A DNA stretch of 64,000 nt from Clostridia bacterium (lineage in GTDB: Bacteria > Bacillota > Clostridia > TANB77 > RGIG9151). A program made the translations under genes and the position numbers. The stretch is from the NCBI GenBank assembly GCA_017450465.1, contig JAFSUW010000012.1, positions 4,035 through 68,034 of the forward strand. Direction: 5' to 3'. Under the pieces are notes generated by a model. It saw nothing but the letters and a program-made list of their open reading frames with translations. It searched no databases and was not told the origin of the DNA. Shown in pieces: positions 1-64,000 of this stretch (positions are counted from its first letter, which is position 1; every line of letters starts with the position of its first letter).

Positions 1-764
1 ATGATATGCTAAAAAGCATTGGTCGTATACACACATATAATGAATTCTTAAATAACTATAAATTAGCACGAGAAAAAGGTTTTAATAACATAAGTGTTGA
101 TTTAATTTTTGGTTTGCCAAATCAAACTATATCTATGTGGGAAAAAACATTAGATGAAATATTAAAATTAAAGCCAAATCATATATCTTGTTATTCGCTT
201 AAAGTTGAGGAAAATACACCATTTTTTAAGCTTCAAAAAGAAGGGAAGTTAATACTTCCTTCTGAAGAAGTTGAACGTGAAATGTATCACTTATGTATAA
301 ATAAATTACGAGATAATGGGTATAATCAATATGAGATTTCTAATTTTTCGTTACCGGGTTTTGAATCAAAGCATAACTTAGTTTATTGGAAACGAAAAGA
401 TTATTTGGGGCTAGGACTAAATGCTGCTTCATGTATAGAAAACACACGATTTTCAAATGAGGTAGATATAAATAAATATATAGATAAAATAAATAACAAT
501 GAAAATGTTGTTATTTTTAATGAAGAATTAGATGAAAAAGAAATACTTAAAGAAAAGATAATGCTTAATTTACGGTTAAATGAAGGGCTAAACTTAAACG
601 AAATATTAGTAAAATTAAATAAAGATGAACAAGAAAATTTTTTAACTAATGTAAATTATTTAATGGATTTAGGATTAATTTCTAAAGAAGAGAATAAAAT
701 TAAATTAACAGTAAAAGGCATCGATGTATCGAATCAAATTTTTATCAAATTAATGGAGGTATAA
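1..764 (+). CDS. hemW: HemW/HemN-like radical SAM protein, C-terminal part (5' end outside window)
   Basis: Frame is open to the window edge. 'ISVDLIFGLPNQT...HISCYSLKVEENTPF' and the HemN_C-like tail are typical of HemW. Confidence 0.8.
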   Translation, partial: DMLKSIGRIHTYNEFLNNYKLAREKGFNNISVDLIFGLPNQTISMWEKTLDEILKLKPNHISCYSLKVEENTPFFKLQKEGKLILPSEEVEREMYHLCINKLRDNGYNQYEISNFSLPGFESKHNLVYWKRKDYLGLGLNAASCIENTRFSNEVDINKYIDKINNNENVVIFNEELDEKEILKEKIMLNLRLNEGLNLNEILVKLNKDEQENFLTNVNYLMDLGLISKEENKIKLTVKGIDVSNQIFIKLMEV

Positions 765-765
765 T

Positions 766-1533
766 ATGAGAATTTTTGCAGTAGGTGATGTAGTAGGAAA
801 TCCTGGTAGAACAGTATTAAAAGAAAACTTAAAATCTATACAAGAAAAATATAAAATTGATTTTACTATCGTAAATGGTGAAAATGCATCGGGTGGTGTA
901 GGAATTGATCCACGATGTGCAACTGAAATTTTTGATGCGGGAGCAAATGTAATTACACTTGGAAATCATACATGGCGCAAAAAAAATGTAGTAAAAATTT
1001 TAGATGATAATAGAGTTGTAAGACCAATAAATTATTTAGATGGAACCTTAGGTACAGGTTGTAGAATTTTTAATGTGTTGGGTAAACGTATTGCAGTGTT
1101 AAATGCTGTTGGAAGAATTTTTATGGACCCTGTTTCTAATCCATATGTTGCACTCAAAAATAAAATTGATGAAATTCATGATGAAGTGGATATAATAATT
1201 GTAGATTTTCATGCTGAGGCAACATCAGAAAAAATTGCAATGGGACATTTTTTAGATGGTAGAGTAAATTTAGTTTATGGAACTCATACACATGTGCAAA
1301 CAGCAGATGAAAAGATACTTCCTAAGGGTACAGCATATATCACAGACATTGGTATGACAGGCCCAACAGATTCTGTAATTGGTGCAGATAAATTTGTTGT
1401 TATGAATATTTTCACTACAGAAATACCAGATCATATGCCATGTGCTGGAGGAGAAGCAAGCATAAATGGAATAATTTTAGAGGTTGATGACGAAACCTGC
1501 AAAACAGTATCAATAGAGCGTTTTAGCATGTAG
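766..1533 (+). CDS. ymdB: YmdB-family metallophosphoesterase (2',3'-cyclic-nucleotide phosphodiesterase)
   Basis: 'MRIFAVGDVVGNPGR', 'VNGENASGG', 'VDFHAEATSEK' and 'GTHTHVQTAD' motifs. Lies next to spoVS, as in Bacillus. Confidence 0.85.
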   Translation: MRIFAVGDVVGNPGRTVLKENLKSIQEKYKIDFTIVNGENASGGVGIDPRCATEIFDAGANVITLGNHTWRKKNVVKILDDNRVVRPINYLDGTLGTGCRIFNVLGKRIAVLNAVGRIFMDPVSNPYVALKNKIDEIHDEVDIIIVDFHAEATSEKIAMGHFLDGRVNLVYGTHTHVQTADEKILPKGTAYITDIGMTGPTDSVIGADKFVVMNIFTTEIPDHMPCAGGEASINGIILEVDDETCKTVSIERFSM

Positions 1534-1643
1534 AAAAATGTCGATAATTTCTTATTTAAATAAGTTTAAAATACTTGAAAGTGAAATTGATTTATTGTAA
1601 AATATTAGTGTAGCACAAATGAAAAAAATAAGGAGGTAATAAC

Positions 1644-1910
1644 ATGGATATTTTAAAAGTATCATCGAAGTCTAGTCCTAATTCAATTGCAGGAGCACTC
1701 GCAGGAGTTGTTAGAGAAAAAGGTTCAGCAGAACTTCAAGCAGTAGGTGCAGGTGCGATAAATCAAGCCGTAAAGGCAGTTGCAATTGCAAGAGGATTTG
1801 TAGCACCAGCTGGTGTAGACTTAATTTGTATCCCAGCGTTTACAGACATTCAAATTAATGGTGAGGAAAAGACAGCAGTAAAAATAATTGTTCAACCAAA
1901 GAATAATTAA
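1644..1910 (+). CDS. spoVS: Stage V sporulation protein S
   Basis: 88 aa: 'LKVSSKSSPNSIAGALAGVVRE...AVGAGAINQAVKAVAIARGF'. Strong AGGAGG RBS. Confidence 0.9.
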   Translation: MDILKVSSKSSPNSIAGALAGVVREKGSAELQAVGAGAINQAVKAVAIARGFVAPAGVDLICIPAFTDIQINGEEKTAVKIIVQPKNN

Positions 1911-1918
1911 GACATTTT

Positions 1919-1944
1919 GGCTCCAGGTATAAGGGGCCTTTTTT
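1919..1944 (+). terminator. Rho-independent terminator after spoVS
   Basis: Hairpin ggctcc-aggtataa-ggggcc followed by a T6 run. Confidence 0.7.
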
Positions 1945-2062
1945 AATGCTGATAAATCTGTATTTTAATTAAAATCTACATTGAATTTATTAATAAATTA
2001 ACGAAAATTGTCGATAATATAATTGGATTTTTTGTTTATAGTGTATTAAAGGAGGGACAATT

Positions 2063-2551
2063 ATGCTTGAAAACTGTTTGATACCTTATGGGACAACTAA
2101 ATCATTAAGTGGGAAAATGAAACTACGAGATGATAAGAAAAGTATGATTAGTGGCATTTCTTTTTTTGCTCTTTTTATTATTATATTTATAGCATGTTTT
2201 TTAATAGGTATTTTAAAAGAAGGGTATGCAGTATTATCATTGGGTTCACTTGTTGGTATAGCAATTTTTATATATTTAATTTCATTAAGCCCATTTTTGC
2301 AAAATCTTAATAATTATTATATAGAATTCCCTAATGAAAAATCTCTTGAAGATTTTAGACTTTTATACAAAAATAAATTAGTAAAGGTTGAATATAAAAT
2401 TGATGAAAATGGTAGAATTTCTTTTAATGATGATGATAATTTAGAATGTATATCTTATGCTGATGGAAGTAAAATGACTAATTTAACAAAAAATAAAATT
2501 TTTAATTATTTTTCATTGTGGTTATCAGAATATGATTTACTTTCAGAATAA
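2063..2551 (+). CDS. Hypothetical membrane protein (two predicted TM helices)
   Basis: Strong RBS (aaaggaggg). Two hydrophobic helices, then a soluble tail. I recognise no family. Confidence 0.55.
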   Translation: MLENCLIPYGTTKSLSGKMKLRDDKKSMISGISFFALFIIIFIACFLIGILKEGYAVLSLGSLVGIAIFIYLISLSPFLQNLNNYYIEFPNEKSLEDFRLLYKNKLVKVEYKIDENGRISFNDDDNLECISYADGSKMTNLTKNKIFNYFSLWLSEYDLLSE

Positions 2552-2563
2552 TTAAGACATTTT

Positions 2564-2588
2564 GGCTCCGGATTAAGGGGCCTTTTTT
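2564..2588 (+). terminator. Rho-independent terminator, near-copy of the spoVS terminator
   Basis: ggctcc-ggatta-aggggcc plus T6. Part of the roughly 50-bp direct repeat shared with 1901-1950. Confidence 0.7.
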
Positions 2589-2625
2589 AATGCTCAACAA
2601 TTTATCTAACTAGCAAAAACCTCCA

Positions 2626-2653
2626 TTGACAATTACCCTATTTGTGATATACT
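2626..2653 (+). promoter_or_regulatory. Sigma-A type promoter for the ABC operon
   Basis: TTGACA, 16-nt spacer, TATACT with an upstream TG. Confidence 0.5.
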
Positions 2654-2693
2654 AACCGTGATGAATAAGTTCACATTTTGAGAGGAATTACAT

Positions 2694-3383
2694 ATGGAAC
2701 CAATTATTAAGATAGAAAATGTAAGAAAAATATATAAAGTTGGTAATGAAAAAATACTTGCGTTAGATGGCGTAGATTTAACTATAAATAAAGGTGAATT
2801 TTGTTGTTTACTTGGTACATCTGGTTCTGGTAAATCAACACTACTAAACGTTATGGCAGGTATTGAAAAATTAACGAGCGGTGAAATTATTATTCGAAAT
2901 AGATGCATAAATAAAATGACGGAAACGCAGCTTTCAATTTTTAGGCAAAAGTATTTGGGCTTTATATTTCAAGCATATAATTTAGTACCATCGCTTACTG
3001 CTTTTGAAAATATTGAACTTCCACTTATTTTTAAGGAAGTACCAAAAAAAGAAAGAATAAAAAGAGTAAAAGAACTAGTAAAAGCAGTTGGTCTTGAAAA
3101 AAGGTATAAACATAAACCATCCGAAATGAGCGGTGGTCAGCAGCAAAGAGTTGGTATTGCAAGAGCATTTGCAACGCTGCCGGAGATTATATTTGCTGAT
3201 GAGCCAACAGGTAATTTAGATTCAAAAACAACTATGGAAGTTATGGAGTTAATTCGAACTATGGCAAAAGAGTATAATCAAACTATAGTAATGGTAACTC
3301 ACGATACTCGAATCGCAGAATTCGCAGATAAGGTTGTACATATACATGATGGTAAGATTACAGAAATAACAACGAAAAATTAA
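2694..3383 (+). CDS. ABC transporter ATP-binding protein (MacB/LolD/FtsE-like)
   Basis: Walker A 'GTSGSGKST', signature 'LSGGQQQRV', Walker B 'IFADEPTGNLD'. Confidence 0.85.
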   Translation: MEPIIKIENVRKIYKVGNEKILALDGVDLTINKGEFCCLLGTSGSGKSTLLNVMAGIEKLTSGEIIIRNRCINKMTETQLSIFRQKYLGFIFQAYNLVPSLTAFENIELPLIFKEVPKKERIKRVKELVKAVGLEKRYKHKPSEMSGGQQQRVGIARAFATLPEIIFADEPTGNLDSKTTMEVMELIRTMAKEYNQTIVMVTHDTRIAEFADKVVHIHDGKITEITTKN

Positions 3384-3428
3384 TGTGTGATATTTTTGTA
3401 CACAATTAGCATAAAGGAGTAGAGCAAA

Positions 3429-5129
3429 ATGAAAAAGTTTTTAGCAAGTCTATTATTAGTAGTATGTTTATTTAGTTTTATTACAGTAGTACACGCCGAT
3501 GACGACGATCGTGGTGGCCCAAAAGTTATTTTTGAAAACAAATCCGAAGTGCCAGAAGTCGATGCTGGTGATAGTTTTAAGTATAAATTTGTAATAAAAA
3601 ATACAGGTGATGAAACAGCAAAAAATATTACTATAACAACTGAAGATTCAGAAGCACCAATTCGTTGGGAAACTGCTATTAGTTCGTTTAATGTAAATAG
3701 ATTAACACCTGGTTTTAATAGAGAAATAGAACTTGCATTTACCGTAAAAGAGACAGCAGATAATGGCATATATTCAGTACCATTAAAGATAGAATATACA
3801 AACATGTCTGGTTCACCGTATACAAGTGCTCAAACTGTATATTTTAAGGTAAAAAATGAATTATCAAAACCACTTATAAATATTGAAAGTGTAAGAACTT
3901 TGCCTGAAAATATTGTGGCTGGCGGAAGAGTATCACTTAATTTTGTTATTCATAATGTTGGTGATTTAAATGCAAGACGTGTAAAACTTACTTTGTCGGG
4001 CCTTGATAAAGATGGTTTTATGGTAGCAGATTCAATTAATACTAGATATTTAGATAAATTAAGCGGCAAGAGTCAACAAACAATAACCTATGATTTATTA
4101 GTATCAGAAGATATAAAAAAGGGGACCGCTGCTCTTACTGCAAAACTTGAATATTATGACCCTGATAATAAAGAATACACAGATGAAAAAACAATTTATT
4201 TAAGTGGTATTCAAGGAAAAGAAGATAAAAAAGAAGACGATGATGATGACGATGATGAGAAGAAAAGTACACCAAAAATCATTATAAGTTCATATAATGC
4301 AAATCCTAGTGCAGTTGTTGCAGGAAAAAGAGTTAATTTTTCATTTACATTCCGCAACACGAGTACAACAAAGACAATAAAGAACATGAAAATAGTAGTA
4401 AGTTCAGATGATGGTGTATTTAATATAGAAGCAGGAAGTAACTCATTTTATGTTGCTGAACTTTTACCACAACAAGAAATGACAAGAATGATTGGACTAA
4501 GGCCAAATCAAGATACATTGTCACGTGCTTATCCTGTAAGTATAAACTTTGACTATGAAGATGGCAAAGGAAATCCATATACATCAACAGAAAAAATAAA
4601 TATTCAAGTTGTAGAATATTCTAATTTAACAATAAATAATATAAGTGGCCCTTATGAAATATATGAAGGTGCTAATGGTTCAATTTCTTTTGAGTATTAT
4701 AATATGGGTAAAGCAGTTGTATCAAATGTTAGTGCAACAGTAGAAGGAGCATTTAAGCCAAAAAGTGATTTTAATTATATAGGTAATTTAGAAGCAGGTA
4801 AGAGTGGGTACTTCGATTTAGATGTTGTTCCACGTACTGGTGAAAGTGGAGAATGCACAGGAATACTTGTACTTTCATATGAGGATTCAAGAGGTGAAGT
4901 GCATACTGTTAGAAAAGATTTTACAGGGTATGTGTATGGAGGAGAGGATACCCCTTCATTTAACAATGACGAACCAATAATAGATGATTTTTCAATGGGT
5001 GACGAAAAAGAACCTCTTGCTTGGTGGAAGATACTACTTATAGTACTTGGTATAGCGTTTGTTGTTGCAATTATTACAATTATAATTGTTAAGAAGATAC
5101 GATTAAAGAAAATGGAAGAGGAACTATAA
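3429..5129 (+). CDS. Secreted, C-terminally anchored protein with four CARDB/COG1361-like beta-sandwich repeats
   Basis: Signal peptide. Four segments of the type 'P.I.I...P..V.AG..V...F.I.N.G...A..V'. Poly-Asp linker and a C-terminal TM helix. Confidence 0.5.
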   Translation: MKKFLASLLLVVCLFSFITVVHADDDDRGGPKVIFENKSEVPEVDAGDSFKYKFVIKNTGDETAKNITITTEDSEAPIRWETAISSFNVNRLTPGFNREIELAFTVKETADNGIYSVPLKIEYTNMSGSPYTSAQTVYFKVKNELSKPLINIESVRTLPENIVAGGRVSLNFVIHNVGDLNARRVKLTLSGLDKDGFMVADSINTRYLDKLSGKSQQTITYDLLVSEDIKKGTAALTAKLEYYDPDNKEYTDEKTIYLSGIQGKEDKKEDDDDDDDEKKSTPKIIISSYNANPSAVVAGKRVNFSFTFRNTSTTKTIKNMKIVVSSDDGVFNIEAGSNSFYVAELLPQQEMTRMIGLRPNQDTLSRAYPVSINFDYEDGKGNPYTSTEKINIQVVEYSNLTINNISGPYEIYEGANGSISFEYYNMGKAVVSNVSATVEGAFKPKSDFNYIGNLEAGKSGYFDLDVVPRTGESGECTGILVLSYEDSRGEVHTVRKDFTGYVYGGEDTPSFNNDEPIIDDFSMGDEKEPLAWWKILLIVLGIAFVVAIITIIIVKKIRLKKMEEEL

Positions 5130-5141
5130 TAGGAGAACGTT

Positions 5142-6452
5142 ATGCGTAAAAGTGATTTTATAAAGATGGGAATAAAAAACTTATGGCGTAGAAAACTAAG
5201 GACCATACTTACTATGGTGGGCGTTATGATTGGTGCGTTTTCAATAATAGTTATGGTTTCGCTTGGTATTGCTATGAGTAAAAATTTTGAAGAAGAAATA
5301 ATGCAGATGGGAAGTTTAACAACCATAACTGTAAGTAAGTATTATTATGGCGATGAAAATATGATGAGTATGAGTAGTTCAACTTACACTCCACCCAAGC
5401 AGAAAGAATTAGATGATTCGTTAGTAGCAAAGATAAAAAAGCTTCCTCATGTTCAAGCTGTTACTCCAATTAATAGAATATCTGCGAAATTAAAATCTGG
5501 GAAATATGAGTCTTGGATTGATATTCAAGGAATAGACCCATCAACATTAGAATATTTTAATTTCCCAGAGGCAGAAGAAGGTAGACTACTTACACCAGAA
5601 GATACTATTGAATTATTAGTGGGTGCAGATTCATGTTATTTTTATAATCCAAATGCTGGTTATACAAGGTGGAACGATGAATCTCCAGTTGATATAATGA
5701 ATGATAAAATAGAAATTGCATTTGATTTATACAATGAAGAAGATAGACTTCCTACTTTTTCGAAAGCCAAAATTATAGGCAAAATGGTTGCCACAGGTAA
5801 TGAAAAAGATTGGAACATTTATGCAAATATTGAACAAGTAGAAAAGTGGAAGAAAGACTTAAAACGTTCAGGCACTAAAACCTATGATGATGCCGGATAC
5901 AGTTCGATTTTAGTTAGTGTAGATAATGTAAAAAATGTTGAACAAGTTCAAAAAACAATAAAAGATTGGGAGTATGGAGCAAGCAGTTTAGTAGATGCCT
6001 TAAAGCCAATGCAAGAAACATCTAATACACTTCAACTTATTTTAGGTGGTATTGGAGCTATTTCACTTTTAGTATCAGCAATTGGAATTGCAAATACAAT
6101 GATAATGTCAATTTATGAAAGAACCAAAGAAATAGGTGTTATGAAAGTTCTTGGGTGTTTGATATCAGATATTCGAAAACTATTCTTATTTGAAGCAGCA
6201 ATGATAGGGTTCTTTGGTGGAGTTGCTGGAATTTTGTTAAGTTATTTAGCATCGTATCTACTGAATAAATATGGAAGTGGAATAGGAGAAGCAATAGGCG
6301 GTATTGGTGGCGGAAGCGGTAAGATATCTGTAATACCTCTATGGCTTGTGTTACTTTCACTAGGATTTTCAGTATTTGTTGGTATAGTATCTGGTTATTA
6401 TCCAGCAAGACGAGCAACGAAAATAAAAGCATTAGAAGCAATGAGAGAATAA
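5142..6452 (+). CDS. ABC transporter permease, FtsX/MacB type
   Basis: N-terminal TM helix, large extracytoplasmic domain, C-terminal FtsX-like four-helix region ('RTKEIGVMKVLG'). Confidence 0.8.
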   Translation: MRKSDFIKMGIKNLWRRKLRTILTMVGVMIGAFSIIVMVSLGIAMSKNFEEEIMQMGSLTTITVSKYYYGDENMMSMSSSTYTPPKQKELDDSLVAKIKKLPHVQAVTPINRISAKLKSGKYESWIDIQGIDPSTLEYFNFPEAEEGRLLTPEDTIELLVGADSCYFYNPNAGYTRWNDESPVDIMNDKIEIAFDLYNEEDRLPTFSKAKIIGKMVATGNEKDWNIYANIEQVEKWKKDLKRSGTKTYDDAGYSSILVSVDNVKNVEQVQKTIKDWEYGASSLVDALKPMQETSNTLQLILGGIGAISLLVSAIGIANTMIMSIYERTKEIGVMKVLGCLISDIRKLFLFEAAMIGFFGGVAGILLSYLASYLLNKYGSGIGEAIGGIGGGSGKISVIPLWLVLLSLGFSVFVGIVSGYYPARRATKIKALEAMRE

Positions 6453-6481
6453 AAAAATACGGCATATGCCGTATTTTTTTT
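6451..6481. terminator. Bidirectional terminator between the permease gene and rmuC
   Basis: A-run, hairpin atacggcat/atgccgtat, T-run. Confidence 0.7.
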
Positions 6482-6525
6482 AGTAAATATAGTCGTGTTG
6501 GGGGCAACGACTATTACTGTCTAGA

Positions 6526-7665
6526 TTAATCTTCAATATTATCTGAAATTAAAAATCCTTCACCTTCGGTTAAACTTGTTACAGAATCAAGTTTTTTCTG
6601 AATCTGTCGTGTACGAACCCCTACTAGTTTGTCTAATTCACTGTTTGCTTGTTCAAGACGATGTTTCGTTTCGTTTAATGTTTCTTCAAATTTATCGAAT
6701 TCAGTTTTCACACTACTCAAAATTTGCCAAACTTCACTTGAACGTTTTTGAATTGCAAGTGTCTTAAATCCCATCTGTAAGCTATTTAATAATGCAGCCA
6801 TTGTAGTTGGCCCTGCAATTACAATTTTAAATTTATCCTGAAGCTCCTCTACTAATCCGCGTTTTACAACTTCTGCATAAAGCCCTTCAAAAGGTAAAAA
6901 CATAATACCGAAATCCGTTGTATCCGGTGGTGCAATATATTTATCATGTATATCTTTGGCAAACAATTTTATGGATTTTTCAAAAGTAGTTGCTGCCTCA
7001 TTTACTTTTTCCTGATCTGCCGTGTCATAAGCAGTAAGAAGGGCATTATAAGCATCTAGTGGGAATTTTGAATCTATTGGAAGTAGTACATTGCCGTTGC
7101 CTTGACCTGGAAGTTTTATAGCGAATTCGACTACATTAGTAGAATTCTTCTTTGTTGCAATATTTGTTTCGTATTGCTCAGGAGCAAGGATTTGCTCTAA
7201 AATTGCCCCAAGTTGGATTTCTCCTAAAATACCGCGAGTTTTTACATTTGACAAAACCTTTTTTAAGTCGCCAACACCGGTCGCTAAATTCTGCATTTCG
7301 CCAAGCCCTTTATATACTTGCTCAAGACGTTCACTAACTAACTTAAAAGATTCAGAGATACGAGAATCTAAAGTTTTTTGAAGTTTATCGTCTACTGTTG
7401 AACGCATTTGTTCAAGCTTTATATTGTTATCATCTTGCATAAATTTAAGGCGTGCCTCGATTTGAACTAAAGTATCACTTACGGTTTTTTGAAGAGTGTT
7501 GTTTCTTTCGGTAAGCTGAAAATTTAGTTCGCTAAGGCGTCTATCGTAAGCTTCGGTTGTGTTTTTTTGTGTAGCAATAATGTTATCACCCATTATTTTT
7601 ATTGAAACAATTATTGTAATAAAAATAATTATAAATAGAATAGCAGCTAAAAAATATATTTCCAT
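6526..7665 (-). CDS. rmuC: DNA recombination protein RmuC
   Basis: N-terminal TM helix, long coiled coil, C-terminal RmuC domain ('FAIKLPG...VLLPIDSKFPL', 'FGIMFLPFEGLY'). Confidence 0.85.
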   Translation of the reverse strand: MEIYFLAAILFIIIFITIIVSIKIMGDNIIATQKNTTEAYDRRLSELNFQLTERNNTLQKTVSDTLVQIEARLKFMQDDNNIKLEQMRSTVDDKLQKTLDSRISESFKLVSERLEQVYKGLGEMQNLATGVGDLKKVLSNVKTRGILGEIQLGAILEQILAPEQYETNIATKKNSTNVVEFAIKLPGQGNGNVLLPIDSKFPLDAYNALLTAYDTADQEKVNEAATTFEKSIKLFAKDIHDKYIAPPDTTDFGIMFLPFEGLYAEVVKRGLVEELQDKFKIVIAGPTTMAALLNSLQMGFKTLAIQKRSSEVWQILSSVKTEFDKFEETLNETKHRLEQANSELDKLVGVRTRQIQKKLDSVTSLTEGEGFLISDNIED

Positions 7666-7724
7666 AATAACCTCCTTATTCGAACATATTATCGGTTAAA
7701 ATTATCGAAAAGTTTATTTAAAAC

Positions 7725-7746
7725 AAAAAACGGACCATTTGGTCCG
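7725..7746 (-). terminator. Terminator downstream of tRNA-Trp
   Basis: On the minus strand: gcggaccaaatggtccg followed by a T run. Confidence 0.6.
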
Positions 7747-7754
7747 CATTTTCT

Positions 7755-7828
7755 TGGCAGGGGTGGAGAGAATCGAACTCCCATCAAAAGTTTTGGAGAC
7801 TCCTATTCTACCATTGAACGACACCCCT
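7755..7828 (-). tRNA. tRNA-Trp (anticodon CCA)
   Basis: Folded by hand: acceptor AGGGGTG/CACCCCT, anticodon loop CTCCAAA, T-loop TTCGATT, encoded CCA. Confidence 0.9.
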
Positions 7829-7879
7829 AACTGTTACTTAGTTATTATAGCAATAGTATAGGGAAATGTCAAATGTTTT

Positions 7880-8908
7880 CTATTCATTTTCATTAAATAG
7901 TAAATTAATCTGATCTATAATTGTTATAATTTTATTAAGTGTAATATAATCATGTTCTATAACAGATTTAATAAGTAGGTTAGGGTAGTTTTCGTCTGGC
8001 GAAGGTTTTTTATTTAAATTAAAGTTTTCTATTAAGAATTTAATATATATATTATCTTTATTTATAGATATTTCAAATGGTAAATAATTTTTCTCGTATA
8101 TTTTATATAATTCAGTGTCAAAATTATTTGGTAAAAATCTATTTTCTTTTGATGTCTCGAATAATCTTATTATTTTATTTGCTTTTAAGAGTGCAGGTTC
8201 GATATAGAAATTTCTACTAGGTATTTTAGCAATAAAACCATTAAAATATGGCTTTGTTGTTTCTCTTACACTAAACTCAGGAAACCCAGTAAATTTGGGG
8301 TCAGTATAAAAAGTTTTTTGGGCAGTTTTGATTGATAAATTAGCGAGTTTTATAGTTAAATTATTATTACCTTTGTACTCAATATAATGATTAACGGAAA
8401 AATAATCAATCTTTTTTTGCAAGTCATGAAAAAGTGAGTTTAAATATAAATCAGAAACTACGTTTTCTGGTTTGAATTCTTCTATATATTTAGAATCATT
8501 TATTAGATAAGAGACAAGTTTTTTCGCTACCATTTTGCGATAATTTTCTCTAGGAGTATCATTTGAGCTTAAAAAATATAACTGTACTTTGGAAATTGTT
8601 ATAGCAACAAAGAGGATACTTATTGTTAATAAAGTAAAAAGTGGACTATCAATGTGTTCTTTATTTGTAGCTAAGGATAGTGGAAGTCCAAATATTATAA
8701 GCAATATAGTTATTATTTCAAAAATGTGCATATTTTTCCTTTGTTTTTTTAATTCCTCATATTCATTAGTCACTATGATACTAGAATAGAAATTTTCAAA
8801 ATTTGTATCATAAATAGGCAAAGAAAAGTTAAAAGAATAATATTTCATAAAATGTAGTATCATTAGCAATATTGGTATAGCGAATAACATACATATTAAA
8901 AGACCCAT
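7880..8908 (-). CDS. Hypothetical membrane protein, very AT-rich
   Basis: 342-aa ORF with three N-terminal hydrophobic helices and a soluble C-terminal domain. No family confidently recognised. Confidence 0.5.
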   Translation of the reverse strand: MGLLICMLFAIPILLMILHFMKYYSFNFSLPIYDTNFENFYSSIIVTNEYEELKKQRKNMHIFEIITILLIIFGLPLSLATNKEHIDSPLFTLLTISILFVAITISKVQLYFLSSNDTPRENYRKMVAKKLVSYLINDSKYIEEFKPENVVSDLYLNSLFHDLQKKIDYFSVNHYIEYKGNNNLTIKLANLSIKTAQKTFYTDPKFTGFPEFSVRETTKPYFNGFIAKIPSRNFYIEPALLKANKIIRLFETSKENRFLPNNFDTELYKIYEKNYLPFEISINKDNIYIKFLIENFNLNKKPSPDENYPNLLIKSVIEHDYITLNKIITIIDQINLLFNENE

Positions 8909-8930
8909 AAATCTCTTCTCCTTTTATATT

Positions 8931-9884
8931 TTAAGGTATTTGCGTTGTTAAAAATTCTGAAGTACCTGTAATATTTATACTTCCAAAACCAGCTGGTATA
9001 AATAAACTATCACCTTTTTTATATTCAAGAGTCCCGTTTTCGTAATTAATTTTTCCTTCGCCATCTAATACTAAGAACGACATGAAAGAAGAATTATCCA
9101 CAAATATTTCACATGCTTTTTTTAATTCATATTTATTTACATAGAAGTACTCAGAACGTGCTATGTGTGTTAGCGTATAGTCGTCATTATGTATTAAAAC
9201 CTTTGGCTTTGGGTTATTAGGCATTTCAAACGATGTAACGTCTATAGCACTATCTATATGAAGTTCACGGGTATTTCCGTTTTTATCTTTCCTATTATAA
9301 TCATAAATGCGGTATGTTATGTCAGAATTTTGTTGTATTTCTGCAATCATAGTGTTTTTACAAATAGCATGAACTGTACCGGCTTTAATGAAGAATGTAT
9401 CACCTTTTTTGATATTTACTTTATTTAAAACATCAGTAAGTGTATTATTTTCAATTCTCTTAACGAATTCATCTTTACTAATTTTGTCCTTAAATCCATA
9501 GTATAAATATGAATCAGGCGCACAGTCTACTACATACCAAAATTCAGTCTTGCCATATGAATTGTGGCGTTTCATAGCATATTCATTTGAAGGATGTACT
9601 TGTATAGATAAATTGTCCTTTGCGTCGATTAATTTAATAAGTATAGGGAAGTTTTCGAAATGTTTTGCATTTGTGCCAAGTAAATGAGGATTTTTTTGTA
9701 AGTATTCGTTTAATGATTCATCTGTAGGGTAGATGGTATTAGTACCATTGCTATGGCAAGAAAGTTCCCAACTTTCAGCAACAGTAGGCAAATCGGTTTT
9801 TTTATTAAATTTTGTTTTTAAGTTTGTGCCACCCCAAATATAGTCCTTAAATGCGGGATTTAGTTTTAATATTTTTTTATCCAT
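8931..9884 (-). CDS. manA: Mannose-6-phosphate isomerase, class I
   Basis: 'KDYIWGG', 'SWELSCH' and 'LSIQVHP' motifs with cupin-fold length. Confidence 0.8.
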   Translation of the reverse strand: MDKKILKLNPAFKDYIWGGTNLKTKFNKKTDLPTVAESWELSCHSNGTNTIYPTDESLNEYLQKNPHLLGTNAKHFENFPILIKLIDAKDNLSIQVHPSNEYAMKRHNSYGKTEFWYVVDCAPDSYLYYGFKDKISKDEFVKRIENNTLTDVLNKVNIKKGDTFFIKAGTVHAICKNTMIAEIQQNSDITYRIYDYNRKDKNGNTRELHIDSAIDVTSFEMPNNPKPKVLIHNDDYTLTHIARSEYFYVNKYELKKACEIFVDNSSFMSFLVLDGEGKINYENGTLEYKKGDSLFIPAGFGSINITGTSEFLTTQIP

Positions 9885-9983
9885 AATAAAAATCCTTCCT
9901 TAATAAAATTTTCTATAAAAATTATATCAAATTTTGCCGAAAATAAAAGTGGAAAAATAAATTTTAAAAGGGGATGAAACATA

Positions 9984-10832
9984 TTGGAAAACATCGTAGA
10001 AATAAATGGTTTAACAAAAAAATACGACGATTTTACACTAGATAATATTAACTTAAATATAAAAAAAGGTTCTATAATGGGGTTAATTGGTGCAAATGGT
10101 GCTGGAAAGACAACTATTATAAAACTTATGCTTAATTCAGTACATAAAGACAGTGGCGATATAAAAATATTTGGAATGGACAGTTTTGAGTCAGAAAAGG
10201 ATATAAAGCAGGACTTAGGCGTAATACTTGATGGCTGTTTCTTTTTCTTCTTAATAAGATTAAACGAAATACCATTTGTTATGAAAAACACTTATAAAAA
10301 CTGGGATACAGACCTTTATTTTAACTACTTAAAGAGATTTAACTTAAACCCTAAAAAGCGTATAAGAGACCTTTCAACAGGAATGAAAATGAAACTAAAA
10401 ATAGCGATTATTCTTTCACATAACCCAAAACTTTTAGTACTTGATGAATGTACCAATGGCCTTGATCCTGTTATGAGGAATGAGATGCTAGATATATTTT
10501 CAGAATTTGTAGATGAAGAAAAAAGCATAATTTTTTCAACGCACATAACAAGCGATCTTGAAAGAATTGCCGACCAAATCACTTTCATAAGTGATGGAAA
10601 GATTATTATTTCTGATGATAAAGATAATTTATTAAATAATTATCAAATAGTAAAATGCGGTAAAGATGAACTTGGTAGATTTAACAAAGAAGATATATTA
10701 AGGGTAAAAGAAAATAAAGATAATTTTGAAGTTTTACTTAAAAACGGTGGTAACGGAAATAGTAGATTAACATTAGAAGATATAATGATAGTTTATGAAA
10801 GGGGTGTTTCGCTTGAAGGGATTAATTTGTAA
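9984..10832 (+). CDS. ABC transporter ATP-binding protein (ABC-2 subfamily)
   Basis: Walker A 'GANGAGKTT', signature-like 'LSTGMKMK', Walker B 'LLVLDE'. Confidence 0.8.
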   Translation: MENIVEINGLTKKYDDFTLDNINLNIKKGSIMGLIGANGAGKTTIIKLMLNSVHKDSGDIKIFGMDSFESEKDIKQDLGVILDGCFFFFLIRLNEIPFVMKNTYKNWDTDLYFNYLKRFNLNPKKRIRDLSTGMKMKLKIAIILSHNPKLLVLDECTNGLDPVMRNEMLDIFSEFVDEEKSIIFSTHITSDLERIADQITFISDGKIIISDDKDNLLNNYQIVKCGKDELGRFNKEDILRVKENKDNFEVLLKNGGNGNSRLTLEDIMIVYERGVSLEGINL

Positions 10833-11478
10833 AGAACTACTTAATATGGCTACATATAAACGAGTATTTGTTGGATTATTTATGGCATTTATGTTTCTTT
10901 CTTTTCAAGGTGACTACATGCCGATTTTATCGGTAACATTTATAACAGTAGCAACAGTATTTGCAATTACTTCATTTAGTTATGATATGTTCACAAATTG
11001 GGATGCCTATGTAATGACACTTCCTGTGACACGAAAAGAAATAGTAAGAAGTAAGTATTTGTGGGCTTTAATATTAATGTTTAGCAGTTCTGCATTAGTA
11101 TTTATAGCAAATTTAATTGTTGGTTTAGTAAGGGGCTTACCATTTGCAACTATGCGAGTTTGGTTTATAACTATTGGTTTAACAATGCTTGTTTCAGCAC
11201 TTCTCATAACACTTTTATTACCACTTATTATAGAGTTTGGCGTTGAAAAGGGAATTATGGTCATGATACTTACTGGAGTACTTGGAGGAGCTATTTATTT
11301 TCCTTTATCTAAGTTAAATATTGATTTGACATGGCTTATAGATATAAAGAAGTTACTTGAATTATTTAAGGGAGTTACCATTAAAACATCGATAGTAGCA
11401 GCAATTTTACTAGCGATTATTTTACTTTGGTGTTCATATAGAATATCTTATAAAATTTATTCTAAAAAAGAATTTTAA
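10813..11478 (+). CDS. ABC-2 type permease. Start uncertain: TTG 10813 or ATG 10846; the ORF track gives 10795.
   Basis: Six hydrophobic helices. Overlaps the ATPase stop, suggesting translational coupling. Confidence 0.6.
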   Translation: MKGLICKELLNMATYKRVFVGLFMAFMFLSFQGDYMPILSVTFITVATVFAITSFSYDMFTNWDAYVMTLPVTRKEIVRSKYLWALILMFSSSALVFIANLIVGLVRGLPFATMRVWFITIGLTMLVSALLITLLLPLIIEFGVEKGIMVMILTGVLGGAIYFPLSKLNIDLTWLIDIKKLLELFKGVTIKTSIVAAILLAIILLWCSYRISYKIYSKKEF

Positions 11479-11490
11479 AGGAGAATTGAT

Positions 11491-12090
11491 ATGTCAGATT
11501 TAGAAAACTTTATTAAACTTACAGGTATGGCGAGGGATATAGAAGAAAGTAATTTCTATAGAAATTATTTTATGGGTAATGCACTTAGGTTATCTCATCC
11601 AGTAGAAAATGAGGAGATGGCAAAGAAAGTATTAGAGAAATATAGTGCTGACTATAAAAAGGTTAATAAGGTAAGCTTAATTGTAATGATTGTTTTTGAA
11701 ATTATTGTTGCATTATATACAGTGTTTTGTACTGATGTAAGAGGTAGAATGTTTTTATTTTTAACCATAAGTGCGTTCGTAGTAATACCAATAGGATTAA
11801 TTATGTTAGTAAATAGCAGAAAGAAAAATAAGATTAAGGATATAAAAGGAATTAATTCACCACTTCTTTGTATTGAAAGTAAAAGATGTGCACTTCAATC
11901 AATGGAAGTAAAAGGGCGAGAGATTACAGATTTTAAGATGGTATTACAATGCCTTGATATTGGTTTAGACATAGAATTGTCATTTAGAGATTTTGCAGAG
12001 TTTGAAAAAAATCATTATTCAAAAGCAAACATATATTTTTACGAAGAAATGATTGGCGATTATATTTTTGTTGTTGAAGGAATGCAATAA
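11491..12090 (+). CDS. Hypothetical membrane protein, apparently the third gene of the ABC-2 cluster
   Basis: RBS ggaga. Two central TM helices. No recognised family. Confidence 0.5.
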   Translation: MSDLENFIKLTGMARDIEESNFYRNYFMGNALRLSHPVENEEMAKKVLEKYSADYKKVNKVSLIVMIVFEIIVALYTVFCTDVRGRMFLFLTISAFVVIPIGLIMLVNSRKKNKIKDIKGINSPLLCIESKRCALQSMEVKGREITDFKMVLQCLDIGLDIELSFRDFAEFEKNHYSKANIYFYEEMIGDYIFVVEGMQ

Positions 12091-12145
12091 ATTTGTAATT
12101 CACTAATTTTATGATATAATTACTCGTAAGATAGGGGGTAATTTT

Positions 12146-13126
12146 ATGATACCAAACAAATTAAATGTTGGTGATGAAGTAAGAGTTATAGCACCATCAA
12201 GGTCTATGGCTATTATTGGAGAAGATTGTAAAGAGATTGCGACTAAGCGTCTTACTGATATGGGTTTAAAAGTAACTTTTGGTAAGCATGTAATGGAAGC
12301 AGATGATGTTATTTCATCAAGTATTGAAAGCAGAATTGAAGATTTGCATGATGCTTTTCGTGATAAAAATGTTAAAGCTATTTTAACGGTAATTGGTGGA
12401 TTTAATTCTAATCAGTTATTATCGCATATAGATTACGATTTAATAAAGAATAATCCAAAGATATTGTGCGGTTTTTCAGATATAACAGCACTTCTTAATA
12501 GTATTCATGCTAAAACTGGTCTTACCACATATTATGGTCCACATTATTCAAGTCTTGGTATGAAAAAAGGATGCGAATATACATTAGAATATTTCAAAAA
12601 AATGTTTTTTGAGAATAACGAAATAGAAGTAGTAAGTTCAACCGAGTGGAGTAATGACAGTTGGTTTATGGATCAAGAAAATAGAACTTTTGTGCCAAAT
12701 GAAGGTATGTTTGTTATAAATAAAGGTGAAGCAAGTGGCGAAGTTGTTGGCGGTAATCTTTGTACATTTAATTTGCTTCAAGGTACAGAATATATGCCGG
12801 ATATAACAAATAAAATTTTGTTTTTAGAAGATGATGGCCTTGCAGATAAGATGTTCTATGTTGAATTTGATAGAAATTTACAGTCTGTAATTCACTTAAA
12901 AAACTTTAATACTGTAAAAGGCATTGTAATAGGTCGTGAAGAGAAAAATTGTCCTATGGATAAAGAAAAGTGGACTAAGTTAATTAAATCTAAACACGAA
13001 CTTGATAACATACCAGTTATCGCAGGTGCAGATTTTGGCCACACAACACCAATATTTACATTTGGTATAGGTGGAACTGCACATATTATTGCAAATGAAA
13101 AAGCAACGCTTTATATAAAAGGATAA
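12146..13126 (+). CDS. S66-family LD-carboxypeptidase (LdcA/MccF-like)
   Basis: 'VIAPS', 'GGFNSNQLL', nucleophile motif 'CGFSDITAL', C-terminal 'DFGHTTP'. Confidence 0.8.
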   Translation: MIPNKLNVGDEVRVIAPSRSMAIIGEDCKEIATKRLTDMGLKVTFGKHVMEADDVISSSIESRIEDLHDAFRDKNVKAILTVIGGFNSNQLLSHIDYDLIKNNPKILCGFSDITALLNSIHAKTGLTTYYGPHYSSLGMKKGCEYTLEYFKKMFFENNEIEVVSSTEWSNDSWFMDQENRTFVPNEGMFVINKGEASGEVVGGNLCTFNLLQGTEYMPDITNKILFLEDDGLADKMFYVEFDRNLQSVIHLKNFNTVKGIVIGREEKNCPMDKEKWTKLIKSKHELDNIPVIAGADFGHTTPIFTFGIGGTAHIIANEKATLYIKG

Positions 13127-13135
13127 GTGATGTAA

Positions 13136-14335
13136 ATGAATGTGTTACTTACTAAAGAATTGGAACGAATTGAAAACGAAATAGACATAACAGAATATCA
13201 GTTTCAGAAGATTGTAAAAACATTTGAAACAGATATGGAAAACAAAAAAATGCTAAAAATGTTACACACATATGTTTTCCCAAAGTTTGATGTAACACCA
13301 GGAGAGTATTTGGCAGTAGATTTTGGTGGAACCAATGTGCGTGCTGTTCTTTATGAAGTGACGGATAAAAATAAAATTAATGTAAAAGTAAATACATCAT
13401 TCAAATTAAAAGATGAAAAACATGATTATACATCAAATAAATATACGTTATCCGATGTTTTTGATGTAATTGCAAAAGAAATAGGGAAAATTATAGATAA
13501 AGATAAAGAATATTTATTGGGGCACACGTTTTCGTTCCCGACAGAATTTCGAGCTAAAAATGAAGCAATACTTTTAGATTTTTCGAAGGGTTTTGATATA
13601 AGGGAAGCAATAGGTAATGATGTAAATAAAACGTTTTATGAAGCATTAAAGAAAAGAAAGTTAAAAGTAACACCGGTAAATATAATAAATGATACGGTAG
13701 CAACACTTCTTACAGGTAAGTTTTATTATAAGAATGTGGATATAGCGGTTATTACTGGTACAGGGCATAATATTTGCTATGAAAATAGTGAAGGTGAACT
13801 AATAAATGTAGAAGCAGGTGCTTTTAGTAAAGATTTGCCTCTTAGTTTTTATGATTTAATGCATTTTGAGGAGAACAAGAAAATACGAAATAATGTTATG
13901 GAATTGCTTACGGGTGGTAAGTATATTGGAAAAACTGCTGACTATATCATAAAAGATTTTAATGAACTAGGTGTCTTAAAATGTGAAAACGAAATAGATG
14001 GTAGAACTCTTACTTTAGCACTAATAGATGAATTAGATGGTAGTTTTAATAAAGAAACTAAAGAAGCACTTAAATACATTGCTAAAATATTATTAAGGCG
14101 TGCAGCAAAATTAGTTGTTGCAGAAATAGTCGCTATACTAAATGGGTTAGATAGTGAATTAAAGACAAGCCATACCATTATTTTTGATGGCTCTGTTTAT
14201 GAAAAAAATGAATATTTTAAGGAATGCATAACAAAGTACATTGATGATCATTATGGTAGTAAATCACAAAAGATTCAACATGTTTTTGTAAAAGATGCGT
14301 CAAATATTGGAGCATTACTTTCGATTTTTGTATAA
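13136..14335 (+). CDS. Hexokinase-family sugar kinase (eukaryote-type hexokinase fold)
   Basis: 'LAVDFGGTNVR', 'GHTFSFP' and 'INDTVATLL' match hexokinase_1/2 signatures rather than ROK glucokinase. Confidence 0.75.
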   Translation: MNVLLTKELERIENEIDITEYQFQKIVKTFETDMENKKMLKMLHTYVFPKFDVTPGEYLAVDFGGTNVRAVLYEVTDKNKINVKVNTSFKLKDEKHDYTSNKYTLSDVFDVIAKEIGKIIDKDKEYLLGHTFSFPTEFRAKNEAILLDFSKGFDIREAIGNDVNKTFYEALKKRKLKVTPVNIINDTVATLLTGKFYYKNVDIAVITGTGHNICYENSEGELINVEAGAFSKDLPLSFYDLMHFEENKKIRNNVMELLTGGKYIGKTADYIIKDFNELGVLKCENEIDGRTLTLALIDELDGSFNKETKEALKYIAKILLRRAAKLVVAEIVAILNGLDSELKTSHTIIFDGSVYEKNEYFKECITKYIDDHYGSKSQKIQHVFVKDASNIGALLSIFV

Positions 14336-14361
14336 AAAAGGATACTTTAAGTATCCTTTTT
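14334..14361. terminator. Bidirectional terminator
   Basis: A-run, aggatac-tttaa-gtatcct, T-run. Overlaps the stop codon of the convergent gene. Confidence 0.65.
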
Positions 14362-14881
14362 AGCTATTCATACCATTCATCATTTTATCCCAGAAAGCTT
14401 TGAAATCATTCGTATTCATAGATGTAAATTCTTTTGAAACTGTTTCAAAATTCATGTTATTCATTTTATCGTTTTCCATTATATAGACCATAGTAATTGT
14501 AGGGTCTATTTCTTTTACTTTTTTAGTGAGAATATCTTTGTAGTTTGATTGATTTTTTAATGTGTTTGAAACATTACATGATATTAATGCACACTTATTT
14601 GCAACTACTACATCGGTATTATCTACGCCATCTACTTTATCTAGTGTAGTTTTTATCTTTTCATTAGCGTTATTTGTATCTATCTTTATATTGTTTGTAG
14701 TATCATTTACCACGTTTGGCGCTGCCGTATTTGTACGACTTCCACTTACATTTTGTGGTCTTACGCCCATATTACCTTGCCTTAGTGTCATGCCACCTGT
14801 TGAGAAAATTCCAGCAACTAAAACTAGAAAACCTAAACCGAAGAATAGCGAAACTAATTGTTTATTGTTCATAAAATTCAT
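14360..14881 (-). CDS. Possible YhcN/YlaJ-like sporulation protein
   Basis: N-terminal TM/signal, low-complexity N-rich linker, and 'LDKVDGVDNTDVVVANKCALI' resembling the YhcN/YlaJ core. No lipobox Cys. Confidence 0.4.
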   Translation of the reverse strand: MNFMNNKQLVSLFFGLGFLVLVAGIFSTGGMTLRQGNMGVRPQNVSGSRTNTAAPNVVNDTTNNIKIDTNNANEKIKTTLDKVDGVDNTDVVVANKCALISCNVSNTLKNQSNYKDILTKKVKEIDPTITMVYIMENDKMNNMNFETVSKEFTSMNTNDFKAFWDKMMNGMNS

Positions 14882-14973
14882 CCTTTCTTATTAAAATCTA
14901 TAAATATTCTTTACGATTTTGTGAAAAATATGATAGTATATAATAGAAATTTACATATGAAGGAGGACAAAAT

Positions 14974-15951
14974 ATGTCATTGCTTATCTTCAATTTATTA
15001 TTGCTTGCGGCATCTTTAGTTGTAATAATATTTAGTTCTGATAAATTAATTGATTCATCGTCAAAAATTGCAAGATTTTATGGAGTACCAGTATTTATTA
15101 TTGGTGTTTCAATTATCGCATTTGGGACAAGTGCTCCAGAACTTGTTGTAGGAATAATATCATCAATTCAAAAGGCAAATGATTTATCATTTGGGAACAT
15201 TGTCGGAAGCTGTATAAATAATGTTGGTTTAATACTTCCAATTGCTGCTTTTATGATAACAGTTATAGTTGATGAGAAAATATTAAAAAAAGAAATGGTT
15301 ATGCTAACCTTGATAGAAATATTGTTAATAGTATATTCAGTAAATGGTTCTTTATCTAGATATGAAGGCGGAATATTAATTTTGGTTGGAATTTTGTTTA
15401 TTGCATATATTGTAAGGGGAAGCCAAAATCCAGAACAAGAATATAGTGATGAAGACTTAAAGATAGAGCCAAAAAAGTTACCACTTCAGTTTGTTACTGT
15501 AATAGTATCGCTTTTAGGCTTGGTATTCGGTGGACATTTTATTGTAACGTCTAGTACTGCTGTTGCAGAAGCGCTTGGTATAGCAAATTCTGCTATTGGT
15601 TTAACACTAATAGCACTTGGAACGACAATGCCTGAACTTGTTACTACTATTGCGGCTGCAAGGCGTAAAGAGGACGATATAATTTTAGGTAATATTATTG
15701 GAAGTAACATTTTTAACATATTATTAGTACTTGGAACAGCGGCATTTATTCATCCGATTCCAATTAGTTTCAAATCGGAAAGCATATTAAGTTCTTTAGG
15801 AACGGATCTTGGAATAATGTTCGTCTTAAACATGTTTTTGTATTTTACAATGGTTAAAAATAGAAGTGTTAGATGGACAGGCGGTATTGTATTGATAGCA
15901 ATATATATTTTCTATATGACTAAACAAATATATTTCATGATGCCACATTAA
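14974..15951 (+). CDS. CaCA-family Na+/Ca2+ antiporter (YrbG-like)
   Basis: Duplicated alpha-repeats 'GTSAPELVVG...GNIVGS' and 'GTTMPELVTT...GNIIGSNIFN'. Confidence 0.85.
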   Translation: MSLLIFNLLLLAASLVVIIFSSDKLIDSSSKIARFYGVPVFIIGVSIIAFGTSAPELVVGIISSIQKANDLSFGNIVGSCINNVGLILPIAAFMITVIVDEKILKKEMVMLTLIEILLIVYSVNGSLSRYEGGILILVGILFIAYIVRGSQNPEQEYSDEDLKIEPKKLPLQFVTVIVSLLGLVFGGHFIVTSSTAVAEALGIANSAIGLTLIALGTTMPELVTTIAAARRKEDDIILGNIIGSNIFNILLVLGTAAFIHPIPISFKSESILSSLGTDLGIMFVLNMFLYFTMVKNRSVRWTGGIVLIAIYIFYMTKQIYFMMPH

Positions 15952-16034
15952 ATACGGGGAATATCCTCGTATTTTTTTGCATATTATTAAGAGCCCTTGA
16001 ATATTTATATAAAGAATAAGGAAGGGATGATAAT

Positions 16035-16325
16035 ATGCCAATAGAAGAAAAGAAACAAATTTCTAAAAACGGACATAATTTTTTACTTGAGAATCGCGAA
16101 AAGATGAGTATATCTGGCGTTATTGACGTAGATATTTTTAATCCAGATATGATAGTAGCACAGACAGAGATGGGGATGCTTACCGTTAAAGGTTCGGATT
16201 TACATATAAACAAATTAAATTTAGAAGCATCGGAACTCATAATAGAGGGAGAGATAGAAAGTTGTGCGTATTCAGATAAATCGGTAAACGTGGGAAGTAA
16301 TTTGCTTAGCAAGATATTTAAGTAG
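16035..16325 (+). CDS. yabP: Sporulation protein YabP
   Basis: 'LENREKMSISGV.DV..F....IV..T..G.L.VKG..LHI..L' pattern. Lies in the yabP-yabQ-divIC-yabR order. Confidence 0.85.
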   Translation: MPIEEKKQISKNGHNFLLENREKMSISGVIDVDIFNPDMIVAQTEMGMLTVKGSDLHINKLNLEASELIIEGEIESCAYSDKSVNVGSNLLSKIFK

Positions 16326-16336
16326 GTGGTGCGAAA

Positions 16337-16714
16337 ATGAGTGTGGAAAACCAGGTGGTTATTTTTTTATCATTTGTTATTGCAGGAATGTTAGGCGGAA
16401 TTTGCTTTGATTTTTTTCGTGCATTACGTAAAAACTTTGATACGATAGATTTAGTGGTGTATATAGAAGATTTAATTTTTTGGTTTTTACTTTTATTAGT
16501 CACATTAGTAACTGCTTATATAGTAAGTGATGGCGAAATAAGAGTTTATATGCTATTTTCCATGGTACTTGGTGGAGTTATATATTTTTTAATTTTCAGT
16601 AAAATTTTCTATAAAGTTTTTAGTTTATTTTTCCGATATATTGAAAGTATAGGTAGAAACTTTTTAAAACTCTTTAGGAGGACCAATCATGAAACGAAAA
16701 CTCAAAATACATAG
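16337..16714 (+). CDS. yabQ: Spore cortex biosynthesis protein YabQ
   Basis: 125-aa multi-TM protein immediately after yabP. Confidence 0.7.
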   Translation: MSVENQVVIFLSFVIAGMLGGICFDFFRALRKNFDTIDLVVYIEDLIFWFLLLLVTLVTAYIVSDGEIRVYMLFSMVLGGVIYFLIFSKIFYKVFSLFFRYIESIGRNFLKLFRRTNHETKTQNT

Positions 16715-16964
16715 ATTTTTATTAGTTCTATTTGTAATATCATATTTTTCATATATGTTTGCAATTCAAGAAATAGAGTATAAGAAATACAAAAACGAGA
16801 AACAAGCATATTTAGAGCAAATTGAACTAGCAAAACAAAAAACAGAAGAATATAAAGAGTATGCAGAGTATGTAAAGACAGATAAATATATTGAAAAAGT
16901 GGCAAGAGAAAAACTTTCTATGGTACGACCTGAAGAGAAAATATATATCGAAATTAACAATTAA
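16689..16964 (+). CDS. divIC: Septum formation initiator DivIC/FtsB family
   Basis: TM helix plus coiled coil and 'EKVAREKLSMVRPEE'. Confidence 0.7.
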   Translation: MKRKLKIHRFLLVLFVISYFSYMFAIQEIEYKKYKNEKQAYLEQIELAKQKTEEYKEYAEYVKTDKYIEKVAREKLSMVRPEEKIYIEINN

Positions 16965-16967
16965 ATG

Positions 16968-16996
16968 TTGACGTAATATTCGAGTTGCTATATAAT
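16968..16996 (+). promoter_or_regulatory. Sigma-A promoter upstream of yabR
   Basis: TTGACG, 17-nt spacer, TATAAT. Confidence 0.6.
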
Positions 16997-17034
16997 ATAT
17001 ACAAATGAAAATAAAAGCAAAGGAGTAATTTTTT

Positions 17035-17409
17035 ATGTCATTAGAGGCGGGAGCCATAGTAGAAGGAACTGTAAAAACTATTACAAATTTTGGAGCATTT
17101 ATCGATTTAGGAGATGGAGTTACAGGTCTAGTACATATTTCTGAGATATCTGATGATTATGTAAAATCAGTATCAGATTATCTAGAAGAAAAGCAAAAAG
17201 TAAAAGTAAAAATCTTATCAATTGATGAAGAAAATAAAAAAATCACTTTATCAATAAAGAAAGCAGAACCACCAAAGCCACAGCAATCAAAACAACAGGA
17301 AATGTCTTTTGAGGATAGACTTAGCAAATTCTTAAAAGATAGTGAAGAAAGACAAAACGATGTAAAAAGAAGTTTTGAAAACAAACGTGGTGGCGGAAAT
17401 AGAAGGTAA
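17035..17409 (+). CDS. yabR: S1-domain RNA-binding protein YabR
   Basis: 'G.IVEGTVK.IT.FGAFI.L...V.GLVHISE' S1 motif with a basic tail. Confidence 0.8.
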   Translation: MSLEAGAIVEGTVKTITNFGAFIDLGDGVTGLVHISEISDDYVKSVSDYLEEKQKVKVKILSIDEENKKITLSIKKAEPPKPQQSKQQEMSFEDRLSKFLKDSEERQNDVKRSFENKRGGGNRR

Positions 17410-17431
17410 TTTTTATAAAGGAACGTGATTT

Positions 17432-18712
17432 ATGAAACGTGAAGAATTAGAAACTAAAACTGTAGTAGAGCTTAAGAAAATCGCTAAAAGTTTAGAAATT
17501 TCTGATTTCACCAAGTTAAAGAAAAGTGAACTTATAGAGCAAATTGAACGTTTAAGTGAAGTAGTAGTACCGACTAAGACGCAGGAAAAACAAATTAAAG
17601 AAGAACCCGAAGACGCAGAAGGTATTTTAGAAGTACTTGCTGACGGCTTCGGTTTTTTACGCTCTGAAAACTACTTAAGTGGGGCACAAGATATTTATGT
17701 GTCACCTGTACAAATTAGAAGGTTCAACTTAAAGACTGGTGATAAGTTAAATTGCAAAGTAAGAAATGCAAAAGAAGGCGAAAAATTTAGGGCTCTTATA
17801 TATGTAAATACTGTAAATGGAGATAAACCAGAAGTTGCTATTAAGCGTAAATCTTTTGATCAATTAATTCCTGTATTTCCTGATGAAAGATTAAAACTTG
17901 AAACTACAAGACAGGAAACAGCAATGCGACTAATAGATTTAATTGCGCCAATAGGAAAAGGTCAACGTGGTATGATTGTTGCACCACCTAAAGCAGGTAA
18001 AACTACGCTATTAAAGAAGATAGCAAATTCGATATCATTAAATTATCCAGATGTTGAACTTATTGTTTTACTTATAGATGAACGTCCTGAAGAAGTAACA
18101 GATATGCAGCGTTCAATCAATGGTGAAGTCATTTATTCAACATTTGATGAACTTCCAGAACATCATATAAAAGTTGCAGAGATGGTATTAGAACGCGCAC
18201 AACGACTTGTTGAGCATAAAAAAGATGTAGTAATTTTGTTAGATAGTATAACACGTCTTGCACGTGCATATAACTTAACAATACCTCCAACAGGAAGAAC
18301 ACTATCTGGTGGATTAGATCCTGGAGCACTTCATAAGCCAAAGAAGTTTTTTGGTGCAGCAAGAAATATTGAAAATGGTGGTAGTTTAACTATACTTGCA
18401 ACGGCACTTATTGAAACAGGTAGCAGAATGGATGATGTAATATTTGAAGAGTTCAAGGGGACCGGTAATATGGAATTACATTTAGATAGAAAACTATCCG
18501 AAAAACGTATATTCCCAGCAGTAGATATTGCGAAATCTGGCACAAGACGTGAAGATTTATTACTTAGTCAAGATGAATTTGAAGCAGTGCTTAATATAAG
18601 GCGTCAGATGAGTAATCAGCAAAACCAAGACTTTGCTGAAAAAGTTATAAATTTACTTGTACTTACTAAAAACAATGACGAACTAGTGAAAAAATTAAAA
18701 ACGAGCGTGTAA
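17432..18712 (+). CDS. rho: Transcription termination factor Rho
   Basis: Rho_N 'ELKKIAK', 'GFGFLR', Walker A 'APPKAGKTT', and '[12 protein letters not shown]'. Confidence 0.95.
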
Positions 18713-18725
18713 AACGCTCGTTTTT
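18699..18725. terminator. Terminator hairpin overlapping the rho stop codon
   Basis: acgagcg-tgtaaaa-cgctcgt followed by T5. Confidence 0.6.
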
Positions 18726-18728
18726 GTG

Positions 18729-19391
18729 TTATTCGTCTTTTTTGTTATCGTCGTCATTTTCGAAATCAATATCGTCATCTTCATCGTCATCCTTATAATA
18801 TTGACCAAGTGAAAGAATATCTTCGCCTGACATATCTTCCACAAAGGCAATATAAGGAATAGATAAAACAAAGAGAATTATCATGATGATAAGAGTCCAA
18901 GTAGGCAGTACATGCAGTTTGTAAATCATGTAGGATAAAATTGCTACCGGAATAAAAAAGCAAACAATTTTATCGGCTATGCTTAGTGTAAGACGCTTAA
19001 ATACACTTAACACTTCGTTACAAATTTTATGAAGGTAGATTCTTCTCATTTCATAAGCAACAAAAGTGTATGCCCACGGAATAATCATTATCACGATGTT
19101 AGAATGCGAAGGATCTAAAAAGCTTAGTCCGAAAGTAAGGCAAAAGATGGCAACATAGAAAAATGTGCACATAAACCTTGTTGTCTTATCTTTATAGTAC
19201 TTTGCTTTTAAGACCGAAGTGACAAGTATGTTTAATAGTTGGACCCCGAATATGATAGCATAGAATTTCGCAAGCCGCGTATCAAGTGCTACTAAGCGAC
19301 ATATTTCAGTGAGTGCAACAGTGAAGTACACGAAATATGTGGGAAGCTTGTAGTAAAAGATGAGGAGTATGCCAAAAGCCCATTTACTCAT
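18729..19391 (-). CDS. Hypothetical polytopic membrane protein with a strongly acidic C-terminal tail
   Basis: About six hydrophobic helices. Tail 'YYKDDDEDDDIDFENDDDNKKDE'. Confidence 0.5.
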   Translation of the reverse strand: MSKWAFGILLIFYYKLPTYFVYFTVALTEICRLVALDTRLAKFYAIIFGVQLLNILVTSVLKAKYYKDKTTRFMCTFFYVAIFCLTFGLSFLDPSHSNIVIMIIPWAYTFVAYEMRRIYLHKICNEVLSVFKRLTLSIADKIVCFFIPVAILSYMIYKLHVLPTWTLIIMIILFVLSIPYIAFVEDMSGEDILSLGQYYKDDDEDDDIDFENDDDNKKDE

Positions 19392-19400
19392 AATTTCTCC

Positions 19401-20033
19401 TTATTCTTCATTATCGTAGTTGATGTGAAACGGAAGCTCGAACAAGTCATCCTTAGATATTAAGTTTTCAAGTAAAGCGGTGAAGGGCATAATCAGTACA
19501 AAGATTATTGTAAGTGAAATGTCAAACCAGATTGGTAATCCCCACATGGCTGTAAAAAAAACAAATAGTGCAAAAGGGATGGCTAGCCGGATTATTTTGT
19601 CGAGTATTGTAACAAAATAATACCTAAATATGGCATCTTCGTTTTCGAGTAGCTTAAGGTTAAGTTTTCGAACGATGTTTGTAATAGCGGTGTAGATAAG
19701 TGGAATCGTAATAAACAAAATCGAACTTTTTGCTGCAACGATACTTAAAATTGCTAAAACAAAGAACATAGCTCCAATTGCTGCACAACATATGATGTCA
19801 TCGCTTGCGGTGGTGGATTTGCTTTTCAAAATAGCTCCTACAATCAAATTTACAATGTGGCATAAAGTGATGAAAATCAAAAGTTTACTGATAGAAACAT
19901 CAAAGTAAATGCATAGTATATGAATCTCACAAAGAAGTAGTGTGATGTAGGTAAAGTACGAAGTCGTATCTCCAAGTATTAAAAGTACAAGTCCGTCATA
20001 CCAACGGCCAGCTATTTTTTTTATTGATTTCAT
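19401..20033 (-). CDS. Hypothetical polytopic membrane protein with the same architecture as 18729-19391. Start moved to the ATG behind an AGGAGG RBS.
   Basis: Similar helix layout and an acidic tail 'DDLFELPFHINYDNEE'. caggaggcaactATG at 20033. Confidence 0.5.
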   Translation of the reverse strand: MKSIKKIAGRWYDGLVLLILGDTTSYFTYITLLLCEIHILCIYFDVSISKLLIFITLCHIVNLIVGAILKSKSTTASDDIICCAAIGAMFFVLAILSIVAAKSSILFITIPLIYTAITNIVRKLNLKLLENEDAIFRYYFVTILDKIIRLAIPFALFVFFTAMWGLPIWFDISLTIIFVLIMPFTALLENLISKDDLFELPFHINYDNEE

Positions 20034-20151
20034 AGTTGCCTCCTGAAAAAAATCAAAGAGAAATCTGAATTCCTGTGTGGCTTCTTTTTTGTATACATAA
20101 TACCTTAAAATTTTATCATTAAATTGGGATTTAGTCAACATAATTTAAGAC

Positions 20152-20183
20152 AAAAAAAGATACCTACGGGTTAGTAGGTATCT
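20152..20183 (-). terminator. Terminator after the DUF1858 gene
   Basis: agatacctac/gtaggtatct hairpin with a T-run on the minus strand. Confidence 0.6.
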
Positions 20184-20195
20184 TCTTAAGGTTAA

Positions 20196-20393
20196 TTACT
20201 TATTCATTTGACTTAAAATTTCGTTTACATCAACACCATGAACAGCACATGCTTCTTCTAAAGTTTCCATTTGTGCTGAAGGGCAACCAAGACAGTGCAT
20301 GCCCATATTTAAAAGAATAGGTGCAACATCTTCACGAACTTCTAAAATTTCGCCAATTGTCATATTTCCAGTTATTTTTTCCATCAAATTCAA
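20196..20393 (-). CDS. DUF1858 (hybrid-cluster-protein-associated redox disulfide) domain protein
   Basis: 65 aa: 'TIGEIL...P.L...GMHCLGCP.A..ETLEEAC..HG'. Confidence 0.7.
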   Translation of the reverse strand: MNLMEKITGNMTIGEILEVREDVAPILLNMGMHCLGCPSAQMETLEEACAVHGVDVNEILSQMNK

Positions 20394-20517
20394 CTCCTTT
20401 AATTAAACTGTAATTAGTATACAACAAATTAAGAAAAATATAAAGAGTTTTGTAGAAACTTGTTGTTTGTATTTCATAAAAAAAAGTGATAGACTATACA
20501 AAAAGGGGGAAATTATA

Positions 20518-20988
20518 TTGAGTTTTGATATAGATTTATTATGGGAAGTAGAAGAAGAAAAAAATATAGAGGAGCTAATTAATAAAGTAGTAGGCGAAGC
20601 TTTGGCAGAGGAAAGTGTAGATTGTAATGTTGAAGTAAGTATTGTTGTAACAGATAATGCAAGAATAAAAATTTTGAATAATAAGCATAGAAATATAGAT
20701 AGAGAAACCGATGTGTTGTCTTTTCCTGGATATGAAAAAGATGAGTGGGAAGAAATAAAAAAGACAGATGAATATGCAATATTGGGTGATATTGTAATAT
20801 CCAAAGAAAAGGTTATAGAACAAGCAAAAGAATATGGCAATACTTTTGAACGCGAATTTGCATATCTACTTACTCATGGTATGCTTCATTTAATGGGTTA
20901 TGATCATATGATTGATGAAGAAAAAATGGTTATGAGAAAAAAAGAAGAAGAAATATTAAACAAACTTAATTTATCCCGTGAAAATTAA
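20518..20988 (+). CDS. ybeY: Endoribonuclease YbeY. TTG start behind a GGGGGA RBS; the ORF track ATG at 20467 is less likely.
   Basis: 'THGMLHLMGYDH' zinc motif and 'TDVLSFP'. Confidence 0.85.
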   Translation: MSFDIDLLWEVEEEKNIEELINKVVGEALAEESVDCNVEVSIVVTDNARIKILNNKHRNIDRETDVLSFPGYEKDEWEEIKKTDEYAILGDIVISKEKVIEQAKEYGNTFEREFAYLLTHGMLHLMGYDHMIDEEKMVMRKKEEEILNKLNLSREN

Positions 20989-21017
20989 ATTTAACAAGGT
21001 TAAGGAGAAAGTCTATA

Positions 21018-23165
21018 ATGTATAGAAAAGGACAAAAAGAACTAATAACTACATATAGAAATGGTTATTGTGGAGTGCCTGCAATTCCTGGTGGAGGAAA
21101 AACTTTTGCACTTACTAAATGGGTAGTAGAAGCAATAAAGGAAGGAATAAATAAGCCAGGTAAAATATTAATAGTTACATATATGAGTTCGGCGGTTAAT
21201 AATTTTAAGCAAAGAATATCGTCAGAACTTGAGAAACTTGGTATAGTCTCAAAGGATTATTTTGTGTGCACTATACATAGTTTGTGTATGCAAATAATAA
21301 AAGAAAATCCTGATATAGTTTTGTTAAACGAAGAGTTTAATGTAATTGATCAATCAGAGCAAACGGCTTTGATAAAAGACGCCATTAATGGTTGGAAAAG
21401 GCGAGGAGAGAATAAAAGATTATATGATTATTATTTAGATGATAATATCCTTGCAAGTGAAGGTTATGATAAAATCGCAAAGAAATGGGAGAAAGATTTT
21501 GCAAATATAGTAAGTAATGCAATATCTGAATTTAAGAATAATGAAATCTCATCGACAAAAGCCATCGAATTAACTTCAAAATTGCCTATAACATCGTTTT
21601 TGCGTGTGAGCGCAGAAATATATAGAGATTATGAGTATAAATTAAATAAACGCGGTTTAATTGATTTTGGAGATATGTTAAGTAAGGCAAAACAGATACT
21701 TACTGAAAATAAATCAATACTCGAAAAATTTAAGAAAAAATATACATATATTTGTGAAGATGAAGCGCAAGATTCTAATAAACTACAGACGGATATATTA
21801 AAATTAATTGCCGGCGAAGATGGTAATTTTTTAAGGGTTGGTGATAGTAATCAAGCGATAATGACTACTTTTGCTAATAGTGATATGAAATTATTCAAAG
21901 AGTTTTGTGAATCACCTAACACAAAAGTATTTAACATCGTACAATCTAGTAGAAATATTGTACAAATAATAAATGAGGCAAATAATTTTGTGAGGTTTGT
22001 TCGTGAAAATCATCCTGTAGAAGAGTGTAAAGAGTCGCTACTTCCACAGTATATAGAACCAGTAGATGAGGACGATGATTTTCCAAACCCCAAAGTAGAT
22101 GGCAATGCTATTTTTAAGGCAGAGTATAAAAAAGCGGACGATGAGTATGAAGCGATTGCAAAAGAATGTGAAAATTTATTAGAGAATTTTAAAGATAAAA
22201 CAACTGCGGTATTATTACCAAATAGGTTTAAGATTGAAAAATTATTAAATGTTTTTGATAGCAAAAAAATAAAATATGAATATTTAGATAACTATGCTGG
22301 AGATCGTAATGAATGTTTAGTAACTTTAGGCAAGATTTTAGATTTTGTAGGTCAGCCAGAAAAAAATGAAAAGCTAGTAGAAGTAGTAAAGATGTTTATA
22401 TCCGATGAAGAACCATTAAAAGAAACTTTGTTTAATTATTTACAGGAAGAAAAAGTTGAAGAAATAATGTATCCAATAAGCGGCAACATAGATTTATCAA
22501 AAGTGCCAGAGGAACTATTAGAAAGTGATTTATGGAACGAGTTTTTGAGGATTCGAGATTTATTACTTGAGTTTTTAGGTTTCCCTTTTACATTGATGGA
22601 AAAGCTAGTTTTGTACATTGCCGAACGATTAAATTTTTCGATGGAAAACATGGCAATAGCACAAAAAGTTGCATCAACAGTAAGGTTTATGCTTGAAGAA
22701 GACCCAAGATATAAAGTAATAGATTTAGCAGCAGAACTGCTTAACCCTAAAAATTCATTTAACTTTTTTGCAAATTTAGTTTGGGAGTTAAAAGGATATG
22801 AAGCAAAGCCAGGAGTGGTTACCGTTGCTACATATCATAAATCAAAAGGTCTTGAATGGGACAATGTATTTTTAGGCGACTTGTGCAGTGAGGATTTCCC
22901 AGCAAGTTTAACAGATAAATTTAAAGACGAAGTAGAGTACTTAAAGGCAGAATGCAGTAATCCAAGCCGTATGTTAAAAGAAGATATGGCAAAGATTTTA
23001 AAAGTAAATGACAAAATAGATTATAAAAAACAAGCAAAATTAGAGGTGATAGGAGAAAGAGCACGACTTTTATATGTAGGTATAACGAGGGCGAAAGAAC
23101 GTCTTTATATTAGTACAGTTAAAAATTCTAGAACACGCCCATCGATATACTACGATGTTTTGTAA
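21018..23165 (+). CDS. UvrD/Rep-family superfamily-1 helicase
   Basis: Walker A 'AIPGGGKTF', motif II 'ICEDEAQDSN', 'VATYHKSKGLEWDNVFL', 'LLYVGITRAKERLYIS'. Confidence 0.8.
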   Translation: MYRKGQKELITTYRNGYCGVPAIPGGGKTFALTKWVVEAIKEGINKPGKILIVTYMSSAVNNFKQRISSELEKLGIVSKDYFVCTIHSLCMQIIKENPDIVLLNEEFNVIDQSEQTALIKDAINGWKRRGENKRLYDYYLDDNILASEGYDKIAKKWEKDFANIVSNAISEFKNNEISSTKAIELTSKLPITSFLRVSAEIYRDYEYKLNKRGLIDFGDMLSKAKQILTENKSILEKFKKKYTYICEDEAQDSNKLQTDILKLIAGEDGNFLRVGDSNQAIMTTFANSDMKLFKEFCESPNTKVFNIVQSSRNIVQIINEANNFVRFVRENHPVEECKESLLPQYIEPVDEDDDFPNPKVDGNAIFKAEYKKADDEYEAIAKECENLLENFKDKTTAVLLPNRFKIEKLLNVFDSKKIKYEYLDNYAGDRNECLVTLGKILDFVGQPEKNEKLVEVVKMFISDEEPLKETLFNYLQEEKVEEIMYPISGNIDLSKVPEELLESDLWNEFLRIRDLLLEFLGFPFTLMEKLVLYIAERLNFSMENMAIAQKVASTVRFMLEEDPRYKVIDLAAELLNPKNSFNFFANLVWELKGYEAKPGVVTVATYHKSKGLEWDNVFLGDLCSEDFPASLTDKFKDEVEYLKAECSNPSRMLKEDMAKILKVNDKIDYKKQAKLEVIGERARLLYVGITRAKERLYISTVKNSRTRPSIYYDVL

Positions 23166-23192
23166 ATAATATGCAGTTAGGAGGTAAAAAAA

Positions 23193-25793
23193 ATGAATGA
23201 ACAGAAATTTACACAAAAAACACTTGAAGCACTTCGTGATGCACAGCGTCTTGCAATAGAACATAACAATATGCAAATAGAAGAAGAACATTTAGCATAT
23301 GTTTTAGTAGATGAAAATAGTGATTTGGTAAGAGAATTATTCAAAAAAATAGGCGTAAGCGATACTTTTAATAAAAAATTACTTGAAACAATTGAAAAAA
23401 TGCCAGGTGTTACAGGTCCTGGACGTGAACCAGATAAAGTTTATGTTTCAAAAGATGTAGACGATGTATTAAATTTGGCCGAAAAAACAGCAGATAAAAT
23501 GAAAGATGAATATGTATCTGTAGAACATTTGATGTTAGCAATAATAGATAAGCCAAATAAAAATATGAGAGAATTATTTAATGAGTTTGGTATAACGAAA
23601 GATACATTTTTACAAGCTTTGATGCAGGTTCGTGGTAACACGAGAGTTACTAATGAAAATCCAGAAGAAACATATAATGTGCTAAAAAAATATGGTACAG
23701 ATTTAGTAGAACTTGCACGTAAACAAAAACTTGATCCTGTAATTGGTAGAGATGAAGAAATAAGAAATGTAATTAGAATATTATCTAGAAAAACTAAAAA
23801 TAACCCAGTTTTAATTGGTGAACCTGGTGTTGGTAAAACAGCTATAGCAGAGGGCTTGGCAATCCGTATAGTTAAAGGAGATGTGCCAGAAAACCTAAAA
23901 AATAGACAGGTATTTTCTTTAGATATTGGTTTACTTATTGCTGGAGCCAAGTATAGAGGGGAATTTGAAGAAAGACTAAAAGCAGTTTTAAACGAAATAA
24001 AGAAAAGTGAAGGCAAGATATTATTATTCATTGATGAACTTCACACAATAGTTGGTGCTGGTAAAACAGATGGCGCAATGGATGCTGGTAACTTATTAAA
24101 ACCAATGCTTGCAAGAGGAGAACTTCACTGTATAGGTGCAACAACCTTAAATGAGTATAGACAGTATATAGAAAAAGACCCTGCATTAGAGCGCCGTTTC
24201 CAACCAGTTTTGGTGCCAGAGCCATCGGTTGAAGATACGATATCAATCTTAAGAGGATTAAAAGAACGTTATGAAGTATTCCATGGTGTAAAAATTCAAG
24301 ACCAAGCATTAATTGCTGCGGCAACACTTTCAAACAGATATATATCTGATAGATTTTTACCAGATAAAGCAATTGACTTAGTAGATGAAGCTTGTGCAAT
24401 GATTTGCTCAGAAATGAATTCTATGCCAATAGAACTTGATGATATTAGAAGAAGAATCATGCAACTTGAGATTGAAGAACAGGCCTTAAGTAAAGAAGAG
24501 GATAAGATTTCTCAAGAACATTTAGGAGAAGTAAGAAACGAACTTACCGAATTAAAAGAGAATTTTAATGCATTAAAAGCAAAGTGGGAAAACGAAAAAG
24601 AGGCAATTGTAAAAGTTCAAAAAATTCGTGAAGAATTAGAAAAAGTAAATGCAGAAATTGAAAAAGCAGAGCGCTCTTATGATTTAACTAAAGCGGCTGA
24701 ACTTAAATATGGAAAACTTCCAAAACTAAAAAAAGAACTTGAAGAAGAAGAAAAAAAGGCAGAAACCGCTGAAAAAACCAGTTCGCTTTTACGTGACAAA
24801 GTAACTGAAGAAGAGATTGCAAAAATTGTAGCGCGTTGGACAGGTATTCCAGTAAATAAGCTAATGGAAAGCGAAAGAAGTAAACTTCTTCATTTAGATG
24901 ATATTTTGCATCAAAGAGTAAAAGGACAAAATGAAGCAGTAAAGAAAGTGGCAGAAGCAATACTTCGTTCAAGAGCAGGAATCCAGGACCCAAATCGTCC
25001 TATAGGTTCATTCTTGTTTTTAGGCCCTACAGGTGTTGGTAAAACCGAACTTGCAAAGGCACTTGCTGAAGCATTGTTTGATGATGAGAAAAATATGATA
25101 CGTATTGATATGACTGAATATATGGAAAAGCATGCGGTATCAAGACTTATCGGAGCACCTCCGGGATATGTTGGATATGATGAGGGTGGTCAGCTAACAG
25201 AGGCAGTAAGACGTAAACCATATGCAGTTGTATTATTTGATGAAGTAGAGAAGGCACATCCTGATGTGTTTAATATACTTTTACAAGTATTAGATGATGG
25301 AAGAATAACCGATTCGCAAGGTAGAACAGTTGATTTTAAAAATACTATTATAATTCTTACTTCAAACTTGGGTTCAAATTATATACTAGAAGATATAAGC
25401 GAAGATGGTGAAATAACTGATGAAACAAAGAAAAATGTAGAAGCATTATTGAAGCAAAACTTTAGACCAGAATTCTTAAATCGTCTTGATGAAATAGTGT
25501 TCTACAAACCACTTTCAAAATCTGAGATTTCAGAGATTGTAGATTTGTTATTAGATAGGTTAAGAAAGCGTCTTAGCGATAAACAAATTTCGCTTGAAGT
25601 TACAGATAATGCAAAGAATTATGTTATAGAAGGCGGATACGATGTGGTTTATGGTGCAAGACCATTAAAAAGATTTATTCAGCAGACTATTGAAACAGAA
25701 ATTGCAAAGAAAATAATAGGCGAAGATATTGCACCAGGAACAACACTAGTTGTTGATTATGTTGATGGAAACTTAGAAATAAGGATTAAGTAA
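23193..25793 (+). CDS. clpB: Chaperone ClpB
   Basis: 866 aa with a Clp_N repeat, two AAA+ modules ('GEPGVGKTA', 'GPTGVGKTE') and a long middle coiled coil. Confidence 0.95.
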
Positions 25794-25795
25794 GT

Positions 25796-25837
25796 AAAAA
25801 AATACGGTATGGAGGTTATCCATACCGTTAATTTTTT
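25796..25837. terminator. Bidirectional terminator between clpB and the DUF3006 gene
   Basis: A-run, acggtatgg-aggttat-ccataccgt, T-run. Confidence 0.7.
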
Positions 25838-25840
25838 AAC

Positions 25841-26050
25841 TTACTTCTTGAAGAGACGCCTCATCTTTTTTTCGAGGCGTTCCTCGATTGCATGAATGTT
25901 GACTCTGGTGGCGATACCGTCTTCGATGTCGAAAGCATCACCCTCTTTGGCATCTGCGGGGAAGATGTCGCGGCAGAAAGTGCAAATTTTCCGCGTTTTC
26001 GAGTCCTCACAGCGAGCAACCCCTTTGTCGAAACTGTCGATGATGTACAT
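25841..26050 (-). CDS. DUF3006 domain protein
   Basis: 'YIIDSFDKGVARCED.....F....FPADAKEGD.F' pattern. Paired with an MBL hydrolase, as is usual. About 50% GC. Confidence 0.7.
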   Translation of the reverse strand: MYIIDSFDKGVARCEDSKTRKICTFCRDIFPADAKEGDAFDIEDGIATRVNIHAIEERLEKKMRRLFKK

Positions 26051-26051
26051 G

Positions 26052-26978
26052 TTATTTACCCTCCCATGTAACTTTTATTGTGTTTCCATCTGACGTTACG
26101 ATGATTGTGCCGAGCATATCCGTTCTGTAAACAGATACACCATATTTATCAAGCGTGTCGAGTGTTACCTGACACGGATGACCATATTTGTTGTCTATGC
26201 CACAGCTTATAATCCCAATCTTTGGTGCCACTGCTTTTATAAAGGCGGCGGATGAAGAAGAATCAGAGCCGTGGTGTCCAACTTTTAGTACGTCGGATTC
26301 AAGTGTAAGACCAGATGACAGCATGGCTTTTTCGTTATAAGTTTCTGCGTCTCCAGTAAACATGAAACTATTGTTGCCGTATTCAAGGCGAATAACGACA
26401 GAGCAAAGGTTTAATTCATCTGGGGGAGAGTTCATAACGGAAAGAACAGTGAAGTTAGCAGCGTCAAATGTAAATGTATCACCAACTTCTACCTGCGTTA
26501 TTCTTTCGTTCTTTGCGTCGATAGAATCTAGCACCGATTCAAAAGTGTTGGTGGTGGTTTTCACATTTGGCAAAATAATAATATCTGCGTCAAAAGCATC
26601 AATAACATCGTCAAGCCCACCAACATGATCTTCATGGGGATGAGTCCCAATAATATAGTTTAATTTTTCTATTCCTTGATCTAATAAATAATCTACTACT
26701 AAATCGCCATCACCATTGTTACCTGCATCAATTAGCATTGAGTTATCGTTTAATGTAATAAGAATTGAATCTGCTTGACCGACATCAATGTAGTGAATTT
26801 TAAGTTCGCCCTTTGAATCGAATGGATGCTCATCGATTGTGTAAATGTGGATTTCAGGTTCTGGCAGAAACGAGTTTAAGATGGAGTCTAGTATCGATTC
26901 AACGACAGGGGCAAAAACGATGCAAAGCACAACTATGATTATAAACCATATGAGCTTGCGTTTAGTACTTTTTTTCAT
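26052..26978 (-). CDS. Membrane-anchored metallo-beta-lactamase-fold hydrolase (ComEC C-terminal-domain-like)
   Basis: N-terminal TM helix, 'HPHEDHVGG' motif, 'KVGHHGS'. Confidence 0.8.
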   Translation of the reverse strand: MKKSTKRKLIWFIIIVVLCIVFAPVVESILDSILNSFLPEPEIHIYTIDEHPFDSKGELKIHYIDVGQADSILITLNDNSMLIDAGNNGDGDLVVDYLLDQGIEKLNYIIGTHPHEDHVGGLDDVIDAFDADIIILPNVKTTTNTFESVLDSIDAKNERITQVEVGDTFTFDAANFTVLSVMNSPPDELNLCSVVIRLEYGNNSFMFTGDAETYNEKAMLSSGLTLESDVLKVGHHGSDSSSSAAFIKAVAPKIGIISCGIDNKYGHPCQVTLDTLDKYGVSVYRTDMLGTIIVTSDGNTIKVTWEGK

Positions 26979-27203
26979 TGTTACCTCCGTGAAAAATAAC
27001 TCTTGGATACGTCCGCTACGGTGTAGCTAAATGTGCAAAAACACATAAACATTATTATATCACGAAATAATTAAAATGTAAACTAATAATTTGAATGTTT
27101 GTCGTTTTGTTCCGGCGAAAGAAGGGACGGGGGTATTTGACACGAATAGGGTAAAATAGCCCCGGCCCATTGAACGCATTTCCGCCTTTGGCGGATAATG
27201 CGA

Positions 27204-27228
27204 GTGGCGAACATTGTTCGCCACTACA
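27204..27228 (-). repeat. TGTAG + G-rich hairpin element (inverted orientation)
   Basis: Reverse complement reads tgtagTGGCGAACaatGTTCGCCAc. Confidence 0.5.
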
Positions 27229-27287
27229 AGCTTGCGGGTGTTTCTAACTTTATTTCTCCACCATAAACAATATTTTGTAAAAAACTA

Positions 27288-27315
27288 TTGACAAAATTTT
27301 TAGTCGCGATATAAT
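27288..27315 (+). promoter_or_regulatory. Sigma-A promoter of the YtrA-type operon
   Basis: TTGACA, 16-nt spacer, TATAAT. Confidence 0.65.
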
Positions 27316-27325
27316 AACTATATCA

Positions 27326-27350
27326 AGTGTTATAGTACAGATATAACACT
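27326..27350 (+). promoter_or_regulatory. Inverted-repeat operator, candidate autoregulatory site for the GntR/YtrA regulator
   Basis: AGTGTTATA, 7-nt spacer, TATAACACT, lying between the -10 and the RBS. Confidence 0.55.
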
Positions 27351-27368
27351 AATGAGAGGAGGGATATT

Positions 27369-27746
27369 GTGATACAAATCGACTACGCAAACAGCGAATC
27401 TATTTACATACAAATAAAAGAGAACATCAAAAAATTGATATTAAGTGGTGGATTAAAACCTGATGAAATGATACCTTCGGTAAGAAGTTTAGCATCTACA
27501 CTTGCAATAAATGTTAATACAGTCCTTCGAGCATACAAAGAACTTGAACTAGAGGGGTATATTTATTCAGTTCAGGGGAAGGGAAATTTTGTATCTGGCA
27601 ATAATAATAGTTTGAAAGAAAAAAGTGTAGAAGATTTCAAAGAAAAACTTGGTAAATTAGTAAAAGAAGCAGATTATATAAATATTACATTAGAGGAATT
27701 CATAAATATGGCAAAAGAATTGTACAGTGATAAGGAGGAGAGATAA
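27369..27746 (+). CDS. GntR-family transcriptional regulator, YtrA subfamily (GTG start)
   Basis: 125 aa with a wHTH ('PSVRSLA..L.INVNTV.RAY.ELE.EGYI') and a short C-terminal helix pair. Confidence 0.85.
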   Translation: MIQIDYANSESIYIQIKENIKKLILSGGLKPDEMIPSVRSLASTLAINVNTVLRAYKELELEGYIYSVQGKGNFVSGNNNSLKEKSVEDFKEKLGKLVKEADYINITLEEFINMAKELYSDKEER

Positions 27747-28649
27747 ATGATAGAAGTAAAAAACTTGACCAAAAAATTTGATTCTTATGCTGCACTTGAT
27801 GACTTAAGTTTAAGCGTAGAAAAAGGTTCGATTTATGGTTTAGTAGGCCCAAATGGTGCGGGTAAAACAACGCTTATGAAAACTATCATGGGGATATATA
27901 AGGCAGATGCCGGAGAAATTTTAATAGATGGAGAAAATGTATATGAAAATGTTTCATTAAAAGATAATACTATATACATTTCTGATGAGTTATATTTTTT
28001 CAATAACTTTTCAATAAAGCAAATGAGTGAACTTTATAAAGGTGTGTATAGTAATTGGAGCGATGAAAGATTTAATAAACTTAAAGAAGTATTTGATATT
28101 GATATAAAAAGAAATGTAGATAGATTATCTAAAGGTATGAAAAAACAAGTCGCTTTTTGGCTTGCACTTTCTGCAAGACCAAATTTACTTATACTTGATG
28201 AACCACTCGATGGACTTGATCCAGTAATGAGAAGAAAAGTATTAAATCTTATGATGCAAGATGTTGCGGATAATAATCTTACGGTTATGATATCTTCACA
28301 CAATCTACGTGAACTTGAAGATATATGTGACCATGTAGGAATTATGAATAAAGGTAAATTAATGCTTCAAAGAAAGTTAGATGATATGAAATCTGAAACC
28401 CATAAAATACAAATTGCATTTAAAGGTGGAGTGTTCCCAGAGGAATTTGCAAATAAATTTAAGATACTACATAAAAGCCAGTTAGGGCAGGTATATTCAA
28501 TAATCTTAAATGGTGATAAAAATAAAATAGAAAGCGAACTTAATAAATATAATCCAATTATTATGGATATGATACCACTTACTCTTGAAGAAATATTTAT
28601 ATATGAACTTGGAGGTGAAGGCTATGAAATCAAAGAAATCATTCTTTAA
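27747..28649 (+). CDS. ABC transporter ATP-binding protein
   Basis: 'GPNGAGKTT', 'LSKGMKKQ', 'LLILDEPLDGLD'. Confidence 0.85.
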   Translation: MIEVKNLTKKFDSYAALDDLSLSVEKGSIYGLVGPNGAGKTTLMKTIMGIYKADAGEILIDGENVYENVSLKDNTIYISDELYFFNNFSIKQMSELYKGVYSNWSDERFNKLKEVFDIDIKRNVDRLSKGMKKQVAFWLALSARPNLLILDEPLDGLDPVMRRKVLNLMMQDVADNNLTVMISSHNLRELEDICDHVGIMNKGKLMLQRKLDDMKSETHKIQIAFKGGVFPEEFANKFKILHKSQLGQVYSIILNGDKNKIESELNKYNPIIMDMIPLTLEEIFIYELGGEGYEIKEIIL

Positions 28650-30564
28650 TAAAACGCTTATATTAAATAATTTATCAGGATTTTGGTGGTGTAGTGCACT
28701 TTGTACTTTGTTAATATTTTTAATAGTGCCATTTAGGATTTTAAATATTGACTTAAGATATTATTCTAAAACATATTCAATGATGTCGGATTATTATGCA
28801 ACAGTAGCAATATACTTTGCATACGCAGTAGCTGTTGCTGCACTTATTTTTAGGTATTTACAAACTTCTAAAGCGGTAACGCTTATGCATAGTATGCCTT
28901 TTACACGACTCGGTTTATATATAAATCACTGGATTAGTGGATTTATAATAATTATGATTCCTTTAGTAATAAATTTAAGTATATTATTTTTGATACAAGG
29001 ATTTACTAAATTTAACTCGATACTGCTTATAAGTAGTATATGGAAATGGTTTTTATTAAGTACTATGATTTCCGTCACACTATATTCTATTGCTGTAATG
29101 GTAGGTACGTTTACTGGTAGTAGTATTGCTCAAATTGTTTTTACATATATACTAAATGTGTTACCAGTAGGATTGTATGCATTAGCTTATATGTTATTAC
29201 AAGGTCTTGTGTATGGGTTAAAAATTAATGATTGGTATGGTACTAGTCTACTTAAACTAATGCCGATTACACAAAATTTAGAAGAAAGTTTGTGGTATTT
29301 AAAAGATTACAAGAGCATTATTATAATTAATATAGTTTTGTTAATTTTATCAATTGTTATTGGATATTTTGTTTACAAGGCAAGAAAATTAGAACGTGCT
29401 GGTGATGTAATAAGTAATGGGGTACTCCGCCCAATATTTAAATATGGTGTAACAGTATGTGTAATGGCTGTTGGAGTAACTTATATTAAATATATAATTA
29501 ATGGGTTGCCAAATATTTTAATATATGTATTGTTTGCACTTTTAGGTTATGCAATAGCCCAGATGCTACTTATAAAATCACTTAAAATACAAAAATATTA
29601 TAAGGGATTTTTAGGATTCTTAGCAGTTTTATTTGTTGCAGCACTTGTAGTGAAATTTGATTTAACTGGTTTTGAAAGAAGAGTACCAAATGTAGAAGAT
29701 GTAGATGCAGTTGTTATTGGATATTATTCAAATATTAAAGATGTAAATTTTGATACATTAAAAAGCAAAAGTGGTGGAGCCGTTTTGGCTGACAAAGATA
29801 ATATAAAATCTGTAGTAGATATTCATAAATATCTTATAAAAAATAGACCACAAGATGAATTATATTGGAACTATTCTATAGCATATAAACTTAAAAATGG
29901 AAAGATTATTGAAAGAGATTATCCAATTAGCGAAGAAAAATATGAAGAATATTTTAGGGATATTTATAAATCAAAGGAATACAAGTTACAAAGAAGCGGA
30001 CTATTTTTATATGATGAAGCAGATCTTGGCAATGTGCAAATAAGAAACAAAAATGAGGATGTCGTAAAATTAACTTATGATCAAGGAAAAGAATTTTTAA
30101 AACTCGCTAAGAGTAGAGTGTTAGAAAGTGATTATGAATTAAAAGAGAATGTAGTAGGCCCATATTTGTATGAATTAGAGTTTGAGTTTGAAATAGACAT
30201 TAAGAAAGATGAATCGCTTAAACCATATACATATATGGATAGTACAATGGCTACTAAATCTTATTGCCCTGTAACATTCTATGTAAAGCGAGAAGATACA
30301 GAACTTGTGAATGCTATAAGAAACTTTATAGAGCCAATTACTCTAGATAATATACAGTATTTGAGACTTTCTAAAGAAACGCAAGTCTCTAACCATGTTA
30401 TAGAACATGAGTCAATAAGGGAAATACGTGATAAGGATGAAATGAAAGATATTATATCAAAGATAGAATATGATAATACAAAAGATTTAGAAGAATATTA
30501 TGGAGTTTATGCAATGAGTTATAGAGGGTATGAATCTTACTTAGGTGAAATCCTCACACTATGA
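28624..30564 (+). CDS. Large ABC-associated membrane protein with a roughly 290-aa C-terminal soluble domain. Start moved to the ATG behind a GGAGG RBS.
   Basis: About ten hydrophobic helices followed by a hydrophilic tail. Overlaps the ATPase stop. Confidence 0.6.
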   Translation: MKSKKSFFNKTLILNNLSGFWWCSALCTLLIFLIVPFRILNIDLRYYSKTYSMMSDYYATVAIYFAYAVAVAALIFRYLQTSKAVTLMHSMPFTRLGLYINHWISGFIIIMIPLVINLSILFLIQGFTKFNSILLISSIWKWFLLSTMISVTLYSIAVMVGTFTGSSIAQIVFTYILNVLPVGLYALAYMLLQGLVYGLKINDWYGTSLLKLMPITQNLEESLWYLKDYKSIIIINIVLLILSIVIGYFVYKARKLERAGDVISNGVLRPIFKYGVTVCVMAVGVTYIKYIINGLPNILIYVLFALLGYAIAQMLLIKSLKIQKYYKGFLGFLAVLFVAALVVKFDLTGFERRVPNVEDVDAVVIGYYSNIKDVNFDTLKSKSGGAVLADKDNIKSVVDIHKYLIKNRPQDELYWNYSIAYKLKNGKIIERDYPISEEKYEEYFRDIYKSKEYKLQRSGLFLYDEADLGNVQIRNKNEDVVKLTYDQGKEFLKLAKSRVLESDYELKENVVGPYLYELEFEFEIDIKKDESLKPYTYMDSTMATKSYCPVTFYVKREDTELVNAIRNFIEPITLDNIQYLRLSKETQVSNHVIEHESIREIRDKDEMKDIISKIEYDNTKDLEEYYGVYAMSYRGYESYLGEILTL

Positions 30565-30571
30565 TTTTTTA

Positions 30572-30601
30572 GGGCTAGTAGTACACTAGCCCGTTTTTTT
30601 A
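30572..30601 (+). terminator. Rho-independent terminator
   Basis: gggctagt-agtac-actagccc followed by T7. Confidence 0.75.
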
Positions 30602-30621
30602 AAATTTTCTTAAAATATCTA

Positions 30622-30669
30622 TTGACAAAGAACGGATGTTCGAGTATTATATTTATAGAACAAACGTTC
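30622..30669 (+). promoter_or_regulatory. Sigma-A promoter carrying two LexA (Cheo) boxes
   Basis: TTGACA (30622-27), 17-nt spacer, TATTAT (30645-50). GAACGGATGTTC at 30630-41 and GAACAAACGTTC at 30658-69 both fit GAAC-RNRY-GTTC. Confidence 0.65.
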
Positions 30670-30683
30670 GAGGAGGAGATATT

Positions 30684-30971
30684 ATGAAAAAGAAAATATA
30701 TTTGAAGAATCCAGAAAGGTTAATAATTTGTATAGTAATATTGTTCTTTATACTATTTGGTATATTTGGTTTTCAAAATGTATCTCTTGGTGAAAGCGTA
30801 CCAAACTACATAACTATTAAAGTATCAAAAGGCGATACACTTTGGACAATAGCAAGCGACTATGTAAAAGATGGGGAAGACATTCGTGATGTTATTGCTG
30901 AAATAAAAGAATTAAATAATTTGAAAAATTCTAATATAAAAGTAGGTCAAGAATTAACAATAAAGGTATAA
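30684..30971 (+). CDS. TM + LysM domain protein, candidate YneA-like SOS-induced division inhibitor. Start moved to the ATG behind an AGGAGG RBS.
   Basis: About 95 aa: N-terminal TM helix, then LysM 'ITIKVSKGDTLWTIASDY...IKVGQELTI'. Confidence 0.6.
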   Translation: MKKKIYLKNPERLIICIVILFFILFGIFGFQNVSLGESVPNYITIKVSKGDTLWTIASDYVKDGEDIRDVIAEIKELNNLKNSNIKVGQELTIKV

Positions 30972-30994
30972 AAAATAGCAATAGATGCATAATA

Positions 30995-31020
30995 ACAGTA
31001 GCGGCGAACTAGAGTTCGTC
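30995..31020 (+). repeat. TGTAG-like + hairpin element; also a CGAAC-N4-GTTCG palindrome
   Basis: acagtaGCGGCGAACTagAGTTCGTC. Confidence 0.4.
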
Positions 31021-31040
31021 ATCATACAAAAGGAGTTATT

Positions 31041-31289
31041 ATGAAATATAACATAATTGCTATTGTAATGAGAAATAGGTTAAATAGCGCACCAGAATTT
31101 CAAGAAATATTAAGTAAATATGGGTGTATAATAAATCTTCGCATAGGTTACCATGAAAAGGTACCAAATGCATGTTCAAACGAAGGACTTATAATACTTG
31201 AATTATCTGATGAAAAAGGAGAAATAGAAAAGCTTATAGAGGAGCTAAATACAATAGAAGGATTAAGAATAAAAAATATGATGATATAA
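31041..31289 (+). CDS. Small ACT/NikR-C-like protein resembling the TM1266 family (putative iron-only hydrogenase system regulator)
   Basis: 82 aa: 'IIAIVMRNR....EFQEILSKYG.II..RIGY' and 'GLIILEL...GEIEKLIEELN.IEGLRIK', matched from memory to the TM1266 pattern. Confidence 0.45.
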   Translation: MKYNIIAIVMRNRLNSAPEFQEILSKYGCIINLRIGYHEKVPNACSNEGLIILELSDEKGEIEKLIEELNTIEGLRIKNMMI

Positions 31290-31373
31290 TTAAATATTAA
31301 TTGATAATAACCAAATATTATTGTATAATAAATCCGTATGATTTTAAATTTTACCACTCTAGGGGGTTAACAT

Positions 31374-33278
31374 ATGAAAAGATTTATAATAATATTTGGT
31401 TCGTTATTATTAATATCAGTGATTTTTTATTTTGCAAAACCACTTGCAAGAAATAATTATAAAGCATGGGCTGCAACAACTTTAGCTGCATCAGAAGCAG
31501 CAAATAAAGAAAACGCAGAAAAAGAAAAAGTAGAAAAGTTTACTGTAGTAGTTGTAGGAAGCGACCCAGAAGGCATAACGGCCGCAATATCAGCAGCAAG
31601 AAGTGGAGCAAATACTGTACTACTTGGTGAACAAGATGCACCTGGTGGCTTATTTACTTATGGTATGTTAAACACAATAGATATGAATAGAGATGGCAAT
31701 GGTGATGTTGTTACAAGGGGCATTTTTAATGAATTTTACTTAAAACTAGGCAATACAGAATCATTTGATGTCGAAAGAGCAAAGTCAGTATTTTTGGAAA
31801 TGATAGAGGCAGAACCAAGATTAACATATAGACCTGGTTATACATTTGTTGCACCGATAATGGATGGAAACACAATAAAAGGTGTTACTATGCAAAATTT
31901 GTTGGGCGATAAAGTTGACTTTATGGGTACAATTATTATAGACGCAACTCAGGACGGTGACGTTGCAGCGGCCGCTGGTGCAGATTATACAGTAGGCATG
32001 GAAGATGTTAATTTAGAAGCAAATATGGCAGCAACATTAGTGTTCAAAATAAAAGGTGTTGATTGGGCTTTGCTTGCTAAAGATGTTTCTGCATATAAGG
32101 CTAAAACAAATGATACAAATTGTGGAATAAATAGAAGCACAGCATGGGGATTTGGTAAATGGTGCTATAATAAATATAAACCATTACACAGTAATATGAG
32201 GTTAAGAGGTCCAAACTTAGGTTTACAAGATGATGGAACAGTTTTAGTAAATGCTCTTCAAATATTAGATGTAGATGGCTTAAATAAAGAGAGCGTAAAA
32301 AAGGCAATAGAAGAAGGAGAAGTTGAGGCAAAAAATGCATTAGAATACTTAAAAGGGTTACTTCCTTCTTTTGAAAATGCAGAATTTGTTGGTATCGCTG
32401 ACGAACTTTATATAAGAGAGACACGTCATATAAAAGGTGAATATGTTTTAAGTGTTACCGATATTTTGGATAACACAAACTTCTATGATAAAATTGCTTT
32501 AGCATCATATCCAATAGATGTTCAAACTAATACAGCAACAAGTACAGGATATGTAATTGGTTCTCCTACTGTATATAGTATACCGCTCAGATGCTTAGTA
32601 CCATTAAAAATAGATAATATATTTGTTGTTGGTAAATCGGCATCGTATACTTCTTCAGCTGCAGGAAGTGCGAGAGTTGTTCCTGTAGGAATGGTAGAAG
32701 GTGAATCAGCAGGTACAGCTGCAGTTTATTGTGCAGTATATAACTTAACTCCAAGAGAACTTTGCAAAAATATAGTTTATATGGATGGTTTAACAACAAT
32801 CTTAAGAAACCAAGGTGTATATTTACCTGAATTTGAATATAAGAGTAATATACCAAATGTTTTAGGACTTCAAAAGATTAAGAAATTAATAAACTTAGGT
32901 TTTATGAGTGGTGGATACAATAACGATTTTAGGTTCGAAGACGTGCCAAAGGTATCAACTTTCTGTGTTGCTTTAATAAATGGTTTACAACGAACTGAAA
33001 AGGAACAGTATAATTATACAAATATAAGTAAAATAAAAAGATATTATTCAGAAGAAGACGACCTTACAAGCATGGTGGCAGGTAAAATAATTTTGTCATT
33101 ATTTGACATAGATACCACAAATTTATCTGATGAAGAGACATGGCAACTTATTATAGAAAATAAATGTTTTGACGATATGTATGAAGTAATAAGAAAAGAT
33201 CAAAAGTTGAACAAAAGACAGTTATATGTTCTTACAGTAAATACATTAGAAAGATTTTTGGGGAGAGAAATAGGCTAA
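31374..33278 (+). CDS. Secreted FAD-dependent-oxidoreductase-family protein (PF12831-like) with a degenerate dinucleotide-binding motif
   Basis: Signal/TM helix. 'VVVVGSDPEGITAAISAARSG...GG...GMLN' and 'YIRETRHI.GEY'. Rossmann-like order, but GSDPEG replaces GxGxxG. Confidence 0.65.
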   Translation: MKRFIIIFGSLLLISVIFYFAKPLARNNYKAWAATTLAASEAANKENAEKEKVEKFTVVVVGSDPEGITAAISAARSGANTVLLGEQDAPGGLFTYGMLNTIDMNRDGNGDVVTRGIFNEFYLKLGNTESFDVERAKSVFLEMIEAEPRLTYRPGYTFVAPIMDGNTIKGVTMQNLLGDKVDFMGTIIIDATQDGDVAAAAGADYTVGMEDVNLEANMAATLVFKIKGVDWALLAKDVSAYKAKTNDTNCGINRSTAWGFGKWCYNKYKPLHSNMRLRGPNLGLQDDGTVLVNALQILDVDGLNKESVKKAIEEGEVEAKNALEYLKGLLPSFENAEFVGIADELYIRETRHIKGEYVLSVTDILDNTNFYDKIALASYPIDVQTNTATSTGYVIGSPTVYSIPLRCLVPLKIDNIFVVGKSASYTSSAAGSARVVPVGMVEGESAGTAAVYCAVYNLTPRELCKNIVYMDGLTTILRNQGVYLPEFEYKSNIPNVLGLQKIKKLINLGFMSGGYNNDFRFEDVPKVSTFCVALINGLQRTEKEQYNYTNISKIKRYYSEEDDLTSMVAGKIILSLFDIDTTNLSDEETWQLIIENKCFDDMYEVIRKDQKLNKRQLYVLTVNTLERFLGREIG

Positions 33279-35356
33279 TGAAAAAAATCATACTAAGTTT
33301 AATGTGTGCTATACTACTAATGATATCGTTTTCAAGTGCAATAATAACAAAAGACGATGTGAAATATGTTTCAATACCTGAAATGAAAGATTTATGGGGA
33401 ATAAATGCAAATTTGATGGAACGTTCTGGACTTATCGAAGTAAAAAATGGTACAGAATGCTATTACTTGCAAATAGACAATACTCGTTTAGTAAGTAATA
33501 TGAAATTAAATCCTTTCTTTATGAATATAGAAGGGTTCAAAATAAAAGGAAATGGGCGTATTCAGAATGCACCATTTAATGAAAACAACGAGACATATAT
33601 TCCATTAGAATTTGTATACAATTTAATTCATAAAGAAAACGAATACGATATAATTGTTGTAAGTTCTGAGCCAGAAGGAATTGCAGCAGCAGTTTCTGCA
33701 GCAAGGCAAGGCGCAAAGGTCTTACTTTTAGGCAACGAATCAACTCCGGGCGGATTACTTGTTCATGGTATGCTAAATACTTTAGACATGAATCGTGATA
33801 AAAATGGTAATCTACTTACGCAAGGTATTTTTGAAGAGTTTTATAACGAAATAGGTAGAACAGAATCATTTGATATAAAACGTGCGGAAAAATTTTTTAC
33901 AAATTTAATAAATAACGAGCCAGCAATTACATATAAGGCAAATCAGCATAATGTAGAGCCAATTTTGGAGGGCAACAAAATTGTTGGTGTAACAGTAACT
34001 GAGAATGATGTAAAAACCGAATATCATTCAAAAATAGTAATTGATGCAACTCCAGATGGTGATATATGCTATCTAGCAGGTGTTCCACATTATACAGGAT
34101 TAGAAGACATGAACATAAAAGATGCATACATGGCTGTAACACTAGTGTTTAGTGTATCTGGTGTTGATTGGAGCGAACTTGCAAAAGATGTTAACCGTTA
34201 TAGGAATGAAACAGGCGATATAAACTGTGGTATAAATGAAAGTTCTGCTTGGGCATTTGGTAAGTGGTGCTATGATAAGTACAAGCCAGTGTTTAACAAC
34301 ATGAAACTTCGTGGGTTAAATATAGGCAAGCAAGAAGATGGAACCATATTAATAAATGCATTGCAAGCACTTGGAATAAATGGACTTGATAAGAATAGTA
34401 TAAATTCTGCTAAAAATTATAGTAGAAAAGAAATAGAAAACGTAATAAAGTACTTGCGTACAATTTTACCATCGTTTTCTAATGCTTATCTTGCTGGAAC
34501 AGCAGACGAATTATATATAAGAGAAACACGTCATATACAAGGTGAATATGTAGTTAGTGCTAGTGAACTTTTAAGCAGTACATATTTTGAAGATGCAATA
34601 GCAGCAGGTTCATATCCTATAGATATACAGTCAATAAGTGTAAATGATAATGGCTTTGTAATAGGTGTACCAACTTGTTACACAGTACCATATCGTGCAA
34701 CAGTGCCACTTAATGTAGAAAATCTATATATTATTGGTAAATCCGCTTCATATAGTTCAGTAGCAGCAGGAAGTTTAAGAGTAGTTCCAGTTGGAATGAG
34801 TGTAGGAGAATCAATAGGAATAGCAGCGGTATATGCAATAAGCAATAATGTGACACCAAGGCAGATTGCAAAAGATTTCAATTTAGTACACGAAGTACAA
34901 AAAATTGCAAAAGAAAAAGGTGTATATATTCCACCATATAAAATGCCAGAGAAGTTTTCAAGTTCGGAATATTTTGAAGCAATATCTAGTTTGGTAGACT
35001 ATGGAATAATAGGTGGTGGCTATAAAAACGACTTTGAAGAAAAGAGCGAAGCACAAGTAGCGAAATTTATAAGGATAGTATCAGAAATATTATTAAGAAG
35101 CGGAAAAGAAACCCAAAAATATGCTGAGATAAAAGAAAAATTAATGAAGTATAACGACATTGAAAAATTAACAGGAGAAGTAGTAGCATATATGTTATTA
35201 GAAATAAAAGATGAAGAAATGGGAGTAGTAGATGGCTTTACTTTAGCACAGCAAAAAGGATACTTTAGTACAATAAAAAGGCCTATATATCGCAATGATA
35301 CACTTACGAATGAAGAGATGTATGAAATTGCATATAGATTTATGATGAACTATTAG
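33278..35356 (+). CDS. Paralog of 31374-33278 with an extra roughly 120-aa N-terminal domain
   Basis: ATGA start/stop overlap. 'IIVVSSEPEGIAAAVSAARQG' and long collinear similarity to the upstream gene. Confidence 0.65.
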   Translation: MKKIILSLMCAILLMISFSSAIITKDDVKYVSIPEMKDLWGINANLMERSGLIEVKNGTECYYLQIDNTRLVSNMKLNPFFMNIEGFKIKGNGRIQNAPFNENNETYIPLEFVYNLIHKENEYDIIVVSSEPEGIAAAVSAARQGAKVLLLGNESTPGGLLVHGMLNTLDMNRDKNGNLLTQGIFEEFYNEIGRTESFDIKRAEKFFTNLINNEPAITYKANQHNVEPILEGNKIVGVTVTENDVKTEYHSKIVIDATPDGDICYLAGVPHYTGLEDMNIKDAYMAVTLVFSVSGVDWSELAKDVNRYRNETGDINCGINESSAWAFGKWCYDKYKPVFNNMKLRGLNIGKQEDGTILINALQALGINGLDKNSINSAKNYSRKEIENVIKYLRTILPSFSNAYLAGTADELYIRETRHIQGEYVVSASELLSSTYFEDAIAAGSYPIDIQSISVNDNGFVIGVPTCYTVPYRATVPLNVENLYIIGKSASYSSVAAGSLRVVPVGMSVGESIGIAAVYAISNNVTPRQIAKDFNLVHEVQKIAKEKGVYIPPYKMPEKFSSSEYFEAISSLVDYGIIGGGYKNDFEEKSEAQVAKFIRIVSEILLRSGKETQKYAEIKEKLMKYNDIEKLTGEVVAYMLLEIKDEEMGVVDGFTLAQQKGYFSTIKRPIYRNDTLTNEEMYEIAYRFMMNY

Positions 35357-35399
35357 ATAATTAATGTTTGACTATATGATTATTAGTGGGTGCTACAAA

Positions 35400-35431
35400 T
35401 TTGTAGCGGAGCACATTGCACATTGTGCTCC
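35400..35431 (+). repeat. TGTAG + G-rich hairpin element
   Basis: tttgtagCGGAGCACAttgcacatTGTGCTCC, preceded by the palindrome gctacaaatttgtagc. Confidence 0.45.
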
Positions 35432-35435
35432 ATAA

Positions 35436-35653
35436 AACTTAAACAAAACATTAAACAAATAACGCTCACAAACACTTCGTTTTTTGCATTTCTTGCCAAA
35501 ACAAATGGTGGTCGCTCACATGACGACATCCGTGTTGCATCCTCGCTCAAAAAAGCATCCGGCTTTTTTGACCACCATAAGCTGTTTTGGAGAAATGTAA
35601 AAAACTACGTTAAAGTTCGCTTATATTTTGTTTAACGTTTTGTTTAGTTAAAT
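35436..35653. repeat. Roughly 218-bp imperfect palindrome (long rod-like hairpin): MITE-like element or structured RNA
   Basis: Arms 35436-35513 and 35570-35653 pair in three blocks (about 27, 22 and 8 bp), interrupted by an internal loop of about 20 nt per side. Confidence 0.7.
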
Positions 35654-35662
35654 ATGTTCAAA

Positions 35663-35690
35663 GTTGTAGTGGCCGATGACCACATCGGCC
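35663..35690 (+). repeat. TGTAG + G-rich hairpin element
   Basis: gttgtagtGGCCGATGaccaCATCGGCC. Confidence 0.45.
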
Positions 35691-35752
35691 AAATTGCGAA
35701 GCAACATTTCTATCTTATGAATATTAATTTATTAAATTTAATATATTCATAC

Positions 35753-35781
35753 TTGAAAAATAAGCATTAATATGCTATTAT
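35753..35781 (+). promoter_or_regulatory. Promoter of the tRNA cluster
   Basis: TTGAAA, 17-nt spacer, TATTAT, about 10 nt upstream of tRNA-Gln. Confidence 0.5.
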
Positions 35782-35791
35782 AATATTCGAT

Positions 35792-35865
35792 TGCAGAATT
35801 GTGTAATGGTAGCACAAATGACTCTGACTCATTTAGTCTAGGTTCGAATCCTAGTTCTGCAGCCA
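35792..35865 (+). tRNA. tRNA-Gln (anticodon CTG)
   Basis: Acceptor TGCAGAA/TTCTGCA, anticodon loop CTCTGAC, T-arm CTAGG-TTCGAAT-CCTAG, encoded CCA. Confidence 0.85.
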
Positions 35866-35868
35866 TAT

Positions 35869-35943
35869 GGCGCATTTGTCTAGTGGTTAGGACACCACCC
35901 TCTCACGGTGGGGACAGGGGTTCGACTCCCCTATGCGCTACCA
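35869..35943 (+). tRNA. tRNA-Glu (anticodon CTC)
   Basis: Anticodon arm CCACC-CTCTCAC-GGTGG, T-arm AGGGG-TTCGACT-CCCCT, encoded CCA. Confidence 0.85.
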
Positions 35944-35948
35944 TATAT

Positions 35949-36032
35949 GCGAATGTGCTGGAATTGGCAGACAGGCACGTTTGAGGGGCGTGTGTCCTTG
36001 ACGTACGGGTTCAAGTCCCGTCATTCGCACCA
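35949..36032 (+). tRNA. tRNA-Leu (anticodon GAG), long variable arm
   Basis: GCGAATG...GGAATTGGCAGAC D-arm, anticodon loop TTGAGGG, T-arm, CATTCGC-A-CCA. Confidence 0.85.
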
Positions 36033-36035
36033 AAA

Positions 36036-36060
36036 ACAACCGAAAGGTTGTTTTTTTTTT
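36036..36060 (+). terminator. Terminator of the tRNA cluster
   Basis: acaacc-gaaa-ggttgt followed by T10. Confidence 0.75.
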
Positions 36061-36108
36061 GTGCGAAGAGACGGTACGTAGAGCCCGTAGGGAGCAAAAA
36101 GTGAGGTT

Positions 36109-36192
36109 CCAAGAAGCCGAGTGAAACGAAGGCTGATTGGAAAACCGAAGTTACATCCAAGCGAAGCGAGGATCGAAACGTCATTCGCACCA
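36109..36192 (+). pseudogene. Decayed tRNA-Leu copy
   Basis: Keeps 'ggctgattggaaaac' (D-arm-like), 'ggatcgaaac' (T-loop-like) and an exact 'gtcattcgcacca' 3' end. The cloverleaf no longer folds. Confidence 0.4.
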
Positions 36193-36313
36193 AAGAAGCC
36201 CTCAGGTTGTTTTTTTGTGCGAAGAGATGGGACGCAGAACCCGTAGTGAAGAGTGAATGTAGCAATTGCAAACTAAAAACCAATATGATAAGATTATTTT
36301 GGAGGAATTAATT

Positions 36314-37153
36314 ATGAGAGTTGGTTTAGCTTTAGAGGGCGGAGCTATGAGAGGTCTTTATACTGCAGGGGTATTAGATATGTTTTTAGAAAATAATATA
36401 AAAGTTGATGTTATTGTTGGAGTGTCTGCTGGAGTATTATTTGGAGCAAATTATATGTCTAATCAAAAAGGAAGAGCAATTCGTTATAATAAAAGATTTA
36501 TTAAAGATAAAAGGTATATGGGTTTTTGGTCGTTATTGCGAACGGGAAATATAGTAAACAAAGATTTTGCGTATTATGATGTCCCATTTAATTTAGATAT
36601 ATTTGATGAGGAAACATTTGAAAAATCTAATTGTGAATTTTATGCTACAGTTACAAATGTTGAAACAGGAAAACCCGAATATTTTAAGGTTAATAATGTT
36701 TTTAAGGAAATGGAGCTATTAAGAGCAACATCAGCAATGCCTATTGTTTCAAAGATGGTTGAGTGGCAGGGAAAGAAGTATTTAGATGGTGGAATTTCGG
36801 ATAGCATTCCAATAGATAAATGTAAGAAACTAAAATGTGATAAAATAATAGTTGTTCTTACAAGACCTGCTGATTACAAAAAGAAGAAATCGAATAATGT
36901 TATTAGCAATTTAATGTATAGAAAGTATCCAAATTTAGTAAATACAATCAATAATAGATATTTAGAATATAATAACACTTTAGAAAAGATTTTTGATTTA
37001 GAAAACAAAAAAGAGATTTTTGTGTTAAGACCATCGAAAGATTTACACATTAAACGAATAGAAAAAGATGCACAAAAGTTACAAGATATATATGATTTGG
37101 GTAAGAATGATTGTATAAATAATATTAAAAAATTAAAAGAATACTTAAAATGA
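36314..37153 (+). CDS. Patatin-like phospholipase. Start moved to the ATG behind a GGAGG RBS.
   Basis: 'GLALEGGAMRG', nucleophile motif 'GVSAG', 'DGG' Asp motif. Confidence 0.85.
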   Translation: MRVGLALEGGAMRGLYTAGVLDMFLENNIKVDVIVGVSAGVLFGANYMSNQKGRAIRYNKRFIKDKRYMGFWSLLRTGNIVNKDFAYYDVPFNLDIFDEETFEKSNCEFYATVTNVETGKPEYFKVNNVFKEMELLRATSAMPIVSKMVEWQGKKYLDGGISDSIPIDKCKKLKCDKIIVVLTRPADYKKKKSNNVISNLMYRKYPNLVNTINNRYLEYNNTLEKIFDLENKKEIFVLRPSKDLHIKRIEKDAQKLQDIYDLGKNDCINNIKKLKEYLK

Positions 37154-37168
37154 GGGAGGTTAAACCAA

Positions 37169-37597
37169 ATGAAAGCTGCAGTTAGATATTATTCAAGAGG
37201 TGGTAATACTAAAAAATTGGCTGAAGCGGTTTCAAAAGCTATCGATGTGCCAGCTAAAACAACTAGTGAGCCACTTACAGAAGATGTAGATGTTTTATTT
37301 TTGGGTAGCTCGGTTTATGCATATGGTGTTGATGACAACGTTAAAGAATTTATAAAAAATATAAACGTAAAGGTTGGTAAAGTAGTTAATTTTAGTACCG
37401 CAGCAATCGTAAAATCAACCTATAATCAAGTAAAAAAATTGTTAGATGAAAAGGGTATTACGATGGCAAAAGAAGAATTTTATTGTAAGGGCTCGTTTGG
37501 CCCTTTACATAGAGGGAAACCAAATGAAAAAGATTTAAAAGAAGTGACAGATTTTGCAAAAAGATATGTGAAAAAGAATAAAAAAGTAGGTATTTAA
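37169..37597 (+). CDS. Flavodoxin-like protein
   Basis: 'YYSRGGNTKKLAEA' and 'LFLGSSVY' are typical of short flavodoxin-fold proteins. Confidence 0.65.
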   Translation: MKAAVRYYSRGGNTKKLAEAVSKAIDVPAKTTSEPLTEDVDVLFLGSSVYAYGVDDNVKEFIKNINVKVGKVVNFSTAAIVKSTYNQVKKLLDEKGITMAKEEFYCKGSFGPLHRGKPNEKDLKEVTDFAKRYVKKNKKVGI

Positions 37598-37608
37598 TAC
37601 CTACTTTT

Positions 37609-39021
37609 TTATTCTTTAATTTTATTTTTTAATGTTATTATATAAACTATAAACAATCCAAAAGCAAATAAAAATCCGGTTGGATATGCAATTTTCATAG
37701 AAAGTCCAAAGCCCTCGTCTGCCATGAATATATATGTTAAGCTTACTGCCGACATAAAACTAGCTGGAATAGCAGTTAGTAGTGAACCCAATTTATATTT
37801 CCCTTCACGTATTAAATAAGCAGTAGCAACCCAAAGTGAAATCATAGCAAGAGTTTGGTTACTCCAAGAAAAATATCTCCAAAGTACATTGAAGTCTAAT
37901 TGTGTTAAAATAGCACCAACAGTAAGAAGTGGAAGAGTAATAAAAAGTCTATTTTTTATTTTCTTCTGGTCTAAGTTTGTAATTTCGGCAAGTATCAATC
38001 TTGCACTACGAAATGCAGTATCGCCTGATGAAATAGGGCATATTACTACGCCAACTATTGCGAGTATTCCGCCAACAACACCAAGCATTGTTTTAGATAT
38101 TTCATAAATAGTACCCGATTGACCTAGTGTAGATATTGCATTATATAGTACTTCTGATGTACCATAAAAAGCAACACCTGCAGCAGCCCAGATAAGTGCT
38201 ATGACTGATTCTGCTATCATGGCACCATAGAAAATATTTCTTCCTTGTTTTTCACTTGTTATGCATTTTGCAATCATAGGAGATTGTGTAGCATGGAAGC
38301 CGGAAATAGCACCACAGGCAACAGTTACAAACATAAATGGCCATACAGGAAGATTTGTAGGATGAAAATTCTTAAGTGTTATTTCTGGAATTGTGTATCC
38401 GCCCCAAATTGTCCCACCAAGCACACAAGCTGCCATTACTATTAGTATTATACCGAATAATGGATATAACTTTCCAATTACCTTGTCAATAGGCATAAGT
38501 GTTGCAAGTATGTAGTATGCAATAATAACTATAATCCAAAAATTTTCGTTTAATGCACTAGGTGTTATTTGAGCAATTAAAGCTGCAGGGCTGTTTATAA
38601 ATACCGTACCAGTAAGAACCAGTAGTACTATTGAAAAAATACGCATAATCCATTTAACTTTGTTTCCAAGGTAAATGCCAGATAATTCTGCTATAGAATC
38701 ACCTTCGTGTCTACAAGATATCATGCCGGACATATAGTCGTGAACAGCACCGCCTAAAATAGAACCGAAAACAATCCATAAAAATACGATAGGCCCAAAA
38801 CATGCACCCATAATTGCACCAAAAATTGGTCCTGTTCCAGCGATGTTTAATAATTGTATCAAAAATGCTTTCCATGGTTTCATAGGTACACAGTCTACAC
38901 CATCATTAACGGCAATAGCAGGTGTTTCTCTGTTATCTGGCATAAAAATATGCTCGGTTAGTTTGCCGTATATTGCAAAACCAATTAGTAAAATTAATAA
39001 AGATAAGCATAAAGAAATCAT
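37609..39021 (-). CDS. cstA: Carbon starvation protein CstA (short form)
   Basis: 470-aa polytopic protein with 'NIAGTGPIFGAIMGA' and 'GGAVHDY'. Confidence 0.85.
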   Translation of the reverse strand: MISLCLSLLILLIGFAIYGKLTEHIFMPDNRETPAIAVNDGVDCVPMKPWKAFLIQLLNIAGTGPIFGAIMGACFGPIVFLWIVFGSILGGAVHDYMSGMISCRHEGDSIAELSGIYLGNKVKWIMRIFSIVLLVLTGTVFINSPAALIAQITPSALNENFWIIVIIAYYILATLMPIDKVIGKLYPLFGIILIVMAACVLGGTIWGGYTIPEITLKNFHPTNLPVWPFMFVTVACGAISGFHATQSPMIAKCITSEKQGRNIFYGAMIAESVIALIWAAAGVAFYGTSEVLYNAISTLGQSGTIYEISKTMLGVVGGILAIVGVVICPISSGDTAFRSARLILAEITNLDQKKIKNRLFITLPLLTVGAILTQLDFNVLWRYFSWSNQTLAMISLWVATAYLIREGKYKLGSLLTAIPASFMSAVSLTYIFMADEGFGLSMKIAYPTGFLFAFGLFIVYIITLKNKIKE

Positions 39022-39137
39022 TTTTAATCACCTTTCCAGCAATATTTTATTATAAAAAATTATAACATTTGAAAATTGAAAAATCAAACACGGTATTAAT
39101 GATAATTAGTAAAAAAATATATTTTTATGTAATTTAG

Positions 39138-39166
39138 TAGACAATAATCTGTGTATGTGATATATT
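39138..39166 (+). promoter_or_regulatory. Promoter of the amidoligase-like gene
   Basis: TAGACA, 17-nt spacer, (TGa)TATATT. Confidence 0.5.
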
Positions 39167-39168
39167 GT

Positions 39169-39196
39169 TGTCATAAATTGTATACAATTTATGACA
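39169..39196 (+). promoter_or_regulatory. Perfect 28-bp palindrome (candidate operator) between the -10 and the RBS
   Basis: TGTCATAAATTGTA|TACAATTTATGACA with no mismatch. Confidence 0.6.
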
Positions 39197-39208
39197 GGAG
39201 GCAGTAAA

Positions 39209-41065
39209 ATGGAGCAAGAAGATGTAGCAGAAAAAGTAACAGCAGACAAATTAAAAGATATAAAAATACACAAATTATTTTTGAAAAATAAATTAAATTT
39301 ACCAGATTACGTTAAATTTGGCTTTGAAATAGAAGCATTAATTGATTATAAAAAATTAGACAAGATTATAGACCAGTACAATGAAGAAAATAGGTTTTGT
39401 AATCCAAATTTTTCTGCCGCAGATGAAACTACTATATTGTTCGAAGAGAATGAATATGGTGGACTAGATTGGAGTGTTGGCGCAGAAATTATAACACCAA
39501 TATTAAGTGATAGTGAAGCAACGTGGCAGGACATTGTAACTGCTTGTGATTACTTAAAAGATAATGCAGAGTGTACTGAAAATTGCAGTATACATACAAA
39601 TATAGGAGCTGAGGCACTAGGTAGTAATTATAAAAATTGGTATAATTTTTGTAAGATTGTTGCAGCAATAGAACCAGAAATATATAGATATTTAGCAAGA
39701 GGAAAAAGTATAAGAAGTTGTGCAATAAATGGTGGCTTTAGGTCGTCATATGCGATGCCTGTAGCGGAAAATATAATGCGTGGACTTAGTAAAAGTGATA
39801 ATGTAAATGATATTAATGTGCTATTAAATAATTGTGGGTTTAATGGTACTTTTCAGCAAAGAAAAGATAAATCCATTTCGCTTAAAGCATTATACGAGGA
39901 TGACGACAATATGATTGCTCCTGAAAAGTTAGATATTCCGACAGAAGGGCAAAGAATAGAATTTAGGATGGCTAATGGAACATTTAACCCAGAAGAAATA
40001 CAAAATGATTTATATGTTATTATAAAAATCATTGAACTTGCAAGAAATTTGACGCCTGAAAAAGACATGATAGTAGATAGGTTGTTAAGGCGAGATTTGC
40101 CAGAAAATTATAATGATACATTAGATATATCATATGTTTTGGATGTTGCTAATTTATTATTTGATAGTAAAAACGATAAATTACATTTTTTAAATAGGAC
40201 AAAAAGAAGACCAGAAATAGATAATACATTTAGTGGTAAAGATGAAGTATTACATTTATTAAAACAAGGCAATATGATATTAGAATTAGTGCCCGAATTT
40301 GCTAGTGATAGAGAAGTTGTATTAGAGGCAGTAAAGCATGGTGGAGCACAGCTTAAATATGCAAGTGAGGATTTAAAGAACGATAGAGAAATTGTAACAA
40401 TAGCTATAAGTAACTATGGAAGAGCATTAGAATATGCAGGCGAGGATTTAAAGAATGATAGGGAACTTGTGTTATTAGCAGTACAAAATGGTTTATCGTT
40501 AAAAGGTGTAAATGAAAAGTTTAAGAGTGATAGAGAAGTTGTACTTGAGGCAGTTAAGTCTAATGGTATGGCTGTAACATTTGCAGATAAGAAATTTTTT
40601 GATGACAAAGAAATAATGTTTGAGGTAGTAAAGAGTGTTCCTAGTTTAATAAAAGAAGCTAGCGATACTATAAAAGATGATGAAAAAATTATTTTAAGAG
40701 CAGTAAAAAATGATGCACGAATATTAAAATATGCAAGTGAAAGAATAATAAGTGATAAAAAAATAATGTTAGAAGCAGTAAAAAGAAATGCTCTTGCACT
40801 TGGTTGGGCAAGTGCTGAATTAAAGGCGGATAGAGAATTTGTGCTTAAAGCAGTTAAAGCAGATGGACGAGCAATTATTTGTGTTAGTGAAAGTGAAAAT
40901 TTTGCGAGTGATAGGGAAATTGTATTAGAGGCTGCCAAAACTTATCCAAGAGCAATTTTGTTTGCAAGTTCCGAACTTAGTGAAGATAAAGAGTTTTGTG
41001 CGGAAGTAGAAAGGGTACAAAAGAAAGAACGTAGTAAACGTGAAAGAGGATTAATAGAGCATTAG
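39209..41065 (+). CDS. Fusion of an Amidoligase_2-like domain (GS-like amidoligase) to about ten DUF4116-type repeats. Start moved to the ATG behind an AGGAGG RBS.
   Basis: N-terminal 'FGFEIEA', 'GAEIITP', 'CSIHTNIG', 'RIEFRMANGT'. C-terminal repeats of about 30 aa: 'DREVVLEAVK..G.AL.YASE.LK.'. Confidence 0.6.
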   Translation: MEQEDVAEKVTADKLKDIKIHKLFLKNKLNLPDYVKFGFEIEALIDYKKLDKIIDQYNEENRFCNPNFSAADETTILFEENEYGGLDWSVGAEIITPILSDSEATWQDIVTACDYLKDNAECTENCSIHTNIGAEALGSNYKNWYNFCKIVAAIEPEIYRYLARGKSIRSCAINGGFRSSYAMPVAENIMRGLSKSDNVNDINVLLNNCGFNGTFQQRKDKSISLKALYEDDDNMIAPEKLDIPTEGQRIEFRMANGTFNPEEIQNDLYVIIKIIELARNLTPEKDMIVDRLLRRDLPENYNDTLDISYVLDVANLLFDSKNDKLHFLNRTKRRPEIDNTFSGKDEVLHLLKQGNMILELVPEFASDREVVLEAVKHGGAQLKYASEDLKNDREIVTIAISNYGRALEYAGEDLKNDRELVLLAVQNGLSLKGVNEKFKSDREVVLEAVKSNGMAVTFADKKFFDDKEIMFEVVKSVPSLIKEASDTIKDDEKIILRAVKNDARILKYASERIISDKKIMLEAVKRNALALGWASAELKADREFVLKAVKADGRAIICVSESENFASDREIVLEAAKTYPRAILFASSELSEDKEFCAEVERVQKKERSKRERGLIEH

Positions 41066-41171
41066 AATTTTGATTGACATAAATAAAAATAGGTGATAGA
41101 ATTCTTAAAGAATAAAAGAACGCAGATCCACGTTGTGGAGGAAGTAATCAGCCAAATTTTTGGAGGTGTTT

Positions 41172-41615
41172 ATGATTTTTATAGGTCTTTTGATCGTGGT
41201 AGCAGGCATTTTCATGTTTTTGATAGCAAAGTATAGTGGAAAAATGTCTGTTGACAATGTTTTTTCGGTGTCATTTCTTTTCGGAATTCTGTTTTTAATA
41301 CTTGCATGTCTTGCATTCTACTCGGTAAGCAAATCATTTTACACAGAGGAATATGTATTGGTAAACGCAGAAAAGATAGTTGCTACAAATTATGGAGAGT
41401 ATACTGTAAAAGATAACAAAATATATTATCGTGACGAAAATATGAATACTAAAGTTATCCCGCTAAATAAAGTAAAAAGTGGCACACGAAGTGAAGAACC
41501 GTACATAGAAGAATTTAGGATAGAGAGGAAGTACACTAAAGATAATTTTATAACAAAAATAGATAAGTCTCTTTATAGACCAAAAGTAATTTATGTATTA
41601 CATACATCAGACTAA
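41172..41615 (+). CDS. Hypothetical membrane protein
   Basis: GGAGG RBS. Two N-terminal TM helices and a soluble tail. No recognised family. Confidence 0.45.
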   Translation: MIFIGLLIVVAGIFMFLIAKYSGKMSVDNVFSVSFLFGILFLILACLAFYSVSKSFYTEEYVLVNAEKIVATNYGEYTVKDNKIYYRDENMNTKVIPLNKVKSGTRSEEPYIEEFRIERKYTKDNFITKIDKSLYRPKVIYVLHTSD

Positions 41616-41624
41616 AACCTTAAG

Positions 41625-41658
41625 GCCCTGCAATAAACAAATTGCAGGGCTATTTTTT
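41625..41658 (+). terminator. Rho-independent terminator
   Basis: gccctgcaat-aaacaa-attgcagggc followed by a T-run. Confidence 0.75.
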
Positions 41659-41663
41659 GTATC

Positions 41664-41706
41664 TAAAAAAACATCTCTTAAGTCATTAGGCCTAAGAGAT
41701 GTTTTA
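41664..41706 (-). terminator. Terminator of the SLH surface-protein gene
   Basis: acatctctta...taagagatgt hairpin flanked by A and T runs. Confidence 0.65.
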
Positions 41707-41715
41707 TTTTACTTA

Positions 41716-44700
41716 TTAAAGATTACTGTAGTAATTATATAAGAATGTTACTATTTGTGCACGTGTGCAGTCGTTGTTAGGACTAAATGTTGTCTTTGTT
41801 GTGCCATGAGTAATATTATTTGTATATGCCCATATTACAGAATTAAAGAAGTAATCTTCTTCAGTTACATCAGTAAATGGATTTTCGCCTTCGCTGTTAG
41901 CATTGCTTAAGTTATATAAGAATGTAACTGCTTGAGCACGAGTTACTATATTATCTGGGCTAAATGTTGTTTCTGATGTCCCAGCTGTAACACCATTTTC
42001 GTAAGCCCAAAGAACTGCTTTATAATAATAGTCGTTTTCGTTTACATCAGTAAATGGATTATTAGTTGTAGTTGGTGTTGGTTTTCCTGCAGCGTTCCAA
42101 ATAAATGTAACTGTTTGAGCACGTGTTGCAGAATTATCAGGGCTAAATGTTGTTTTTGATGTGCCACTTGTAATGTTGTGGTCTATTGCCCAATTTACTG
42201 CACCAAAGAAGTAATCTTCTTCATGTACGTCACTAAATTGTAAACCTGAAGTTGTTTCATTTTCTTTGTTTCCTTCGTTTTCTTCGTTTTCACCATCTTC
42301 ATCAATGATAATATATTCTTCAGTAGCAAATGTAGCATTAACTGTTACATCACTATTAGGCATAGAGAAAGTATATTTATTATTTTCACCAGCTAATGTA
42401 ACCTTTTCACCATTTTTAGTAGTTACTTCAATTTTATCAAGTTCATAATTTTCATTTGGAGTTACTGTAAGTGTTATAGTAGTACCTTTTGAAGCACTAG
42501 TAGCACTTGAAGTAACTTTACCATTTTCTATTGTAGCTACTGTAACTTTATAAGTTGTTGGTGAACTACTACCGCCGCCACCACTAGATGTTTTTCTAGT
42601 CCATTGTGCAAATACTGTTGTGTCTTCAGTAAATATTGTGTCAGTTGTGATTTTTGTACCATCAGTTGCTTCAGTATACCATCCCTTGAAGTTATAACCA
42701 GAACGTTGTTTTGTTGGGTTAGGTATTTCATCTAATTTACCATTTGCACCAGTTAATGTAGAGTAAGGTTGTAAAACTTCTTCACCTTCATCAAATGTAA
42801 CTGTATGAGTGTTATTTGGTACATCTATAGCAATTTTTATTTCTGTTCCATCAAGAACGTCTTCAGTTCTTACTGATACAGGTTCATCATCATTTATATA
42901 AACATTTAATTCATCTGCAAATACATATCCGCTTTCTGGTACTAATCCGATAGTAAGATAATATGTATGATCAGCTTCAAATGTATCTGGTGTTCCATAT
43001 TTTTCATCAGTCCATGATGCATAGCTTACTGTGTAATGCTCACCGTCATCAAGCGCAGGTTCAAAATATTCATCACCATGAATTGGAAGTGTAACATTAT
43101 TAAATGCAACTTCTTCGATTAGTATTAGAGCAGGAATATTTGCAATGGTTAAAGTTTGTTCTTCAAAATATTCTGCTTCAAATGTTGCTGTATAAGTAGT
43201 TTCACCAGGTGCTTCTACTGTAGGATCTAATGTTACTTCAGAAATTGTATTTACTTGTTCAGTTTGAATATGAGTTTCATCATTTCCACAAACTCTAGTT
43301 GCGGTAACACTGCTATTATCTGCAGCCCAATCATATGTAGGTTCGCTCCAGTCATGAGTTAATGCAGGAACTACATGAGGTGTTCTGCTAAGTTCTTCGC
43401 CACATGTAGAGCAGTAGATAACTTCGTCATAAGAACCGTCTTCTTCACAAGTAACTGGAACTTCATTTTCAGTTACAGGATCTGCTTCAGTATGACCGGT
43501 AGCAGGAATTTCATTTGGTGTTCTACTAATTTCTTCGCCACAAACTGAGCAGTAGATAACTTCGTCATAAGAACCGTCTTCTTCACAAGTAACTGGAACT
43601 TCATTTTCAGTTACAGCATCAGCTTCTGTATGACCAGTAGCAGGAATTTCATTTGGTGTTCTACTAAGTTCTTCGTTACAGGTAGAGCAGTAGATAACTT
43701 CATCATAAGAACCAGCTTCAGTACAAGTTGGCTCTATAGTATTTTCTTCTACGGGATCAGCTTCAGTGTGACCAGTAGCAGGAATAACCTCATGAGTTCT
43801 ACTAAGTTCTTCACCACATGTAGAGCAGTAAATAACTTCATCGTAAGAACCATCCTCTGTACAAGTTGGATCTACGGTATTTTCTTCTACAGGGTCAGCA
43901 TCAGTGTGACCAGTAGCAGGAATAACATTTGGAGTTCTACTAAGTTCTTCGTTACAGGTAGAGCAGTAGATAACTTCATCATAAGAACCAGCTTCTGTAC
44001 AAGTTGGATCTACAGTATTTTCTTCTACAGGGTCAGCATCAGTGTGACCAGTAGCAGGAATTTCATTTGGTGTCCTACTAAGTTCTTCGCCACAAACTGA
44101 ACAGTAGATAACTTCGTCATAAGAACCAGCTTCTGTACAAGTTGGATCAATAGTGTTTTCTTCTACAGGATCAGCTTCAGTGTGTGAAGCAGGAATAATT
44201 TCTTGAGTTCTACTAAGTTCAACTCCACAGTTAGAACAGTAAACAACTTCGTCATAAGAACCGTCTTCTGTGCAAGTTGCATCAACAGTGTTTTCGGTTA
44301 CAGGATCTGCTTCAGTATGAGCTGATGGTGCTATAAGAACTATTTCAACATCATCAGTAGGAGTACCAGAAACAGTTATTTGTGTTGCAGAATTTCTTGT
44401 AACAGTAACACCGTTTTCTCCATCTACTTCATATGTTTCAGGGAAGCAGTATCCTTCATTAGCTTCGTATACAACATCTGTCATGTCTTCTTCAACAATA
44501 ACATCTTGTTCGTCTTCTCCAGATGTTTTAGTCATATTATCTGCAATTGTTATAGTAACACTATATGTTGATGGTGGATTTGGAACTAAAAATTCAACCA
44601 TCTCGTCACCATCTAGTTTAGAAATGACAAGCGAATTATCTTCATCGCTTCCAGTATATATTACATATTGTTCGCCATCACAAATTACTGTGGTAAATCT

Positions 44701-45723
44701 ATTGTAACCAGATAAAATAGCAGTATCTGCGGTTACATCTTCTACAAATGTTCCATCTTGATAGAAGTTTAATGTAGTACCACTAATTGTAGCATAATAA
44801 ATTTCTGAATCATCTATTGTTATATCAGCGGCTGTTACTGTTGTAGTTAATTCTGTTTCTTCAATTTTTACGTTGTCATTAACAACAAAATATTTTCCGC
44901 TTTGACTTAATAAAGTATAGAAATCTGTACCATCGCTACATACATCAACAACTCTACCACTACTATTAGTGTCTAGAGAAGTACCATTGGCAGTGAAGTG
45001 AAAAGCGTAGCCATTCCATGCACCTGAACCATTAGTCCAGTCATATGTATGAATATCAAATGAAACTTGAACTTTTTCATCTCCAGCAGCAATTTTTATA
45101 GGAGCAACCATTTCATCATACCATCTGCCCCAACTATCGCCGTAACCAGTACAATTTGCTATAACTGTTTTTACAAATTTGCCAGATGCATTTGTTGCAT
45201 ACATGCCATCTGGTTTTCTGTAACTATCGTCTTCAGCACCTTGAGTGTCAATGTATGATATATAAGCATTTCCTTCATTATCAACACAAATATCTACAGA
45301 TGATAACACACCTACTTTTTCGTTGCAGTTGTTTGATTCGATAATTTCTTCATCTGCCCAGCCAGATCTTCTTTGATACGTGTATGCAATTTCATCATCT
45401 GAATTTACATACGCTACATGTGCAGTACTGCCATCAAGAGCAAGTGCTGCTTCTTTAGCAGTAGGAGCTGTTTCGCCAACTGGTTCTTCAGTCCATTCAT
45501 CATTTGATGGATCATATACACCGTAGTATAAAGCACCACCGCTAATTGTGCCAGAACTTGCTGTGCCACCTTTGATGAACAAAACAGCAATAGTGCCATC
45601 TGGCAAAGTTTCAGCATCCATTAGATAACGTGCGTTATCGCTGGTTGCGAGTACTGTGTTTGGCAATAATGTAATGCAAAAAATAATTGCCATTAAAACA
45701 CAAAAGACTTTTTTTGCTTTCAT
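41716..45723 (-). CDS. Large S-layer-homology (SLH) anchored surface protein with Cys-containing tandem modules
   Basis: Signal peptide. Seven 46-aa repeats. Flg_new-like 'GYNFKGWYTE...FAQW'. Three C-terminal SLH motifs ('F.DV...DYF..AV.WA....IT.GTS.TTFSPDN..TRAQ.VTF'). Confidence 0.85.
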   Translation of the reverse strand: MKAKKVFCVLMAIIFCITLLPNTVLATSDNARYLMDAETLPDGTIAVLFIKGGTASSGTISGGALYYGVYDPSNDEWTEEPVGETAPTAKEAALALDGSTAHVAYVNSDDEIAYTYQRRSGWADEEIIESNNCNEKVGVLSSVDICVDNEGNAYISYIDTQGAEDDSYRKPDGMYATNASGKFVKTVIANCTGYGDSWGRWYDEMVAPIKIAAGDEKVQVSFDIHTYDWTNGSGAWNGYAFHFTANGTSLDTNSSGRVVDVCSDGTDFYTLLSQSGKYFVVNDNVKIEETELTTTVTAADITIDDSEIYYATISGTTLNFYQDGTFVEDVTADTAILSGYNRFTTVICDGEQYVIYTGSDEDNSLVISKLDGDEMVEFLVPNPPSTYSVTITIADNMTKTSGEDEQDVIVEEDMTDVVYEANEGYCFPETYEVDGENGVTVTRNSATQITVSGTPTDDVEIVLIAPSAHTEADPVTENTVDATCTEDGSYDEVVYCSNCGVELSRTQEIIPASHTEADPVEENTIDPTCTEAGSYDEVIYCSVCGEELSRTPNEIPATGHTDADPVEENTVDPTCTEAGSYDEVIYCSTCNEELSRTPNVIPATGHTDADPVEENTVDPTCTEDGSYDEVIYCSTCGEELSRTHEVIPATGHTEADPVEENTIEPTCTEAGSYDEVIYCSTCNEELSRTPNEIPATGHTEADAVTENEVPVTCEEDGSYDEVIYCSVCGEEISRTPNEIPATGHTEADPVTENEVPVTCEEDGSYDEVIYCSTCGEELSRTPHVVPALTHDWSEPTYDWAADNSSVTATRVCGNDETHIQTEQVNTISEVTLDPTVEAPGETTYTATFEAEYFEEQTLTIANIPALILIEEVAFNNVTLPIHGDEYFEPALDDGEHYTVSYASWTDEKYGTPDTFEADHTYYLTIGLVPESGYVFADELNVYINDDEPVSVRTEDVLDGTEIKIAIDVPNNTHTVTFDEGEEVLQPYSTLTGANGKLDEIPNPTKQRSGYNFKGWYTEATDGTKITTDTIFTEDTTVFAQWTRKTSSGGGGSSSPTTYKVTVATIENGKVTSSATSASKGTTITLTVTPNENYELDKIEVTTKNGEKVTLAGENNKYTFSMPNSDVTVNATFATEEYIIIDEDGENEENEGNKENETTSGLQFSDVHEEDYFFGAVNWAIDHNITSGTSKTTFSPDNSATRAQTVTFIWNAAGKPTPTTTNNPFTDVNENDYYYKAVLWAYENGVTAGTSETTFSPDNIVTRAQAVTFLYNLSNANSEGENPFTDVTEEDYFFNSVIWAYTNNITHGTTKTTFSPNNDCTRAQIVTFLYNYYSNL
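43351..44319 (-). repeat. Seven in-frame tandem repeats of 138 bp (46 aa)
   Basis: Unit 'HTEADPVEENTVDPTCTEAGSYDEVIYCSTCGEELSRTPNEIPATG'. Long identical DNA stretches recur with a 138-nt period. Confidence 0.85.
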
Positions 45724-45929
45724 AAGTTTTCCCCCTTATTTATATATAATGTTTAATTATGTACAAAATTTATGTAATGTAACAACATCTTATATGATAT
45801 CACATTTTTCCAATTATTGCAATAAAAATATTGAACAAGCATTATAAATATGCATTTCTTTCAATATCTAAACTAATAAAATATGTAACTTCTTTATTTT
45901 TTTCTTTAATTATGATAAAATACGTCTAG

Positions 45930-47882
45930 GTGATGTATATGTATTTTACTAAAGAAGAAATTGCAAATTTTGATGGAGGAGCTAAAAAAGAGTGGTTACT
46001 TACCAATGGCATTGGCAGTTTTGCTGCGGGTTCACTAAATGGGAGTAACACAAGGCGTTATCATGGGTTACTTGTTTCATCAAATAGGCCACCTGTTGAT
46101 AGGCATGTGATTGTTTCAGGAATTCTTGAAAAAATAAAAATAGATGATAACATTTATTCACTTGCAACTTTTGAATGTAATAATGGTTATAGCGAAAATA
46201 GTTTTACATATTTACAGGGCTTTCAAAATAACTTTTTGCCAACGTGGCATTATAAAGTAGAAGGCATAAACTTAACAAAGCAAATTTTTATGATTTATGG
46301 AAAAAATACGACGGTTGCAAAATATATAATAAAAAATGGTGATAAAAAGGCAGAACTTAACCTTTTACCACTAATAAATTACAGAGACTATCATGGTGAA
46401 CGTCTAGATTTTTCATCGTTTAGTTTAAGCGAGAGTAAAGATAATGTTGAAATAAAGTTTGACCAAAGTATAGATGAAACGTTAAAAATAGTTTATGGTA
46501 AAGAGCTTAAATATAACAAAGAAATAACTAATTTCTATAATATGTATTATAGAAAAGAGTCTGAACGTGGCTTAAATTCGGTTGAAAACCATTATATGCC
46601 AGGTAGTTTTGTTGTGAAATTAAAGGCAAAAGAAGAAAAAGTTATAAATTTAATTTTTACAACAGAAAAAGATATTGAAATAGATTTAGAAAAGGAATAC
46701 TTAAAGGCGGTGTCGCGAAATGCAGAGTTGATAAACAAGGCAGGATACAAAGATTCTTTTGTAAATGCTTTGGTAAAGGCAGCGGATGCCTTTATTGTAT
46801 CGCGTAAATCAACTAATGGCAAAACAATACTTGCGGGTTACCCATGGTTTACAGATTGGGGACGTGATACATTAATATCACTTACAGGTCTTACAATTGC
46901 TACCAAAAGGTATGCTGATGCAAAGAGTATATTAAAAACATTTATGAAATATATAAAAGATGGAATGTTGCCAAATGTGTTTCCAGACTTTTCTGAAGAC
47001 CCTGGCTACAACACAGTTGATGCACCTCTTTGGTTTTTTGAAGCAGTGTATAACTATGTAAAGGCAGCAAATGATGAAAAGTTTTTGAATGAAGCATATG
47101 AAAAATTACTTGAAGTATATAACAGGTTTAGCATAAGTAAAGAAGAATTAAATGGTCGCGAAGTAATATATAAAGACACAGATGAGTTAATTTATGCTGG
47201 TACCGAAAAGACACAGCTTACTTGGATGGATGCTAAGGTTGGCGATTATGTAGTAACTCCAAGGTTTGGCAAGGCGGTTGAAATAAATGCTCTTTGGTAT
47301 AACGCAAACATGATAATGGCAGAACTTTCTAAGAAAATGGGTAAACGTGATATTTATACATCGAAAGCGAAGAAGATAAAAGAAAGTTTTATAAAAACGT
47401 TTTGGTTTGACAAAATGGGTTATCTATATGATGTTGTTAATGAACATGGTAAAGATGCAAGTTTAAGGCCAAATCAAATTTTTGCAATAGCACTTAACTT
47501 TTCGGTTATAGATGGCGATATGGCAAGATCCATATTCGATACTGTCGCACGTGAACTATATACACCAGTAGGGCTTAGAAGTTTATCGCCACACGACGAC
47601 CGATATCGTGGAATTTATATAGGCGATATTTGGAATAGAGATACTGCTTATCACCAAGGTACAGTTTGGACATGGCCATTAGGCGCTTTTATAACGGCAG
47701 GTAGGAAATTAAAAGACACAAAATATACAGTAGAATATATAGTTGAAAACTTAAAATATACATTACAAGAAGAAACACTAGGACAAATAAATGAAATATT
47801 TGATGGAGATGCACCTTTTTATCCACGTGGTTGTTTTGCACAAGCGTGGAGTGTAGCAGAAGTTTTAAGATCAATATTGTAA
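45930..47882 (+). CDS. Glycogen debranching enzyme, archaeal/bacterial GDE type (amylo-alpha-1,6-glucosidase)
   Basis: 'NTRRYHGLL', 'GYPWFTDWGRDT' and 'CFAQAWSVAE' motifs. Confidence 0.8.
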   Translation: MMYMYFTKEEIANFDGGAKKEWLLTNGIGSFAAGSLNGSNTRRYHGLLVSSNRPPVDRHVIVSGILEKIKIDDNIYSLATFECNNGYSENSFTYLQGFQNNFLPTWHYKVEGINLTKQIFMIYGKNTTVAKYIIKNGDKKAELNLLPLINYRDYHGERLDFSSFSLSESKDNVEIKFDQSIDETLKIVYGKELKYNKEITNFYNMYYRKESERGLNSVENHYMPGSFVVKLKAKEEKVINLIFTTEKDIEIDLEKEYLKAVSRNAELINKAGYKDSFVNALVKAADAFIVSRKSTNGKTILAGYPWFTDWGRDTLISLTGLTIATKRYADAKSILKTFMKYIKDGMLPNVFPDFSEDPGYNTVDAPLWFFEAVYNYVKAANDEKFLNEAYEKLLEVYNRFSISKEELNGREVIYKDTDELIYAGTEKTQLTWMDAKVGDYVVTPRFGKAVEINALWYNANMIMAELSKKMGKRDIYTSKAKKIKESFIKTFWFDKMGYLYDVVNEHGKDASLRPNQIFAIALNFSVIDGDMARSIFDTVARELYTPVGLRSLSPHDDRYRGIYIGDIWNRDTAYHQGTVWTWPLGAFITAGRKLKDTKYTVEYIVENLKYTLQEETLGQINEIFDGDAPFYPRGCFAQAWSVAEVLRSIL

Positions 47883-47912
47883 TGGTTGTTTTTTAGGAAA
47901 TTAGTGATAGCA

Positions 47913-47942
47913 AATGTAGGGGCGGGTGTCCTCGCCCGCCCT
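47913..47942 (+). repeat. TGTAG + G-rich hairpin element
   Basis: aatgtAGGGGCGGGtgtcctcgCCCGCCCT, 20 bp upstream of the ruvC start. Confidence 0.5.
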
Positions 47943-47961
47943 ATATAAAGGAGAAACATTT

Positions 47962-48441
47962 ATGATAATATTTGGCATTGATCCTGGTTATGGAATAATA
48001 GGATATGGAGTAATAGAAAAACTAGGTAATAAATATAATGTATTAGATTATGGCGTCGTTACAACTCCTGCTAAAACAGATTTAAGTATACGACTTAATA
48101 TGATGTATGATGAAATAGATGCAAAAATAAAACAATATAACCCTGATTGTATTGCAATAGAGGAGCTGTTTTTCAACAAGAACATTACAACGGCAATAGC
48201 AGTAGCACAAGCAAGAGGGGCTTTAGTTTTATGTGCAACAAAGGCAAATAAAAAGATATATGAATATACACCACTTCAAATAAAACAAGCAATAACTGGC
48301 TATGGTAGAGCAGATAAGGGTCAAATGCAAAGAATGGTTCAGATATTACTTAACTTAACTTCAATTCCAAAACCAGATGATGCTGCAGATGCGCTTGCTG
48401 CAGCCCTTTGCTGTGGCAACTCAGAACGTTTTAGTTCGTAA
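47962..48441 (+). CDS. ruvC: Holliday junction resolvase RuvC. Start moved to 'MIIFGIDPG'.
   Basis: 'GIDPGYG..GYGV', 'IEELFF' and 'DAADALA' catalytic motifs. Confidence 0.9.
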   Translation: MIIFGIDPGYGIIGYGVIEKLGNKYNVLDYGVVTTPAKTDLSIRLNMMYDEIDAKIKQYNPDCIAIEELFFNKNITTAIAVAQARGALVLCATKANKKIYEYTPLQIKQAITGYGRADKGQMQRMVQILLNLTSIPKPDDAADALAAALCCGNSERFSS

Positions 48442-48524
48442 ATTTTACAAAAGACTGGTTTTGTGATAAAATATAAAACTGTAGGGCAAATTTTGCTCAT
48501 ACTAAAACATTTTAGGAGGTAATT

Positions 48525-49862
48525 ATGGGTAGATTATTTGGGACAGACGGAGTAAGAGGAGTAGCAAACGAAGAATTAACTACAGATTTAGCATATAAAA
48601 TAGGTAGAGCAGGAGCATATGTTTTAGCCGGAGAATTAAAACACAAACCAACAATAATCATCGGAAAAGACACAAGAATATCTGGAGATATGTTAGAAGC
48701 AAGCTTAATATCTGGTATTTGCTCAGTTGGAGCTGATGCTATTCGTGCTGGAGTAATTCCAACACCAGGTATAGCATATCTTACAAGATTATATAACTGT
48801 GATGCAGGTGTTGTAATATCTGCTTCACACAATTCATTTGAATTCAATGGAATTAAGTTTTTTAATAATAATGGCTATAAATTACCTGATGAAGTTGAAA
48901 ACGAAATAGAAGCAATAATTTTTGGTGAAAAAGAAGAACCAAAAGCTGCAACACCTGAAAATATAGGTCATTGCATTGAAAAAGAAAACTGTTTAAATGA
49001 TTATGCTAAATATTTAATTAGTATTGGAACACCACAAAATGGCAGAAAAATAGCAATAGACTGTGCAAATGGTGCATCACATGAGATAGCAGAAATGGTA
49101 TTTAAAGGTCTTGGAGCAGAAGTTTTATCTATTGGAACTACTCCTGACGGAATTAATATAAATAAAGATTGTGGTTCTACACATATTGAAAATTTAAAGA
49201 AATTTGTAAAAGAACAAAAAGCAGATGTTGGTTTTGCTTTTGATGGTGATGCCGACAGAATGCTTGCAGTAGACGAAAATGGCGAATTTGTTGATGGCGA
49301 TAAAGTCCTCATTATTTGTGGTAAGCATTTGAAAGATAATGGTAAGTTGAAGAATAATGCTATAGTTGGAACAGTAATGAGTAATATGGGCTTCGAAATA
49401 GCAGGAAAAGAAAATAATATCGATATTATAAGAACTAAAGTTGGGGATAGATATGTATTAGAAGAAATGTTAAAGAGTGGTTATGTGATTGGTGGAGAAC
49501 AATCAGGTCACGTAATATTCTTAGAACATAATACAACAGGAGATGGAATTTTAACAGCAATAAATGTATTAAATGTAATGAATGAAACTGGAAAGAGTTT
49601 ATCTACACTTGCGAAGGTTATGGTTTCATATCCTCAAGTAACAGTAAATGCTAAAGTTACACCAAAGCGTAAACAAAATTATATGGAAGACCCAAAAGTT
49701 AAAGAAATTATTGAAGCAACTGAAAAACTATTTGAAGGTCAGGGAAGAGTTTTAATAAGACCTTCTGGTACAGAGCCATTAATTCGTGTAATGATAGAAG
49801 GAAAAGACCAAAAATTCATTGAAGAAAAGGCAACTGAAATTGCTAAAGTAATTGAAGGTTAA
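48525..49862 (+). CDS. glmM: Phosphoglucosamine mutase
   Basis: 'LFGTDGVRG', phosphoserine loop 'ISASHN', 'DGDADR', 'GGEQSGH'. Confidence 0.95.
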   Translation: MGRLFGTDGVRGVANEELTTDLAYKIGRAGAYVLAGELKHKPTIIIGKDTRISGDMLEASLISGICSVGADAIRAGVIPTPGIAYLTRLYNCDAGVVISASHNSFEFNGIKFFNNNGYKLPDEVENEIEAIIFGEKEEPKAATPENIGHCIEKENCLNDYAKYLISIGTPQNGRKIAIDCANGASHEIAEMVFKGLGAEVLSIGTTPDGININKDCGSTHIENLKKFVKEQKADVGFAFDGDADRMLAVDENGEFVDGDKVLIICGKHLKDNGKLKNNAIVGTVMSNMGFEIAGKENNIDIIRTKVGDRYVLEEMLKSGYVIGGEQSGHVIFLEHNTTGDGILTAINVLNVMNETGKSLSTLAKVMVSYPQVTVNAKVTPKRKQNYMEDPKVKEIIEATEKLFEGQGRVLIRPSGTEPLIRVMIEGKDQKFIEEKATEIAKVIEG

Positions 49863-49874
49863 TTATGAAAATAA

Positions 49875-49899
49875 AATGTGGGGCGAACTTTGTTCGCCC
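49875..49899 (+). repeat. TGTAG-like + G-rich hairpin element
   Basis: aatgtgGGGCGAACtttGTTCGCCC. Confidence 0.5.
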
Positions 49900-49944
49900 G
49901 TTTTAATATAATGTAAAGGGGGTGGTTCTATGATTTACTATGCT

Positions 49945-50080
49945 TTCTAGCGCCAGAACCGTTTACGGTTGACGAGGTAAGGGCTTATCGAAATTATCGG
50001 CGGGTGGCCCTTCGGCTAAGTTTTAGTCGTAAGTGTTTCTACAAAACCTTTCGGTAACGAAAGAAACAAAAGGGGACACA
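49945..50080 (+). ncRNA. glmS ribozyme: glmS ribozyme (GlcN6P-dependent self-cleaving riboswitch)
   Basis: Core blocks AGCGCCAGAAC, GACGAGG, AUCGAAAUUAUCGGCGG and a P3/P4 region, directly upstream of glmS. Confidence 0.85.
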
Positions 50081-50105
50081 AAATAAACATATAGGAGGGC
50101 AGACA

Positions 50106-51932
50106 ATGTGCGGAATAGTTGGATATATAGGTAGTAATGATGCACTACCAGTTTTAATAAATGGTTTAAGAAAATTAGAATATCGTGGTTATGATTCGGC
50201 AGGAATCGCAACAATAATGAATAACGAATTAAATATAGTAAAAACAAAAGGGAGATTAAGTGATTTAGAAGAAAAATTAAATGGTATGAATTTAGGGAAA
50301 AGCACGATAGGTATAGGACATACAAGATGGGCAACACATGGTGCACCATCAGACTTAAATTCGCATCCACATACTAACATGAGTAAAACAATAGCGGTAG
50401 TTCATAATGGCATAATTGAAAATTACATAGAATTAAAAGAGGAGCTACAAAATAAAGGTTATAAATTTGCTTCTGAAACAGATACAGAAGTAATAGCACA
50501 TCTTGCAGATATGTACTATAATGGCGATTTGATAGATACATTGATTAAAGTAATATCACGCTTAAAAGGTTCATATGCAATTGGTATGATAAGTAATGAG
50601 CATCCTGAAGATTTTGTTGCAGTAAGAAAAGATAGTCCGTTAATAGTAGGACTTGGTACGGGTGAAAACTTTATAGCGTCGGATATTCCAGCAATTTTAG
50701 AGCACACTAGAAAAATTTATTTGCTAGAAGATAACGAGATTGTGCATTTAACAAAAAGTGGAGTTACCATTTGCGACATAAATAAAAATAAAATTACTAA
50801 AGAAATTTTTAATGTAGAGTGGGATGTAGAAGCAGCAGAAAAAGGCGGATACGAGCATTTTATGTTGAAAGAAATGAATGAGCAACCAAAAGTTGTTCAT
50901 GACACAATTGCACAAAGAATAATTAATGGTAAGATAAACTTTGAAAACTTTAGTGTAAACCGTGATACAATAAAGGATATTAATAAAATCTTTATTGTGG
51001 CATGTGGTTCAGCTTATCATGCTGGAATGGTTGGGAAGTATTTAATAGAGCATCTAGCAGAAATACCTGTTGAAGTGGATATAGCGTCAGAATTTAGGTA
51101 TAGAAACCCTATAGTTGATGAAAAAACGCTTATCATAATAATAAGTCAGTCGGGTGAAACTGCAGATACTTTAGCAGCATTACGTGAAGCAAAGAAGAGA
51201 AACGGAAAGATACTTGCTATTGTAAATGTTGTAGGAAGCTCAATTGCTCGTGAAGCGGATGATGTAATATATACTTGGGCAGGGCCAGAAATTGCAGTTG
51301 CTTCAACAAAAGCATATACAACACAGCTATCTATAATGTATTTGCTATCAACGTATTTTGCAGAATTAAAAGGCAAAATAACTACTAATGAAGCAAAGAA
51401 ATTAGTTGATGAATTATTAGACATTCCAGAAAAATTAAAAAGCGTAATGTCAAGAGCTAGTGAAATAAAAGAACTTGGTTCAAAGTACTATAAAGAACGC
51501 GATATATTCTTCTTGGGGCGTGGGCTTGATTATATGGTAGCGATGGAGGGTTCTCTTAAGTTAAAAGAAATATCATATATACATTCAGAGGCCTATGCAG
51601 CAGGTGAATTAAAACATGGCACGATAGCACTAATAGAGCAGGGGACAGTGGTATTTGCATTGGCAACACAAGAGGCACTATTTGAAAAGATGCTTAGCAA
51701 TATAAAAGAAGTAAAGGCAAGAGGAGCTTCTATTATTGCAATAGCACAAGAAGGCAATGAACAGTTAAAAGATATAGCTGACCATGTATTTTATATACCA
51801 AAGATAGAGGATAAATTGGCATCTATTTTAACAGTAGTACCACTTCAAATGTTTGCTTATTACTGCGCTACAATAAAGGGTTGCGATGTAGATAAACCAA
51901 GAAACCTTGCAAAATCTGTAACAGTAGAATAA
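50106..51932 (+). CDS. glmS: Glutamine--fructose-6-phosphate aminotransferase
   Basis: 'MCGIVGY' N-terminal nucleophile, two SIS domains, C-terminal 'PRNLAKSVTVE'. Confidence 0.95.
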   Translation: MCGIVGYIGSNDALPVLINGLRKLEYRGYDSAGIATIMNNELNIVKTKGRLSDLEEKLNGMNLGKSTIGIGHTRWATHGAPSDLNSHPHTNMSKTIAVVHNGIIENYIELKEELQNKGYKFASETDTEVIAHLADMYYNGDLIDTLIKVISRLKGSYAIGMISNEHPEDFVAVRKDSPLIVGLGTGENFIASDIPAILEHTRKIYLLEDNEIVHLTKSGVTICDINKNKITKEIFNVEWDVEAAEKGGYEHFMLKEMNEQPKVVHDTIAQRIINGKINFENFSVNRDTIKDINKIFIVACGSAYHAGMVGKYLIEHLAEIPVEVDIASEFRYRNPIVDEKTLIIIISQSGETADTLAALREAKKRNGKILAIVNVVGSSIAREADDVIYTWAGPEIAVASTKAYTTQLSIMYLLSTYFAELKGKITTNEAKKLVDELLDIPEKLKSVMSRASEIKELGSKYYKERDIFFLGRGLDYMVAMEGSLKLKEISYIHSEAYAAGELKHGTIALIEQGTVVFALATQEALFEKMLSNIKEVKARGASIIAIAQEGNEQLKDIADHVFYIPKIEDKLASILTVVPLQMFAYYCATIKGCDVDKPRNLAKSVTVE

Positions 51933-51950
51933 AACAAATGAATAATGAAT

Positions 51951-51975
51951 AATGTAGGGGCGAACTTTGTTCGCC
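51951..51975 (+). repeat. TGTAG + G-rich hairpin element
   Basis: aatgtagGGGCGAACtttGTTCGCC, near-identical to the copy at 49875. Confidence 0.5.
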
Positions 51976-51997
51976 TGTTACATATTTAGGAGGAATT

Positions 51998-52732
51998 ATG
52001 GAAGTATACGGTGAAAATTTAAAATACATAAAATTTAACTTGCTAAAAAAATATGAAGCAAAAATTGTGGCAGGTATAACTTTGCGTGAAACAGACTTTA
52101 TACACGTAAACCCATCATCAGAAACATTTATAGACGCACGAAAAAGTATTTGTGACGAGTTCAATATAGAAGATAGTAGTTTATACTTCTTAAACCAAGT
52201 ACATGGAAAAACGCTAAAAATAGTTGAAGAAGATACATCAAATAAAATAGAAGATTATGATGGTTTAATCACAAATTGTTCAAATAAAATGCTACTTACG
52301 TGTTATGCAGACTGCGTTCCGATAATATTGTATGACTACGAGAAAAATATAGTGGCATCCGTTCATTCTGGTTGGAAGGGGACAATAGCCGAAATAGGTA
52401 AAAATGCGGTTTTCACAATGCGTGAAAAGTATGGCTCAAATAAAGAAAATATAATAGCATGTATTGGACCATCTATTGGTGGCTGTTGTTTTGATGTAGG
52501 GCAAGATGTGTGGCAAAAGTTTGCAGATAAGTTCCCGACTAGTGTAGAAGAAAGTAGTGAAAAAGTAGATTTAAAAAAGGCAGTAAAAGAGCAATTATTA
52601 AATGCAGGAATAAAAGAAGAAAATATTGAGGTAAGTAGTATTTGTACAAAATGTAGTAGCGATGATTTTTATTCCTATAGAGCAGGGGATAAAGATAAAG
52701 GACGATTTGTAGCATTTATAATGATAAAATAA
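51998..52732 (+). CDS. pgeF: YfiH/PgeF (DUF152) family purine nucleoside phosphorylase / peptidoglycan editing factor
   Basis: 'CYADCVPI', 'HSGWKGT', 'GPSIGGCCF', 'FYSYR'. Confidence 0.8.
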   Translation: MEVYGENLKYIKFNLLKKYEAKIVAGITLRETDFIHVNPSSETFIDARKSICDEFNIEDSSLYFLNQVHGKTLKIVEEDTSNKIEDYDGLITNCSNKMLLTCYADCVPIILYDYEKNIVASVHSGWKGTIAEIGKNAVFTMREKYGSNKENIIACIGPSIGGCCFDVGQDVWQKFADKFPTSVEESSEKVDLKKAVKEQLLNAGIKEENIEVSSICTKCSSDDFYSYRAGDKDKGRFVAFIMIK

Positions 52733-52733
52733 T

Positions 52734-52763
52734 AAAAAACCGAACTATTCGTTCGGTTTTTTT
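52734..52763. terminator. Bidirectional terminator between pgeF and pgsA
   Basis: A-run, accgaac-tattc-gttcggt, T-run. Overlaps the pgsA stop. Confidence 0.65.
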
Positions 52764-53278
52764 ATTTCTTTTAAATAATTTAATATATACATAACTAATG
52801 AGAACATACCTATAATAAGTGCAAAGCACATTAGTATTAGTGGATAATTAGGTGGAATACTATCAACAAGTTTACTTAGAGTTGCTACAATTATCGCTAA
52901 GAAGAAAATACAAGTAGATAGCTTCCCAAACCATTTTGCAGATATATAGATGTCTTTTTTAATAAGTTTAATGCATCCAATACCGAGTAAAAATTCTTTT
53001 GCTAAGAATACTATAACAATCCATGCAGGAATTACTTTTATATAGCATAAGCAAAGTAGAGCTATATATTGAAGTAATTTGTCTGCAACGGGGTCTAAGA
53101 TTTTACCAAGATCCGTTATCATATTAAATTTTCTTGCAATAAAACCGTCTATTACATCTGTAATACTTGCAATTACATAGGTAATAAGTGCAAGTAAAAT
53201 ATGGTTAGTCATAAAGAATGCAGCCATAACAGGTATAAGCATTAAACGAATAATTGTTAAGATATTTGGAATATTCAC
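52745..53278 (-). CDS. pgsA: CDP-diacylglycerol--glycerol-3-phosphate 3-phosphatidyltransferase
   Basis: 'NILTIIR' and the CDP-alcohol motif 'DGFIARK....T.LGK.LDPVADK'. Confidence 0.85.
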   Translation of the reverse strand: MNIPNILTIIRLMLIPVMAAFFMTNHILLALITYVIASITDVIDGFIARKFNMITDLGKILDPVADKLLQYIALLCLCYIKVIPAWIVIVFLAKEFLLGIGCIKLIKKDIYISAKWFGKLSTCIFFLAIIVATLSKLVDSIPPNYPLILMCFALIIGMFSLVMYILNYLKEIKKPNE

Positions 53279-53300
53279 TTTTATTCTCCTTTGTAAAATA

Positions 53301-55562
53301 TTAATACTTAAATGTAAATTCGTCTTTTTTGTAATCTATACTAATAATCTTATCATTTAATATTTGATTATTCAATATAAATTCTGCAAGTTTATTTTCA
53401 ATATTTTTTTGAATTGCACGTCTTAAAGGTCTTGCACCAAATTTTGGTTGGTAACCGAGTTTTGCAATTTGTTTTTTAGCATTGTCGGTTAACTTAAGTT
53501 CAATATTTTTTAATTTAAGTTCTTTATTTATTTCATTTATCATTAAATCAACAATTTGAAGAATTTCATCTTCAGTAAGCTCATGGAATACTAAAATTTC
53601 GTCGAGTCGATTTAAGAATTCTGGCTTAAAATATTCTTTTAATGCATCTTTTACACGCTCATCGTTTTCGGTTACTGTTTGGTTAAATCCCAGAGTGTGA
53701 ATAGAACCAGTACCGGCATTTGATGTTAAAATTATAATAGTATTTTCGAAGTTTACGGTTTTGCCTTGAGAGTCGGTAAGACGTCCTTCGTCTAGAATTT
53801 GTAATAAAAGATTAAAAACATCTCCATGTGCTTTTTCAATTTCATCAAGCAAAATTATGCTATAAGGGTGTCGACGTACTTTTTCAGTAAGTTGACCTGC
53901 TTCATCATAGCCAACGTATCCTGGAGGTGCACCGATAAGTTTAGATACCGAATGCTTTTCCATGAATTCAGACATATCTAACCGAATTATAGATTCTTCG
54001 TTATCGAATAATTCACAAGCAAGTGCTTTTACAAGCTCTGTTTTACCAACACCAGTAGGACCAACAAAAATAAATGAAGGTGGACGCTTTCTGTTACGAA
54101 GCCCTGCACGACTACGACGAATAGCAGAGGCAAGAGTAGTTACTGCATTATCTTGACCGATTACTCTTTTATGAAGTGCGTCTTCAAGATGCAAAAGTTT
54201 ATCTGACTCGGTTTGTTTAATTTTTGTGGCAGGGATGTTTGTCCAAAGTTCGATTACTTTTGCAATATCTTCTACTGTAACGATGGATTTTTCAATTTTA
54301 TTTTCGAGTTCCTTTATTTGAGAAATTAGCGTACATTCCTTTGTTTTTAAGTCTGCAGCTTTTTGATAATCTTCAATAGAATCAGCAGAAACAGCAGATT
54401 CTTTTTCTTCTTGGACAGATTTTAATTGTGCTTTTAATATTTCAAGTTTAACTAAAGCTTTATTATCTAAATTAATCCTTGATGATGCTTCGTCTATTAA
54501 ATCTATAGCTTTATCTGGTAAAAATCTATCTGAAATGTATCTATTAGAAAGACGTATAGTAGCTTCTAAAGTTTCATCAGGGATAGTTACTTGATGGAAA
54601 GTTTCATAGTAGCCCTTTATACCTTTTAAGATTTCAAGAGTTTCTGCTTCAGTTGGTTCTTCAACCATAACAGGCTGGAATCTACGTTCCAGAGCGGAAT
54701 CTTTTTCAATATGCTTTCTATATTCTTTAAGTGTTGCGGCACCAATCACTTGGATTTCACCACGAGATAGAGCTGGCTTTAGTATATTTGCCGCATTCAT
54801 AGCACCTTCAGCATCTCCAGCACCAGTAATCATGTGAAGCTCATCGATGACCAAAATTATATTTCCTGCAGTTTTGGCTTCTTCGAGTATACTACGCATA
54901 CGAGATTCAAATTGACCTCTAAACTGAGTGCCAGCAACAACTGCGGTAATATCTAATTGGTAAACTTCATGGTTAAATAGTTTTGGTGGAACTTTCTTTT
55001 CGACAATTTTAGTAGCAAGTCCTTCAGCAATAGCAGTTTTACCAACGCCTGGTTCACCAATTAAAACAGGATTATTTTTGGTACGACGATTTAAAATTTG
55101 TATAGTACGCTCAATTTCTTTTTCGCGTCCAACAATTTTATCTAGTTTATTGTTCCTTGCCATATCCGTTAAGTTAATGCCATAGGTATCTAGCATTTTT
55201 TTCTTTTTATTTTTCTTTTCTTGAGTTTTAACGGTAGTTACTTTGCCACCATCTTGTGAATCACCATTTTCTGCTGTACCCATGCCAAACAGTTTATTAA
55301 AAGCACTGAATAAAGACTTTTCGTCAGCGATATCTGATGAACTATCTTCATCGCCTAAAGACTGCATTAAATCCTCAAGTTCGTTAGAGAAAGATTCAAA
55401 TTCTTCTTCAGACATGCCACTAGGCAATATCATATTATCAATAGGGGAGATGCCACGCTTTTTAGCGCAGGCAATACATAACCCTTCTGTAGACTGTTTA
55501 CCATTTTCAATTTTAGTTACAAAAATAACCGCTAAATTTTTATTACAATCTGAACATAACAT
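53301..55562 (-). CDS. clpE: ClpE-type AAA+ Clp ATPase with an N-terminal zinc ribbon
   Basis: 'CSDCNK...(22 aa)...CIACAKK' zinc-finger spacing and two AAA+ modules. Lacks the Clp_N repeat. Confidence 0.75.
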   Translation of the reverse strand: MLCSDCNKNLAVIFVTKIENGKQSTEGLCIACAKKRGISPIDNMILPSGMSEEEFESFSNELEDLMQSLGDEDSSSDIADEKSLFSAFNKLFGMGTAENGDSQDGGKVTTVKTQEKKNKKKKMLDTYGINLTDMARNNKLDKIVGREKEIERTIQILNRRTKNNPVLIGEPGVGKTAIAEGLATKIVEKKVPPKLFNHEVYQLDITAVVAGTQFRGQFESRMRSILEEAKTAGNIILVIDELHMITGAGDAEGAMNAANILKPALSRGEIQVIGAATLKEYRKHIEKDSALERRFQPVMVEEPTEAETLEILKGIKGYYETFHQVTIPDETLEATIRLSNRYISDRFLPDKAIDLIDEASSRINLDNKALVKLEILKAQLKSVQEEKESAVSADSIEDYQKAADLKTKECTLISQIKELENKIEKSIVTVEDIAKVIELWTNIPATKIKQTESDKLLHLEDALHKRVIGQDNAVTTLASAIRRSRAGLRNRKRPPSFIFVGPTGVGKTELVKALACELFDNEESIIRLDMSEFMEKHSVSKLIGAPPGYVGYDEAGQLTEKVRRHPYSIILLDEIEKAHGDVFNLLLQILDEGRLTDSQGKTVNFENTIIILTSNAGTGSIHTLGFNQTVTENDERVKDALKEYFKPEFLNRLDEILVFHELTEDEILQIVDLMINEINKELKLKNIELKLTDNAKKQIAKLGYQPKFGARPLRRAIQKNIENKLAEFILNNQILNDKIISIDYKKDEFTFKY

Positions 55563-55662
55563 ATAAATAACTCCTTTTCTGCTACATTATATAACAAATT
55601 TGTGTTATATACAATAATAATGACTTTACAATTTCTTTACAAACAATAATTTGTCACTATAC

Positions 55663-55691
55663 TTGACGAAATAAGGCGAATTTAATATAAT
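55663..55691 (+). promoter_or_regulatory. Sigma-A promoter upstream of cmk
   Basis: TTGACG, 17-nt spacer, TATAAT. Confidence 0.6.
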
Positions 55692-55737
55692 TAAATGCAG
55701 GGATTTAAACTTTACCCCTGAAAGGAATGATATATTT

Positions 55738-56412
55738 ATGGAAAAGCAAATAGCTGTAGCAATAGATGGACCTGTTGGGGCAGGTAAAAGTACAGTTGCA
55801 AAGTTGATTGCTAAAAAACTCGGCATTATATATGTAGATACTGGTGCTATGTATAGAACAGTTGGCTTATATGCTGTTCGTCATGGAATTAGTACAAAAG
55901 ATGGTGAAAAATTAAAAGAAGTACTTGATGATATAAATTTAGATGTAGAAATAATTGATGGAGTTCAAAATATTTTCTTAAATGGCGAAAATGTTTCATC
56001 TTTAATTAGAACTCCTGAAATATCTATGGCTGCGTCAAATGTTTCAGCTATTCCTGAAGTTAGAACAAAACTTGTAGATATTCAAAGAAATCTTGCAAAA
56101 TCAAAAAGTGTAATAATGGATGGACGCGATATTGGTACAGTGGTTCTTCCAAATGCTGATACAAAAATATATCTTACTGCAACACCTGAAGAAAGAGCAA
56201 ACAGAAGATATAAAGAGTTAATAAATAGGGGAAATAATGTTACATATAAAGAAGTATATGATGATTTGATTTTACGTGATACACAAGATAGCACAAGAGA
56301 AGCATCTCCGCTTAAAGCAGCTGATGATGCAATTACACTTGATACAACTGGTATGAGTTTAGAAGAAGTAGTAGAGGCCTCTATAAAGCTAATTAACAAA
56401 GAGGAGAACTAA
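55738..56412 (+). CDS. cmk: Cytidylate kinase
   Basis: 'IAIDGPVGAGKSTVAK', 'DTGAMYR', 'DGRDIGT'. Confidence 0.9.
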   Translation: MEKQIAVAIDGPVGAGKSTVAKLIAKKLGIIYVDTGAMYRTVGLYAVRHGISTKDGEKLKEVLDDINLDVEIIDGVQNIFLNGENVSSLIRTPEISMAASNVSAIPEVRTKLVDIQRNLAKSKSVIMDGRDIGTVVLPNADTKIYLTATPEERANRRYKELINRGNNVTYKEVYDDLILRDTQDSTREASPLKAADDAITLDTTGMSLEEVVEASIKLINKEEN

Positions 56413-56415
56413 TTA

Positions 56416-57009
56416 ATGTTTAGATTTATAAGTGCGATAGTAATACGGATTTTTTTAAGTATATATTTTAAGTTAAACGTTGTAAATGTTGAACGTTTTG
56501 AGAAACTAAAAACAGGTTGCATAATTGCCCCAAATCACTTATCTGCTTGGGACACTGTTTTGATACCTGCTTTTTCCAAAAGAGTAATGTACATGATGGC
56601 TAAAGAAGAACTTTTTAGCAATTTTTTTACTACATGGTTATTTACACATTTAAAGGTTTTTCCTGTAAAACGTGAAAAGGCCGATGTTGCTGCGATAAAA
56701 ACATCTCTTAAATTACTAAAAAAGGGTCAGTCAATTTGTATGTTCCCAGAAGGTACAAGAAATAAAACTGGTGCAGATTTAGATTATAAATCTGGAGTTA
56801 TAGTAATTGCATGTACAGCCAAAGTGCCAGTTATACCTGTTGGAATAGTTTCTGATTTCAAATTTCGTTCAAGAGTAGATTTAGTCTATGGTGAGCCAAT
56901 ATACTTTGATGAGTATTATGATAAAAAAATGACTCATGAAGAAAAGAAACAGGCAGCAGAAAAACTTAAAGCAGCAGTTAATAAAACAATTGCTAGTGTA
57001 AAAAAGTAA
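56416..57009 (+). CDS. plsC: 1-acyl-sn-glycerol-3-phosphate acyltransferase
   Basis: 'NHLSAWD' (HX4D) and 'FPEGTR' motifs. Confidence 0.8.
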   Translation: MFRFISAIVIRIFLSIYFKLNVVNVERFEKLKTGCIIAPNHLSAWDTVLIPAFSKRVMYMMAKEELFSNFFTTWLFTHLKVFPVKREKADVAAIKTSLKLLKKGQSICMFPEGTRNKTGADLDYKSGVIVIACTAKVPVIPVGIVSDFKFRSRVDLVYGEPIYFDEYYDKKMTHEEKKQAAEKLKAAVNKTIASVKK

Positions 57010-57021
57010 AGGAGTTTTTTT

Positions 57022-57858
57022 ATGGAGATAGAAATTGCAAGAACTGCGGGTTTTTGTTTTGGTGTAAAACGTGCGATAGATATGACTGAAAAAACACTTG
57101 AAACCGAAAGTAATGTATATAGTATAGGAAATATAGTGCATAATAAATATATAGTTGAAAAATTAAAGAAAAAAGGTTTAACTGTTGTAGATAATATTAA
57201 TGATATTCCAAATGGTACTGTTGTTATCATAAGGGCACATGGAGTAACCAAAAAGGATATAGAGCTTTGTAAAGAAAAGAACCTAAAAATTGTTGATACA
57301 ACTTGCCCTAAAGTGGCTCATGTGCATGATATTGCTGAAAAATATTCTAATGATGGCTATGCCATTTTAATAATTGGTGAGGCGGCACATCCTGAAGTAA
57401 TTGGTCTTAAGGGCTGGAGCAATAGCGAAACTATAGTTATAGATGAAAATTTTGATGTTGCATCATTAGATAATAATAAAAAGTATTGTGTAGTTTCTCA
57501 AACTACAATGAATAAATCTAAAAATGAAGAAATTATAAGTAAATTAAAAGAAAATATAAAAGAATTAGTAGTTTTTAATACGGTTTGCCTTGCTACAGAA
57601 GAAAGGCAAAACGAGTTAAAAAGTTTAGCAAAAACTGTCGATAGTATGATTATTATTGGTGATAAAACAAGTTCAAATTCTAATAGATTATACGAAATAT
57701 CTAAGTCAATTTGCAATAATTCATATTTTATTGAAAATATTGACGAATTATGCTTGAATTTTTCTGACAGTTCGTGTAAAATAGGAATTACGGCCGGTGC
57801 GTCGACACCTAGTGAATTAATCACAGAAGTGTATGATAAGCTTGTGGCTAATAAATAA
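57022..57858 (+). CDS. ispH: 4-hydroxy-3-methylbut-2-enyl diphosphate reductase
   Basis: 'GFCFGV.RA', 'HN', 'TCP.V', 'SSNS.RL'. Confidence 0.9.
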
Positions 57859-57877
57859 TTACGAAGGGATGATTTAC

Positions 57878-58966
57878 GTGAGTAAAGTAGTAAAAGAGGA
57901 TGACATTGATTTCGCAAAGGCTTTTGAAGAGTCTATGAAGGAAGTCCATTCTGGAGAGATTATGAAAGGTATAGTTGCCGGTATTTCAAACGGGAATATT
58001 ATTATAGATTTAGGTTTTAAGTCTGATGGCATCATGCCATTTTCAGAATATTCAGACGAACCAGGTGCTGACCCAGAAAAAGAATTAAAAGTAGGACAAG
58101 AAATTGAAGCTTATGTTGTAAGAGTAAATGATGGAGAAGGTAATGTTCTTTTATCAAGAAGAAAAGTTGAAGGCATGCAAATGTGGGACGAAATTGATAA
58201 GTGGATCGAAGAGAAAAAACCTGTAACAGCAAAAGTAGTAAAAGATGTTGGAGCAGGCCTACTTGCTAACAAAAATGGTATAAAGATATTTATACCAGCA
58301 TCACAAATTGCTGAAAAGAATGCAGTTTTAAGTGATTATGTTGGTAACAACATAGTTGTAAGACTTCTTGAAGTTGATAAAGAAAAAAGAAAAGTAATTG
58401 GTTCTGAAAAAGCAATTATAAAAGAAGAAAGAGATGCTCGTGAAGCAGAAATTTGGAACACAATTAAAGAAGGACAAGAGTTAAAAGGCACAGTAAGAAA
58501 GATTGAAAAATTCGGTGCTTTCGTAGATATTGGTGGTGTTGATGGACTTATTCACATATCAGAACTTTCTTGGGGAAGAATAAAGTCACCAAGCGATGTT
58601 TTAAGTGTTGGACAAGTTGTTGATACTTATGTAATATCTATTGATAAAGAAAACAAAAAGATTTCTTTAGGATATAAGAAAGCTGAAGACAATCCTTGGT
58701 TTGAAATTGAGAAAAACTACAAAGTAGATGATGTTGTAGAAGTAAAAATTGAAAGACTTGTTCCATTTGGAGCATTTGCTGAGTTAAAACCAGGACTTGA
58801 GGGCTTGATTCATATATCAAACATTTCAAATAAAAGAATAGGAACACCTGCTGAAGTATTAAAAGTTGGGCAATATGTAAATGCCAAAATACTTGAGATT
58901 GATCCAGAGAAGAAAAAGATTGAGCTTAGTACAAAAGCTTTAGAAGAACAAACAATAGAAGCTTAA
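57878..58966 (+). CDS. rpsA: 30S ribosomal protein S1 (four S1 domains). GTG start; the ORF track ATG at 57833 overlaps ispH.
   Basis: Four repeats of the 'G..V.G.V......G..VD.G...G..H.SE' type. Confidence 0.8.
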
Positions 58967-59028
58967 TTAAAGAGGGTGTGAGCCCTCTTTTTTATGAGTT
59001 TAACTTTATAAAGAAAAGAGTGTAACAA

Positions 59029-60837
59029 ATGGATATAAGAAATATTGCAATAATTGCACACGTTGACCATGGTAAAACAACATTGGTTGATGTAATGTTA
59101 AGGCAAAGTGGAATATTTAGAGATAATGAGCAAGTAGCAGAAAGGGTAATGGATTCAGGCGATTTAGAGCGTGAACGTGGAATTACAATTCTTTCTAAAA
59201 ATACTTCAGTTGTGTATAACGGCACAAAAATCAATATAGTAGATACTCCAGGTCACGCTGATTTTGGTGGAGAAGTTGAACGTGTACTTAAAATGGTAGA
59301 TGGAGTGCTTTTATTAGTTGATGCTTTCGAAGGCCCTATGCCACAAACTAAGTTTGTATTAAGAAAGGCATTACAACTTAATTTAAAACCAATAGTTGTA
59401 ATAAATAAAATAGATAAGCCAAATGCACGTCCATTAGAAGTGGTAGATAAAGTAATAGATTTATTTATTGAACTTGAAGCAACTGATGAACAGCTAGATT
59501 TTCCTGTAATATATGTGTCTGGAAAAGCTGGTGTTGCAAAACTTAATATGGAAGATGAGGCTACTGATTTAAGACCTTTATTTGATATAATAGTTGATAA
59601 AGTTCCAGCTCCACATGGAGATAAAGATAAACCTCTTCAACTTCTTGTATCCAATATTGATTATGATGATTATATTGGAAGAATTGCAGTTGGAAGAATT
59701 GAACGTGGTACAATAAAAAATGGTCAAAATGTAGTATTGTGTGCAGAAGGAAAAGCAAGTAAGAATGGAAAAATTGCTAAGCTATTTTCTTATACAGGCT
59801 TAAAAAGACTTGAAGTAGAAGAGGCTTATGCAGGTGATATTGTTTCTTTTTCAGGTATTACAGATGTAAATATAGGTGACACAGTATGTGACCCAGAATG
59901 CGAAGAGCCACTTCCATTTGTAAATATTGATGAACCAACAGTATCTATGACATTTAGTGTAAATAATGGTCCATTTGCTGGTAAAGAAGGTGAATATGTA
60001 ACATCAAGACATATTCGCGATAGATTATATAAAGAAGTACAAACAAATTTAAGTTTGCGTGTTGAAGATACAGATTCTGCAGATACATTTAAGGTATCAG
60101 GTAGAGGAGAACTTCATTTGTCAGTATTAATAGAAAATATGCGTAGACAAGGTTTTGAACTTTTAGTATCACGTCCAAGTGTTATTTTCAAAGAAATAGA
60201 TGGTGTAATGTGTGAACCAACTGAACATTTAGTTATAGATGTTCCAGAAGAATATGTTGGTGTTGTTATGGAAAAACTAGGCTATAGAAAAGCGGAAATG
60301 ATAAATATGGCACCAGGCACACAAGGTTATACAAGATTAGAGTTTAAAATTCCTTCACGTGGTTTAATAGGGTATAGGTCAGAATTTATGACAGATACTA
60401 AAGGAACAGGTATAATGAACCATTTATTTGATGGGTATCAACCATCAAAGGGTGAAATCCATTCAAGACTTCGTGGAGTATTGGTAGCATTTGAAACAGG
60501 TGAAGCTACAACTTATGGATTATATAATGCTGAAGAAAGAGGAGAACTCTTTATTGGCCCTGGTACACAAGTTTATGAAGGCATGATAGTTGGAATGAAT
60601 GCTAAAAATGAAGATATGGCAGTAAACGTATGTAAGAAAAAACACGTAACAAACATGCGTGCATCAGGTTCTGATGAAGCTTTAAGGCTTTCACCACCAA
60701 GAGTGCTTAGCCTAGAGCAGGCAATTGAATTTATTGCTGATGATGAACTTGTAGAAGTAACACCAACAAATATAAGACTTAGAAAGAGAATATTAAATAA
60801 AGAACAGAGAATGAAATTTGAAAGTAAAAGCAAATAA
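59029..60837 (+). CDS. typA: Translational GTPase TypA/BipA
   Basis: 'NIAIIAHVDHGKTTL', 'DTPGHADF', 'NKID'. Length and C-terminal domain are typical of BipA. Confidence 0.95.
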   Translation: MDIRNIAIIAHVDHGKTTLVDVMLRQSGIFRDNEQVAERVMDSGDLERERGITILSKNTSVVYNGTKINIVDTPGHADFGGEVERVLKMVDGVLLLVDAFEGPMPQTKFVLRKALQLNLKPIVVINKIDKPNARPLEVVDKVIDLFIELEATDEQLDFPVIYVSGKAGVAKLNMEDEATDLRPLFDIIVDKVPAPHGDKDKPLQLLVSNIDYDDYIGRIAVGRIERGTIKNGQNVVLCAEGKASKNGKIAKLFSYTGLKRLEVEEAYAGDIVSFSGITDVNIGDTVCDPECEEPLPFVNIDEPTVSMTFSVNNGPFAGKEGEYVTSRHIRDRLYKEVQTNLSLRVEDTDSADTFKVSGRGELHLSVLIENMRRQGFELLVSRPSVIFKEIDGVMCEPTEHLVIDVPEEYVGVVMEKLGYRKAEMINMAPGTQGYTRLEFKIPSRGLIGYRSEFMTDTKGTGIMNHLFDGYQPSKGEIHSRLRGVLVAFETGEATTYGLYNAEERGELFIGPGTQVYEGMIVGMNAKNEDMAVNVCKKKHVTNMRASGSDEALRLSPPRVLSLEQAIEFIADDELVEVTPTNIRLRKRILNKEQRMKFESKSK

Positions 60838-60840
60838 ATA

Positions 60841-60876
60841 AAAACCTCATCACTGTGAAAGGTAGATGAGGTTTTT
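60841..60876. terminator. Bidirectional terminator between typA and the convergent Cys-rich gene
   Basis: A-run, cctcatc...gatgagg, T-run. Confidence 0.7.
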
Positions 60877-60891
60877 ATTTATTTTTATTAA

Positions 60892-62466
60892 TTAATAGCC
60901 ATATCCGATTACGTTATGCCACCACATATCGTTTGTACCTAATATTGGATCATCTCTTCCAATTATCATAACATTTTTACTTTTTACTAATGCCTGATAA
61001 TGGGAGTTTTTTCCGTCTGAAGTACCTGCATATTGAAAACGTCCATCCATTTTTTCTTCAAGGATTTGAGCTTCTGACGTATTAGTGAAAACATTATACA
61101 TTGCAATATATGTCATTATTAATTTTTCAGTGGATTCTCGATCATAAGCATCTACTGCTTTATTAGGGTTTAAACAATCATTAGAATAAGTTAGAGCTTT
61201 ATAGATTGATGTTAAATTGCCTAAATTATTATAATAATCGGGACGATTTAGGTGAGCTACAATAGGAAGCATTGATTGCTCTAAGTCAGTGGAGCCTCTT
61301 CCAATTTCGTTATAATCAACGTTAAACCATATTTTCATATCATTTCCAGAAAGATCAAATGATACAGTTTCATATCTGTTTGAGTTTGAATTTTGATATG
61401 CATATTCAAATTTATATCCATTTTGAATCCAGCCATCTACAGTATTTATAATTCTTTGTAATTCAGCAGATGAATATCCTGATATTCCTTCATTATTTGT
61501 TGTAGCAGAAGTTGGATGCGTGAAAGCTTGGTTACAAATATCACATATGTTAGTAGCATTAGTGTTAGAATGAACACCATATTCTGTCTTATTACATATG
61601 ATACAAGTTCTAAAGTGCATAGTTTCATCGAATTTATCATAGTTACTCCAATTGTGTTTACATGCAACATTACAAATTTGACATATGCCATTTGTATTAA
61701 ATTGATGTTGATTATTTGGACATTTTAATGTTTGACCACATTTATCACATTCATAGTGATTTGTAGTGCTATTAAAAATACGATCTTGTTCTAAATGTGG
61801 TGAGGGTTTAGTCTCAATATTACATATAGAACATCTACCAATATGATTATTTGCATTATTAGGGTCTATATCGTATTTGTAATCATGATGACCCTCTTTA
61901 CAAACCAATTTTATACTACAGAATTTACATCTAAATGGTCCAGTTAATTGGTCTTCATAATATTCATGAGTTAACATAGCTGTTTTATAGCCACATGTTT
62001 TACAAGTGCCAATATGTGTGTCATTATTTTTTTTGTTTGTAGATGCAGTATATGTTAATTCATGTTTTATTTGAACTGTTATTTTGCCACATTCACATTT
62101 ACCAATGTGGAAGTCGGGGCTAGTAGGATCTGGTATATATGTGTATCTATGCTTATGTGTAGTAGTAGGAGTATTTATGCCAGTTTCAGGGGAAAGTACA
62201 ATAATCTTTGGATTCGGTGCACCACACTCACATTTACCAGATAATTTATAAGCGTGAAGAGAAGTCTCTCTATAATTACATCCATTGATACAGGTTTTAA
62301 TATGTTCACTTTGATTTAATGGAGTATAAACCCATTTATGTTCATGTAACTCATAGCCAAATGAAATATTAGAAAGCACTGTTGCATTATTTTCAAGTAA
62401 ATTTGTAATAGCACTACTAATAAAAGTAAGTGCAAAGAAGCTAAAAATTAATAGAAATTTTTTCAT
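60892..62466 (-). CDS. Secreted Cys/His-rich module protein with an uncharacterised C-terminal domain of about 200 aa
   Basis: Signal peptide 'MKKFLLIFSFFALTFISSA'. About ten modules such as 'HIGKCECG....H', 'THIGTCKTCG......H' and 'NHIGRCSICN......H'. GGAGG RBS. Confidence 0.7.
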   Translation of the reverse strand: MKKFLLIFSFFALTFISSAITNLLENNATVLSNISFGYELHEHKWVYTPLNQSEHIKTCINGCNYRETSLHAYKLSGKCECGAPNPKIIVLSPETGINTPTTTHKHRYTYIPDPTSPDFHIGKCECGKITVQIKHELTYTASTNKKNNDTHIGTCKTCGYKTAMLTHEYYEDQLTGPFRCKFCSIKLVCKEGHHDYKYDIDPNNANNHIGRCSICNIETKPSPHLEQDRIFNSTTNHYECDKCGQTLKCPNNQHQFNTNGICQICNVACKHNWSNYDKFDETMHFRTCIICNKTEYGVHSNTNATNICDICNQAFTHPTSATTNNEGISGYSSAELQRIINTVDGWIQNGYKFEYAYQNSNSNRYETVSFDLSGNDMKIWFNVDYNEIGRGSTDLEQSMLPIVAHLNRPDYYNNLGNLTSIYKALTYSNDCLNPNKAVDAYDRESTEKLIMTYIAMYNVFTNTSEAQILEEKMDGRFQYAGTSDGKNSHYQALVKSKNVMIIGRDDPILGTNDMWWHNVIGYGY

Positions 62467-62672
62467 AATTATACCTCCGTAATTGAAAGATATAATGTTT
62501 AGTTAATATTAAAAACCAAACATAAAAACACGGTCGCTCTACAGCGAGAAAATAGTCTATGTAATAATTATATCATATTCAGTTTACATAATCAACAAAA
62601 ATAATAGAATAATTTTTGAATTTGCCAATTTTAATATTGTGATTATACAAAATGTATGTAGTAATATTAACA

Positions 62673-62710
62673 ATATAAAAGCTAGTATTTTAATATACTA
62701 GCTTTTATAT
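62673..62710 (-). terminator. Terminator after the upstream Cys-rich paralog
   Basis: gctagtat-tttaat-atactagc hairpin flanked by A/T runs. Confidence 0.55.
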
Positions 62711-62742
62711 TGTATAACGAATATTTTTATATATTGAGTAAA

Positions 62743-64000
62743 TTATTTGCTACGATCGTATTGTGAAAAATAACTATTACATCTTGTACATCTACCATAA
62801 TAATCGATAAAGTGAGGAACGTATATATAATTCCCGTTTTTATTGTATGAATATCCACCAGTTTTTTTATTAAGTGCAGGTGTTTTACCACAATAAGGAC
62901 ATTCATATGGATAAATATCGGAGTAAATCCAAGTTGTAACTGGTGGAGTATTATTGGATCCAGTTTGGTAATTTATATAGTTGTATATATTTTCATCTGA
63001 TATGAATATTGTGTCTTCGTATCCTGGTTTATTATAATAGCTTAGGAGTGCTTCTACATATCCGTTGTCAAATATTAAATCTGAATACCCTGCATAAGAT
63101 GTTTTTTTCGCCATAACTTGGGCTATTTCCTGACTTTCCTCTGTTTGATTAAGTTTCATTTCTATTGCTCTCCAAACATTAGGATACGAATTAATATTCT
63201 TTCGATAATTATATGGATTATAGGTTATACCATTACCAATAAGCGATGCTACATTGCCAGTAAATCCAGGTCTTTGTAGATATAGTTCTAGACCTCTTAA
63301 TATTTCTTCTGGACTTGCATTTCCAAATTCAGTTCCGAGTAAATAATACCACCCTAATAGATCATAATTTGACATATTATATGATTTATTATTTATAATA
63401 TCAACCATTGGAACAGCAACAGAATAATTTGAAGTTCCGATATTATTCAATAATTCTCCACTTAAAAAAGCAGTTTTCTTATAACAAATATCACAGATAT
63501 TATCTTTATTGTTATCTTTATGAGTTGAGCATGTTACAAGTGGTACTTTACATATGCTACATGTGCCACTGCCATCTTTATTATATTTGTGGTTACCTGA
63601 TTCACTAAAATAATCACAAATACTGCATTTATAGTAATGTTTATCGCTACCTGTAGGACAATCCCATATAAATTCATGTTGACCCTTTATTTCTTGATTA
63701 CAAGTTAAACATTTTCCAGAATGCTGTTTTTTATTTCTTTTCCAGTTCATATTATGGTTAACGCATTTAATTTCTAGGCCACAATCAGGACAAGCAAGAG
63801 TGCCATTTGGATTATATCGATGGTTAATAGGATCTGTTTTTGTATTACAATAAATACACTTTCCAATATGAGTATTATTATCATTAGAATTTACTGTATA
63901 TTTGTAGCTATGGCTTTTATTTTTACATACTAATAGTAAAGAACAATCTTTGCATCTATAAGGACCTTGTGCTTGTCCTTCATTATATTCATGACCTAAG
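62743..64000 (-). CDS. Paralog of 60892-62466. The frame stays open to the window edge, so the 5' end lies outside; the ATG at 63750 is internal.
   Basis: My translation upstream of 63750 continues 'GHEYNEGQAQGPYRCKDCSLLLVCKNKSHSYKYTVNSNDNNTHIGKCIYCNTKTDPINH...' with no stop, collinear with the downstream paralog. Confidence 0.7.
   Translation of the reverse strand, partial: LGHEYNEGQAQGPYRCKDCSLLLVCKNKSHSYKYTVNSNDNNTHIGKCIYCNTKTDPINHRYNPNGTLACPDCGLEIKCVNHNMNWKRNKKQHSGKCLTCNQEIKGQHEFIWDCPTGSDKHYYKCSICDYFSESGNHKYNKDGSGTCSICKVPLVTCSTHKDNNKDNICDICYKKTAFLSGELLNNIGTSNYSVAVPMVDIINNKSYNMSNYDLLGWYYLLGTEFGNASPEEILRGLELYLQRPGFTGNVASLIGNGITYNPYNYRKNINSYPNVWRAIEMKLNQTEESQEIAQVMAKKTSYAGYSDLIFDNGYVEALLSYYNKPGYEDTIFISDENIYNYINYQTGSNNTPPVTTWIYSDIYPYECPYCGKTPALNKKTGGYSYNKNGNYIYVPHFIDYYGRCTRCNSYFSQYDRSK

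Follow-up and report, generated by a model that had tools for sequence, protein, structure and literature searches.

Two adjacent minus-strand genes, referred to here as A and B, occupy the end of the analysed 64,000-nt stretch of DNA (the window), which comes from an uncultured gut Clostridia bacterium. The features of the pair and its surroundings are as follows.

60832..60884, no strand assigned, hairpin between the convergent genes typA and A; inverted repeat with 20-nt arms that are 100% complementary, flanked by A/T runs
60892..62466, minus strand, gene A, complete CDS (524 aa plus stop codon), from the ORF list and translation
60895..61515, minus strand, A residues 318-524, Cys-poor orphan C-terminal domain (the "head"), predicted at low confidence to be mainly helical
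61516..62346, minus strand, A residues 41-317, array of 10 Cys/His knuckle modules with types I and II alternating, a putative zinc-site stalk
62395..62466, minus strand, A residues 1-24, MKK and then 21 uncharged, hydrophobic residues, read from the sequence
62567..62595, minus strand, sigma-70-like promoter candidate for gene A (TTGATT, 17-nt spacer, TG-n-TATAAT), proposed from its position
62670..62713, minus strand, hairpin just downstream of B, a likely terminator; inverted repeat with 22-nt arms that are 95% complementary
62743..64000, minus strand, 3′ part of gene B (residues 170-587 plus stop codon), the ORF continuing past the window
62746..62916, minus strand, B residues 531-587, CxxC-x33-CxxC ribbon (C536, C539, C573, C576), from the sequence
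62917..63471, minus strand, B residues 346-530, paralogous copy of the head, from alignments and the motifs L-x-R-P and Y-A-G-x-S-D
63472..63999, minus strand, B residues 170-345, last 7 of the 11 knuckle modules, from the sequence and the A/B alignment

The ATG of gene A lies 8 nt downstream of a GGAGG sequence, and a protein identical to A is present on 6 metagenome contigs. Residues 1-169 of B lie outside the window, at L001:7961-8467, and a 92.7-kb metagenome scaffold identical to the window gave a full-length B of 587 aa that begins, like A, with a hydrophobic segment (preceded in B by MKKFL). The two proteins are ~40% identical overall (BLASTP, 1e-27; phmmer, 6.6e-50). They are tandem paralogs with a common layout, in which a hydrophobic signal at the N-terminus is followed by 10 or 11 Cys/His knuckle modules and then by a Cys-poor C-terminal domain of ~200 aa. 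The initial annotation had described tandem paralogs of about ten modules each, with a shared C-terminal domain and an additional ribbon on the upstream copy, and all of this was recovered: 10 Cx(1-3)C knuckles were found in A (residues 59 to 308) and 11 in the array of B (residues 65 to 338), which carries further CxxC pairs at 536 and 573 in the ribbon, and the C-terminal domains share 25% identity and the motifs listed above, with no conserved Cys or His.

Modules of two types make up the arrays. Type I has the form H-x-[WYF]-x(9-13)-H-x3-C-x(1,2)-C-x(7-8)-H and type II the form H-x-[YF]-x(5-10)-C-x2-C-x(3-5)-[C]-x(1-4)-H, a third Cys being present in some modules (C189, C249 and C269). A contains the core pattern H-x(2,3)-C-x(1,2)-C 5 times and B 6 times, compared with a mean of ~0.5 and a maximum of 4 in 5000 shuffles. 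When the two arrays are compared, conservation extends to 22 of 23 Cys and 13 of 20 His, versus 81 of 240 other residues (34%). When 26 double modules were aligned, H1, H14, C18, C21 and C38 were invariant and H29 and C41 nearly so, even though module-to-module identity is 22-36%. No direct DNA repeats longer than 32 nt were found within or between the two genes. The His and Cys residues are thus strongly constrained, the earlier description of the modules as metal-ligand-like holds, and the array sites are putative Cys2His2 or Cys3His zinc sites.

A structure of A271-317, predicted with AF2 from the module alignment, reached a pLDDT of 86 and consisted of β-hairpins with the CxxC at a turn; in the double module, strands were placed at 13-18 and 24-28, with isolated bridges. 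The full-length model was unusable (pLDDT 37.8). Small zinc fingers and zinc ribbons (XPA, NrdR, aIF2-beta) were the best Foldseek matches, with E-values of 0.5 or higher; XPA superposed with an rmsd of 1.1 Å over 30 columns (prob 0.97). A GATA-1 match of the A/B profile (E 1.6e-4 for the whole chain, per-domain i-E ~0.4) reflects CxxC spacing only. Like GATA-type, zinc-ribbon and rubredoxin-knuckle fingers, the modules have CxxC knuckles at β-turns and CxxC-x(17-20)-CxxC spacing. Those fingers, however, have C4 sites and work inside the cell as nucleic-acid-binding or redox domains, to which the conserved His and the export signal of A and B are ill suited. None of the Pfam zinc-finger models scored above threshold on A or B, the best Pfam matches, all below cutoff, being HMBD (E 2.1), Lar_restr_allev (E 0.018) and Zn_ribbon_LysW (E 1.7), and A and B were accordingly not assigned to the GATA, zinc-ribbon or treble-clef groups. 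Of the zinc-knuckle/treble-clef likeness seen at first, the treble-clef label has no basis beyond ligand spacing and weak matches.

The modules had also been judged impossible to match to any characterised system. Profile comparisons overturned this for the modules. In a phmmer search of 1.84e9 representative proteins, A retrieved 16 surface-type proteins, all of which matched only through residues ~100-326; the best of them, P0003 (1.9e-10), spanned the full double module. They belong to a repeat family, HWxECxCG / CDxCGY, that occurs in gut Clostridia surface proteins and is uncurated, with members such as MBE5813275.1 (an SLH-domain protein of a Clostridiales bacterium), P0003-P0018 and loci L084-L203. 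The A/B modules aligned with HWxECxCG family modules in hhalign at Prob 95% and E 3.7e-8, and the latter aligned with ZBD2 of the Thomasclavelia ramosa IgA protease at Prob 98.3% and E 1.1e-14. A mixed module profile searched against the PDB matched the IgA protease chain 9qa6_A (2.6e-6) within ZBD2 and ZBD1. The direct hhalign comparison of A/B modules with ZBD2 was weak (Prob 26%, E 7e-4), with H, C, C, H, C and C in register; a profile of A and B alone did not list the IgA protease among PDB matches at E up to 10, and phmmer of A against the PDB gave no match. Membership of the A/B modules consequently depends on transitive links, and this transitive profile evidence, running through family intermediates, indicates that they are homologous to the ZBD/CTD2 family of the IgA protease.

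ZBD1/ZBD2 (CTD2/CTD4) of the T. ramosa enzyme are the only described example of the module, for which there is no Pfam or NCBIfam model. In 2025 they were named putative zinc-binding domains ZBD1/ZBD2 or "metal-associated periscope domains" CTD2/CTD4 (PMC12237041, PMC12415215). They are predicted to form three-stranded sheets bridged by 2His+2Cys or 3Cys+1His sites, and no disulfides were observed in the protease despite its 24 Cys (PMC12237041). By SAXS, CTD2 is a fully extended rod, for which a periscope or stalk role was proposed (PMC12415215); the modules are predicted to make up a rigid rod on which the enzyme stands out from the cell, and both papers term the zinc sites putative (PMC12237041, PMC12415215).

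A and B share with the ZBDs of this M64 protease (UniProt Q9AES2) the grammar H-x-[WY]...H-x3-C-x(1,2)-C...H...C-x2-C...H, Cys2His2 or Cys3His ligand sets that fall outside Pfam and NCBIfam models, and a predicted extracytoplasmic location, in gut Firmicutes, adjoining what would be the cell anchor. They differ in several respects. The A/B modules are of a divergent "HIGxCxxC" subtype, and their short type II modules lack the ~12-residue "ATxxxxG" insertion of the protease. The IgA protease has 3 + 2 subdomains on either side of an Ig-like barrel, placed C-terminally of the enzyme and next to a sortase/transmembrane anchor, whereas in A and B 10-11 uninterrupted modules follow directly on the N-terminal hydrophobic segment and the candidate functional domain is C-terminal. 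With the array N-terminal and the candidate functional domain C-terminal, the polarity of A and B is thus reversed.

The distribution of the module was surveyed by a DNA-pattern scan of species-representative genomes with a narrow motif, which listed at least 120 loci, mostly in gut Clostridia, with the motif in frame at every one. Among 55 complete ORFs sampled from the family, 46 begin with a hydrophobic segment and 29 have, at the C-terminus, a transmembrane segment plus basic tail. These 29 leave a median of 50 residues between the end of the last module and the transmembrane segment; of the 10 lipobox proteins, 8 have their first module beginning 3-16 residues past the lipid-modified Cys. 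Across the sample, family modules adjoin the membrane anchor, whichever end carries it. Partner domains in the family include cohesin, Big_2, Flg_new, BNR and SLH. HWxECxCG / CDxCGY proteins resemble A and B in having homologous modules, signal peptides and modules near the anchor, and they include N-terminally anchored lipoproteins with a C-terminal globular domain. Unlike A and B, however, they carry recognisable anchors (C-terminal transmembrane segment, lipobox, SLH or dockerin) and known partner domains, and the head is unique to the A/B pair.

The export signal noted previously for the complete copy is present in both proteins: each begins with MKK and a 21-22-residue uncharged segment, and the array starts ~20 residues later. 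Residues 1-37 are 57% identical between A and B, above the rest of the protein. From its sequence, residues 1-24 of A could be either a Sec signal peptide (with a possible cleavage site at SSA|IT) or an uncleaved signal anchor; AF2 placed a low-confidence helix at residues 2-32. As had been reported at the outset, A and B contain no lipobox, C-terminal LPXTG-type signal or SLH domain, and we likewise found no C-terminal transmembrane segment. The sole LPXTG-like string is SPETG at A residues 92-96, within a linker, and Cys9 of B was rejected as a lipobox Cys, as it sits in ILFC. Cleavage of the signal peptide would therefore leave A and B with no anchor. An unanchored stalk is harder to rationalise; retention of the N-terminal segment as an anchor is putative.

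The interpretation that we consider moderately probable is that A and B are extracytoplasmic "stalk-and-head" proteins, in which a zinc-stapled, disulfide-free rod displays the orphan head. The proteins would be exported by the Sec pathway, after which the N-terminal hydrophobic segment would be kept as a membrane anchor or cleaved. Residues ~41-317 of A and 47-345 of B would form 10 or 11 successive mini β-sheet modules, each CxxC or CxC knuckle binding one structural Zn2+ together with flanking His (or a third Cys), which predicts that A has ~10 zinc sites and B ~11 plus 1. By stapling neighbouring sheets, these sites may produce a rigid rod without disulfides. Scaled from the 129-residue, 110-Å ZBD1 of the T. 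ramosa IgA protease, such a rod would be ~24 nm long, enough to span a Gram-positive cell wall, and it would hold the ~200 aa orphan domain, as a ligand-binding or enzymatic head, away from the membrane.

Dense, conserved Cys/His ligand sets on an exported protein could also serve extracellular buffering, scavenging or storage of zinc or other metals, with ~10-12 exchangeable sites, as in streptococcal surface zinc-binding proteins. We regard this as quite unlikely. Because the modules belong to the IgA-protease ZBD-type family, the array is likely to be structural, a stalk, rather than a device for exotic metal handling, and relatives place the same modules between unrelated functional domains and the anchor. 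Full Cys2His2/Cys3His tetrahedral sites typify inert structural zinc (argued by PMC12237041, PMC12415215). No zinc transporter or Zur-type gene adjoins the pair, and a regular-expression search of A and B found no HxxHxH histidine-triad motif, which sets them apart from polyhistidine-triad (Pht) zinc-scavenging proteins.

The paired and highly conserved Cys of an exported protein might instead stabilise EGF-like modules through disulfides, with no metal involved. This we find very unlikely, given that H1, H14 and H29 are conserved in register with the Cys pairs in 26 modules, that some modules have an odd number of Cys (C-x2-C-x(3-5)-C plus His), that the host is an anaerobic gut Clostridia bacterium, and that the 24 Cys of the IgA protease form no observed disulfides (PMC12237041).

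A rod projecting a functional domain is also the proposed function of the G5-E stalks of SasG/Aap and of the canonical Periscope Proteins of Gram-positive cocci, to which the IgA protease modules have been likened as single-layer β-sheet modules without a hydrophobic core (PMC12415215). The resemblance to the proposed stalk of A and B is one of function, as these repeats are unrelated to the A/B modules in sequence and fold, and the part played by zinc in Aap is to bring about dimerisation, with His and acidic ligands. Repeats of the canonical periscope type are near-identical in DNA and variable in number, whereas the modules of A and B diverged long ago. Their identity of only 22-36% and the absence of direct DNA repeats longer than 32 nt place A and B outside the canonical Periscope Proteins.

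The proposed zinc-stapled stalk bears on more than this gene pair, as the module is plentiful among the surface proteins that gut Clostridia and their relatives carry, and the narrow motif scan alone places it in at least 120 species genomes. Despite this abundance, its published description is confined to predicted models of one IgA protease in two papers from 2025. The A/B pair demonstrates that the module can run to long arrays of 10-11 units without a break and can occupy the N-terminal, membrane-proximal end. A and B support the idea of a general stalk element of anaerobes in which zinc would replace disulfides, since anaerobes lack extracytoplasmic disulfide formation, and their arrays would be convenient substrates for studies of zinc stoichiometry and rod mechanics. 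Otherwise, A and B are ordinary lineage-specific surface proteins.

The neighbours of the pair are cotF-like genes, TetR and MMPL genes, and housekeeping genes. The hairpin at 60832-60884, between convergent typA and A, is likely to be a bidirectional terminator common to both, in agreement with the initial placement of the cluster next to the typA terminator. The hairpin at 62670-62713 is a likely terminator, which would make separate transcription units of B and A. As matches to the promoter candidate of gene A are no commoner than chance in AT-rich DNA, its position is what recommends it. Immediately upstream of B, on the same strand, lie two small genes, one encoding a Coat_F protein (Pfam, 3.3e-18) and one weakly Coat_F-like. 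Cys-rich proteins are common in the outer layers of clostridial spores, and genes beside a cotF-like pair might encode spore-surface or sporulation proteins. Against this, to which we give very little credence, a hairpin with a T-run behind it lies between the cotF-like pair and B, each of the two genes A and B ends at a likely hairpin terminator of its own, and the promoter candidate for A is of a vegetative type. An N-terminal export signal, present in A and B alike, is normally absent from mother-cell coat proteins, and the relatives of the module are surface proteins of vegetative cells whose anchors are of the SLH, cohesin or transmembrane kind.

The head of the stalk-and-head proteins could not be placed in any family, as was suspected from the start: its only homolog among 1.84e9 representative proteins is that of paralog B, and the head of A had no significant match in Pfam, NCBIfam, PHROG, PADLOC or PDB sequences. 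It is known from only two sequences, its status as a functional globular domain is putative, and the effector-like character first ascribed to it is conjectural. The elements E-x-G-x-G and Y-A-G-x-S-D, ~92 residues apart, had suggested a GH73 N-acetylglucosaminidase, a lead that was rejected; the A/B head profile scored Prob 0.2% in hhalign against the C-terminal domain of E. coli FlgJ, and Pfam Glucosaminidase gave no match at E up to 10. That A and B are secreted polymorphic toxins or bacteriocin-like effectors, with a toxic C-terminal domain and the array as a delivery element or spacer, is also very unlikely, for although the head diverges fastest (25% identity versus 41% for the array) and the tandem paralogs occupy a variable locus that is missing from the closest relatives, neither gene is followed by a small immunity-type ORF (those in the B-A spacer are spurious, at most 29 aa, and A abuts the typA terminator), toxin, defence and phage libraries gave no matches, and no secretion-system genes lie nearby.

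The pair flags a head domain without detectable relatives, and a bolder version of the stalk-and-head reading, which we consider unlikely, is that this head is lineage-specific, has a new fold or activity and binds or modifies a host, dietary or microbial ligand, on an N-anchored rod whose rigidity and display respond to zinc. If so, A and B would be the first ZBD-type stalks in reversed, N-anchored polarity, and gut-lumen zinc would act as a regulator as well as a staple. The ribbon that follows the head in B had as its sole family matches two sub-threshold alignments to Lar_restr_allev (E 0.018 and 0.029).

Genes A and B both lie on the minus strand. In the initial annotation they had been described as a complete copy and a copy that runs off the window, and the open reading frames confirmed this. 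The features of the locus are as follows.

60892-62466, minus strand: gene A, an open reading frame of 524 aa, with a GGAGG ribosome-binding site 8 nt upstream of the ATG
62743 to beyond the window end, minus strand: gene B, an open reading frame
60832-60884: inverted repeat, a hairpin between the convergent A and typA genes
62670-62713: inverted repeat, a hairpin after B
62567-62595: sigma-70-like promoter candidate upstream of A, a pattern match of a kind that occurs at chance frequency in this 30% GC DNA
A residues 318-524 and B residues 346-530: Cys-poor C-terminal "head" domain, recognized by shared motifs

Extension past position 64000 recovered the whole of B (587 aa), along with the neighbours upstream of it, from a 92.7-kb ENA metagenome scaffold (L001, identical to the window) and two Logan contigs carrying the same DNA. 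The proposed tandem paralogy of A and B was borne out by BLASTP (1e-27) and phmmer (6.6e-50), and the two proteins are 57% identical over the first 37 residues, 41% over the Cys/His module array and 25% over the C-terminal domain. Gene conversion was dismissed as the cause of the conserved N-terminus because nucleotide identity there, at 75%, falls short of near-identity. The hairpins after B and between A and typA indicate that A and B are probably separate transcription units. The ~100-nt leader of A, which runs from the promoter candidate to the ribosome-binding site, contains at 62534-62547 on the minus strand a small hairpin of GC-rich sequence (TCGCT-GTAG-AGCGA) with a U-rich tract after it. 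This terminator-like element had no Rfam match and could act as an attenuator. Across 60700-64000, the sole Rfam match was a chance-level ohsC hit on the terminator.

The N-terminus of B reads MKKFL followed by a hydrophobic segment, as in A. Both proteins carry an uncharged N-terminal segment of 21-22 residues, with the array beginning ~20 residues beyond it, and a lipobox is absent from both. Judged from its sequence, the segment may either be cleaved (between SSA and IT in A, and between ASS and LL in B) or retained. Modules 2 and 3 are separated by a Thr/Pro-rich linker in which A has SPETG (residues 92-96, window 62179-62193) and B has TPSTG (residues ~99-103, outside the window), with P, T and G kept. 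These strings resemble the (S/P)PxTG sortase motif of some Clostridia and of the Thomasclavelia ramosa IgA protease (SPQTG); in A and B they are internal, and no transmembrane segment and basic tail follow them.

The arrays comprise 10 CxxC or CxC knuckles in A and 11 in B, where the extra C-terminal ribbon noted earlier in the upstream copy is present as CxxC-x33-CxxC. Two module types alternate along them: type I, H-x-[WYF]-x(9-13)-H-x3-C-x(1,2)-C-x(7-8)-H, and type II, H-x-[YF]-x(5-10)-C-x2-C-x(3-5)-[C]-x(1-4)-H. Successive modules share a His, which closes one and opens the following one, so either two His, or a third Cys and one His, are open to each knuckle. The pattern H-x(2,3)-C-x(1,2)-C occurs five times in A and six times in B, as compared with a mean of ~0.5 and a maximum of 4 in shuffled sequences. 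Conservation of the ligand positions, a check asked for in the initial annotation, was found between A and B: 22 of 23 Cys and 13 of 20 His in the array are kept, versus 34% of other residues. The array shows no DNA-level repeats, so its modules stem from old duplications.

Scans of A, B and a neighbouring 599-aa protein against Pfam, NCBIfam, PHROGs, PADLOC and PDB sequences returned nothing above threshold. When A was searched exhaustively with phmmer against 1.84 billion cluster representatives, B and only 16 further proteins were retrieved, all of the 16 matching through residues ~100-326. These are surface-type proteins that bear cohesin, BspA-LRR or SLH domains and C-terminal transmembrane anchors, and their repeats, of the form H-x-[YW]..W..D...HWxECxCG.......H.D.....CDxCGY...H, are covered by neither Pfam nor NCBIfam. 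In a 26-sequence double-module alignment H1, H14, C18, C21 and C38 are invariant and H29 and C41 nearly so. The resulting profile, searched against PDB sequences, matched the T. ramosa IgA protease chain 9qa6_A (E 2.6e-6) at residues 1075-1133 and 911-966. Profile-profile comparison tied the HWxECxCG modules on one side to those of A/B (Prob 95%, E 3.7e-8) and on the other to the IgA protease (Prob 98.3%, E 1.1e-14); the direct comparison of A/B modules with the protease was weak (Prob 26%, E 7e-4), with the alignment in register. A profile built from A and B alone retrieves only GATA fingers, by CxxC spacing.

A word-indexed homolog search with A, a weak test, returned only A itself and not even B, despite shared exact 6-mers and the presence of B in the representative library, and a word-indexed search with the module profile, of limited sensitivity, gave 7 candidates and no matches. 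No related locus was found with A in species genomes, and a metagenome scan with one alignment yielded poor patterns and no relatives. A scan with another alignment gave only unrelated small high-GC proteins sharing the word GPFRCKFC. These ~119-aa proteins, on high-GC metagenome contigs, contain three repeats NH-x-x-FEG-x-x-x-GPF-x-C-x-x-CG (L204:1076-1129, L205:3378-3431, L206:1535-1894), have that exact word in common with A's type II modules and lack a signal peptide; they could be a case of convergence, or else distantly related cytoplasmic forms of the module.

The matched regions of the IgA protease were described in two papers from 2025. In one, ZBD1 (E879-T1008) and ZBD2 (G1101-T1171) are AI-predicted chains of three-stranded antiparallel sheets with putative zinc sites at the sheet interfaces, each of 2 His and 2 Cys, or in one case 3 Cys and 1 His; the protease has 24 Cys, yet disulfides were not seen, and catalysis can do without the ZBD domains (PMC12237041). 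In the other, the same regions are named CTD2 and CTD4 and proposed as "an uncharacterized periscope domain fold" that projects the protease off the cell surface; CTD2 is a fully extended rod by SAXS, and the putative zinc is, according to the authors, probably purely structural (PMC12415215). Contrary to the earlier statement that no characterised system could be matched, the A/B modules belong, by the transitive chain of profile matches, to a stalk-module family that can be recognised, is widespread and was described only recently. The observation itself held, as did part of its interpretation: A and B are exported proteins whose Cys/His modules very probably serve as structural metal sites. 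What is new is, first, the long uninterrupted module array of A and B; second, the divergent HIGxCxxC subtype, placed N-terminally and close to the membrane; and third, a head domain without relatives.

Structure prediction with AF2 was carried out on full-length A with B as the sole alignment partner (pLDDT 37.8; unusable and not taken to fold search), and on the double module A271-317 with the module alignment (pLDDT 86), which gave beta-hairpins with CxxC at the turn. Foldseek against the PDB returned no significant E-values for the latter, as expected at 47 residues. Its top matches were small zinc-binding domains: XPA (rmsd 1.1 angstrom over 30 columns, prob 0.97) and the NrdR, aIF2-beta and Brf1 ribbons.

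The distribution of the modules was surveyed with a degenerate DNA pattern for D-x3-H-W-x-E-C-x-C-G in one genome per species. At least 120 loci were detected, with the motif in frame in all 120 listed. Clostridia of the gut or rumen (Oscillospiraceae, Lachnospiraceae, Christensenellaceae, Acutalibacteraceae), including Frisingicoccus caecimuris DSM 28559, make up nearly all hosts among the listed loci; others are Collinsella, Erysipelotrichaceae and Acholeplasmatales. Among 55 complete ORFs at these loci, 46 have an N-terminal hydrophobic segment, 29 a C-terminal transmembrane segment and basic tail, and 10 a lipobox. In the 29 C-terminally anchored ORFs, a median of 50 residues separates the last module from the transmembrane segment; in 8 of the 10 lipobox ORFs, the first module begins 3-16 residues past the lipidated Cys and a globular region lies C-terminal to the modules. 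The modules are therefore anchor-proximal in either polarity, as a stalk should be. With an array that starts ~20 residues after the hydrophobic segment, A and B are most like the N-anchored proteins, although they have no lipobox. Two lipoproteins with the same module type (P0005 and P0006) have in common a different C-terminal domain of ~270 aa, ending ...FWAY-x-LANT...MY-x-Y, which is unrelated to the A/B head by BLASTP; this suggests that the same stalk may carry many different heads.

The head of A and B shares the motifs NN-x-G-x-S-x-YS, L-x-R-P and Y-A-G-x-S-D, has no conserved Cys or His, and is helical, at low confidence, in the full-length model of A. The initial annotation could place it in no family, and it stays so: no homolog beyond A and B was found by phmmer among the 1.84 billion representatives or in PDB sequences, a word-indexed search with the head profile (limited sensitivity) gave no matches, and no further copies occur in the window or in 207 loci searched. 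A SpoU_methylase match (E 0.008) was below cutoff and treated as chance. Likeness to GH73 glucosaminidase motifs (E-x-G-x-G ... Y-A-T-D, similar spacing) was rejected, as hhalign against E. coli FlgJ gave Prob 0.2%.

The host is an uncultured Clostridia bacterium of the gut, and the TypA proteins closest to its own are 87% identical and come from chicken, rumen and Hadza gut MAGs. No A/B homolog was found around typA in 80 related genomes; these closest relatives lack A and B and instead have a sigma factor, asp23 and nusB downstream of typA. The locus is therefore lineage-specific. It had no tblastn match in phage and plasmid collections. Past B lie a terminated cotF-like small-gene pair, a divergently transcribed gene for an orphan protein, and TetR and MMPL genes. 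These neighbours and a further surface protein are located as follows.

L001:7373-7814: cotF-like pair upstream of B, 61 aa and 81 aa, the second matching Coat_F (3.3e-18), with its own hairpin after the pair
L001:5267-7066: divergently transcribed protein of 599 aa, without a family match, that begins with a hydrophobic signal
41716-45723 of the window, minus strand: surface protein of 1335 aa that has a signal peptide and Flg_new repeats and ends in three SLH domains

Within the otherwise AT-rich divergent intergenic region, at L001:7170-7270, there is a GC-rich inverted element pair, GTGGCCGATGTGGGCATCGGGCCC and GTGGCCGATGCCCACATCGGCCAT, which looks REP-like or operator-like. The 1335-aa SLH protein contains ~7 near-identical 46-aa repeats, HTEADPVEENTVDPTCTEAGSYDEVIYCSTCGEELSRTPNEIPATG, each with 1 His and 3 Cys, encoded by a 138-bp tandem repeat (43364-44277, 6.7 copies, 83% matches). 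In sequence it is similar to the long "ATxxxxG...CxxCG" subdomain of the IgA protease ZBD, a likeness that is not significant by hhalign (E 0.11). This repeat region has the look of a canonical periscope stalk of variable length, encoded by the genome that also carries A and B.
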